A program made the position numbers and the translations under genes. A DNA stretch of 57,939 bases, the filler included, from Sphacelaria rigidula (Eukaryota), in NCBI GenBank assembly GCA_964200075.2. It is 6 parts of 6 records of this genome, joined end to end, with 100 filler letters (N's around TTAATTAATTAA, not from the genome) between each part and the next. Parts side by side here need not be neighbours in the genome. Positions count along the whole stretch, not along the records: positions 38,696 to 48,267 come from CAXNAA020008181.1; 5 more parts are not named here. One strand, given 5' to 3'. Shown here one piece after another: positions 1 to 57,939 of this stretch; positions within the stretch are counted from its first letter, which is position 1, and each line of letters begins with the position of its first letter. Under the pieces are notes generated by a model. That model was not told where the DNA came from and did no database searches. It saw nothing but the letters and a program-made list of their open reading frames with translations.

Positions 1-999
1 TGTTTGTGTATTGAAACTTTGTGTGGGGCGTGGCGGGGGCATAATCAAGAAAATAAAGTGGGTGAGATCGTTTATTTTTTATTTTTTTGATTGGTTCAGG
101 GCGTGGAAATATTTAATGGAGCGAGCACTGGAGTCATTGCTCGTTGTTGAAAATTTATGTCTGGTAAAGCTCATTTTTTCACGAGAACACCTGAACCTCT
201 CTCTCAAACAAAAATGAAGGACCATTTATTTTTTTATTTTTGCATACCTCTGTGGTCCTCCGTGCTGAGTTTCAAATTACAATTCTAAAAAATTGAGCTA
301 AAAAATTGAGATAAGGCCCAAAAGCAGTGTTTATTTCTCCTCAAAACTGCCCCAAAACCCGAATAAAAGAGAAAAAAACAACGAAAAAATTGAAAAAGCT
401 GTGTTTTTAAGCTTTATTGTGCACTAGCGGTTCTCCACACGAAATTTTATAGCATAACTCTCAAAAAACTGAGACGCGATATCCACGTTCAGCTAATCTC
501 TAGCGCATCTGCTCATAATATACTGATTTTAGTATCGTAACTTATGTTCGCCATATCTCGAGTTAGATTACGGATTAGGTGAAGGTGAGGGTATCTATGG
601 TCTCCCCGTGCTCCAGGGAATGTCCACATCAAAATTCGTCTTCATCCGCTGAATGCATCGATCGGGGGTTCCATAGAGATTTTAGTATGGACGCTATCTT
701 CCTTAGGTATAGGAATTACTAGACATGAGATTTAATCAACGAGAAAAATATGACCAAAAACTTGAGCAGGTGGGCACCTTCCCCTTGGTTAGACGACTAA
801 TACAATATGCGGATCATGGCCCAACTCGTCCGTGTCGACGAGATATTGCTTTGAGAGCTTAAATCCGTGTCTAGGCTACTCCAGCTCGTACATGTTCTAA
901 AATTTACCCAAGCCAAAGACGGCCTGGCGGAATTTGACAAAAGAAATCGCCTTTCCGGCAGTCACCAAACCTTGCAAATAACTTGAGCATAGTCCACAA

Positions 1000-2266
1000 T
1001 TTACCATAAAATAGACGGCCAGGACAGGGACACAAAAATTCCGCTCCAAAATTCACCGAACCCCGAACGCCGGGAAATCGAATCTAAGGAACACAGAAAG
1101 GTTGACGAAAAAAGCGCACGACGGAAGGTTGCAAACAGGCGACAACAACCGCAGCGTCTATGATTGTTGTTGATTGAAATCATATTGATATTATGCACGC
1201 ATATGTCGCGCTTACACGAGTCAGGCGCGTATGGTGTCAGGAAATATAATCGCGTTACCGTTTGAACGTCGTGTGCTGGTCACGAACAGTCAAGGTTGCG
1301 ATTGCCAGATAATAGACAACTCAGAAATAGACATAAACACAACAAAAAATGTAAAACTGCGAGTCAAAGATTCACCGAACTCCGAGAAATCGAAGCATTT
1401 GTTTTTTTTGTTGTTGTTGCTTACGCTCTCACTGTTTGGACTCCTACGTTGTAAGGAAAACTACTCGCGTTACCGCTTCAACTTGAGTGTGTTGCACATA
1501 AACAGGCATATGTGGTCCATAGAAAACTGCAATCTGAAAGAAACATCTAGGCTTTTTTCTCGTTCTGGTCGTGTATGCATGTAAGATTGAACTTTCCGTT
1601 TTTCAGAATCAAAACGTCAGGACCACCACTCCAATTTACCAAAAAGTAGACGGCCAGAACAGAGACAACAAAATTCGGCTCCAAAGTTCACCGAACCGCC
1701 AGAAATCGGCTATTAAATTTATCGAACCCTGAACCCCGGGAAATCGAATCTAAGGAACACAGGAAGGCCGACGAAAAAAGCGCCGTGGGGATGGCTGCAA
1801 ACACATAACAACAAACACAGCGTCTGCGATTGTTGTTGATTGAAACCGAAGCAAAGAAAGCCCTGCGAAAAAAGCACCGGGCGGTAAGCTGCATTTTTTT
1901 TTATTATTCTTGTTTACGCTCTCACTGTTCGTACGCCTACGCTGAAAGGAAAACTAATCGCGTTACCGCTTCAACGTGAGTGTGTTGCACATATACTTGG
2001 GTCAACGTGTAATCTTGTCCTCGTCTAAGATGAAGGGTGATGGAAAATCATTGCACAACCTGATCAACCTTACGTTATTATGTGTATTGCGCAATACAGC
2101 CACACATATACAGCAACATGGTCCAAAGAAAACTCTAGCCCGAAGGGAATAGATACGCTCTTCTTGCGTTTTACAGTCTGGTGTCACCTGTGTTCATCGC
2201 GTGTATGCATGAAGAATGTATAGTTGAAATTTCCGTTTTTCAGAATTAAAATGTCAGATCCACCAT
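1000..2266. repeat. Diverged tandem duplication, two units of about 630 bp (about 1000-1630 and 1636-2266)
   Basis: Colinear shared blocks: TAGACGGCCAG..AAAATTC..CTCCAAA.TTCACCGAACC, GGGAAATCGAATCTAAGGAACACAG, TTACGCTCTCACTGTT, TTTCCGTTTTTCAGAAT.AAAA.GTCAG. Confidence 0.8.
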
Positions 2267-3649
2267 CAGGGCTCCGCGTATTGCGTATTACGCGCATACT
2301 TTTTTCAGGCACTGACTGCTTGGGTCGGAGGTCGAATCTCGCCCTCGTCGTAGGTGAACGGTGATGGGAAAACATTGCACCATCTCATCAAGCTTTCGAA
2401 AATGAAAAATGTCGCAGGGTGACGTGAAGCTGAAGAGGTTTGTCAAGTGTACTGTTTCAAGAGTAGGTACAATATAATTGTCCCGCTTGCACGGAAGCGT
2501 TCACACGTAATCTTGGACATACAACGCAGTCCGATAGTTCCGGAGTCTGCGTTCGGCAGACCGTACGGAGTGGCCGAGTGAGCAACGGGTGCAGTCGCCA
2601 ATTGTTCTAGGCTTCTCCCTGGTAGGACAACTGTCGAAAGTGCAGTCACACTGTTGGGCAGTATATACCTGTGAATGCCCCAGTTTCACAGGCAAAGGGT
2701 GCAAGGGCTGAGTTCAAAGTTCATCTTGCATATTTCAGTTTGTTAACTTTACATGTCCGAGATGACCGTCAGGGCTGGTCATTTCTTGAACCGGCACCAT
2801 CTTACTCGAAGGTATACGAACGACCCAGATGACCCGCTCTGGCGGTCAGAGGATCAACACTTGACAGTGCACCTAGTTATTCCGAGTCCATGTACTTGCA
2901 TGTTGAATGGAAACGTTTTGTGAATCGATTTTGATGTACGAGTGCTCCTGCAGTAAAGATCCGACATCTTCGCGGTCGATAGGGTCACAATCCTTTCACC
3001 GCCGTGGTATGTCCATCTGTTGAATCGGCATCATTCATGCGTCCACTTGAAAAATGATGAGAGTGAGATGCCCCATCTGCGTGCGCTCAAAGGCTGGGGG
3101 GAGGAAACAAGTCCCACCCCACTGTACGTGCGTTTGCACATTATTGAGCATCGTATAATGGGGGTGAACCCAAGTGTATGCCGAGAAATTGGAGCACGCA
3201 TGCTTTCACAGTTCACTTACTTTATCCATGCCCCCACACAACCACAGCCCGCTACAACCAGCCCTCGACAGCAGCAGGGGACACTCCTTGGGGGTGTCGA
3301 AAACAAATGCAGACTCAACGTATTCACCTTTACATTAGACTATCTCGCTCTACCACAATACCCGCGGTCACAAACACTTAAAAAGAAACCCTGTGTTCTC
3401 ATAGAGGGACCCCCCCAGACACATTCGTCTGACCAAGAACGAGGGTCTAGAGCAGTGAACGACAACTCCTATCCGCTCTACCCCCCCTCCCCCCCCCCCC
3501 CCCCCCCCCCTCCATCAAACAGAGCCGGGCCGGCGGAAAACCAGCGCGCCCCCCTGCTCCCTTTGTGGGGGGTGGGGGTGAAGGTCTCATGAGTACACCC
3601 GCGCCCACCCCTATCCTGTACAACGAATTCTCCCTTCGCTCATCAATCG

Positions 3650-3809
3650 TCATCGCAAATCCGCGACGGCCATGTGCTTGCCCTGTGACCAGTCAAGCTG
3701 TGCGTCTTCGTAGATTACCACGTCTTCGGGGTGCATGTGGAAGCCCTTGAGCTTACATTCTTGAATAAGCTTCATGCCGCCTGGTTCGGTCAGTCGGAAC
3801 ACTCCGATT
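3650..3809 (-). CDS. STAMBP: AMSH/STAMBP-like JAMM deubiquitinase, terminal exon
   Basis: CAG acceptor whose phase matches the previous exon (AG|A = Arg); encodes IGVFRLTEPGGMKLIQECKLKGFHMHP...VADLR*, resembling the AMSH C-terminus (GxFRLT..G...C...GFHPH...DLR). Confidence 0.9.
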
Positions 3810-3924
3810 CTGTGAGGTACGGAATAAGAAACAAAACGACCAAGACACGGGGTATGCATGTGAAACGCGAGATCATTCAACAATGCTTCACCCACTGGTC
3901 AACACCACGATACTCTGGAGGGCT

Positions 3925-4344
3925 ACATCATACCCACAACAACGAAAAACGCGAGAATAGAAGCCACAGGGGATGTGAGGGCTTTACCGTATACAGTGTT
4001 GTCATCCCATCTATTCTGAACGTCGGTCTATACCTTTCGGTATATGTGAGCGCACCAGCCGGGGTCACACAGGAGGAAGGCGAGCACAGGAGTTTCTTTT
4101 TTATTTGTTTTAGTTCTCCACCTTTCTTCTGCGGTGCTTGCATTTCTTTGATCGCGAGAGGGTTTCAGCAGTCCCTATCCCTCGTCGACCGTTGAGTCGA
4201 ATTTTGTGTACCCACGACGTAGTCGCTAGTCGCTCTCCACTGTTGGGACTGTGTGAGAAAAATTCTCAGATCTCTCCGAGACTCGAACCCACGAACCAAC
4301 CGTCAGTAGGTTTCGAGGTTACCAACTGAGCCGCCGGCGCGACC
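3925..4344 (-). mobile_element. tRNA-derived SINE-like repeat in the AMSH intron
   Basis: Minus-strand head has an A-box-like GGCTCAGTTGG and a B-box-like GGTTCGAGTC; the body recurs at about 57225-57500; the 3' boundary is approximate. Confidence 0.6.
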
Positions 4345-6153
4345 GGTTTACAGTACAGAGCAGCGAGTTCTACAAGCTTGTCGAGGATAAAAACAAAGAC
4401 ACATCGACGCAACATACGACTCGCACAACAGCAACAGGCAGGGCTATTTCAGTGGTGTTGCCTTTGAAATTTGACTGCCTACTGTTAACATGTGTTATTT
4501 AGTTGTGCTGGACTACTGAGGCGCTCTCCTTCCCCGGGACGAATCAGTCGTCTCACGAGATCAACCCATGTCTCTCCCAGCACCTGGCTCAACATTTTCT
4601 CGTCGAGCATTGGTTGATGACAATCAGCACTCCCGTAGCCCGTTGACACCCATCGAACGATTTTGACAACTTTCGTCCTCTACCATTCTCGAACGACGGA
4701 CCCCGGAAAAGTGACCTTCCACTACGAGTACTGTCTGGATTTCAGATCCACAAATCCAGCGCGTCGCGCCCTGGTGGTGATATGGTCCGACAGACACCAT
4801 TGGAGTGAAAAGAACGCGGGTTCGATCCCGCCAGATGCGCTTGGGCTCTTGTATCCGAAACATTTTATGTACGCCGTTAAAAGCATGAGGACACGCGTAG
4901 ACAGAAAGTAGTAGACGGAGTTCGTTCGACGAGAGTTGACGCGGTGCGGGAGTGCTGAAAGTCATGGTCCAATCCGGGAGACCAAAATGCAAGGCATGTA
5001 CCGGGGGAGAAATCCGTTGATCCGTTGAGACCACGACTTCGTCCCGAGGAAGGAGAAGGGTTCGAAAATGTGTTCCGGAAAAAACAAACATGTGGTATAC
5101 CTACCGTTGGTGTTAACCAGTGTGACTGACCACCGGGGCGCAGCGGTTAGTTGTAAGATTGATAAGTCTCCAAGCACACCTACATAAGTGCACAAGGGAC
5201 GTGTTCCCAACATTCGTCACTTCCATCTGTTGAAATTACGACCTGCATCCCCGGACATCCCTCGCGAAAAAAGACACCAACAATCGCGCACGTCGACGGA
5301 GATTCGTCTACAGGCAACCAAAATTACGGAAGGACCCGATAAAGAGTAAGCAGAACTTTTGAACCGAAACACTGGCAGGAGAACGGCGCTCGCCTCTCTC
5401 CCGAGCGTACTTAGGTGAGGTTTACCCCTTCCTTGAAGGAATGAAAGGAAGATGATGGCAATATCAATGGCGTGTAGTTATTGAGCAGGTGGACCTACTG
5501 CCGCTTGGCTCACAGCTTGTTTTCGTCGCACATACGAGTACCTCAACACGAAACAGCGCAGTACAGGAAACTAGCAGCCTTTGAAGAACAGGTGATAGGC
5601 TCCGGCTGCTGCGCCGCGGCGCTTGTGGAGAGCCCTCCGCAATAGTAGTACTGAATATTACTATCATTTTAGTACTACTATACACCCCGTACGTACTGTA
5701 CTGTTGTGGTGCAGGTCTGTATAACATATATATATATATATATATATGGCGACATCGTGCCTACTCATTATCGTGAAAAAACCTACCTCTGAGGAGCACA
5801 TTGTTTGGCCCAGGGTTGGATTTAAAAAATGAATTTTCACTTTTCCAACCACAGGCGTATTTAAACCTGTGACATGGATTTCAGGAACTTCATTTTGAAT
5901 TGTGGCGATTTTTCAAATCCCATTCCTTGAAACTGTTCTGACATCTCATCCTCAGTCTTGAGTATCCTCCAAAGGCCCCGTTCTATTTTTGAGAGACCGA
6001 TTCACCCATTTCTCTCCCGGTACCCGTCTGGCGAATTACCTCCAAGTGTTGGATCATGACCAGTCCCGTAACCCGTCGACTGCCACTGACTGTGAGTACT
6101 TTTGCCGTATTTATCCATGTACGAAATATATAGCCACATCTATACACATCTCG

Positions 6154-6185
<32 letters not shown>

Positions 6186-6266
6186 CATTGCAATTGAAAT
6201 CTTCCCCTGCAAGCACCGTGAAATGCCGCTTATATTCAACTCCGATCGTACTGTACTGCACGGTAC

Positions 6267-6370
6267 CTCTTGTGGGTGTCGCAAGGGGCGTAGACGATAG
6301 CCACGGCCTCCGGGAGCATGAGCTGGTAGCCGCAGTGCGTGTGCAAGTCCACACTGGACATGAAGCATTG
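6267..6370 (-). CDS. STAMBP: AMSH/STAMBP-like deubiquitinase, internal exon
   Basis: TAG acceptor, GT donor, 104 nt; encodes [34 protein letters not shown]. This frame is not in the ORF track and was translated manually. Confidence 0.93.
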
Positions 6371-6494
6371 CTACAAGAAATGGCCACAAGAGCATACAAC
6401 ATTCAACGTATCAAGAAAGGAGAGGAGGGGGGGTGCTCCTTTGTTGCTTGCCTTAGTCGTTTGACGATTGGGAGGAGCAGAGGGGGAGAGGTGG

Positions 6495-6531
<37 letters not shown>

Positions 6532-8663
6532 AGTTCGGAAGTATGCAAACACTCTGTATTTGACCGTCTTCATTTCTTCGCAAACTTAAATGACTGGATC
6601 ATAGCTAATGGTGGGAGTTAGCACCATAGACGAATGCTGACGGTTCGACAGTGAAACCGTACGCTGCGGTGTATACCACTCCCGCGTGATGAGCTTTTCC
6701 AGGGTCGCAGAGCGCCTCACGCAGCCAGGGTGGTAAGTAGGGGGAAGTGTGATCAATTGGGGCATCGGCATCAACGTAACAGATTGCGTTTAGCGCTCGC
6801 GTCGAGGGCCGTCGATCAGTGCAACTCCAGTGGAAGCCGTACTCGATTCGATCGGGAGCGGGTGTCTGGAGCGTGAAATTGGCTCGGTATATTATATGGG
6901 AAAAATGGAATTTCAAGTGAGCGTATCAAGATTCGCGAATTGGTTGCGCCAGAGTCTGAGAACTCCCCCGCGACATGAGGCATCCGGATCGCCGTGACGG
7001 ATTGGGTCGAGCGCTATCGATAGGTGCAACTCCGATGAAAATCTCAATCGACTTCGGTGAGGTGGGGTATTGGAAAGGTACAACTCATGCATTGCAATTG
7101 GGGGTACCAACTGACCCTAGGCATGACACCTGTTCTTGACATAGGGCATTTGGGTCGTAGTGACAGTTGCGCCGAGCGCTATTGATCGGTACAGCTCCGA
7201 TGACAATCATGAGCGATTAGGTCGAGATACTGGAGGGCGTCGGGAAGGTGAAATTCGCAAATCAGACATCGCTTATCACCTAAATCATTCAAGTGATGCA
7301 CGCTTACGGCTCGTTGACATGAGATGCCCAGACCCAATTGATCAGTGGAAGCTGAGATGACCACCATTGGCCGTTGAGCGGAGTAGGTGCAGTGGACAGC
7401 GGACGCGCGGAAAAGGGTGGCATCCGGAGACTGAAATTGGCATATTGGTTGAGCAGAAGCATATGGGTCGCTCATTGATATGCTGACCAAACCACAGTGA
7501 TTGATTGAGTCGAGGGCTAGCTATCGGCCGGTGAAAACAATCGGTGCGACTCCGTTGAAAACCGTGGTCAACTCAGCCAAGATAGTGGTACCGGGTTTTA
7601 GAGGAGGGGGCCAAGATATACCTGACAAGTTTGGACCAGCACGCAAGTATACACGACCACAGCGCACATGAACAGGGAGTTTTTGCCGTCTTACATTACC
7701 ACCAGAGTTCCACCTGTCTATTGAAGCTCGTCGAAACGGAACAAGTGACCCACCACGGGGTACTATATGTTCGCCAGTGCGTCTGCTGTTTTCCTAAAAA
7801 CGTTCTCCATGGGTACCATGGGATGTGGGTCGACTCTCGCTTAGTATCCCTATATTCCCCTGGGGCGTGCGAAACTCTTTTTGCTTCACTTACTACTATT
7901 GCACGTCTTCCGAGTACCTTACTTTATTGGCAGATCTGATCTGTTTGTCTTACAATCGCCCGACCAACTTGGGGAGAGGCTTTTTCGATTCTGAGTTCAC
8001 GATGTCTCTCTTTCTTACTGCTGTTTTATTTTGTTTTGGAGTCTCAGAGGAAGTTGCTCACGAAGCGCTTATTCCTCTTGTGAGGAATAGTAGTGACGGT
8101 ACGTGGATGGCGAGCCTACGTCTGTGACCACGGGTTCGAGAGTTTGGGATAGTGTGCGGTAAAAATAATAAAATTGACGTCCGGCATGCGAAATTTGGGT
8201 ATTAGAATTCAGGGCATGCGAATTACTCAGTGATATTGACCTGCGCTGTCCAGACCAGACTATATATTGAGGCAAGGGTTATCGATCTGTGCTATTCCTA
8301 TGAAAGTCGTGGTCGATTCAGTCGAGAGTAAGGTGCTTACAAGGTGAAAATCGTTCAACAGAACCGTCCCTATTAGTTGAACTGGAGCATGCAAATTGCT
8401 CGCTGGCACGGATGGGATGTTCGGACGAAACTGACGAATCGCGTGGAGCGCCGTCGATCAGTACAACCTCCTCGAGGCTAGGACATGAACTCTACTGAAA
8501 CTTCCGGGAAAAATTATTTGCGGAAGGACAGGAAACACGTGTTGGTTTCACGGTTGGATGAAGCGCCGAAAACAGCGACGGAAGCCAGTACGCATGAGAG
8601 TAGAATGGCGCGTTCGCAACAGGCGTTGACGTCAAAAAGCCAGTAGCAAGACTGTAGTCAAAC

Positions 8664-8768
8664 CTGCATGGGGTGGGTGTGAATCCAGCCCAGCGTGATG
8701 AGCTTCTTGGAGAGCATGTAGTTGAACAGCCCTATTTCATCCGTTGTCGAACACGAGTCCGACGTGCC
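8664..8768 (-). CDS. STAMBP: AMSH/STAMBP-like deubiquitinase, internal exon (upstream exons lie off the contig)
   Basis: CAG acceptor, GT donor, 105 nt; GTSDSCSTTDEIGLFNYMLSKKLITLGWIHTHPMQ. Spliced to the next exon it gives an intact JAMM motif H-x-H-x7-S-x2-D. Confidence 0.93.
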
Positions 8769-8934
8769 CTGTACAGAAATGGCGTAACGAGAGCGCGGGG
8801 GGAAGAGGGAGGGTGTTAGGTTCTTGAAAAAATGTGTAGAAAACAAAAATACAGGAAAATAGAAAGTGACAAGAGAGAAGAAGTTGATTGGAATCTCGAT
8901 GTCTCACGGAGATACCTCAAGATACAACAATGTC

Positions 8935-9232
8935 ATGTTTTTCTTCTCCTCACACTCTGAACCCCTTCCCTTCCTCGGGATGAGTCCGTCGTCTCAAGGT
9001 ATCAACCCATCTCTCCCCCGGTACGCGCCTTTCATGTTAGTCTCGCGGATTGGGTCAGCACTCCCGCACCGCGTCAAGTCACGTCACACAAACCCAGTTT
9101 TACTCACGTTCCCACGCTTTCCACGCGATAGAAATTATACATTACGAATAAAAAACCCGACGCATCGGGAATCGAACCCCCGTCCTCTCCACCCTAATGG
9201 CGACAGTTGGGACATTACACCACCGGGGCGCG
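8935..9232 (-). mobile_element. Second tRNA-headed SINE-like family
   Basis: Minus-strand head GCGCCCCGGTGGTGTAATG...GGTTCGATTCCCG; related body segments at about 4510-4625, 4950-5070 (inverted) and 17310-17490. Confidence 0.5.
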
Positions 9233-9574
9233 GCGGCGTATGATTCTTGCTGCTCTTCATGCAGTGGTCGAGCCCACCCCCTTTTGAACAATAATAGTGG
9301 TCGTGAACGGAGGGGTTGCACGAATCGTACGATGGCCCACTAGATTCCGGTGAGGTTTGTAGAATACAAAGCACGAATGACATGGCCACTAGACAATAAA
9401 GTGACACTGGGAACACATCGTGACCCACTCCGTCGATTCATTTTATTTTCAGGCGAGGTCAAGCCATCGACACAATGATTATATTTGTTAGGGGGGGGGG
9501 GGGGGGGGGACCCCATGATCATACAAACCGAACTCCTCAGACCATAGCCCCCGCCCCCCCACAAACCCCGGATG

Positions 9575-9674
9575 NNNNNNNNNNNNNNNNNNNNNNNNNN
9601 NNNNNNNNNNNNNNNNNNTTAATTAATTAANNNNNNNNNNNNNNNNNNNNNNNNNNNNNNNNNNNNNNNNNNNN
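9575..9674. other. Artificial contig spacer (N44-TTAATTAATTAA-N44)
   Basis: 100-nt spacer with a six-frame-stop linker; the identical spacer recurs five times in the window. Confidence 0.98.
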
Positions 9675-12600
9675 GATGGGGGGGGTACCCCCCCCCCAAA
9701 AGGGGGTTCCCCCCCCCCCCCCCCGGTCGCCCAGAATGAGGTTTTCGGGAAATTGGGGGGGTGAACACTGTTTTCCAGTCTGTAGGGCCCCTTGATTTCA
9801 CAGCTAATTGCACCGCCTTCAACACTGAAAACTTCACATAAATTACAATATGAAAATGTGTGACGTGCTGCACCCCTTTTTCTGATGTGTGACTACTATT
9901 GTACAAAGCTACTGTCTGTACCATGCTCGGCAGTGCAATCGTGTACAGTATTCTGTCGTCTGCAGCTCAATACGGCGTGCATTAGGAACACAACACTAGA
10001 TGCCTGTTAATGCTGACATGATTGAAGGCATATCGGTTGGCGGGGCGATGTGGCGAAGCCAAATCCACAGTGCTGGCAAGTACGGTTGTGCGCTTGTCCC
10101 CATCTCTCCTGTGCTGCCGCAGGGGCGCGACGGTTGCGCCAGTATGGTTTCGTACAAGGATTATGCGGCGTAACTACAGCCGGTGTATCTTTCGACGGTT
10201 GACGGGTGCCATGTTGGACTTTGGCGCATCATTTTTGATTGTGAAGTTCTCGACCGCTGCTGCAGGCACCAACGTGAAACTTGGTGCACCAGTCGGGCAA
10301 ACCACAGCCAGTGTATGTACCGGAGCACAGCCACTTTCCTTCCCCGAGAAAATTAAACGAAGCGAATTCTAGTTTTGGGCAATACCGTCTGTATGGCCTC
10401 AAAACGATTACCTGGCGGCCGAGATGCTGTGCTACGTGTACCGTGAGTGAATGCACATGAGGACGTGGTAGCGCACTCACTTCCGCATCGTAACCACCTG
10501 GGAGGCTGAGGTGCTCGCAAACAAACATAAATCATTTCTGCCGCCGCCTGTGGATGATGACAATCTGTAAAAACACATTCCGGTATCGACTGTAGAGATG
10601 CTCAGGGCAGGAGGCACGGTCATGCGCGCGCTGTCGTCGCTTCCATGCCCTGAAACTTTGCCGACATCTTCTGTAGACGACAATCAACAAGTCCATACGT
10701 CTAGATCCGGGGTTGGGTGTTGCAGCAGTGCGCGAGGGGATGAAAAGAGCTCCAATTCTGTTATGAAATGATTGTTTTTTTTTCTTTTGGCGCAAGACTG
10801 ACCGATGCTAGCAATTTCAAGTTCTATCGAAGAGTAGTACGCGAGGAAAACCCCGAAACACCCCTAAATAGTTAGACCGCCCACTACTGTATATATACTC
10901 CGTATTAAACATGGAAAAATCGGACCGATCGTATGAACGAGAGTTTGGAGGATGTATAAACATCAGGGAAACAGGGCGTTTCTTGACAATCCCGCGCTTT
11001 GCAACACCACACAGTAGTACACGGACACATAGGCGCGCTCAGATTACAGCCGTAAATCACACGTACGCACGCCTGCAGCTCTCAACGAGCTGTGGCGATG
11101 AAGGGAATGTGCAGCAGGATGCAGCCTCCGCTTGCGGTGAGCCTACGCGAAGTAGAAGTGAAAGTTGCGAGAGTCATCCCCGCTTCAACGAGGCCCAAGC
11201 CCATACACAGTTCGCATGTTGTGTGTTGTTTAGTGGATGTTTGGTGCTTTGCAGGCACTTGACGGATATTTATGCGCAGCACGAAGTCCTCTGGCGTGCC
11301 GGCGTGTTATCTCGTACCACCGGTTATTCGTAGGTATTTGCGAAAGAACGTGAGCCCAGTAGGATCTGCTTGTCGGTGTGTGGTGTTTGGCGGATGTAGA
11401 GAAGTCGACTACTCATCAAAACAAATCAAAATGCATACGACAACGGGGTTAATTATTCAAAAATCGCGCACCCCCGCATCCTCTTGTCAATAGACCTAAC
11501 TGGTCCCCCCCCCCACCCCATACGCCATTTTTCCTCGTATGGTCATCTCGACAACGCAATATAAATTATGTGGTCCTCTTTTTTTGTCTGATTTTAGCTG
11601 CGTTAACCGGTAGCGAGCGTCGCCGATGAACAGTTTCACAGGCTGACAGTCCACGGACATCCTGGGGATTTCAAGGGGCGGGAGGATTGGTCTTTGGCGG
11701 AGGGGTGGGGGCCTGTTTGCAGGATAGCCGAAAGCTCACCAAGTCAGTCATGTGTGTTTGGAAGTTTCCCACGTAAAATTCCAAGCCAGGAGCGACGCCC
11801 GAGAGGAGCGGAGTGGCCATTCTGACCAATCACGGCTACCAAATGGTCACTTTGTTCCCCTACAGGTTGACTACGGGTGGGCTACTTCGCTGTCTAGCCG
11901 TATTTCTCATTTTAGTACGTAGTGACAATTTCGACAATTTAACGTTGGTGACATGAAGATCAACGACGGGCTTTTTGCTCTGCTCATGGTCTATGCCGCC
12001 TGCCTAACCCCTCATGTGTGTCAGCATAGCTTCACACTGTAGGGTTGTGATGAAACACTAAGCAGGGGCATCAGGGGCATCAGGGGCATACAGGAAACTG
12101 TGCTCAGTGGAGAGTGAGGACGCGTTTACTGGTTCTTGCCGTTGTATCCAGCGAAGACATGGAACATACACACTGACTGCACGCAAGTGACTGCAGGGTC
12201 AAAACCGGTCAGGGGTTCTCCAGTACTATTTTATATATGGATGGGCCAAATATCCACATGTTCACGAGAAAAAGCGTTTCGTATATCGAGGAAAGAGATA
12301 TTCTGAACCCTAAATGTGACATAGTCCATCTCGGTCCACTCGCGAGGGGGTCGCTGTCTAGGGTTAACATCCCCAGTTTTGATTGCGCAGCTTGGACCAA
12401 TTGTTTAGAGAAATAATGCGACAACCCGCCAATTTTCTTGCCCGCGATGGCGCCTCCAGCGCCCCCCCCCTCGCTAGCCAGAGTGGGTCGATTGGGGCTC
12501 GCGCAATGAGCGATCGAGCGCGTGTCGAGCTCCCTCGACTTTGCTCGCTCGCTCACTGTGCTCGCCGGTATATATATATATATATATTATAGTTATATCG

Positions 12601-13737
12601 TTTTTTGCTGCCGATACACAAACCCAGTATCAACCCTTTGGCCGCTGGGGTGGGTCATCTGGCTCTTGTCTTCATTTTTCGAGTGAAAATGAGCCGACCC
12701 AACAGATGACCTACCCCTTACGGTCAAATTCAGGGCCCATGAGCGGATAAGCCGCTTTCGTTGTGTTCCCCGCCAAGGGTTCAGAATCCTTGTTTTGGCG
12801 GAAGAGACAATGGCAACGCCTTCATGTGAACGAGGGGTACGGGCCCACTAGGCCGTAACCACGCACGTTGGTGGTGCCCTCTCCTGGTGACGTTTGCACA
12901 CCACCAGTGGATACAGTTACTCTGTAATTTACCTGTGTATCTGCGTTGTTGTAGGCGTCAACGGCAACGCTAGCGAGGTGCGAACGCTTACAGGGCGCAG
13001 CCATCCCCTTCCTTATAAGCCTTGCACACAGACTAGACTGCAACAAAAACCCCACTTGGTTGATCAACCATGCTAGGCTGATGCCATCCTGTTGGTCAAA
13101 AAGGGAAACACGCGAAAATGGTTTTAGCGCCCGAGCGTACTACTCTAGGTGTTCTTTTGTCTACAATATCGACATCCTCCACGGGGCTGTCAGGAAACGC
13201 AGCAATCCGCGGGCGCTAGAACGGTTGACTGGGCATTCCTGCCTTGCTGCTGATTGATGCCAACCCACATTCCCCTCATCGACGTCTCTCGTGTGCTATG
13301 CTTTATGCGTCACATTTATGGTGACACACAACTCTAGCAGCTATGAACCACAGCACTTCAACAGATGCCGGCGATGCCCCTTTCCATCCCACGCGGTTGT
13401 GGTGGACAAAGAGCAGGTACGGGCCAGGGAGGCAACACTTGTGGGTTAAAATACCAGAGAGGTTTGTGATGTAGTTGCTCACAGATTCAGTGACCACAGG
13501 GCATATCGCACGATAGCTATGACAGCAGACTGCATGTTGTACGACACGACCGCGCCCAATTTCTTGACTTGTACTTGCAGCAGGCCTCGTATCTCTCGAC
13601 TCAAGCTTGCATGTAGTCCGCTGCCGACCCTCTTCATGGGCTGGCCACGTTTCTGCTACACGCATTCCTCGTGGTGGCGTCAGTCGTTGTCGTTCCTGAT
13701 TTCCAGAGTAAATTTGATGCATTTGCCGCGCGTACAG

Positions 13738-13834
13738 AGCGGAGGAAGACGCAACCATCAATCTCGTCGCCAACGCGGGGTTCATCGTGGCGGTGGCGCT
13801 GTTTGCGCTAGTCACCCTCTTGACCGTCGATTCG
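13738..13834 (+). CDS. Mpv17/PMP22 family protein, internal exon
   Basis: TACAG acceptor, GTGAGA donor; AEEDATINLVANAGFIVAVALFALVTLLTVDS; phase-0 junction to the next exon. Confidence 0.75.
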
Positions 13835-14446
13835 GTGAGAAGAAAATAGGTATAATCTAAAAAAGACCCATATTTCAATCTCTACTTACCCCTCCAGGAC
13901 GACTAACTAGCATGCTTTCTAGCCCCGCTCACCCTTTCATGAAATTCCATTATTTTGTCGCGCTCTCCAAACGCCCATAAAAGAGGAGTCATGGCACGTA
14001 TATCCATCCATCGCGTGGCAACCAACAGCTGAAAGATGATTTAATATTCGAGTAATTTCTGAAAGAATTTCAGGTGGAGCGGTAAGAACGCTAAAACCTC
14101 TCCGGGTAGAAATCCGTAAATGTCGCGGATGAATGCTGCACGACTGATCAGAAATGTTTCAACTTCCCAAACGCCCCGTGACGTCAAGACACGAACGCAC
14201 ACCCAGAAAATACGCACACGCACGAATGCACAAGCAGGGCATCTTCCGGCTCACGCGTATACCGCTGCGCTGGCCAAGGCACGTTCTGCCACCCCGCATA
14301 CTCATACGTTCCGTGTTCCAAAAGTGTAATTTTTCCGAAGGTCCCGTCGTGGATCATGTCTCGGATTCTCACTCGCAGTAAAATCTTTGCTTCATTTAGC
14401 CCCCCACCCCCCCCCCCCCCTCCTCCCCCTCCTCCTCCTCGAGTAG

Positions 14447-14748
14447 GACGTGTCGCGAGGATGGACAGCACAGGAGCTCATACTCCGCGTCCCCATCGAC
14501 AACTGGCTAGCCTACACCGAAACCTTGAGGGACAACCCCGTCCTGGTGAAGGCATGCACTAGCGGCATTGTTTATACGTTGGGCGACTGGACCGCCCAGA
14601 CGTTTGAGGGTGTAGCGCTGGCCGACATCAAGCGGGAGAGAGTCTTCCGATCCGCTGTGGCGGGGCTTCTGCTGCACGGCCCGCTCAGCCACGTGTGGTA
14701 CGGCGCGTGTGAGTGGGTATTCGACGTCGTCGGCTGGAACGAGAACTG
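14447..14748 (+). CDS. Mpv17/PMP22 family protein, internal exon
   Basis: Pyrimidine tract plus TAG acceptor, GTCAGT donor; DVSRGWTAQELILRVPIDNWLAYTETLRDNPVLVKACTSGIVYTLGDWTAQ...HGPLSHVWY. Confidence 0.92.
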
Positions 14749-15565
14749 GTCAGTCAGTTGTGCGCCTGTTGCTTTTCTGTCGCGCGCGCGCGCGTGTGTG
14801 TGTGTTTGTGTGTGTATGTGTGTGCGTGTGTACTGGGTGTGTCTGACGTGTCATATTTTGTGTGTTGGGGATTGCACGTGCTGTTTTGTTGTTTTTAGGA
14901 GAGTAGCAGAATGTCGCCCTATCGTGTGCACTTTTAGTTTGGTCCATAGAGCGTTTCTGGGACAAAAAGGGGGCGGACAATGCACGCTACGTATGGGTAG
15001 TAAGCTGCTTCTAAAAAAGAGATGCTTTGTTGAGGATGGGATGAGCAAGGCGGCCGTTACGTTCGTGCCCGCTGCCCGCTCACGACGGCGACCATATTTC
15101 GAGTATATATTTCTACAAAGAAAAAACAGTTCTCTCAGTTTGTTTGTTCGATTTTTGTTGTTTCCCCCCCCCACTTCTCAATTTCTCGAGCGAGCGTTTC
15201 TCATTTTGCTTTTTCTTATGTACGTCCTTGCTGTCATCACGACTAGATCCCGATCAGCTAAAGTGCGAAAATCAATCAATGTGCTGGTTCCCCGGAACGG
15301 TCCAGCTCTAATCCTTTTCCATTCGAGTATTGGATGCTTTGCTGCATATACAGTCTGTAGTCTTGCAACCGCTTCGACATCACGTGCGGAGTAGACGTGC
15401 GAGTGTGATCGCGAGTACGATTGTAAGATCTTGAAGAGGATAATCTTGTTGGCATGCCCTTAACTGTCCACACATCATCGTACGTTATTATTTTATGATC
15501 TATGGTGTGTGCTTCGAAGTTCATGAAATCGTCGGGATTTCTTCGTTGTTTACACCTGTGTCCAG

Positions 15566-15763
15566 GTGGGTGACGATTCCCAAAATCGTGAGCGATCAGA
15601 TCTTCTGGGGACCGCTCTGGAACGCCGTGTACATATGTTTCCTCGGAGTACTGAAACGTGACACGGCAAAGACTATATGGACGGCGATCACTTCTACGGC
15701 CGTGCCTTTGGTGGTGGCGGGGCTTCGCCTTTGGCCGTTGGCACACGTCATCACCTACGGAGT
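15566..15763 (+). CDS. Mpv17/PMP22 family protein, internal exon
   Basis: CCAG acceptor, GTGAGT donor, phases consistent (TG|G and GT|G); WVTIPKIVSDQIFWGPLWNAVY...LRLWPLAHVITYG. Confidence 0.92.
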
Positions 15764-15880
15764 GTGAGTACACAGCTGTGTGATATTTCTCCACGAGGAT
15801 TGCCTGTGCTTTTTTTTTTCTTCTTGTCTTCGTTTTTTTCGTCTTTTTTTTTCGTCGACCCCGGTTGCTTGTTCTGCCTT

Positions 15881-16707
15881 GAAGCGTGTCTTCGCACATT
15901 TTCTTCGATCGGAAAAGTGCGGCGGAAAACAAAACTTTCGATCTGATAGATCCACCGCATTTGTGTTCCTAATTGGCTTCAAGTATTTTTTTATGATTTG
16001 TGGCGCGCGGAGAAGAAGTAAGAAACAGTAGCGCTAACCTTCTTCGATCGAAAACATGCGGTCGAAAGGCACGAAGGGACGGACACTTGACTCCTATCTT
16101 ACAGACCACCACGCCAGATACCACCCGTTCACAAAACCATGCAAACCGCATCCAACTCATTCTCAGCCACCACCGCAACCGTGCAGCATAGAGCACGAGT
16201 TGAGCACAGGAATAGATACACTGCGGTGGTTGGTGTGCTTTGTTTATTTTCTTGTTGGCGAAAACTTGAACATCTTCTCTCATGGTAGGGATCAGCGACT
16301 GAACTGCGTGGTGGGGTGGGCAACCGGCTTGCACACACGGTCATGGACACTGCAGGCAGTACAAAGCTGCACGTTGTCCAGGTCCTTTTCAAGTCGCATT
16401 GTAAGCAGAGAGAGCAGGTAGTCCTGCCCTGTCTGTACTGCCCGTTGCCCGCTTCTCTTTCACATTCTACTGTACGAAACACGTACACACGCACTCGAGA
16501 TACACCGCATGCAAACAGTGTAGACAGTATAGACAGTCTGTACTGTACACAAGTGACCATGAACCGTTTGACGAATTGCACTTTCTTTTTTCGATCGAAA
16601 GCTTGAAAATTCGCTTGGACCGAACTCGAGCAAGATGAGCGAATTTCGCTCAGATAAATTCCCCCGCTCCTTTTTTCGACGAAAAAAATGTGTCATGAGA
16701 CGCGCCC
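15881..16707. mobile_element. Non-autonomous TIR DNA transposon of about 830 bp in the Mpv17 intron
   Basis: Inverted termini (GCGTGTCTT..TTTTCTTCGATCGGAAAA / TTTTTTCGACGAAAAAAA..AGACGCGCCC); colinear homolog at 54909-55728. Confidence 0.75.
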
Positions 16708-18301
16708 TTATCGGTTATTCTCCACTTTCCTTCAGCGATTTTTTCAGTTTTGTGTTATCTCGGGTTCGTCTCTCATGTGGATGATGACCACGGCTGGATC
16801 ATGACTCTTAGATCGGTAAAAGTGCGAGAATCAGTGAAAAAAGTAGAAAATATCACGGTTCAGACGAATCATCGCCGGTTCGAATCACCAAATCCGCGGT
16901 AAGTCAGGCCTGGTTGCTTGAAAGAGAGAAAAAAGTCGACCGCAGGTCAAAAAGGTATCCACGCAATTTTCGCGCCATTACAAGTGCCTGGGCTGTGCGT
17001 ACCTGGGTTGCAACGCTTAAAACAAAGCCTAAGGATTGATTCGTACGGTACGAATCAATTACACTAAAATCAATTAATTTTCAGACGAATCATTATTTCG
17101 TCAGACCCTTGAAAGACATAAAGATTGCCGCTGCACCCCGGGTGTTTTAAGAGGTACGACTGGACCCAACCTGGTCAGAAGGAAGCGGGTTTGACTTCCG
17201 GCAGCTGCAACTGCTTTTTTTTTTTTCCCGAGAAAGGTCTTTTTCACGTCCTTGAAAAACGTGAGCACTGTGGGTAGCCGAGAAAATGTATTGTGCGAGG
17301 ATCGACGAGAGGTGCGAGAGTGCTGATAGTCATGATCCAATCCGCGAAACCACAGTGTAAGGCGTGTACCGCAGGAGAGATGTTGGGTTGATCGATCACT
17401 CGAGACCATGAACTCATCGCACGGAATGGGAAAAATTAGAAATGTGACGAAAAACGAAGAAAATATGTGACGGGGAGCCATCTCACGTCGGGATGGGGAG
17501 CGGTTTTGGCCAAATAGTTGCACGAAGAGGAAGGAGCTAGTCTGAGACGTTGCTTCGGGCAGTGACAAGTCTGTGGCATGTTGTCATCGATCTAGAATGT
17601 ACAATCGCGCAATTATTTGCAGATAGTCATCTCACACTAATGCCAGGAGTGAGAGTTATTTCTTCAGTAATAAAGAAAACACTACTACTTGGGTTTTGTC
17701 GTGCACCCGTGGGCGGAAAATACAGTTATTATGACCACGGGTTGCAGAAGTCCAATGGCTACATTTTTGCGCTGTTTCGCGCTCTGCTGCCCGTCGCACC
17801 CGCTGGATCGTTTTGCGCACTTTTTAGTCGCCTCAGTAGTTGCGGCTATTTAGTTGGCTGGTATACTATCAACACGTATTTTATTTATGCGATTAGTTTT
17901 TGGACACAATCGTACAGGGTCTTCTTACACACTGGTGGTGGGCGTTTTTCTCACCAAATGGTTGACTAAACAGGCATTTTCGAGCGACGATCGACCCGTC
18001 TCCTACCACCATGTGACGCTTGCTGAAAACCTCTCTACCGAAACACCTCATCCACGTAGCGTCGCTTGTGATACTGCCGTAGGGGGGGATGCATACCGAT
18101 AAGAGGTCCACTGCAACTCGGATAGTAGGGTAACCGCAGTCAGAGGAGAAAAGTCAGGCGATGCCAGGCTTGAGCAAAGATGGCAACATGCTCCTTTTGT
18201 CGCACTTCTCTTGACGAAAGGAGGATGAAATGCCAACTCACACGTCTGATTCCCCATACCCCACACTCCACCCCTCCACCATTGATACCCATCTGCTCCA
18301 G

Positions 18302-18656
18302 GGTGCCTACGGAAAACCGCCTTCTGTGGGTGGACTTCGTGGAGATCATATGGGTAACCATCCTCAGCAGGCAAGCGGCAGATCAGGCTCGCTCGGCAGG
18401 AGATACTGGAGAAGTAGCGGCGGATGGCGGTGGGAATAACGCAATGTCTTCGGCGTCTGCTGTCACCGCAGAGGTGATGGTACACGTTAGTAATGGGGAG
18501 GCGGCAGGGCGTGAAGCGACATTTCATGGCTCCAACCGCGCTACGCTTAGCGGGGCCGTTCCTCAGGAAGGGGAGGGGCAAGTGGCGGCGGTTGGTGGTA
18601 GCGGTGGGATGGGAGCAGATGATCTCGATGGGTCAGTGGGAGTAGAAGAACGGTGA
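18302..18656 (+). CDS. Mpv17/PMP22 family protein, last visible exon
   Basis: CCAG acceptor; VPTENRLLWVDFVEIIWVTILS followed by a low-complexity tail. The end is ambiguous: TGA at 18654-18656 or a GTGAGT donor at 18653. Confidence 0.85.
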
Positions 18657-19248
18657 GTGGCCGCGTTTTCGGGTACATTTTTGCTGCTGAAGTGTGGAGC
18701 GGGGGCCGTGACGACCAGGGAAGGAAGCAGTGTGTTCGCGATTTGTTTTCGCGAAGCGTGGACGTGGCCACGGAATACGAGGCAATGAGGAGCAATAAAA
18801 TCGCGATGCGAGATGTTTCGAGAGGTGCGAAGCAAGAGAAATGGGGACGTCTCTTGGATCCCGTGAAGTCGAGAGGAATGAGCTTTATGTCACTGTGGGA
18901 ATTGCGTGGTTTGGCTGTTGTGCCGGTGTGCTATCGGGTTGTGGCTAGATCGGTAGCGTAGGTTGTCGTCCGTATCGGCAAGTAGCGGAACAGCTTACTA
19001 GGTCACGTCCCCGTGGGGTGGGCGGGCATTGAGAATGATAGACAAGCTTCGCGGTGTTTGAAAATAATCAGGAGTATGCACCCCCCCCTCGCGCAGCGGT
19101 CCGGCGAAACCCGGCGTGCTCCATCCAAGCTTCGTAGGCATGCGAGGTCAACGGTCTTATGGCTATGGCATGGATGATAATGAGTGCTCCGTCTCGAAAG
19201 GGATGCGTGGTCAATGGTCAAACGACTAAGGCAAGCAACAAATGAGTA

Positions 19249-19348
19249 NNNNNNNNNNNNNNNNNNNNNNNNNNNNNNNNNNNNNNNNNNNNTTAATTAA
19301 TTAANNNNNNNNNNNNNNNNNNNNNNNNNNNNNNNNNNNNNNNNNNNN
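19249..19348. other. Artificial contig spacer
   Basis: N44-TTAATTAATTAA-N44. Confidence 0.98.
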
Positions 19349-21146
19349 TGGAACCCGAATACAAGCGAAAGCGCTTTCCATGACTTGACTGTTTCGGGCA
19401 AACTATCGAAAGCCCAAATAGGGGTTGAGCCCCATTTTTGTGTTCAACCCCATTTTTCAGGATCCCCTGTTAATTGGTGTTGCCGGGGTGATACGGAGTA
19501 AGTACGTTGTTCATCAGGGGTGTTATCAACCGTCACTGGCCCAAAAAACACGGTTTTGCGGCTGTGGCGCAAAAATCGGGAGATATTAAAAAAAAATGTT
19601 GATAGCACCGCGACTAGTTTAGGCACCGTGCTTGTCCTTTGAGGATTCTTTTTGTTCAAGGAAAGTCGGGAAAGGCACGGCACAGGTGTAATTCGTAGAC
19701 AAAAGACATGGCACGGGCACATTGCATCTCAACTTCCTTCGGCCGGGTACTGTCATCTTCTATTTTCAGAGGTTACGTCAAATTAGATCAATTCCTTGTA
19801 CACATTAGTTCTTTCTCTCCAACCCGTGGTCACGGGGTGCAAGGACCTCACCACCCATGACCATAAAACCAAGAGTTGACAGAGGATGCCTCTACGCAAA
19901 AACGGCACACGAAAAGAACGAGCCCGCATAAACCGATCGAACTACAAGGAACACACTGCAAGCTGAAAAATTACCGGCATGCGATCTAGACGACCAAATT
20001 ACCACCTACTGCTGCATATACGCGTAGAAACAGCCAGCACAGGAATTGACATGTCGCAGGCAGCGAGAACCACCCCGTAATAGACCTAGTAATATTGGAA
20101 AAGATCCCAGGTTCAAGGAAATGAGGAAAGGGCTTTATCACCGAAGCATCAACTGACTTGGCTCAACATCAACATCAAGTGAGTTGATCACCCTATCATT
20201 AGTTCGGTGTAACTACCCAGGGCTAATCCAAATTCGAGAAACTCAAATCTTTCTGCCCTACTGCAGGAGAAGATAATTCGTCATGTATAGGGAATAATTT
20301 TTAACTAAGGCCATGTAGAAATTAGGACACTCCTAATCCCCCCCCCATCTTGGCACCCAAAAAGCATCGGGAAGAAAAAGTTTGATTTGACCACGTTTCT
20401 GTACAGAAGACGACACAACGCCGAAAGAACCGGGGCCCAAAATGAGAAGAAATGAATCCGCTAAAAAGTCACAGACGCTGCCGGAAGCTGACGTGGATGA
20501 TGTCGGATGTGACACAGTCCGTCATGTTCCTAGTCCAGGCATCTGGTTTTGGAACGCATCGCGGTATAGAAAGAAGGTAGGCAAGAGCGGTACTCATTCG
20601 TTGCTTGCCTTAGTCGTTTGATCATTGACCACGCATCCCTTTCGAGACGGAGCACAAGGTAGGCAAGGGGAAGAGTAGAGGAGGGAAGAGACGTGAACAA
20701 GCGTGCAGGCTGGAGATTACACTGAGGGATGTTGAAAATCAATAGGAAAGGCTGCCACCAATAAAAGCAAGCATTGAAGGTGGGAGAGGGCAGGATAAAA
20801 ATGGGATTATACATGTTGGAGAGGGGATTGAACTGGGAAATGGATGTTTAGTTGTGATACCTACCGTAAATGGTGGCTCGGTTTCCGGCTTCGCTCCTGG
20901 TGGTCGTCGGTCGGGTACCCTGTCGGGTAGAATTAGGTGTCTTCTTTTCGGATGTAGGGTCGTTTTTGCTTGGTGGCGTCACGAGGTCGCCTCCGGAAGG
21001 AGAGGGGGAATAAGTATTGACCCGCAGTACTCTTCGAGGCGTGTAGCTGTCGTTTCTCGAGGCAAACGCCTCATTTTCTTGGAACAAGTGCCCTTGGAAA
21101 TCCAACAGGAGCTCGGCACGGGTGTCGTAGAAGCATTCATGACATG

Positions 21147-21365
21147 TGTGACCAAAATACGCCATTACGTTGAGTTGGTAGTGATGATATGGATAATGAC
21201 CGGAGACACTAGTTTGATACCCTGGCGTGTGTAGGTGGGTGCCTTGGAAGGTCACTCCGATAATATGAGATGTTGCAAAGGCTGACAACTGAAGCTGAGG
21301 ACAGTAAGACTGGGGAGTCCCTCAGTAGCAGTGATCCAGCAGTTCTTCCACTGGCTAGCGTCACA
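21147..21365 (+). repeat. 5' LTR (219 bp)
   Basis: TG...CA ends with a 6-bp terminal inverted repeat; near-identical to 26051-26297. Confidence 0.93.
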
Positions 21366-21737
21366 ACATCAATATTAGTGCTAGTGTTAGTGCTAGTGTT
21401 AGTGCTAGAAACCTGCTGGAAAGGAATTCAGCGGAAAAAGTCTGGTAGCTGTGAAAACCTGATAACCCACGGACGCGTGGAGAGGGTTCCAGCTGAGGAG
21501 AGTGCAAAAAGGCGGCTCGACTGTGATCGATCCATACTGGAGACTTGCTGAAGCTTCGTGCAGGTGGAGTTTGGAGGCTCCTACGACTGTGTGGTGCGGC
21601 GACGAAGCAAGGAAAGTGCAATTCGCGAAGGTCCGCTGGCTTACAAAGGTTCGTAGGTAGCCGGTTACAGCTACAGCTATGGCTACCAGCTCACGAGGCA
21701 CGTCGACTGTGACACCCGTGATCATGGGGGAAGAGTT

Positions 21738-23068
21738 GTGACCTCCTCAATACGGGGACAGGTACTCAGAGAGTGTATCTCGCGCTTTTTACACAAGTAT
21801 TTGGAATACAAGAATCGTGTGGGGCACGCTAATGCAGGGGGTGCCGTGCGGCATCAGGTGGTGACAATGGTTCAACCAGTGCCAACTCATGGGCAGAGAG
21901 TGTTCGCTCGTTTGGAACATAATGAGAGCACTATCACCCCGCCGCAATTGGTTGCGGCGATCAAAAATCATGCTGAGCATGCGGCGGGCGCCGAGGTAGA
22001 TCTGACCCAAGCGTCCGCGGTCGTGGCGAAAGCTGTCGCCAATTATTCTCGGGGGGAAACGATGTTGAAGCGGGTGTAGCCCATCCTGGCCAATTTGGAG
22101 AAATACTTCAGGCGATATATTGGGCGTGTGGCGCCCTGAATCATACCGCGACGACGTCCAACCCAGGCAACCAACGCTGAGCGAGGTGTGGTATGGTAAG
22201 GCAGCACCTGCCTCACTACATCCATTTCTTCGTCCGGGCTATTGCCGCTGGACCCGACCGTCAAAGAAGTTTCCCGAGTGCGAGAGAAGCTTCTACCTCG
22301 GGCCCCGCATCGACGACCCCCGCGGTTCATTGCGGATGCTGACGCGGGAAAAAAAGTAGTGGAGACAAGGGACGTCACCTGAGAGGCGCCGCCGGTCATG
22401 GTGGTGCCACCGATACAACTGCAGCAGCCAGCTTCGCCGAAGCTTGCGGGAGCGTCGGAGCTGGGAGGGACGTCACAGCTAGGAGAGACGTCACGGAAAA
22501 TCCGAACGTGGAAGTAGTATATCGTTCCCCCGATGGTGAATTCATCCCCAGCCCGGCTACAGTAATCACTGAGGCTTTGGTGGAGGGGTTCGCACCGGAA
22601 AAATCCAAGCAAGCCGTGCTTATCAAGCTGCAGCAACAGACAGACTGGAAAGCCGACCCATGCCTGGTGATGAGCACCGTCGTGGCCGAGGCCAAGCAGT
22701 GGCGGAAAATAGAGGTGTTCGGCCAGTCGTCCACCTCTTCGCCGAAATCTTTGCGCAACCATGGCTCGAAATGGGCCGGTCGCACCGCGAGTACTACTTG
22801 CCACCGCTGTGGCCAGGTCGGCCATTACGCGCGCGATTGCCCAACGTCTTTCGGTGGAGAGTCTGGGCAGTCTAGTGCCGCGCGCTATCAGCATCGTCAG
22901 CACAAGGGCGAAAGACGACGTAATCGTGGTGGCGGCGGCGGATCCTCCGGCGATGGAGGATCGCAGGCGAGACCTCCGCAGCAGCCGCAGCCGCAGCAGC
23001 AGAATCAGCAGCAGCAGGGGCAGCGGTGTCAGTGTGGGCCTGGCTCTGGGTCCGGCGCCGCCGTATAG
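21738..23068 (+). pseudogene. Gypsy gag (disrupted) with CCHC zinc knuckle
   Basis: CHRCGQVGHYARDC (CX2CX4HX4C) near 22799; several stops and frameshifts. Confidence 0.85.
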
Positions 23069-23348
23069 GTGCTGCTGCTCCGCAACGGGTGGTGCAGGTG
23101 GGCCCGACTTCTACAGAGTCGAACACTGCGCCGGCGCCGGTGGTGGCGCCGACGACGACACCGGCAGCAACGCCGGGCGCGACGCCTGTTGATGCGTTGG
23201 TCGGAGGTTCGCCAAATTCTTGGTTTGCTGGCGGGGGGGCGTACCCGCCGGCGGTGCCGTTTGAACCTGCCGGGGCGTCTTCGCCTGCGCAGCCTGCGCA
23301 GCTTGCGCAGCTTGCGCAGCTTGCGCAGCTTGCGCAGCTTGCGCAGCC

Positions 23349-25976
23349 GTGGCGTCAAGTGGGATTAGCGGTGCATTGGTTAGCGGAGCAGGTGCCGCGG
23401 AGCTTGCCGGCGGATACATTCCGGTGGAGTTATGTCTTCCGAATCAACGGCAGCGCGGAGCCATTGTCGTCCGGTCTGTGTTGGATTCTGGCGCCCATTT
23501 CACTAGTCTGCCGGTCCAGATGGTTGAGATGCTGGAGCGTCAATTCCCTGGTGTGCCGCTGCGCATCCCGTTTTCGCTCGGGGTGCGGCAGGCAATCACC
23601 GCGCCAGGTCAGTATGTTTCAGTCACGGAGCGTACTGTTCTGTTGCATCTAGCCTTCAGGACTGCTTGGGGGCTGGCGCCGTTGCCTCCGATCTCGTTTG
23701 CGATTATGCCAGGGTCGGATGGCGTTGTTTTTTGGGGCTGCCGACGCTACAGGATCTACGAGTCGACCCGTATGAGCGGTTGAAGGACTCAATCAAGACG
23801 CGGATGTCTCCGCCTGGTCCGCACGTGGAGACGCTCGCCGTTCTGGGCAGTCGTCGCGTGAGCTTGTCGGTGGAACGCTTGGTAGAGCGCGGCCCGAAGA
23901 TATTTATTGATCCGGCGGAAGAGGAGTCCGCTCGGAAGGTCGCGCTGGAGGAGAGCGTGACGGGTGCTGGGGCGAAAAGCCTCAGCGTCTCAAAAGCAGA
24001 GCGCCTGCGCGGTATATTGCATTGCTCATGCGTGTTCACCTAAAACCTGGCGCGTCCGCGGTGAAGACGAAGCCGCGCCGGTACGATCCAGTGAAGTCGA
24101 GTTGGTTGGCGTTGTGCATGGCGGCTCTTTTGGCGCTTGCATTGGTGTTGCGGAATTCGCAGGCGGGGCGGTCAAGTCCAGATATGGCGTTTCCGAAGAA
24201 GGCTGCATCGTAGACGGAGGGCAAGCTGCAGGCGTGGGTAGCAGCGAAGGATCTGGTGGCTCATGCCGTGACGCTATTCCATCCTCGTCCTGATTGTCAG
24301 GTGTTTATGTTTCTGGATGCATCTGAGTGCCATTGGGGTAGTTTGGTCATGCAGGTGCCTAGAGTTGAAACTCAAATGCATGTGGACGCTGTGACTGTGT
24401 ATGGTCCGTGTGAACCTGATGGCTCGATGCCATCCAAATCTGTTGCCCACCAAGCGCAACGAGAAGACCTTGGGGCCCAAGATGCGGATGTGCAATCTTT
24501 CGAGTCGGACGTTAGTACTGCTATCTTGGACAATGAAGGTCTGTTTTGTGTGCATGTGCGTGGCCGAAACGTTTCGTGGATTCCGAGTTCCGGCAAGCAG
24601 TTGCAGGTACGTCTGATGATTTGCGCGCACATGCGCGACGCCGGGCATCGTGGTGTAGCTGCGACGCTCGTGCGCTTGCAAGAGTTTTGTGTCCGGCAAG
24701 GGATAGAAACTCATGTGCGCGAATTTGTCCGCCAGTGTCTTCACTGTGCTGATTCGAGGGCGGGCGATGTCGTTCCCCGCCCGCTCGGCGAAACGGTCCA
24801 TGGCATCACGCCGAATGAAGTTGTTCATTCTGACTTCTTGTACGTGGGCGAGAGTGGCCCGCTAGCTTCCCAAGGCTTGTCGGGGGATACTGGATTTTGA
24901 GACATTTTAGCAGTCATCGATGATTTGAGCAACTTTGTGGCTCTGGAACCAGTAGCAGTGTGTACCGCTGAATCTACCGCTGCATTTTTGCTGAATTGGT
25001 GCAAAACGTTGGGGGTGCCGCATGTGTGGGTGCGTGATACCGCCACGCATTTCAAGAATGCGATCTTGGCCCGATTGCGAGAGGCTTTGCGCGTTGATCA
25101 CCAGTTTGCGGTAGCGTATTCTCCGTGGTTTAACGGCACGTGCAAACGCATGGTCAAGGAAGTAGTTCGTGCTCTTCGCTCTATTCTTCTCGAGCAACGT
25201 AGAGCGGTTTCCGAGTGGGTGGACGTGTTGTCGGCGGTGCAATGGGCGCTTAATACAGCGTATCGTCGTCGTTACGATAGTACGCCGTACCACGTGATGT
25301 TTGGTCGTGCCCTTCCGACATCTTTCTCGGTGCTGGCGTCTTCGTCGGCGGGAGAATAGAACTGTGATGTTTTGGACGCTGTTCAAATCAAGAGTGCATT
25401 GCGAGGAGTCTTGGACTTGCAAGAACGTTTCCACGTTCAAGTGCAGGAACGTGTTGCCGCTGAACGTGCGCGTAGACGCGAGGGGTCCTCGTCGGGGCTA
25501 AAATTGCCGAATATTTGCGACTATGTCTTGTATGCACGCGTGCGCCGTCCGGGTGTTACGCCCAAGTTGATGGCGACGTGAACTGGTCCATGGAGAGTGG
25601 TTGGTGCTCACCACCCGCACGTGTTTGAGATTCAGATAATTATTTCGGGTCGTGTTCAGACCGCCCATGTAGCTCGTTTGCGTTTTTTTGCAGACTCGCA
25701 GCTGAATGTTACGGCTGACGTTAAGGACATCTTCCAGTATGCTTTCAATCAGGGGCATTTACGATGGCTGGTATCATCCGAGTGGCAGAAGCAGATGATC
25801 GTTCGTTGATCGTGTTGGTCGATTGGGTTGGTTTTGAAGTTGAGGAGCGTACGTGGGAGCCCTTCAAGGACATTTTTGAGGCCGCTCCGGAATTTCTTAC
25901 GAAGGAGTTGCGTAAATTGCGCGTGACTCGTGCCGTTGCTGCTCGCATTACGAGTGAGTTTGATATTAAATTGTGA
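23349..25976 (+). pseudogene. Gypsy pol remnant: aspartic protease, RT/RNaseH fragments, integrase, chromodomain
   Basis: VLDSGAHFT (PR); KPRRYDP (RT start); FLDASECHWG (RH); HMRDAGHRG..CLHC and VVHSDFLYVG (IN, catalytic E replaced by K in NGTCK); LVDWVGFEVEERTWEP (chromo). Confidence 0.88.
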
Positions 25977-26050
25977 CTTACTCATCGTTTTAACGTTTTC
26001 TATGTGCCAAGCTTGTCGATCGATTTTCGTCCAACGCGCTTTCGGGGTGC

Positions 26051-26297
26051 TGTGACGAAAATACGCCATTACGTTGAGTTGGTAGTGATGATATGGATAA
26101 TGACCGTTGGTAGTGATGATCTGGATAATGACCGGAGACACTAGTTTGATACCCTGGCGTGTGTAGGTGGGTGCCTTGGAAGGTCACTCCGATAATATGA
26201 GATGTTGTAAAGGCTGACAACTGAAGCTGAGGACAGTAAGACTGGGGAGTCCTTCAATAGCAGTGATCCAGCAGTTCTTCCATTGGCTGGCGTCACA
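26051..26297 (+). repeat. 3' LTR (247 bp, with an internal 28-bp tandem duplication)
   Basis: Matches the 5' LTR except for a few substitutions and a duplicated GTTGGTAGTGATGAT(A/C)TGGATAATGACC. Confidence 0.93.
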
Positions 26298-28922
26298 CAC
26301 GTTATAAATTCTGGGTCATTATCCCCCGCCGACAGGTCGAACAGGGGTCTTCTGGCAGGGGTGGCTGTGCACCCGTAACAGGCGTACGTATTGTTCTCGT
26401 CCGCTTTGACGGGAGTCCTTACGCAGGTGCGGCCGTCGGCGTCCGCGTATACCCTGTCTTTACCGCCGTTGGGGTCGGCCATACGGAGGTATATGGAGTG
26501 CTGACCCCGATGTCCACGCCACACGCAAGGCAGAGGAAGGGGACCGATTTCCTGCCGCCCTTCGGGACTGGCGTTGTCCCCTGGGATACAGACACGTGGG
26601 TGGTGCAGACGGAGCACCTGTCGATGTCGAACGAATCGGGAGAAGGACGCAGGGACGGTTGCGGAACGTTTAGCGAGGAAAGTACGGAAGGAAATATAGT
26701 TGTACTGTGAGTGAATGCGCGACGAACGGGTTTTGAAAGCAACGATGTTAAGTAGTTGGAGAAAGAAGGAAGTTAGGTTGCTTTCAGTAATCAGATTACG
26801 AGCTGAGCCAGTCTGACACATTTTTAAGCGGTTGACCACCTTTGCACGTCCTGTCTAAGAGTCGAAAGCTGAAATTTGAGGGGTACAGTACTCCTTGATG
26901 AACTTACAGCGGGAAAACTCCGGCCTGTTAGTAACTGTGGCATTCTATACAAGCAAGTACAGCATGTAGGAGCGTGTTGTGTTCCGTTAACACAAAGAAG
27001 GTGGGAGGGAGGTCCCCTTCTAGCGACCCGTTCCTCATGCGTCTTGAACCGTCGGCTGAAAATGGTTGGTGTCAACTCCTATGGTAAAGGACACCGAACA
27101 CATGCATAATTGGGCTGGCAACTGGACCAGTGAATACTGTATGTCTTCATTGTTACTGGAGTTAAACTGGAAATGGCTACGAGAGCGCCGGCTGTCCAGT
27201 TCATGTGGAGGTGTTGTGCCAGTTGTCGTTACTGAGTATTTTTATATCAGTTCTACTATGGGGAGTTTATAACAAAGAAACATAACATATATAACTGGAC
27301 TGTACGATTGAAGTCTGTAGTCTGCAGCAGTACAGATACCACAAACTTCGTTGGTACGTAGTTGTTCTGCAGTTCAAATCTATCGACGACAGCGGATCGG
27401 TCGACGGTTGGTCAGTCGAATGAGGGAAATGAAATAAAGAAGTGGGACGCTTGATGCGGAAGTGCCGAACGCCAAACCCCAATTGTCAATTGCATGAAGA
27501 GCGTTCCGAACATGATGTAGTACATACCCATTGCTACATCTCGTGATGTAACAGATATGTACCTAATCCGAAAAAAAAACACGGTAGCCGGTGATCACAA
27601 AATACACAAGTATTTTCTTCAGCGAGCCGAGGTGAGAATTTACGCTCTTTGTCCTAAGGTACTGCCAGCCTTGGCATACTTGTTCCCATCTTCAGGTCCT
27701 CATGGAGAGTCTCTGCTGCTGCATACAGTACTACAAATAGATTATTTCGAATCGCTCACTACGTTTGAAGACATTTTCGAGTAGTATAAGCCTCTTAGCA
27801 GCTGAATGTAAGTGGTTGCATTTCTCACTATTTACGATTTTTGCCGGGAAAAGAGGTCAAACATCGTAACTTCTTCTGCCTCGGGCGGCGCACCTGCGCG
27901 GCACCCTCCACCAGCCGGAAGGGGCGATTTCCTAAAAAATTCGATGCACTGGCAACTGGCGCGGCCAATTCCAACCGAACTGAACAGAGCTGATTGTTCA
28001 CAGCCCTGAGAATAACCCTGTTTTTTCGTAGGGTTCGGGTGTGTTCGGTAGGGTATGAGAGTCTTTACAAATCTTACAGAACCAACGAGTACCGGGATAA
28101 AATTCGCACAGAGGTTGCAGAACCTATCAGGTAGGTCTAGGAGGCTTACAGAGAATCCAAAAGTTGTCGGATGATGAAAGAAGAATGCAAAGAAAATTGA
28201 ACACGCACTCGGATATTTGTACAAGGGTATAGGGGTAAATCTTGTGTACAGAAAATACACAACTGTCGGGTAAGGTTCTCAAAACCTGAGGGAAGGTGGC
28301 CGCTTCGGGTCCAGTTAAACATCCGAGGATACCATCGAACAGCAACACCAAACTTTTCGGAAATCGGCATCAGGCAGTGCTTGAAGAACGAAACAGAAAT
28401 CAACAAGTTACCGTTCGAAAACAATGCGCATGGAACGCTTTGCAGGTTGGAAGACACCGATTTTGATGGGAAGAAACTTCTCCGGGCCCCCATTTCTGTT
28501 GTATCAGCCTGTCAAAAGTCTTTCCTCGTTCATCAATGCCTGGCTGGGGGACAGGGAAGCCGTCCTCCCTCAGGTTTTGAGAGCCGTTTGCATTGTGTGG
28601 ATGCAGTTCATAAAAATCAAACTCTCTAGCTTTCACAGATGTTGCGACTTCGGTGCAGTTTGTTACCGTGACCACCTCTGAGCAGACGAGAGTACGCGCT
28701 AGAGCAACGAAAGGTAGCTATGACCCGGTTTGCCTACCGTACTGCCGACAGTGTCGCTTCAAAGCCACAAGACCCTTGCTGTCGGCGGTTGATGCCGTGG
28801 GTCTCGAATACAACGACATGCGGTTGATCGTAGAGCACTCTCGTCTCTCCTCCCAACTTGTGATAATCCATGACCTCCTGACATCGGAATAATTATTACT
28901 GATGGGAAGCTACTCGTACTGT

Positions 28923-29022
28923 NNNNNNNNNNNNNNNNNNNNNNNNNNNNNNNNNNNNNNNNNNNNTTAATTAATTAANNNNNNNNNNNNNNNNNNNNNN
29001 NNNNNNNNNNNNNNNNNNNNNN
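28923..29022. other. Artificial contig spacer
   Basis: N44-TTAATTAATTAA-N44. Confidence 0.98.
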
Positions 29023-29204
29023 GTGTTTCCATGTACTTACTATTTATACCCGAGTCGGGCAGCATCAGAGTGGCCCAAAATTACCCAAACAATATCTTCT
29101 AGTGAAGCCAAACCGCGTAAAAACACGCCTCCGGCGGGGCGCCTCCAGCGGGGCCTCCTCACCAGCCGGGGGAGGGCGGTGGTCGCGGCTTCGCCGCGGC
29201 ACCA

Positions 29205-31511
29205 GTGTACTGTTTGGACCCAGTATACTGGCTGCTGACCGCAGCCAGTACACCTGGTACTGGCGCTGCGCGCCAGTACCCAACCCTAGTATTTGAGGAA
29301 CATTTGACCCTTATTTCCCACGCTGATTGGGCCAGAGAACAACAAGCTGAACCTGCTTGTAGAGCAGCTGTGCATTATTTATCCACAGGTTGTCCGTCTC
29401 CTTTTCCAGCAGCCGAATTCCTCTTGCCCGTTGGGAACCACAAAGCCCCCACACAGGATGAAGTTACTGAACTATCGCGGAAAGGTATGCTTTTTACGGA
29501 TGATGATGGTGTCGTTCTCTTGGTTCGCCGGCCTACAGCGCCTCTTCGTGTGGGTAAACGTACCAGTAAACGCGCCTGCCTGTTCGGTGATGACCCCACA
29601 CGAATTTATGTGCCGATGCTGCTGCGCCCATGGGTTCTCCATGAGTGTCATCCACAAGCATCGACATATTTGGGAGTTGCTCGGACCTCCCAGATGCTTG
29701 AGCGCTTCTATTCGTGGATTTGTATGGACCAGTGTGTACGTTGGTGGGTGAGGCGTTGTCTTTTGTGTCAGGCGCGAAAAACTTCAGGTCAGAAAGTTCG
29801 TTGGCCGATTGTTTCCATGCCACTCCCAAACGGGCCTGGTGAAGTAGTTTCATGGGACTATTTTGGCCCCTTGCCCCTGACGGATAGTGTTCATAAGTAT
29901 ATTTTGTTGTTCACAGATAGATTTAGTCGACATGCAGTGATGCACGCCGTCGCTGCCAGTAGCTATAACGCGGAAGGTACCGCCAACATTCTTGTATACA
30001 CGTATATTCCGCACTGGGGTGTGCCGAAACGATTGTTATCCGATGACGGCCCGTATTTCGCCGGCAAGCTTTCTGCTGCGATCAGTAACCTCCTGGGTGC
30101 TTATTGTATTTTTACAAGCTCATACCATCCATCCACAAACGGTGGGACCGAACGAGTGAACCATGCGATGGCTCAAATGCTTGCAACAGTAACCAACGAA
30201 CGACAAACGGACTGGGACTTGCATTTGCCCCTCATTCAAATGAACTACAACAATTCAGTCAATGCCGCAACGGGATTGGCTCCCAATGAAGTTCATGTTG
30301 GTCGTATGCCCAGATTGCCACTTACGGTGTTCGAACGGAAACCTCACGGGGGCCACCAGAGTTTGAATAGGGATATCGCGGAGTGTCATATTTCTGTCAG
30401 TAATCGTCTTCGTCTTACGTGTGAGGTGGTACGCGAGCAAAACCAGATCAACGCAGCGAAAGTAGGCAGGGCAAACACTGTGTTGGATGATGCGGCCAAC
30501 AATCGTTCGATGTGGAAGGTAGATCAATGGGCATGGGTGTACAATGATGTGAAGACCGTAACTCAGGGGGCTAGCCTCCATAAGTCGTCGTTGGATAAGG
30601 TGTTGAAGTCGAAACTATCCTTGAATTGGACTGGCCCCTGGCAGATCTTGGCGGTAGGGCCCTGTGATGCCGCACCCGACAATAGTCCGGTAGGCGAGAA
30701 AATTTTGTATTTGGATTTTCCCACTGATGAACCTGGCATCAAACCCAAAAACCGAGTATCGATGCTGAGATGTAAACCGTGTCTACCCCCGCATGATGCA
30801 TCCGACATGCCCAAGCAATTGCCAATGGGTCTCAGTCAGTACGTGTTGACCAACTATGCGGTCAAAGCCCCCCCACATCACATGACGGTTGAAGATGCCA
30901 ACGGACCCCTTGAGCGAGTAGTGGTAGATCGCATCTCGGGCCATCAAGTAGTCCGAGGTCGAGGAGGTAAAACAGCGGTTATGTACCAGACTCATTGGAA
31001 GGGTATCATGCGTGTTACATGGGAGCGTGAAGTTGACTTACGTCAATTTCGTCGGGAAATATTGCTGTACTGGGTAGGAGATGCCGTCCAACACCTCCCG
31101 TTGAATAAGATATATAAGTCGATGCGCAAGGGACCTGCCGCTCGGGAACTGGCACGAGAGCACTCGGCGCGGTTTTTTGTAGCAGGATAAAGCCTTCTCT
31201 CGCGTTCACAATACGTGCAGTCTTTTCACGGACAACGTTTACCGAAAGGAGCGTACTTTTGGTACAAGGCTTTGGATTCCCTGTGGTGGTTGGGTAATAT
31301 ACATTTGGTCGATTCTGCATCTGACCATTCCTACTTTATCCGTTTCCTCGATGACCCGATTCCCCTTAAGATCCGCTTGGATGATGCCTACTACACCGAG
31401 GAGTCGACCGCTCGGAGGGGATCCTGGTGCCTCCAACGACACGACCAAGGCGAACTCGACACAGCCGTTCTACGGAACACGGACACCGCTTGGGATACAG
31501 ATGAGTCATGA
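29205..31511 (+). pseudogene. Ty3/Gypsy pol C-terminal part: integrase + GPY/F + chromo-like + Tudor-like domain (one in-frame stop at 31188-31190); 5' part off the contig
   Basis: Zn region ..CLLCQARK; WDYFGPLP; SD(35)E spacing intact; WTGPWQI; ORF 31215-31511 is in the same frame. Confidence 0.9.
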
Positions 31512-34500
31512 TGCATCCGAGTCTGCTCCCCCATTCACCTTTCGTAGTGTGCCACGTTCGAGTCGCTTGTCTTGCACCGTAGCGTCGTTGGCAAACCATG
31601 TGTCCCCCCCCCCCCCCTGCAATTTGTTTTCGTACTGATTAGCCCCGTACTTGTAGTGGTTGTATGTTGTGTTTCGTATTTTGTATTTTGTATTTTGTAT
31701 TTTGTATTTTTCTTGTCTTTTGTTTTTTTTGGCTTTTGTTTTTTTTGGCTTTGGACTCTGACTTTTTATGTTTGTTTGTTTTTTGCCTTGGCGTCATTTT
31801 GTTTTGCTTTGTTTCTGTCTTTGTTTTTTTTCTCCCCCCCTTTTTTTCTCTTTTCTTCTCCTTTCGCGTCGTGCTTTGTGTTCGAGTTGTTTTTTGTGTG
31901 TTCAATGAGTAATTCTCTTGAGTATATCTAGGTTCATCTGGCAAAGCACAAGTGATGACCGTTCCATTCCTCACCCCCGAGTCTCGAACCTTGAACCTCC
32001 GTCCTCCACGCCGTACATTCACGACCATTCCGTATACTGGAACAGTTGCCACGAGTTATTTATTTCTTGATTTGTTTTCGTTGTACGCACCTTTTTGTCT
32101 TCTTTTGTGTAATATGATGTTTTTTATTTTATTCTTTTGTCTTCTCGGTCGAGAGTTTTAGGAGCGAGCGCTAGAGATACCTGACCCCCTCGTCTGGAAT
32201 TATTGCGCTCTTGCCCAACCGCTCCGTACACGCATACCACCTCCCTCTTCGGGATCGGTCGTGACGTGTCCCCTTTTTGTGTGCGTACCATGTTGAGTGT
32301 TATATTAATATGGGCGATAGTAACCGAAGCCGAGTGCCTGAAATGTTTTGACCCTTTTGGCTGAAACTTTCGACTCTACTTGCTTTGTACACACGATACC
32401 CGCCGCCGTTTACAAGGACGATTGCCACGTGTTGTTTTCTGCTTCATGTTGAGGATATTTCGTTTTCGCTGTTGCCCAGCGTGCTCCTGGTTTTGTATGC
32501 ATTTTGGTTTTGGTTTCTGCGTCTATGTCGGGAATTTCGCCATGAGTGTTCCAACGTTCCTGACTCTCGAGTCTAGAACACTTGGCCTACTTTGTTCTGC
32601 GAGTCCTGCCGCATGTGACCGACCTCGTTTATAGGACGGTCACGGGTAATGCGACGCGATGATTTAAATTTTGGTGATTGGTAAGTTACAATGAGGTCAC
32701 CACTGGCCGCGTCGTACGTAGCGGTGTTGAAGAATTGTCATTGCAGTCGCGGTATAATCGGTTGCAAACGCCTTCATATACAGGACCATTACGTATCAGG
32801 ATAAGGTACATTGCTCTTCCGGAACTGTCCGCTCCGCCATGTCGATATTCGACCATTGGTACAGCCTACAGGCTCAGAGTCCGCCACTCGCTTTTTTTTT
32901 CTGTCACTTTTACCAGTTTTTTGCGTACGGTTTCCCGCCCCTGAGATCGGTCGGTGGTGTTTTGTTTTCATCAGGGATTATTGAACGGAGTAACGTGACG
33001 GTACGACCAGCTGTGGTTTCTACTCCAGTTTGTGGTCGGGCCAGTTTCGTTTTAATCCGAACGGGCCAATACTGTGAGGAGTGGGCTGCGTTGGTCCTCT
33101 TTGTCCAGTGTATTTGTCGTGGTTCGGAAATGTGTTGGGCGATCTGCCTCGGAACTACGTAGTAGGCCCGAAGGTTGTGTATTGACTCCACTACGTTTCT
33201 TTTGACTTGTACGGACACCTGACCTCACAAACCGGTCGGTTGTTTTCGTATCTCGTCGTGTGAGAAGAAAAAAATGCTGTACGATCGGATCATCACCCAG
33301 ACGTCCCAAGCAAATCGTTGCTCTCACAAACATGTACCAACAATTAACTCACGTCAAACGGGTTGCTTTGTCCGTATCATATTATTTGGGTTTTTTCAAC
33401 TTGCGGCTTTCGCGGGAAACTACCTTTTTCGCGACGAAATCGGCTATACGTTGTTGGCTTTTGCTGATTGACTGGGACGAGTGATTAGCATGAACTTGGT
33501 TATCGGAGTGATATAATGCCTTGGCGGCCTTGCTTGTTTTTCTATCAGTGACCTGAAACAAATCGGACACCCACAAAATAGTGAACTACTATGTTCATGA
33601 TATAGTTATGACAGGGTAGGATGATCGTTTCAATGATAGGTCTCTAATTTCTTGTGGCTATCCCGGAAATGCTCACGGCATTCTGAAGACACTGCATTTT
33701 TGTGGTTTATGGTTTTGATTGTTGATATTGGATTTTTATTTTGGCTTTCCCATGAATCCGTCTGAAATGCTCACGGAACATGAGGACACTAAATTACTGT
33801 ATCGGTTCGATTTTTGTTTTTGAATTGTTATTTATGTTTTTTTTCTCTCTTGTTTTTTGTGTTGGTCGTCCCTTCCCGTTTCCCGTCCCGAAGAATACTC
33901 GATCTTTGAAATGAGTCTCAGTTATCTGTGGTGTGGGAGTGGTGTGGCTCGATGCACGTTCATCCCTTCTGAGAAGGAACTGCACTTGAACGATCCAGGG
34001 TGGGCTATTATGATGGTAAATGACCGAGTGCGTGAATTAAACTAGTTCTTTGGGATTCACCGATGGTCCCCAGAAACGACAGGCGGGTATGAAAATATTC
34101 TAGTCGAATGTGTGCTTGTATAAGGTAGAGATTGGATCGTTTTTATGGTTGACGCAGCTGCTTGAAGCTGGATACGGAGTTGTACCTGACCAGCCGCAGG
34201 CGTACGTCACTGCTGACGCTTTGATTGGCCACAGCATGGGGCGTCAGGCTGATTTTGTACCATGGCACTTGAATGCGAGGCAGGGGGGGGGCGAGCAGCT
34301 CCCGACCATCGCCTACCTGCACACTCGACCCACCGACCAGTCTGCAGGCATCTATTGGATATAAGAAGAGCTTTTAACCATCGCCCACCACCATCGGTCT
34401 CTCCTGTCTACAGTGTCGCGAGCCCACAGCCTTGACGTGAGTCTCTAGCTGTGCTGTACTATCATCCTTATCCACAATTGTTATTTGTATTCAGGCTTTG

Positions 34501-35518
34501 GGCTGTGTGATTCTCCATGAACAGCTGAGTTATTGTATTGAGATATTGAAACCGCAGTTTGAGTTTAGCAAGTCGAACCAGGACCGCTTGCTAACATCCC
34601 TCAAAGGGTGTGGCTTGCTTGCATCGGCGTATACGGCATTACTGCTCTGCGTTATTGCTTATACCACGACATCTACCCTATGCCTCAGCCAACGAATACA
34701 CTAATGATCAACCGATTGGGCAATGTATTGCCGGGAACGATGGAGCTGCTACCTGTCCTGTAGAGAGGGCAGACATAATAAGCGCTCAGCTTGAAACTAT
34801 GGTGAGTCAATTTAACAGCAAGTTTAGTGTCCTGACCGATCTCATCAGAGACGTGCAGTCAAAGCAGACTGCATTGCAAAGTAGAGTATATGGGATTTGA
34901 TCACGAGTCCGGTGGCGTGCGGTGGAGCGGCGTCATCGAGAGCGAAGGATCTCCTGGAGGAGGAGCCCGAGCAACATAAGACCAAGAACCACACCCGGCT
35001 GACAACTCGGCCCACCCAAGCGTAGCAGGAAGCCGTCAATGCTGTCGCGAAAGCGAGCAGGGAGCTCCAACCGAAAGCGACCACAGGGCTGGAAGCGATG
35101 GAGCAAGGGGTATGGACCCTGAACGCGAGTCAGTCGCTGTGTACGGTCATAGTCGACCAAGTGTCCAAAACCTTGTTGGCTTGCCAGTTTTCAAGGTTTC
35201 TGCTCCAAAGTTTTCTGCGAAAAGTTCATAATTTTCCCACTATAAACACGAACTCAACTATCCCGCGAGGTGTGAGGGATTTGATTGGGTTTTTGCCATT
35301 CTGACGACATTTCGTACGATGTGGAAGTGGGAAACAAACACCGAGCTGCCCGTGCGTTTCCGACAGGCAAGGCACAGCAGAGAAAAGGTAGCCGCGAATG
35401 TAAGAGCTATAGGTAGATCTCAGTGGCAAGTCTAGACCACAGGAGAGATCAAGATATTCTATTCCAAATCCCATCTCCTGCAACCGTGTGGCGTGAACAG
35501 GATTAGTTGTACAGTTAT

Positions 35519-37642
35519 GGGCGCGCCTGACCCCCCAAAATGGGCAAAAAATGTGTCACCGACCAAAAGCACGAGCAGACACGAACAGACCGACTTCTGG
35601 GGCTTATCCAGGCTCTTGGGGTAAAATGTGCCTTACGCCATCGGAAGACAACGGCATGGATCCAGAATTCATATCGAGAAAGAGTGTACTGCATTCAAAA
35701 ATCAGAACCCTACCGTTATTTCCGTTGTTATTCCTCACATATTACATGCCACTGGGTCGCTTTTCGTCCGCGCTTGCGATACCCTGGCATGCAAGGAGGC
35801 TGGTTGGGTTGAACAAACCCAACGCACACCGAGAACACTCGGGCAAGGGCGGTACATACATTCCATGCATGAAGTGAGGCCTTGGTAGACCCCAAATCTG
35901 CGCCTGTGGCACCGATTCCAACGGAAACGCGTTGTGCGCAGCCAAGGAGCACACGGGACCGTCTGTCCTACTAAAATTCCGATTCTCGTTGTACGCACTC
36001 AAATCAAATAATATCAACCATGAACATTTGTAGCCCAACGCCGGTAAGTGAAATCAGAAAGCAGAACCACTTTTGGGGGGGGTGCGGATCAAAGTTGGGT
36101 CAACATGATGTGCTTAACCGTTAGACCGCGAGGTTAGTCTTCTGTTGAATCGGCATCAATTTCAAGTGAAACAAAGTATGCATGATCCAGATAAGACTAC
36201 CCTCGCGGTCTGAGGGTTAACATGCAACAGAGTCATATGTACTGATGAACTTCAACGAGGACGGCCCTTACACAGACGAGTGGAGTACAAATAGTCACCG
36301 GGTGTGTGATGTGGCTGGACGGGTGTTGGTCCACCACCTCGTCATGCGGTTTGAGTAGCTTGATTTATCGACTGCCATGATTCCACAGCTCTTGTCGGAC
36401 GAATGACTCGCGTTTCAAAGTGTATTTGTTGTTCCGTGGGCATGGCTTTTCATTTGATGAATATGATATCAATTAGCTCTTTGACCGCGACGGTTGGTCA
36501 CATGCTGAATCGGTATAATTTTTCACTTAATGAAAAAAGTGTGCATAGTCCAGATGTATTACCCTCGCGGTCTAGGGTCCAAAGATATCGTGTCGCAAGA
36601 GGGAATGAAAACAAACCATCGTCCGTTACCCACTAGTACCGATACAACAGATGCGTGTCCTAGAATGGGTGGGTCCACTGAAATACATGAATGAAGCTCC
36701 GGTGCCATGTGGCTTCAGCGAAAGTGGGCGGACGACTTTATGCTGTCTATTGCGTCGTCTTGACGCGGTATACTTCACCATTCGGGGGGGTAAGTTGGTT
36801 CATTTTGATCTTCGTGTGGAAACCGAAAACCGGATCTTTCATGGGGGCTGTGCTCCTAGCATGCGTGCCCAGAACGCGTTTTTGTTTAAATCGGCGCCTG
36901 GAGCGCAGATTTGAGCTCTGGTAACGCATCCTTTGCCCGAGGGTTTTCGGTATGCCTTCGTTGTGGTTAGGGTTAGGGTCAGTATTACAATTTGTTCTCT
37001 CCGCTGCTGCGAGGTCGCGAAGATGATTCTCGCTTTGGGGGTTTTCAAATTCTACACCTGTCGAACATTCCACATAACTGATGTATCAACCATCTGCACT
37101 ATCAAGAGTCATTCATGGGTGTCATCTATTCTGAGGTCGTTAGACAGGGGTAAGGTTTTCGCGTTTTGTGGAGACCGGCGGGGGTTTGAAGCGCGTGTTT
37201 GCGATCATAGCCCAATTTGTCTACTCATCGCCACGGCCATCGATTGGGATGCGAAATTTCGCATCATCTGCGCCAAGACGACAGCTACAATTGTACGGAA
37301 TGATTTTTTTAATTTCCTCAGGATGCGAGTTTTATAACGAAATGAGTGAGAGAAACATGATTTTTTTTGCGATTTTCTCGATCACCGTTATGCCTTCGGT
37401 AAAATCAACCAGTACGATTTTAGCTTGGATAAATACACGCCGGTGTGTAGCCGACCCACGCCGTGGTTCGTATTCCGGAACAAGAGAACTTCGAAAGCAT
37501 GGAATGGAAACTCTACTAAAATCAAAAGTACTTTGAGGGATTTTGCGGCGTGCATAGTCAGGGGATGAACGAAATCTCCGGTCTGTTCGTGCTTTTGGTC
37601 GGTGACACTTTTTAGGCTCATTTTGGGGGGTCAGGCGCGCCC
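35519..37642. mobile_element. About 2.1-kb non-coding TIR element
   Basis: About 60-bp TIRs GGGCGCGCCTGACCCCC.AAAATG.G...GTGTCACCGACCAAAAGCACGA; further internal inverted matches (35890 vs 36901); flanks TTAT/ATAA. Confidence 0.75.
36118..36216. mobile_element. 99-bp piggyBac-like MITE
   Basis: Perfect TTAA TSD on both sides; termini CCGTTAGACCGCGAGG / CCTCGCGGTCTGAGGG; degenerate copies near 2990, 36475 and 54800. Confidence 0.7.
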
Positions 37643-38595
37643 ATAAATGTGCCAAGATCAATGGGGCTAGATTAGCAATGTTGGAGAAATATAATGAATG
37701 AAGATTGGCGTTCGTGACAACCCGTTTCAAAAGTTGATCGAAATGGAAGAAGTGCCCAGGATGTTCAGATCGTATGACGACCACATCAACCTGATGGGAG
37801 TGCAAACCCTCCTTAAATTCGTGCATTCTTTTCCCGTCGAGTACAACTTCCAGAAACGAACGCTGGAGCACCGTGCGCAAGAAGAAAATCTACCACTAGA
37901 CCAAGGAGTCAGCGCTGATTATTTGATTATTTGGCCTAGTGGCGGATTTCCCTCTTCCGTAATAATGGACCCGAGCTCGATTCTCGGTGGGTCCACTCTT
38001 CACAAAAGTAAGCGGAACCTCGCCAAGGGAGAGAAGACTCCGTCGCTGACTACTTAGTCTAGTGGCGAAATCCTCCTGACGAACAAAATGAGTGCAGAGG
38101 TCGGTTCTCGACGCGACCACTTCTTTGCGGTAGTCGTGGAAAGATGTTAGAGGCACTGGATCCCGTCAGCTGCAGCGTTGGCAAGGGGCAACCCGGAGGA
38201 TCGCGTCGAGAAGCTTTCGAGCTCAAAAACACTCATTTTGTTCGTTAGAGGGGTTTCACTGACAACCTGGTCTAGTAGTGAAAGCCCTCTCACAAATATG
38301 CTGGCGGCGCTGCTGTAGGCGGCGCTGCTGATGATCGTGTTGCCGGCGCTGCTGCTGTCGGCGTAAACTGTGGTGTTGTCGGCGTCGCCGATGACGGCCA
38401 TGTAGGCGGCGCGGAGCCCCGATCATCGATGCCATCTTGAACGGGGTTCTGTGAAATCGCCTCACCTTAATCGCCTCTGCAAGGAGACGGTCAAATCATT
38501 CCGCCCCCCCCCCCCTCCCCCCCCTGGACATGGTCGAGGCAGTGCAAAGAAAAGATAAAACGCTCCGTTCTTGACTATATAGTGGTAGAGCATGG

Positions 38596-38695
38596 NNNNN
38601 NNNNNNNNNNNNNNNNNNNNNNNNNNNNNNNNNNNNNNNTTAATTAATTAANNNNNNNNNNNNNNNNNNNNNNNNNNNNNNNNNNNNNNNNNNNN
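38596..38695. other. Artificial contig spacer
   Basis: N44-TTAATTAATTAA-N44. Confidence 0.98.
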
Positions 38696-39793
38696 GTTTT
38701 GGGCTCGAACCTCATTTCATTGATGAACCTCATTTTATAGAATTCTCTGTTTCTTGGTGTTCCGGTTCGTTCACCAACGCCAGCCACGCTTAGAATTGCT
38801 GTTACTTCAAATCATCACATGCTGACCGTTATGCAGCTTCACAACGCCACCGCGTACCGTTATCCGTCATGACCCTGCAGTTTTACAATGCTGCCGCGTG
38901 TTGGGGTAAAAATGATGTTGAGAAGGATGGCGGTTAAGTGAACGATACGCAGTGGTGTGAAATGTTTGCGTCTATTAATCCCGAAAACGCATCGTGACCT
39001 GTCTGTAGTGAATCTCCATTGAATCACGAATTACGCATGCTACCAGGCTAGGCAGCCAATTTGTCGTGGACGGAAAGTGCGAGGTTTGAATGAACGAAGC
39101 ATGAGGCATTTACCCTACCCCCTGGTCAGGGGCGGCAGGTCATTGATAGTCGGAATGTTTATTGTCGTGGAAATGGATGTAACCTCAACGTGGTTCTCCC
39201 TGTAGGAAATCTCAAGGTTGTGGGATGTCTGCTCCGATTTTGAACAAACCAGACCCAACCGTGTATTTTAGTTAGTTCACGACTTTCAATACGTGGACGG
39301 ATCGTATCCAAGTGCACTCCTGCACTGACCACAATATTGTTCTCTCTTCTGCAGTATAGGTTGAACGATCCCCGGGGCTGCGGATGATCAACCATCAGTC
39401 ATTGATAACTTACGTTTTCCACCCGTGGCTGGGATGATCAATTCAACACTGCCACGATTGGGCAGCTACTAGGAGTGTTGCGAGTCAAGAGACCTGCAAG
39501 GGGCTACCCGACGGATGCTACACCAACTCCCGTTGTCTGTCTACTCTGCGCGCACCGACAACCAACCCCAAAAGTTGATCGTCTATCCGTGCATACTATG
39601 ACCACCATCGGGACAGGGCTGCGTTCTTCTGGGCAGGGCTTCTGGTCTTGAGGGTCTACGGGTTCCACGCATTCTTTTGACGAAATATAAATCAAGAAAG
39701 AAACCGACAGGGCGGTTGGCTGGTACTGAACGACGAGAGTAATAATTGTGGACATTATGCACTTTGCAAGCATGCAAGCCAGACAACGTGTGA

Positions 39794-42700
39794 ATGAATT
39801 GGAAGATCGTGGGGTCAGCGGTAATTCCGATTCGGTTCCACCCAAAAAACAGAGTAAGGAAAGTATGGGTTAGGGTGGTCGATGGATTGCCGTACGGATT
39901 TATTTTGGGAGCAAGTTTCTTTAGAAGGAACAAGAGAACACTGTCTTTTGAAGGTCGATCAAGATTTCGACCTTCGCCGGAGGCCCCGTGGGTAAGATTC
40001 GGGTCTAATGGTTCACCAAAAATCGGAGCTATTGACACCGATCACCTCACCGGCCAAGGAGATTCGGCAAGGTGGGATCTCTTCTGTGCTGTCAAGCCAA
40101 GCGCGCTCAGTGACGACCCGACGGGGGTATTGTCGGGAGAGAGCGATCTGGCAGCATGGGATGAGATGTGGGAGAGCCTTGGAGCGGCGTGGGAGGATGA
40201 CGCTACACTTCAGTGGCTTCTGCGGCTGACGGAGGACACACGGTTAGAAGGCTTCGTTAGTGAGCTAGTTCCAGGCTACATGTGAGGCCCTCAACCGCAG
40301 GAACGTCAACTCGTGTTGATCGATTCTCGAAAGTTGTTCGATTTAGATGAGGAAGCCGAAATAGGGGTAGCCAGGGGAGTGCAGTGGTGGGACCCACAGT
40401 TGCCGTTAGTATGTAAGTTGGTCGACAAGGCCAAGAGTGCTCGCCTAGTGAAGAAAGGTATGATAGTGGCGAAGGTTGTGGCCGTGAATGTTCGAGATCG
40501 CGAGCAGTTGCAAACCCTGTACGTGTCCGACTCGGGCACCACGCTTAAGTCGAGACTGGAGGATCGAGGGACTATGCGAACTCCTCCCCAACCGCCCCCG
40601 GAACCAACGGAAGTGGAGGAGAAGGACACAACTGAGGCCACAGGAGTAGATCTCACGGAAGCGAACATGGGCCAGTTGGGTCCAGCGCAGAAGACTCAGC
40701 TGTTACCCGTGTCAAGAGACTTCAACGAAGCAGGTCTTTTCGCGGTGGACCCCAAGCGGGTGAAAGCCGCGCGTGGGGAACCGTTGCATCTACGACTGAA
40801 AGATCCCCGGTGCCGGCCATGCACTGCCGGTACTAGGCGGTACTCGCCAGAACAAGAAACAGCTATACAAGACGAGGTCCAGAAAGTCGTGGAGCGGGGG
40901 ATCATTGAGCCGTCGACGTCCGCATGGGCAGCTGCTTGCGTCACGGTGTGGAAGAAGGGCGGTAGTTTACGGTTGTGTCAAGATTATCGTGGACCAAACG
41001 AACTTCTCGAGTCGCATAGCGGTGGATTGGGGGATATGCAGACCATGTATAGTGGCCTAGCAGGATCCAAGTACTTCACGAGTGTGGATTTAGCGAGTGG
41101 GCTTTTATTACAAGAGCGGGATTTCCGTCTTGGACCCATCAAGGATAGTTTAAGAGAGGGGCCTAAGTATGAAGGAGCTGGCAAGAGGCGGGATGCGAAC
41201 GTGCTCGATGATAATAATCTTTTATGGTACACCTCCCTTAAGGAGCCAGCCAAGTTAGCTATCCCGCGCAGCCTAGTGCCAGGGCTGCTGGCGTGGGTGC
41301 ACACTACGCACGGGCACGCCGGAGTAATGAGGACGACTGCAGTAGTCAACGCGAGGTACGAATGGCCTGGTCTTGTCGCCGATACTCGCAAATACGTGTT
41401 GTCTTGTGGATGTCGCCGACGCAAGCGTACCAACAGCCACACCCTAGCGATGCGGCCCGCCCGATTCCTGCGGGCATGGGAGGTGTTAGAGATGGACATA
41501 TCGGACATGAAGCAGGTTTCCACCTCAGGCAACAGGTACTTGTTGATCATCGTGGATCGAGCAACCAAGTTTTTCTTTGCTTCCCCATTGGCTGCCAAGC
41601 TCACGGTACCCGTAGCGAAATGTCTGCTGAAGCTCTTCTTGACGTTTGGGGTACCCTGTTTTTTAAGGAGTGACGCTGGGGGCGAGTTCACGTCGGAGGT
41701 ATTGAACCATGTATGCCAGTGGATGAAGGTGAAGCTGGATCATGGTCCGGCAGAGCATCCTCGCGGTCAGGGCGCGGTAGAGAGGTACGGGGGATGGTTG
41801 CACGACGTTTTGGCCGAGCTCTGTAAGCAATGGCCGGAAAGGCGGGATGAGTACGTAGACCCCGCTGTGTGGATTCACGGTACTACTCCCGATCCTTCAT
41901 TGCCTAATAGCCCGACTCCATTTAAGCTGCTTTTTGGGCGCGAGCCACGCACCCAAATAGACGCTGTGTCACCTGAAGCGGAGTCTCCACCGCTGAGCAA
42001 CACGGTGGAACAACAGCGCCAAAATCTGAAGGAGGTTCACGAGCTGTTAAACCAGCGCCACAAGCAAAGGGAAGAAGTAAGATCGGCTAGAAATGCCGAG
42101 CTGAGTCGCCAGTCGGCGGGGTCTCGAACTTAGGTAGAGGATCTGATGTTAGTGAAGGAGTCCGACAGCTCCCTTGTACACGAGGATGTGCCGACTGAAC
42201 TAGTGCACGACTTGTGGACGGGACCATGGACGGTACAGCAAGTGGTGATACCTCGTCTCAGCCTTAAGGTCAGCATGCAGGGGCGCAAGGTACGAGAACA
42301 GACAGTGTCGGCCGCCAATGTGAAGAAATTTCATGTGCGCCCTGAACAGCTGCGACATCCGTTTCCGGACGAGTACTCTCAGTTAGTATGGGAGTCTGAT
42401 TTGGGGTTGGCTGAAGAGATCGCATCCGTCCCGCAGCTGTGCACATTGGCAGATAGGAAGGTGGTGCTAGGATCAGGATCGTCATTGGAGTGGGCCTATC
42501 GGGGGTTATTTCATGACGGAGCCGAATCTCACTGGCTTTCTGAGGAGGAAGTGTTGGACAGTTTTACTGGGTTGCAGCTGGACGTGTTTCATGCTTTGTG
42601 GAAGCTTTATCACCCGCAAGCCAAACCACGCCCATCTGTTACGCCATCTCGAGCAGAAAGAGACTCTATTGCTCGGAATGAAGCTTTGCGACAGATTCCC

Positions 42701-42898
42701 CCAGGGACTAAAACCCGTAAACGATTTGTGGACAGCCAAGGTGAGCAGCAGGAGTTCGACGGGGTGGTGTTCGATTTCCGGCAGCCGTATTATCGTATCA
42801 AGTATGAGCATAGGGATTGGGAAGAGATGACGCCATTGGAGGTGCGAAAATATGCGGTGAATTGGCAGGATACCGGAACATTTGCGGGGTCTAACTGA
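39794..42898 (+). pseudogene. Ty3/Gypsy pol with in-frame RT-core/RNaseH deletion; integrase + chromo-like + Tudor-like tail
   Basis: Three ORFs in one frame separated by single stops; RRYSP..IIEPSTSAWAA..LRLCQDYR..YFTSVDLASG (RT N-terminus) fused to IN (HTTHGH..CGC; EMDI; SD(35)E; WTGPW). Confidence 0.9.
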
Positions 42899-43164
42899 TG
42901 GAGAAAAGGGATCGTTTCTGCACGGTATTTAAATTCCCTACGTGGTTTAACCCGGCAGAGCAGTCAGCAAGACAGCGAACCCCCGGGCGGGATAGAATTG
43001 TTCCTGCGCGGTGTTGAAATGCCCTACGCGGTCTAACACAGCAGAACGGTTATCAAGATCGACGGGTACACCAAGACACCGAGTACTCGGGAAGAGGGAC
43101 ATGGTAACGCGGCGATCCATCGTATGAACCACGTTCAGTCCCAGGGCTTTTCAACCCTAGGACT

Positions 43165-43560
43165 GAGGGGGGGTTATACGGATCGCGGCGTGGCGTGGTG
43201 GATAAGGGTAGTACGATGATGGGCCGTCGATTTCAAAACGACACTACGGGCCCGGAGGACTGATTGCGGGAACTGGCTAGTACCGCAATCAGGGGTGAGG
43301 ATGATGCAATCCGTCAAGAGACGGAATACATAAACATGTCTCTTTACATCTGGTTGGATCCTGTTCTTTTCAGGGATCGACTCAAGCAGATGTCACCCTG
43401 GTGTTCACTTCTCTGAAGTGCGAGTCAACATCACGAAGAGAAAAAGAGAAATCGAATCGGCCTGAAGCTGTGATCGACAATATCCTGACGTTTGTCGTGT
43501 ATCGTTCTGCGTAGGACTTTCCCCACATGCTGTAAGCTTAGGATGGTTTCAGGAATAACG
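43165..43560 (+). repeat. Possible PPT and 3' LTR of the preceding Gypsy element
   Basis: Purine tract GAGGGGGGG followed by (G)TTATAC..., possibly ending AATAAC; no partner LTR on the contig. Confidence 0.3.
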
Positions 43561-45625
43561 GTGAGACTGTAAAGATGTTTGATTCAAGCAGTGAGCAGAT
43601 GCAAGAAAATCGACATGATAGCGAAACGAGCTTTGTGCACAAATGGAATGGTGAAAGATGTGACCATATAGTAAAAGTAAGTCGTATTTACAGGAGCCAG
43701 CGAAACTTCGTGACTTGCATGATCGAAATTGTGTTGTTGCTTTGCTCTAGTACTCGGCTTGCACAGTAGATATACGCAAATGCGACAATAAGTCTGGCCA
43801 ACACCAATCTGTTTGTACCACAAGACCTGTGCGGTCGGTGGTTGATCGCGTGGGTGTCAAATGCAACGACAAGTGGTTGATCGTAGAGCACTCTTGTTCC
43901 TCGTGGGGTCATATCTCGCTCCAGCTTGTAATGCGTGACCTCCTCACATCGGAGTTAATTCTGGAAAGCTACTGTACCGAGGTTTTCACGCAGCCAGTGT
44001 GTGCTCCAGATTGCAGCATGGATGCACACCCCTCTGCACCACCCTAGTAACAGTTAGGTCACCACCATAGGTATCTTTTTTCACTCTGCATGTTGAGAAG
44101 GTCTCCATGAGAGTTTGATGTCTCATACACTCCCCCCAACTGGCTTGTGGCACGCTCTTGTGGTCGGGCACCCAGGTGGTCACATGTCGGGTAAAGTCAA
44201 CGCTGAATAACACCCCCCAAATTCAAATTGGATCTGGTATTGCCGCAGCACCATCCTTGCTGGCATGTGTGTGGCAGAGAACAGTAGCGGTGACGGGGAC
44301 ATTGCCCTGTTTTTCAACGGCATGTGTTTCAGCGCACAGAAGCGCGTCCCGTCCAAGAAGAGAGGCAGAGAGAAATCGATCTTCGCATTGGTGAGCTCCA
44401 CAAACAAGAAGAGACGAGATTCCTCCGCACCTCGATGTTCTTTGTGGAGCTATGCGCAGCAATATAATAACATACCTGCCGGCACATGAGAAATTGGGTA
44501 CATGCTGGTTACATGCATGATGCCAGTCTCTCGAGCGATTGGTAATCGCCGAGCGAGGACACACAAAGAGCACGGGCGAGCAATTTCCTCTCTGCCGTTG
44601 CCTGTCTCTCTGGTGATATCGTCATCGACACGCGTGTATACCGCATTCGTTCGGTGCAACTAGCCACAACTGCTTCACTGCTGCAGACTTTTGGGGGGAA
44701 ATATGGCTTCTCTCTGTGTAACTGTTTCGCGTCATTCCTGCAAAAAAGATATGCCGATTTCACCTCATTTTAGAGATCAACCCAATTCTCCATGATCCAT
44801 TGTTACTAGTAGCAGATATAGATTCTGGAGGATTGTATACCCCCACTGTAGCCTTTTCTAGTGTGCGTTTGCTGGCGGCTACGGCTTGTGAACAGGCTTG
44901 TATTGCGTCATTTTGAAGTTGTAACAGGGTTCGTACAGTCTTAGTTGGATGAGGAAGTATTTATGCCCTTGCCGCCTGGTTGTGGCAGCTTGTCTGGTAA
45001 AATAGTGAGACTGAATCGTTCTTTGTACGGATTGAAACAAGCGTCTAGGCAATGGCATAATCACTAGGCAAAACGCTTGGATGTCCTAGGGCTAAAGATC
45101 AATGCTCGGCGGATTCATGTGTATTTCGGTTGATGGAGGATAGCAGGGTAATTATAACCATCGTGGTATATGTAGACGACATTTTGCGGTAGGGGAGAAG
45201 GAGAGATACGAAGAGTTTGGTAAGGACCTCAACACTGTGGTTCCGGTGGAGAACCTTGGGGAATTGCGTTGGTCTTCTGGACTGTACTATGAGAGAGACG
45301 GGAAGAGGGACCCTCAAGATTTCACAACAGACGTGCACAGAATAGGTGGCGAAGGAATACGGTGTAGAGTGAGGAAAGATTATTCCCATTGCTGCTAGTG
45401 TGAAGCTTAATGAAGAATTCAGTGTAGAAGAACAGAAAACGAAACTTCCGTTTCGGGAGTCAGTAGGATCGCTGATGTGGCTGGCAACTCAAGCGAGGCC
45501 AGGCACATCCAACGTAGTATGTGCAGTAGCGAGATATCGTACCTCATCTAAACTCATTCATTGACATACTGCCCTTGGCATTCTGAGATATGTGAAGCGA
45601 ACAAGTTCACTAGGGATGGCTTCCT

Positions 45626-46069
45626 AACACGAGATCTTACAAAATGGGGATGAATGTTTTATTGAGGATGAGAAACCCGGAGAGTTAAAGTCTTCGTATC
45701 CACACCAAATCTTCGAAATATGGTTCCATTTTTTCACCTTCTGATAGCTATTGACAACTGTCACACGCCATTGAAATTTGGGTTTGGATCACCGAAATGT
45801 TGGGGTCCTAGGTGAAAAACCAATTTCGGCATCATATGAGCGTCTGTTCGGACACCCAAAACTCCCCAAAACTGTTTTTTCACCTAGGACCCCAACATTC
45901 AGGTTATCGAGATCCAAATTTATATGTCGTGCAGCAGTTGTCAAAAGTTATCAGTAGGTGAAGGAATAGAACTATATTTCGAAGATTTGGTGTGGATACG
46001 AAGATTTTCATTCTCCGGGTTTCTCATCCCCAATAAATTATCCGACCCCAATTCGTAAGATCCCGTGTT
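45626..46069. mobile_element. Fold-back MITE (444 bp) inserted in Copia
   Basis: Arms of about 190 bp are inverted copies (AACACGAGATCTTAC / GTAAGATCCCGTGTT); TCCT duplicated on both flanks. Confidence 0.85.
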
Positions 46070-46418
46070 TCCTGTAGGGAAAGCGTGTCGGAACTAAGCT
46101 TTCTAGTGTTTGCAGATGCCGACTACGCAAGTAAGGCAGCTGATAGATGGGCGGGTATCTGGGGGACCAATGATGTGTGGGGGTGGGTATGTGTCTTGGT
46201 TTCCTAGGACGCAGAAGTCCGTAAAGATGCCTACAGCGGAGGCAGAATACGTCGCTATAACGGATATCAAGGAGGTATTGTTTCTGAGGCAGGTTTCGCG
46301 CTTCTTCTTTTTTGTTGCCGGAGGTGGGAATTCCGTGCATTCCCGTGTTCGAGGATAACCAGGGAGCTATTCAGCTTGCACAGAATCCTGTAACAAACTC
46401 CAACTCCAATCACTTTGG

Positions 46419-46843
46419 ACAGACAATTTTTTAGAATGAGGTTGTATACTAAAATGAGGTTCAAGCCCAAAACAGTGTTTCCCTATACTTACAGCGACAA
46501 TGTCCAAACACTTTTTTTGTCGGCATGATGCCCGTTGATCGCGTAAATACCTTTCTCAGCGCATTTTACTGACTCTGTGAGCTCACAACGCTGAGCGAAA
46601 CTGCCATATTCCCTAATTTTTCAGGAGGGGGGGGGGTGATATCGGGGAATATGGCAGTTTCACTGAGCGCTGTAAGCTCACAGAGTCAGTAAAATGTGCT
46701 GAAACATTATCTACGCGATCGAAGGGCATCATGCTGACATAAAAAACCATTGAGCACCATCGCTGTAAGTGTGGGGAAAGCACTGTTTGAGGCTTGAACC
46801 TCATTTTTTTAGTGTACAACCTCATTTTATGGAATTGTCTGTT
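46419..46843. mobile_element. Fold-back MITE (about 425 bp) inserted in Copia RNaseH
   Basis: Near-palindrome ACAGACAATT...AATTGTCTGT; related termini at 38696-38750 and about 48160-48200. Confidence 0.82.
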
Positions 46844-46848
46844 ATTGA

Positions 46849-47257
46849 CAGGGGTCTACACGTTACAGGTGACTCTGTAACGTGAAACATTCGGGAAAAC
46901 GTGTCATTTAAAGCTACGTAAGATTTGATTTTTTGGATGGGTGTAACGTGACATGATGTAACATGTGGTCCTTCGAATAAACCCTAACAAAGCGTTTTAC
47001 TTTCGAAATGTGAGGAAAACTTTGATTATGTTCGTGAATTTGTGACGTGTCACGTGTCAAGTTAAAAATTCACAAGAACAGTTTTTTTTCACGGTTGGAA
47101 AATCCCAAGAGACACTGCTTCAAGATCCACACGTTACATCACGTTACGTTACATTTGTCGTGTCCAAGAAATCAAACCTTACGCAGCGTGAAATGACCCA
47201 GAGTTACGTTTCTTCCGTTTTTTCAAATGCGTTACGTGTGTTACGTGTATATCCCTG
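46849..47257. mobile_element. hAT-like non-autonomous element (409 bp)
   Basis: TIRs CAGGGGTCTACACGTTAC / GTTACGTGTATATCCCTG; 8-bp TSD GTTATTGA/GTTACTGA; repeated subterminal CGTTAC/GTAAC motifs. Confidence 0.8.
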
Positions 47258-48267
47258 GTTACTGACGTGCGACATCATCTTATCAGGGAACTGGCAGCGA
47301 GGAAGGATAGTTCGAGTATTCACCTACATACTGTCGGAATTTCAGCATGCAGACTTCTTGACTAAGGTACTACCGACGGAGACTTTCACATTTCATCGTA
47401 ATTTCGTCATGAATACTGTGTAACGTTTCCAACACTCTAATGCGTTGATCTGATGTGACTAGTAGTAGTGTTGATGTAAGCTGAGTTTTGATTTACATGG
47501 TATACTGATTTGATTGTTTCTCTTTGATGAGTTGACTTGATTCGAGATTAGATTCATCTGGTGTACTGATTGGATCGTTTATTTTCAATTGATGTGAGTT
47601 GAGGTTGGATTCCTCCGATAAAGTGATTTGATTTGATAAATAGATGTAGTTGCGAGTTGACTCAAATCCATATATGTGGAGACCACCTATTTTTTATGTA
47701 TGAGCGTACTGGACATCCAAATACACATGTAAGGCGGAGAAACAGTCTCAGGAACGGGGTCCGCCAGTGACACACATGAGCGGACCCGAGACATGCAAAC
47801 CTGTGAAACTGGATCTTGGGCAACCTAGGCAAAGAGGGTCTCCGGTACAAAAGCCCGAAACAGCGGGGCCACCGCATGAACTCTGGTAGAATGTAGCCGG
47901 TACTACCGTACCACCTCGTTCACTCCTTCTCCTTGCCTACCATCGGTCACGGCCGGATCCTTGCCTAAATGACAAGAGAGAGAATTACGCCTCGCTCTGG
48001 AGATCCTTCGGCAGCAGGGTACAACAACGTTCTTCTTCGGGACCCGTAACTCTACTGCCTCACCCCTAGCGAAGCCTAGTTCACACATACATCTGCTTCT
48101 TTTCAAGTATGAGCTAGTTTTGTTTCGATCTGAGATACTTGGATCCACTTGTTTGAAACTATTGCTTGGGGTTGAAACACAAAATGAGGTTGAAGTCCCA
48201 TTTAACAGGGTTGCCAGAAAAATGAGAACGTATTTTGAAATGAGAATCAACCGCTCACCGGGATTGT

Positions 48268-48367
48268 NNNNNNNNNNNNNNNNNNNNNNNNNNNNNNNNN
48301 NNNNNNNNNNNTTAATTAATTAANNNNNNNNNNNNNNNNNNNNNNNNNNNNNNNNNNNNNNNNNNNN
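48268..48367. other. Artificial contig spacer
   Basis: N44-TTAATTAATTAA-N44. Confidence 0.98.
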
Positions 48368-49069
48368 GGCGTGCTCCGTCCCGGCTTTGTAGGGATGCGA
48401 GGTCAATAGTCTGATGACTATGGCATGCACGATCATGAGTATACCCACCCGCCCACCTCCTCTGTGATGAATATGAAATATCCACCCCCCACCGCACGTG
48501 AGTATGTATATTCGTGTCTCGCTACAAAGAAGCATCAAGTACATGTTTTGCTCTAATGAATATTGCCGTGCACACCCCGCCGCATGCTTCTTGAAAAATC
48601 TTGAAACCGTGAGCACTGAAAGGACGATCGTTCAACGACCTTGAGGTGTATCTACCTCAGTATGTGTCAACTGCACACATCTATACTGTAAGTCTCGGCT
48701 AAGTATACCGACGAAACTTGACTGCAATGTCCTAATTATTTCTTGCTGTACATGATGCGCGGTCGACACTGCATACATCGTTCTTGCCGCTGCGTGTACG
48801 CCAGCATGGTGAACCGGACCCGCCTAGAGTAAATTTCCCTATTAAGGTACAATATCAATTAAGGTACAACTTGTTTTAATAATCCATAACGCCGCGAAAT
48901 ACTGATCGTGTTCAATTCTAGCTTTTGCTGCGTGTGCACAAGAGCACGATGCTTTGTTTGGGCTACTGCACGTTCCTATAGCATCAAACACCATCATCCC
49001 ACCGCACTGTGAATAAGTGCGTATGTGTCTTTCTCCAAAATCAGCTTTTTGGTTGATCGGCTGCTAAGC

Positions 49070-49586
49070 ATGCAGAGAGCAAGGGTGGACCCAGAACGTG
49101 CAGTAGAGGCCGTAGAAGCGGTACCCAGCGGTCGCATGACCTTCCGTGCTGCTGCAAAGGCCTTTGGCATCTCCGTTAGTTCGCTGCAGAAGTGTGTCAG
49201 TGGTAGCGTGGGTATAGCTGGCAGGGTTGGCCCGGGTACTGTACTGTCGACGGAGGAAGAAAACTCCATCGAAGAAATGCTGAAATTTTCCGCAGCTCAT
49301 CAACGGGCCTAAGCAGAGATGACCTGGAACAGGCGGTGATGGTAATCTACAGCGACAACCAACCGGTGTCATGGGACCCCGCAGTAGGCCCAGGCCGAAC
49401 ATGGCTTCACTTGTTCCTTTGGGGGCACCCGTGGCTAGCGGGGCGCAGCAACCGCGTTCACGGGGCCGACAGGGTGGTGCGGCCGACGAAGGAGATCGCA
49501 TGCCGGAGGTTTATGCGGCCTGTGAGGACTACGTGGACAAGGAGAAGCCAGCAACCGACCACACATGGAACACTGACGAGACAGGC
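49070..49586 (+). pseudogene. pogo/Tigger-like (Tc1-mariner) transposase N-terminal relic
   Basis: psq-type HTH (AVEAVPSGRMTFRAAAKAFGISVSSL), G+TVLSTEEE linker, CENP-B-like HTH (GPGRTWLHLFL..HP), WNTDETG first catalytic motif; two frameshifts. Confidence 0.82.
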
Positions 49587-50284
49587 GCTTTACAGTATTA
49601 AGAGCCGTTCCGTTTATGTGACACAACGCATGTGTCTAGAGCTAGAGCTAGAGCCAGAGGCTGTTGCTATGGAGTGGTGTTTTCTGCGCTTATTATGCTG
49701 CGTTTAAAACGGTAATATTATCGCCGCATTCTTCGCCGACACAGCACTTGGCGTTTGCCTGCTCATTGCTGTCTCGGCGTGTTCTGTTGATTGCACTTAC
49801 TCTTTGTAGAGGTACTGCCTATGAATTCTGTAGAGATGTTGCAAGTACCGCCGTTAGAGGTGGTGCTAGTACTGTGCGTAGCACCCGATACTCGACCTAG
49901 TACTCTCTCCACGTTCCCCCTCCCCCCGTCCCGCCCCGCGCCCCCTATACACGCCACTCGTGGATACATTCGCTGTATGTGTTACTCCGCAAGGGACCAA
50001 GGCGTGGAAGGTCATCGTCGAGAAAGATTCGGCAAACCTTCCGCTGCTTGGTTTGCTCTGTTTTATGCTCGCTGCTGTCTGCGAGCTGCGCTTGATGTTC
50101 TCGTAGTCACTGTCGATTTTTGTGAGAATTTTTTGTGTGTTGGGGAGGGGAGGCAGCAAACGTGCCTCATTGTAACCCAGTCACATCCGTCGAACACAAA
50201 CTTTTGCAATAATTATGTCGGAACTTATTCGAGTTGGTTGGGTAGCTGCTCTGAACAAACGGAAATCATAGAGCTCTACGAACG

Positions 50285-51650
50285 TGTTCGTCGAGTACGG
50301 CGTTGCCAAGCACTGAGAAGAATGCCCAAAACTGTTCCGAAAATCCGGGGATAGAGACCAATTTTATCCCCGAATTGACTATTTTTCCTCTTTGGTGCGG
50401 GAAAGTGATGCGTTGTGATGCATGATGATGCGTAAATATAAATGCCAAGATCTGGAACGTCCCAGGTGTTGCATTTTCGTAGTCATTGTCTTTTCTGGTG
50501 AAGAATGAATGATTAGGGGGCATCATTCAACGTGCGTCATAGAACCTTAATCGTAACCGATGAACACCAATTTTTGGGAGAAAATTGTCGATTTTTTTTT
50601 CGACGGGTTACGAAAAGAAAAAAGATAAAAAATGTTTTCGTTGAGTACGGCGTCGCCAAATACAGACTTAATGGCCAAATTCGTTCCAAAAACTAGGGCG
50701 ATAGGCCATCTTCATCTTTGCATTCCATTTTTTTCTGCAAAATGGACCACACTAATCTCATGAACATTAACAGCAGAAGAGAAGGTCTGAAACGTCCCAG
50801 GTGTTCCATTTTCGTAGTCATTCATATCGATTTCTGGTGGAAAATAAGTGAGTAGGGGGCATCACTTAACGTGCGTCATAGAGTACCTTGATCGTAACCG
50901 TTGAGCACCTAATTTTGGGAGATTACTGTCAAAACGTATATCAATGGCTTAAGGCCGCTCCTTATAACAGACAAGAATAAAAATCTGGAAAAGTGCCTCT
51001 TTGGAGCTTTTGCGTCGTTTTACGCCTCAAAAGAGAGTCAGGTAGAGTTTGACACTTTCGAAAGACTTGCTCTACGAGTTGAAGCAGTTTCAGGACATCT
51101 TCCCGTTTTCCGGTGGCCGCAGTTTTCATTTTGACCTAACAAGAATTTTTGTTCACGAACGGTAAAAAACAGTCAAGTCCAGAGAAAACTCTAAACTCGA
51201 TTTCTTCTAGATTTGACTGTTTTTTACCGTTCTTGGACAAAAACAAATGTTTGGCCAAAATGAAACTGCGACCACCGGAAAACGGGAAGATGTTCTGGAA
51301 CCACCTAAACTAGTAGAGCAAGTCATTCCAAGGTGTCAAACTCCGCCTAGCTCTCTTTGGGGGCGTGAAACGCCGTGAAAACTAAAAAAAAGCACTTTTC
51401 CAGATTTTTATTTTTGTCTATTTTAAGGAGCGGCCTAAAAATGAAAAAAAGTGGAGGGAAACATATATAGTTTTCGTCGAGTACGGCGTTTCCAAACACA
51501 GACACGATGACGATTTTTTCCCCGAAAACCCGGGGATAGGCGGTTCTCATCCCCGTATGGAAATGTTCCTTTCTTTTTCCCCCTCAAAACAGACTGCACT
51601 CATCTCATAAGCATTTGCACCAAAGGAGAAGGTCTCCAACGTCTCAGGTC
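50285..51650. repeat. Degenerate tandem repeat, unit about 350 bp, about 2.6 copies (starts near 50285, 50634, 51470)
   Basis: Recurring TTCGTCGAGTACGGCG..CCAA, AACGTCCCAGGTGTT, GGGGCATCA...AACGTGCGTCATAG; interrupted by a MITE. Confidence 0.75.
50953..51435. mobile_element. Fold-back MITE with GG...CC ends at a TTAA-like site (Kolobok-like termini)
   Basis: Near-palindrome GGCCGCTCCTTA...TAAGGAGCGGCC; flanks TTAA / TAAA; second copy at 56769-57149. Confidence 0.82.
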
Positions 51651-52501
51651 GCGAGGAACCAAGTGTTGCGTAAAGTGTACCTTAATTGGAACCGAGGGTA
51701 TCTTGGCTGCATTTTTTACGTCAATAGAGCCATACTCCACTGCTACTCTTGCGACTTGGTTTGATTATTTTTCAATTTTGGAACGCTTGGGTGATATAGG
51801 ATTAAATTTTCTCTCTCCAGATACCCTGGGCATCCTTCTTCGTGCCGTGGTTACCACGAACCAGAGTTTTTCCCGTCAGATGCCTTAAGCGTACCTTATT
51901 GGGACATTCAGCTCTATGATCTCAGGAATTCAAATGTCTCCACTCAAAAGTTCAACTTGGTACCCACGGTAGATATCGAACGTCATTTGCACATTCCCCT
52001 CTGTTGTCGTCCCAACAGTATATGACCCAGCAGAGAAAATGAGGGAAACGGGCATAGATATCAGCAGCTGCAGCAGACGAATGACATTGTACGCTTTGAC
52101 CGATTGCCCTACGATGTCAGACGACGTGTGCGGGCAAGGAGGGGAGGCCATCCCACTCTTATTTCCATTCGTTGTGGAGAACGGTTTTACGAGATGGATC
52201 CATCGCCGGGACATCGCGGTGTGAGCGGAATATTTTGTCTCTGCACCATGCAAATATTCGAATATTCGGTGACAATCTAGACCATGAGAGGTCGACTCGG
52301 CAATTGCCCTGAGGCCCCTACGCTTGACTGACCTCACCAGGCACCAAAGCGATAACAATCACCTCATCAGCAGGCGACGGTCACGAACGGGGATGGATCA
52401 TAGCAGTGACTCCGTCGCATGGGATAACTGAGAACAGGGTCAGTGTGCAGCTCTTTTTCAAATTATCAGAACGACCTTTGCAGAGTACTACAGCACACTA
52501 C

Positions 52502-52832
52502 CTCTGTTCCCGCTGCCTTTCTTGTTCTCCGCGCCGATCCATCCCTTGTACGTCTCGAACGAAGTGAACCGAACGGCCATCTTGGGTGCGATGCCTGCTA
52601 TGACAGCGCTCAATCCCTTGTACAGGGCGAAGAAACCCTCGTGGCTCACGATACGCGAGGCCGTTGTGATCGGCCCCTTCTTGCTCCCTCCCTTGGCTCT
52701 CAGCTGCATTCGAGTCTTGATGGTGTCCAAGGGGTGACAACATGACGACTCCACCACGCCAGCAATACCACCGGCCACGAGATGTACTAGCGGGCTTCGC
52801 TTCACCTTGTCGCTCGTATTCTGCGGAGCCAT
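52502..52832 (-). CDS. SFC1: Mitochondrial carrier, succinate/fumarate transporter (SFC1-like), first exon
   Basis: ATG at 52832, GTAGTG donor; LVAGGIAGVVESSCCHPLDTIKTRMQ (Px[DE]xx[KR] signature)...EGFFALYKGLSAVIAGIAPKMAVRF, closely resembling repeat 1 of yeast Sfc1; downstream exons not located. Confidence 0.88.
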
Positions 52833-54908
52833 CTCGTGAGGTGTCTTCTGTATCTTGTCTGGACAATTTGTCTGCACTGCGGTCTTCCCCGGCTTGTACA
52901 GAGTAGCGTACTGATGTACTGGCTGTACTGATGTACTGCCGACTGGTGAAGCCTTTTGTAGGTCTCTCGCACGTCTACTGCGGTTGCTCTTCTGCGAGCC
53001 TTTACCGAAGGGTAGATTGGCTTCCTATTTGGGGAATAAGGCAGTGAGTGCGACTGAACAACTGTATTGTGTGCTGCGTCGTGTGGGCTGTGTAGGTGAG
53101 CGTCGGAAAGCAAAGCTGAAATCCAAGTTCAACAAAAACTACAAACTACAATGCGGCGCGGTATCACGATCTTTGAGACGAATCGATGCAGCGTTAACTC
53201 AAGGTCGTACTCCATTTTCGAAGGTGTGAATGGATGATGACATTAGAGTACAGAATTACCCCTGATTGGGTTTTCGTTTCGCTACTCTGTACCGGAACAG
53301 CACGCGAACCTTACAGGGCCAGGCATCCACGGACTCACTCGTTTGCACGGTTGCAAGAGGTATGTGCTGGTGCGAGATTAGGTAGGAAATACTTATTTTG
53401 CTTCTGATGTGGAATGCAAGGCTCTTGAAAGCCAGGAACATCCCAGGACTTGTGGTGCTGTTCTGTGGTCATCGTTCTGTCTGTGCTCTTTTCGTTTGGA
53501 GGAGGGTTGTGAGCAAAACGCAATCATTTGATCATTTGATAAAGACCCTACCTACGGTTAGGCGCCAAAAGTCGAGGCAAGTGCACACAACAGTACTGCT
53601 ATGCTTGATGTGTAGTAGCACGCTGCATCAAGCGTTGTAAACAATGCTGTGCGTGTTGGTGTCGAATGAGGAGATGTAACTTGGATGCAATCGAAGAAAA
53701 AGGAAATGTTCTGATGTTCGGACCTGGGTGATTCATGGGGGCTTTGCCGTTGTTTTTCCTGCATACGGGCGGGCTTTGCTGGTCTCCGTTGCGAAGAGCC
53801 TAGGAACTCATCTTCACACCCTATTGCTTCCATATCTGAGCGCTATGCCTACGAAGGAGAATTGGGACATTCTACCCTGGGTATTTCGATATCGCCGCCA
53901 TCTCTGTCGGTGTCTCCATCCCTTGACAAGCCAGGACGCTCTCCAATGTTTTGCCGCGATCATGTGCCCTGAGGAACGGGAGCCTCATCGTCTGTGCATT
54001 AGTACTTCGTAGTTGACTTGGAATTAGTGATGGAATACCGTTGCCCCAAACAAGTGTCGCTCTATTCCTCGCGCGTCCTCAGACAGTTACGCTCAGTGCA
54101 AGTTTTGTTGAAGCGACACACATTTCCGTACCTCATTGGTAGCCATATCCGTGGATCACGAAGTGTGTGTGCGGAAGCATGTTTATTTTTCTTACAGGTG
54201 CCACTTGTTGGCGCTACTGAACTGTGGGCACAACGGTTCTAGATATACAATCGGCACTTCGCAGCACAGTAGGATATATACAAGCTGTAGTAACTGCGCA
54301 GTTTGAAAAAGGTTAAAAGGTTCGACTCGTGAGTGGTTTCCACTTTTTGTGACGGAGTATAACACCCCCCTCGCCCGCCCCCAGCACAATGAGGAGTGTG
54401 TACGAGAGTAGTGAAATGAGCCAGTGTTCAAATGACACTGTGTTGCAGGAGGGGCGTGATGAAGCCATTGCTGTAGTTGTTGTTGTCTTTAAATCGATTG
54501 GTTGATCGGGCTGTAAACTGGACCCAGTTTGTACTGGCGATGAAACTGGAACTGGAGTCTAAGTGGAACTGGTGATGAGGATACTTCATCCACTTTATCT
54601 GAAATGTGCCGTTACCGGCTATATTGTACCAATTTTAGCATGGTGATTATGTGACAAATATGCTTACATACATTATTACGAACAAAAGACAGTAGAATTG
54701 GGGCTTCCACCTGACGGCAGTACAAGTACAGACAGTACTCGTGGTACGAGCCGGGCCAGCCTAGAAGCGGATTTGGAGCTTGCAGGTCCATTCGCAATTT
54801 AAGCCTTTGATCGTGAGGGTAGGTCACCTGCTGAATCGGCATCAACATTCACTTGAAGAAAGAATTCGTGATCTAGATGGAATACCCGCACCGCCGTCTA
54901 AGGGTTAA

Positions 54909-55728
54909 GGGCGTGTCTTGGTCCCTTTTTATTTTCGATCGAAAAAGTGCGGTCGAATTTTTTATGCCGATCTGATAGGTGCACCGCATTTGTGTTCCTT
55001 GAAGGCCTCATCTCAAAATTATACTTAGCGGCGCTCGAGGAACAATGCAACGAGGTGAAAAACAATCGTTTTCGATCGAAAACATGCGGTCGGAAAGCAC
55101 GAAGCGGCACTTGACTCCTCAGACCACCACATCGAATGACACCTGTCCACAGGACCATGCAAACTCCGTCCAACTCATTCTCAGCTACTACCGCAACCCT
55201 GCAGCATAGAGCACGAGCTGCGCACAGGGATAGATACACTGCAGTAGTCGGGTGTGATTTATTTACTTTTTGGTGACGAAAACTTGCGAATCTTTTCTCA
55301 TGTTAAGCATCAGCGACGGAACTGCGTGGTACGGTGGGCAACCAAGTTGCGTGCACGCTCATGGACACTGTAAGCAGTACAAAACTGCACGTTGCTGAAG
55401 TCTTTTTCACGTCGCATTTTCAGCAGAAAGAACTGATGGTCCTGGGCTGTCTGCAATGCACGTTGCCCGCTTCCCCTTAATATTCTCGTGCACGAAACCC
55501 GCACACACGCACTCAAGACACCGTGCTGCAAGCAGTGCAGACAGTACAGGTTCTCTGTACTGTACTATACGAGTGACCATGTACCGTTTCACGATTTCCA
55601 CTGCCTTGTTTCGATTGAAAGCTTTGAAATTCATCTCGACCCAACTGCATCAAAACGAGAACATTTCACTCCGATCGATCCCACCGCACCATTTTTTCGA
55701 TCGGAGAAAAAAGTGCTAAGACAGGCTC
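54909..55728. mobile_element. Second copy of the ~830-bp TIR element
   Basis: TTAA|GGGCGTGTCTT ... AAGACAGGCTC|TAAT; colinear with 15881-16707. Confidence 0.78.
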
Positions 55729-55729
55729 T

Positions 55730-55964
55730 AATACTTGGCGTTGGACCCTAAAATTTGGTTTGGACAATCAATAGTGCATAAAAAAAAAGTATGCGTGGAC
55801 TCAAATATGATGTTTTTCATCTCATACCGGCATTTTACTGAAACCTGAAAACTGATTGTTGCCTCTAACTCATGTAAAAAATCAACTATATGGGACAACG
55901 CATAACTTTTTTTTCATGCCCCAATGATTGTCCATACCAAATTTTAGGTCCAACTTAAAGTGTT
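55730..55964. mobile_element. Small fold-back element (about 235 bp)
   Basis: Inverted arms GTTGGACC.TAAAATTTGGT.TGGACAATCA / TGATTGTCCATACCAAATTTTAGGTCCAAC. Confidence 0.7.
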
Positions 55965-56768
55965 GAATTGCGAATGGGCCGTTAAAAAACCGGGTCGGTA
56001 ATATTCGAAACAGTATTTTGCAGGCCACTTACCGGCCCACGTTTGATGGTGTATTGAAATTTTGTGTGGGTCCTCGCCAGGGCATGACGAACAAAAAAAA
56101 GTGGATCATTTTTTTTTTCGGTTCACGGCGTTGTAGTATGGCAACGACCATTTTTCACGAGAACGGCCGAACCTCTTCCTCCCCCAAAAAGGAGGCTATT
56201 TTTTTTTCAATTCAACATACCTTACCCCCGCGTGCTGCCAGCCTTCGCTTGTTTGCATCCTCCTCTCCTCACGAAGAGTCTGCTGCTTCATAATACAGAT
56301 GAATGGTTTTCGAATCGCTCACCGCCTTGAAAGAGATTTGAATGTCATCTAAGACTCTAGCTCCTCGATGTGAGGGGTCATATTTTCTGCAATTTTCAAC
56401 ACGTGTGAAGGAAAAACAAGCCAAATAACGCATTTTTTTAGCGCCTCCGGCGTCGCTGCCGCGAGGTCCCCTTACCGGTGAGGGAGGGGCAATTGCCGCT
56501 CGCGGCTTCGCCGCGAGCCGCCGATGTTTTCCCAGTTGACCGGCTGAGAAACATATAATTACTGGCCGCTGGCGCGGCCAGTGTAAACTCAACTGGCCAG
56601 AGCAGCCACTTCACAGCCCTTTTGATTGATCGATTTATTATCTCACATTTGCTAATTGCAACTATCCGGCCCGTTGCCAGGAGCAGCAAAAAAGCACAAA
56701 ATATGAAGCATGGTGAAATTATTAAAACTGTAAAACAACAACTTACTCTTTTCTTCCAACAGTGTAAA

Positions 56769-57149
56769 GACCGCTCCCTATTATAACAGAAAAAAAATAA
56801 AAACCTGGAAACGCGCCTTGTTGGAGCTTTCACGTCGGTTTACGCCCTGAAAGAGAGCTAAGCGGAGTTTGACACCTTGGAATGACTTGCTCTAGGCGTT
56901 GAGGCGGTTCCAGGGCATCTTATATCTCTCCGGTGGCTGCAGTTTTTATTTTGGCCTGTTGCGCCGAAACAAAAACTGCGGCCACCGGAAAAAGGGCAGA
57001 TATCCTGGAACCGCCTCAACGAGTAAAGCAAGTCATTTCGATCAAGGTGTCAGACTCCGCCTAGCTCTCTTTTAGGCCGTCAAACGACGTAAAAGGTGCA
57101 AGAAGGCGCTTTTCCAGCTTTTTATTTTTGTCTGTTACAAGGAGCGGCA
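56769..57149. mobile_element. Internally shortened copy of the 50953-51435 fold-back MITE
   Basis: Same arms (CCGCTCC..ATAACAG..CTGGAAA; GAGTTTGACAC..GACTTGCTCTA; TCCGGTGG.GCAGTTT) with the central part missing. Confidence 0.8.
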
Positions 57150-57224
57150 TTAGGCCAAAAAGGAAGAAGCCACAAGAACAAAAGAAGAACTGTCGAGATT
57201 GCCCAATGCATTGTTGTGTGTGTT

Positions 57225-57500
57225 TGTGCCGTCGTCCGCTCTGTTCTGGACGCCGGTCTACACATTTCGGTATATGTGGGCGCACCAGTGGGGTCGCAGA
57301 AAAGGGAGGCCTATACAGTTTTTTTTTCTTCTCCACCTTCCTTTTGTGGTGCTTGCCTTTTTTTCTTGTCGCGAGACGAGTTCAGCGATCCCTTTCCCTC
57401 GTCGACCATTAAGTCGAAGCTGTGCACCCATGACATGGTCGTTCTCAACTTTCGGGCTTTGTGTGAGGAAAAATCCCAGATCGCTCCGAGATTCGAACGA
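57225..57500 (-). mobile_element. Copy of the SINE-like family seen at 3925-4344
   Basis: Colinear matches, e.g. TTTCGGTATATGTG.GCGCACCAG, TCCCTCGTCGACC.TT.AGTCGAA, CAGATC.CTCCGAGA.TCGAAC. Confidence 0.7.
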
Positions 57501-57939
57501 AGGGGACAATCCCTTGTTGACAGGAGATTGGCCCCATAACGATCAGTCCCAAGTCCTATCGACAAGCAGTTTTGTACAAATTGGAACCCAGATCTGCACA
57601 TGGGTTGAGGAATGCGGCGGGTCTGGAAGTGGTCGTTGGTCAAAGCAGGCCCAAGGTCTGTGTAATGCTGCAGTCAATGCACAACAAGGCAACTCAACAC
57701 CTACACACCCAGCCCCGAAAGAACACGCACAGACACCCACCACTCACGCGTATTGGCTTCACTGCTAGGCCTTGCTAATCTACACTCGACAGTCTTTGTT
57801 TGACGGTAATCCGTTATGTATTGGACGAATGGCGGCCCCATGCGTGTCGACAACAACCGAAAACGTGTCGTTGCTGACCGTTTTGTAAGCGTGTGCTGCA
57901 CGCGCGTCTCACACAAATCATCGTTTCTCAATGAATTCT

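Follow-up and report, generated by a model that had tools for sequence, protein, structure and literature searches.

A decayed Ty3/Gypsy element in Sphacelaria rigidula

The window analysed here, meaning the whole 57.9-kb stretch of Sphacelaria rigidula DNA, consists of six separate pieces of ~9.57 kb with N/TTAATTAATTAA spacers between them, and the Gypsy element that we describe sits in the piece spanning positions 38696-48267, with all of its features on the plus strand. What survives of the element begins with a remnant (39803..41104) of the protease region and of N-terminal reverse transcriptase (RT) sequence, which tblastn aligns to residues 366-775 of P0155 (41% identity, E=3e-80), an Ectocarpus polyprotein of 1881 aa that carries RT, RNase H (RH), H2C2, rve and Tudor domains, in that order, in one protein. 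An in-frame TGA at 40283-40285 lies inside this remnant. The alignment to P0155 then reveals an internal deletion junction (41104..41111) at which the reading frame is kept: residue 775 of the relative ends at 41104 and residue 1299 begins at 41111 in the same frame, with the ~523 residues in between (776-1298) absent. The missing stretch comprises most of RT, RNase H and the pre-integrase segment (in P0155, RVT_1 spans residues 723-882 and RNase H residues 954-1082), and an alignment to another relative, P0138, makes the same jump.

The open reading frame at 40286-42133 encodes the first two integrase domains, an H2C2 zinc-binding domain at 41261..41425 (residues 326-380 of the frame; Pfam PF17921, 40.4 bits) and the catalytic core, rve, at 41480..41761 (residues 399-492; Pfam PF00665, 33.0 bits against a cut-off of 32.6). 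An in-frame TAG (42131..42133) interrupts pol between this core and the SH3-like C-terminal (GPY/F) domain, or CTD, which follows at 42134..42334 and has its GPW motif at 42221-42229. The CTD was identified from an AF2 model (pLDDT 88.1) and from VIA-align, which matched the RSV integrase CTD (4fw1_B) to model residues 1-67 with Z 7.1 and an rmsd of 1.7 over 50 aligned residues; Pfam SH3_Tf2-1 matched weakly in relatives. The succession of H2C2, rve core and SH3-like CTD with a GPY/F motif is that of a Ty3/Gypsy integrase, and the pol order RT-RH-INT is seen in the relatives P0155 and P0177, RT and RNase H being deleted from the window copy. Judged by its sequence, the element appears to be a Ty3/Gypsy retrotransposon of a lineage found in brown algae.

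As the initial annotation had claimed, the pol frame continues past the GPY/F motif, running from GPW on to 42898, where the positions of in-frame stops place the pol stop codon, a TGA (42896..42898). The peptides quoted in support of that claim lie where they had been placed: LCTLADRKVV starts at 42437-42440, EWAYRGLFHDGAESHWLSEEEV in the chromo-like segment lies at ~42488-42553, PPGTKTRKRF starts at 42698, and the stretch ...RDWEEMT has its last base at 42832.

We found no recognisable gag upstream of 39803, where the pol frame has 13 stops; residues 1-365 of P0155 gave no alignment to the window copy, and no LTR pair lies within piece 38696-48267. If a gag of the length of that in P0155 is present before 39803, the 5' LTR would precede the start of the piece. 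The window copy is a relic, a dead deletion derivative in which RT and RNase H are gone and stops interrupt the frame, and it is therefore itself incapable of tethering or targeting.

Domains beyond the GPW motif

The frame after GPW encodes three small barrels: the SH3-like CTD, a chromodomain-fold domain and a Tudor domain of Pfam family PF21743. This confirms the earlier observation of an integrase tail that ends in a chromo-like and a Tudor-like domain.

The chromodomain-fold domain (42422..42619) was delimited on an AF2 model of the tail (pLDDT 88.6) with VIA-align, and DSSP assigns it two long strands, a one-residue bridge and a C-terminal helix; the AF2 model with pLDDT 88.1 likewise supports the fold. 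All VIA-align rows on this domain (28/28, Z 6.8 to 4.6) are chromo or chromoshadow proteins, a count that includes eEF3, GEN-1 and ZMET2 (3/28), which we take to be chromo-bearing. The best match is 7vrf_A (Z 6.8), and the H3K9me3-bound chromodomains of Oxpecker, Chp1, HP1 and Rhino are among the others; chromoshadow domains come within about 1.3 Z of the best chromodomain. In the ESM Atlas, the 10 best named clusters for the domain are Chromo (score 0.88). A profile of the domain compared with PDB sequences returned the CDYL2 chromodomain as its top four matches, in register and at marginal E values (0.077-0.16), and Pfam Chromo (PF00385) matched 0/60 family members at E<=1. What had been annotated as a chromo-like segment thus holds up as a chromodomain fold in the model and fails as a Pfam Chromo match, and the case for a putative chromodomain is one of predicted fold. 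An hhalign comparison of the chromo-like profile with the integrase C-terminus of a Gypsy in piece 4 was not significant (probability 0.07, E=0.67). That other Gypsy of the window has a weak chromodomain, and it was on this chromodomain that the hhalign alignment landed.

Conservation within the chromodomain-fold domain peaks in the helix LQLDVFHALW rather than in the putative cage. When the cage positions (Y24, W45 and Y48 in HP1 numbering) are placed by the marginal CDYL2 alignment, the W45 equivalent is Y/F in 25/43 sequences and the Y24 and Y48 equivalents are non-aromatic. Conserved aromatic residues nearby include W120 (36/40), Y122 (37/41), W134 (36/46) and Y103 (21/40).

A linker helix (42650..42694; DSSP, model residues 173-187) leads into the last barrel, the PF21743 (PTM/DIR17-like) Tudor (42686..42865, with the Pfam match at ~42704-42847), which is modelled as a four-strand barrel with a pLDDT of 93-97. 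PF21743 is the sole Pfam match of the tail. At 19.8-20.9 bits (E=3e-4 to 7e-4), the window copy stays below the gathering cut-off of 27.2, which two close relatives exceed: P0003, 76% identical, with 29.8 bits, and P0001 with 33.4. The family was also matched at E<=0.01 in 9/15 long relatives scanned and at E<=1 in 31/60 family members. The claim of a PTM/DIR17-type Tudor is borne out by these matches, and the sequence evidence supports assigning the C-terminal barrel to this type. Its conserved core contains the aromatic and acidic residues Y/F213, D214, Y/F215, Y219, W220, Y224, D226, D228 and W229, a composition typical of methyl-lysine or methyl-arginine cages; the window copy departs from conserved Tudor positions by W220Y, D226H and G227R. 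In VIA-align, the barrel matches the Tudor domains of PHF19 (Z 5.1), SMN (4.9), FXR1 (4.9), RDM15 (4.8) and the BAHCC1 TTD (4.6), and KOW, BirA and designed SH3 barrels match it equally well (Z 4.6-5.8).

Cellular PF21743 proteins belong to the same Pfam family as the Tudor of the element, but they are host-type and come without an integrase. One of them, P0150 (637 aa, no TE domains), has four tandem PF21743 copies (132 bits) with a core, ...PYYKVVYEDGDSEEL, that is close to the ...PYWRVRY.DGDWEEL of the element.

Foldseek with the 160-aa tail gave nothing at E<=1e-3 against either the PDB or the BFVD viral models, and the whole-tail profile (A2) had 0 matches at E<=10 among PDB sequences. 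The SETDB1 triple-Tudor, which supplied the sole Foldseek matches in the PDB at E<=1e-3 (4), was rejected as a match to the whole tail: with TM values of 0.14-0.16, these matches reflect a string of barrels and no real superposition.

Relatives and conservation of the tail

When 1.84 billion proteins were searched exhaustively by HMMER with the 254-aa stretch encoded at 42134-42895, 483 cluster representatives emerged at E<=1e-3 and 208 at E<=1e-10, many of the 483 covering the tail out to residues 238-240. The named relatives are all brown algae (Nemacystus, Cladosiphon and Ectocarpus). The same C-terminal layout ends several uninterrupted polyproteins, including P0155, P0177 (1649 aa), P0002, P0006 and P0052.

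Conservation of the tail among family copies, which the initial annotation had put forward as a check, was found. Among 13 long family members, mean pairwise identity is 0.41 in the chromo-like domain and 0.37 in the Tudor, compared with 0.40 in rve, 0.39 in H2C2 and 0.24-0.33 in the linkers, and the information content per column is 2.20 bits for the chromo-like domain, 2.10 for the Tudor and 2.28 for the CTD. By mean pairwise identity, the chromodomain-fold and Tudor domains are as conserved as the catalytic core.

A test of dN/dS had been proposed at the same time. A metagenome scan for suitable loci yielded 2 related ones among 114 pattern matches, and synonymous sites were saturated in all three pairwise comparisons (pS 0.69-0.95), one locus having a stop inside the Tudor; for both reasons the test is not valid as a dN/dS test. 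With this saturation of pS, the chromo-like domain has the lowest pN/pS of the tail (0.29-0.34), in line with constraint. The Tudor ratio (0.60-0.81) comes from three saturated comparisons that include decayed copies, and therefore does not show constraint. Overall, the analyses establish the domain layout, the folds and the conservation of the tail, and the lineage that bears it, with its 483 cluster representatives, is widespread and under constraint.

Discussion

We describe a Ty3/Gypsy integrase tail in which a chromodomain-fold domain precedes a PF21743 Tudor domain. Domains of these two kinds commonly anchor proteins to chromatin that carries marks. The initial annotation knew of no description of such an architecture, a statement that has been overtaken for the Tudor part by a report on Ectocarpus (Genome Biol 2025;26:320; PMC12477816), in which Gypsy-10_Ec32 (Gypsy-10_ES) is put forward as the first case of a transposable element bearing a Tudor domain. 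In that account, the Ty3/Gypsy pol of this element ends in a Tudor, one full-length copy is found alongside numerous deletion derivatives, a homolog occurs in Tribonema, and the element represents the one Tudor-bearing lineage given for Ectocarpus (PMC12477816). The same account interprets the C-terminal domains as readers of chromatin that are tied to targeted insertion, treats the chromodomain-bearing Ectocarpus lineages as unrelated to chromoviruses and places the Tudor lineage apart from them (PMC12477816). Ectocarpus proteins including P0155 belong to the same family as the tail in the window, and we liken the window copy to Gypsy-10_Ec32 by the published description and by these relatives. 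Since it is only ~42% identical to the Ectocarpus proteins, it would represent another family of the Tudor-Gypsy lineage. In its description of Gypsy-10_Ec32, the report names only the Tudor, and no chromo-fold domain before it (PMC12477816). What may be new here is the chromo-fold domain that precedes the Tudor, the Tudor-bearing lineage having already been reported.

Comparison with better-known systems helps to place this tail. In chromoviruses such as MAGGY, a chromodomain directly follows the integrase GPY/F motif, as the chromo-fold domain does here; the tail described here differs in that its chromo-fold domain goes undetected by Pfam Chromo and in that a helix and a Tudor barrel come after this domain. 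Retrotransposon chromodomains are described as keeping a W-containing β-3 motif (TWE), those of group II being without Y24 and Y48 (PMC3350952). The family studied here keeps S-x-W..E and, on the marginal CDYL2 alignment, is without the Y24/Y48 aromatics, as are the group II forms. The VIA-align matches that include the RSV integrase CTD also contain 7jyz, an entry for the MLV integrase CTD with the Brd3 ET domain. As functional analogues of the present system, retroviral integrases choose integration sites through chromatin-reader domains, HIV-1 integrase with the PWWP domain of LEDGF/p75 and MLV integrase with BET proteins. There, however, the reader is part of the host partner, whereas the integrase polypeptide of the present family contains its own.

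On these grounds, we consider it probable that the locus holds a decayed, non-autonomous Gypsy of a brown-algal lineage whose intact members use the chromo-fold, helix and Tudor tail to tether themselves to marked nucleosomes. In such members the tail would most likely tether the integration complex to nucleosomes with a particular methylated histone residue, and this tethering would bias where new copies land, as chromoviral chromodomains do. The Tudor barrel would be the more likely ligand-binding unit, with the chromo-fold domain either co-reading a second mark or supporting the Tudor. That the tail binds histones, which mark it reads and whether it targets insertion are matters of inference here, and the interpretation of the initial annotation, a two-reader module for chromatin targeting, is as a whole partly supported.

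Other readings of the tail have to be weighed against this one. The tail may read no histone marks at all, and instead combine a chromoshadow-like dimerisation or packing module with a generic SH3/KOW barrel whose ligand is nucleic acid or a host protein. Chromoshadow domains do occur among the structural matches (HP1alpha CSD, Z 5.5; Chp2 CSD, Z 5.3), although the top seven for the chromo-fold domain are chromodomains of the classical kind and not shadow domains. The canonical aromatic cage looks incomplete, and conservation is highest in the helix LQLDVFHALW (D150 in 50/54 sequences, A154 in 48/54); chromodomains in general are also described as mediating dimerisation and DNA or RNA binding (PMC3350952). 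KOW, BirA and designed SH3 folds fit the last barrel as well as Tudors do, but by sequence this barrel falls in PF21743, above the cut-off in two relatives, and aromatic and acidic residues abound in its conserved core. We regard a tail without any reader as rather unlikely. It is somewhat easier to imagine, though still doubtful, that the Tudor is the sole reader and that the chromo-fold domain is a degenerate relic, like plant group II chromodomains, serving as a spacer or scaffold. The lack of Pfam Chromo matches in all 60 members fits such a relic, as do the non-aromatic equivalents of Y24 and Y48 on the marginal CDYL2 alignment, the same residues being described as missing from group II retrotransposon chromodomains (PMC3350952). 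Yet the chromo-fold domain is conserved like the catalytic core (0.41 versus 0.40), its pN/pS, the lowest of the tail, exceeds in constraint what a spacer needs, and the conserved W120, Y122, W134 and Y103 could form a non-canonical pocket.

A tail foreign to the element, with a decayed integrase joined at this one locus to a host exon or to an open frame that arose by chance, would suit the decay of the window copy, whose integrase core is cut off from the tail by a stop codon, and the existence of stand-alone tandem PF21743 Tudor proteins such as P0150. However, the same layout ends uninterrupted polyproteins from several sources, e.g. P0155 and P0177, and there are 483 related cluster representatives. 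Together with the conservation among 13 long members, these observations refute a foreign tail in practice, and we consider it extremely improbable.

Returning to the tethering of intact members to marked nucleosomes, the histone marks reported for brown algae bear on what the tail might read. The MAGGY chromodomain is described as binding H3K9me2/3 and targeting integration (PMC3350952). In the accounts available for brown algae (PMC12477816, PMC13076208), Ectocarpus is reported to have neither H3K9 nor H3K27 methylation; H3K27 methylation is absent in 5/5 brown algae analysed; H3K9me1 or H3K9me3 occurs in 2/5 of these species (D. herbacea and U. pinnatifida) as well as in the outgroup S. ischiensis; and brown algae are reported to be without 5mC DNA methylation. 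With H3K9 and H3K27 methylation reported absent there, the usual chromoviral target would be unavailable in Ectocarpus. It is tempting to speculate, as a tentative proposal, that the Tudor-Gypsy lineage of brown algae has a tandem reader built in, made of a non-canonical chromodomain and a PF21743 Tudor, for a combination of marks specific to brown algae. Distant members may have a second Tudor-like barrel as well.

Readers fused to an integrase indicate the chromatin states that serve a transposon as landing sites. The present case raises the question of how brown algae mark their repeats, given the reported absence of 5mC and H3K27 methylation and the scarcity of H3K9 methylation. In this regard, the chromo-fold and Tudor tail is a ready-made probe, whose ligand, once found, could be compared with existing ChIP-seq maps. 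If the tail is indeed a tandem reader, that ligand, for example H4K20me3, H3K79me2 or H3K36me3, would reveal the safe landing site of the lineage.

Results

The element lies in the fifth piece (38696-48267) of a window composed of six separate pieces of ~9.57 kb, so that features cannot be read across the joints; the five spacers (9575-9674, 19249-19348, 28923-29022, 38596-38695 and 48268-48367) each consist of 44 N, TTAATTAATTAA and a further 44 N. Its single plus-strand pol frame, 39794-42898, is broken by a TGA at 40283-40285 and a TAG at 42131-42133. Between these stops (40286-42130), Pfam recognizes the integrase H2C2 domain (40.4 bits) and the rve core (33.0 bits against a cut-off of 32.6), while the 254-aa tail beyond them (42134-42895) has its GPY/F motif in the GPW form (42221-42229) and continues for ~220 residues past it. 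The two peptide segments quoted in the initial annotation map to 42437-42553 and 42698-42832, and the sequence it described is present as stated. Its reading of this end as a chromo-like domain plus a Tudor-like domain proved essentially right by Pfam, AlphaFold2 models and structural matches. By eye, we also noted a purine run, GGAGAAAAGGGA, at 42900-42911 directly 3' of the pol stop, a possible polypurine tract, and two imperfect ~44-base direct repeats, 86 bases apart, within 42920-43049.

The window copy is a dead, non-autonomous deletion derivative. Residues 366-775 and 1299-1880 of P0155, a related Ectocarpus protein of 1881 aa, align in the same frame to 39803-41104 and 41111-42856, and because the alignment jumps from residue 775 to 1299, ~523 residues have been deleted, among them the whole of RNase H and the bulk of RT. 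The pol frame contains 13 stops before 39803, and the first 365 residues of P0155 find no alignment there. Conserved positions are changed relative to the family consensus (Y103C, P146G, W220Y, D226H and G227R). No LTR pair was found in 38696-48267; if a gag of P0155's length lay before 39803, the 5' LTR would precede the piece start. In a Nemacystus relative of 496 aa (P0024), a further deletion derivative retaining the tail, segments upstream of the integrase are apparently joined straight to the chromo-Tudor region.

As modelled, pol terminates in three small barrels in series, which would account for SETDB1 triple-Tudor entries being the only Foldseek matches of the whole model at E<=1e-3, with poor TM-scores of 0.14-0.16. 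Tail residues 1-67 resemble the integrase C-terminal domains (CTDs) of RSV (4fw1_B; Z 7.1, rmsd 1.7 over 50 residues), SIV, MMTV and HIV-1.

A chromo fold for the second domain, 42422-42619, is well supported by structural modelling. By DSSP, residues 3-68 of the tail-only model comprise two long strands, a one-residue bridge and then a helix, and all 28 VIA-align rows on this domain are chromo or chromoshadow proteins. The leading rows include Chd1 and, at the top, the Oxpecker chromodomain with H3K9me3 (Z 6.8, rmsd 2.5, 59/61 residues), followed by Chp1 (Z 6.1, rmsd 2.0, 53/55), then SUV39H1 and Drosophila HP1 (the latter Z 5.9, rmsd 2.0, 51/53); no Z reaches 8, the tool's threshold for caution, but agreement across rows is complete. 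In the eEF3, GEN-1 and ZMET2 rows, we take the aligned range to be the chromodomain. At the sequence level, Pfam Chromo matches none of 60 family members. A profile built from 16 chromo-like segments (A3), searched against 177,635 PDB sequences, gave nine matches at E<=10, the best four being the CDYL2 chromodomain (E=0.077-0.16), with D-R, W-E-Y and W..E in register, and the next unrelated acetyltransferases (E=0.18-0.24). The ten best named ESM Atlas matches to the segment of a relative, P0001, are all Chromo clusters, at a score (0.88) that serves only as a lead. We conclude that homology to classical chromodomains is likely. By the marginal A3-CDYL2 alignment, the W45 equivalent alone among the cage positions is aromatic (Y/F in 25/43), the Y24 and Y48 equivalents not being so, a pattern shared with group II retrotransposon chromodomains in passages of PMC3350952.

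A different Gypsy integrase at 29121-31190 (+), with H2C2 at 41.5 bits and a weak rve, ends in a weak Pfam Chromo match at ~30921-31061 (E=0.046, 14.1 bits), so that a chromodomain-only Gypsy lineage is present in the source as well. Aligned to this C-terminus with hhalign, A3 landed on the weak chromodomain without significance (probability 0.07, E=0.67).

The sole Pfam family matching the tail is PF21743, the PTM/DIR17-like Tudor, at residues 191-238. The window copy's score of 19.8-20.9 bits (E=3e-4 to 7e-4) falls under the 27.2-bit cut-off; the Tudor call is supported by scores above it in P0003 (29.8 bits; 76% identical to the window copy) and P0001 (33.4 bits). The family is detected at E<=0.01 in 9 of 15 long relatives scanned, and at E<=1 in 31 of the 60 members of family alignment A2, some of which lack this region. 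Both AlphaFold2 models (254 aa, 54 sequences, pLDDT 88.1, pTM 0.70; and 160 aa, 60 sequences, pLDDT 88.6, pTM 0.59) fold the Tudor region into a four-strand barrel with block pLDDT 93-97. Six of the 22 VIA-align rows on this last barrel we count as Tudors, by title or presumed identity: PHF19 (Z 5.1), SMN (4.9), FXR1 (4.9), RDM15 (4.8), MTF2 (4.8) and the BAHCC1 TTD (4.6). The remaining rows are KOW, BirA and designed SH3 barrels (Z 4.6-5.8). The fold alone is a small SH3-like barrel, and its Tudor identity comes from the sequence family.

The tail is conserved among family copies. Mean pairwise identity among 13 long members is 0.39 for H2C2, 0.40 for rve, 0.43 for the CTD, 0.41 for the chromo-like domain and 0.37 for the Tudor, against 0.33 and 0.24 for the linkers, so that the tail domains match the catalytic core in conservation. 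In the 54-sequence alignment, mean information per column is 2.28 bits (CTD), 2.20 (chromo-like), 2.10 (Tudor) and 1.61 (chromo-Tudor linker). Comparisons involving two related loci, which include decayed copies and in one case a stop within the Tudor, gave pN/pS values of 0.29-0.34 (chromo-like domain) and 0.60-0.81 (Tudor), at saturated synonymous sites (pS 0.69-0.95). These ratios do not support constraint on the Tudor; protein-level conservation supports it.

The same tail was found in P0001 and P0002 by a word-seeded search among longer proteins. Exhaustive HMMER over 1.84 billion cluster representatives matched 483 at E<=1e-3, many of them short fragments, 208 at E<=1e-10 and 29 at E<=1e-30. 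Source-named relatives are all brown algae (Nemacystus decipiens, Cladosiphon okamuranus and Ectocarpus sp. CCAP 1310/34), the other records being from ENA, Logan or JGI. P0155 joins RVT_1, RNase H, H2C2, rve and PF21743 (residues 1837-1878) in one chain, and the more distant, full-length P0177 (1649 aa) has the same order; Ectocarpus proteins of the family contain the chromo-like segment. In the distant branch, an extra post-Tudor domain of ~90 residues (P0090 601-681, P0116 470-559, P0110 287-373, P0177 1546-1632) is nearest to PF21743, Spin/Ssty and Agenet Tudor clusters in the ESM Atlas (0.85, a lead only); the C-termini of these integrases may comprise a chromo fold and a pair of Tudor-like barrels. 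Separately, P0150, a 637-aa Logan contig protein without transposable-element domains, carries four tandem PF21743 repeats (132 bits) between acidic/serine-rich linkers and resembles the element's Tudor at E=3.7e-13; it is a candidate for the type of host gene from which the Tudor was captured.

Other repeats were observed in the window. Direct repeats at 21147-21365 and 26051-26297, 97-98% identical and ~4.9 kb apart, flank an ORF (24214-24900) with RNase H and H2C2 matches, an arrangement suggestive of a short LTR element whose LTRs are young. Two long imperfect palindromes of 424-444 bases, 78-80% self-complementary, lie downstream of the element (45626-46069 and 46419-46842), and the piece start, 38696-38751, resembles one arm of the second. 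By blastn, 43818-43953, 1 kb downstream of the element, matches 28765-28888 at the end of piece 3 (139 columns, 74% identical; 84% over an 85-nt core), which may reflect a shared repeat or LTR.

Discussion

This decayed element probably belongs to a lineage already described in print on account of its Tudor. Our literature search for Tudors in retrotransposons or integrases returned one relevant description (Genome Biol 2025;26:320; PMC12477816), whose passages report four Gypsy lineages in Ectocarpus, three with putative C-terminal chromodomains and one, Gypsy-10_Ec32, with a C-terminal Tudor, presented there as the first transposable element of this kind. The Tudor-bearing lineage is said to comprise one full-length copy and numerous deletion derivatives, and to have a homolog in Tribonema minus. 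The passages of an earlier survey of chromatin domain-transposable element fusions report mainly Chromo and PHD (bioRxiv 10.1101/2021.11.30.470311). The initial annotation knew of no description of this architecture, which does not hold for the Tudor; the chromo-like domain of that lineage goes unmentioned in the main-text passages and Figure 1 legend of PMC12477816. A conserved chromodomain-fold domain ahead of the Tudor may be new.

As to what the tail does, the main rival to chromatin reading is a non-histone role. In its favor, conservation within the chromo-fold domain peaks in the helix, chromoshadow domains match that domain almost equally well, and the last barrel is as similar to KOW and SH3 domains as it is to Tudors. 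On the side of chromatin, passages of PMC3350952 describe the MAGGY chromodomain as binding H3K9me2/3 and directing integration. Passages of PMC12477816 and PMC13076208 report brown algae to be without H3K27 methylation and 5mC, and Ectocarpus without classical H3K9 methylation, H3K9me1 or H3K9me3 being detected in only three analysed species, outgroup included; they link H3K79me2 and H4K20me3 to repression and repeats. A Tudor could plausibly read marks such as H3K79me2/H4K20me3. By analogy with chromoviral chromodomains, we infer that the most probable role of the tail is to anchor the integration complex on nucleosomes bearing a particular mark.
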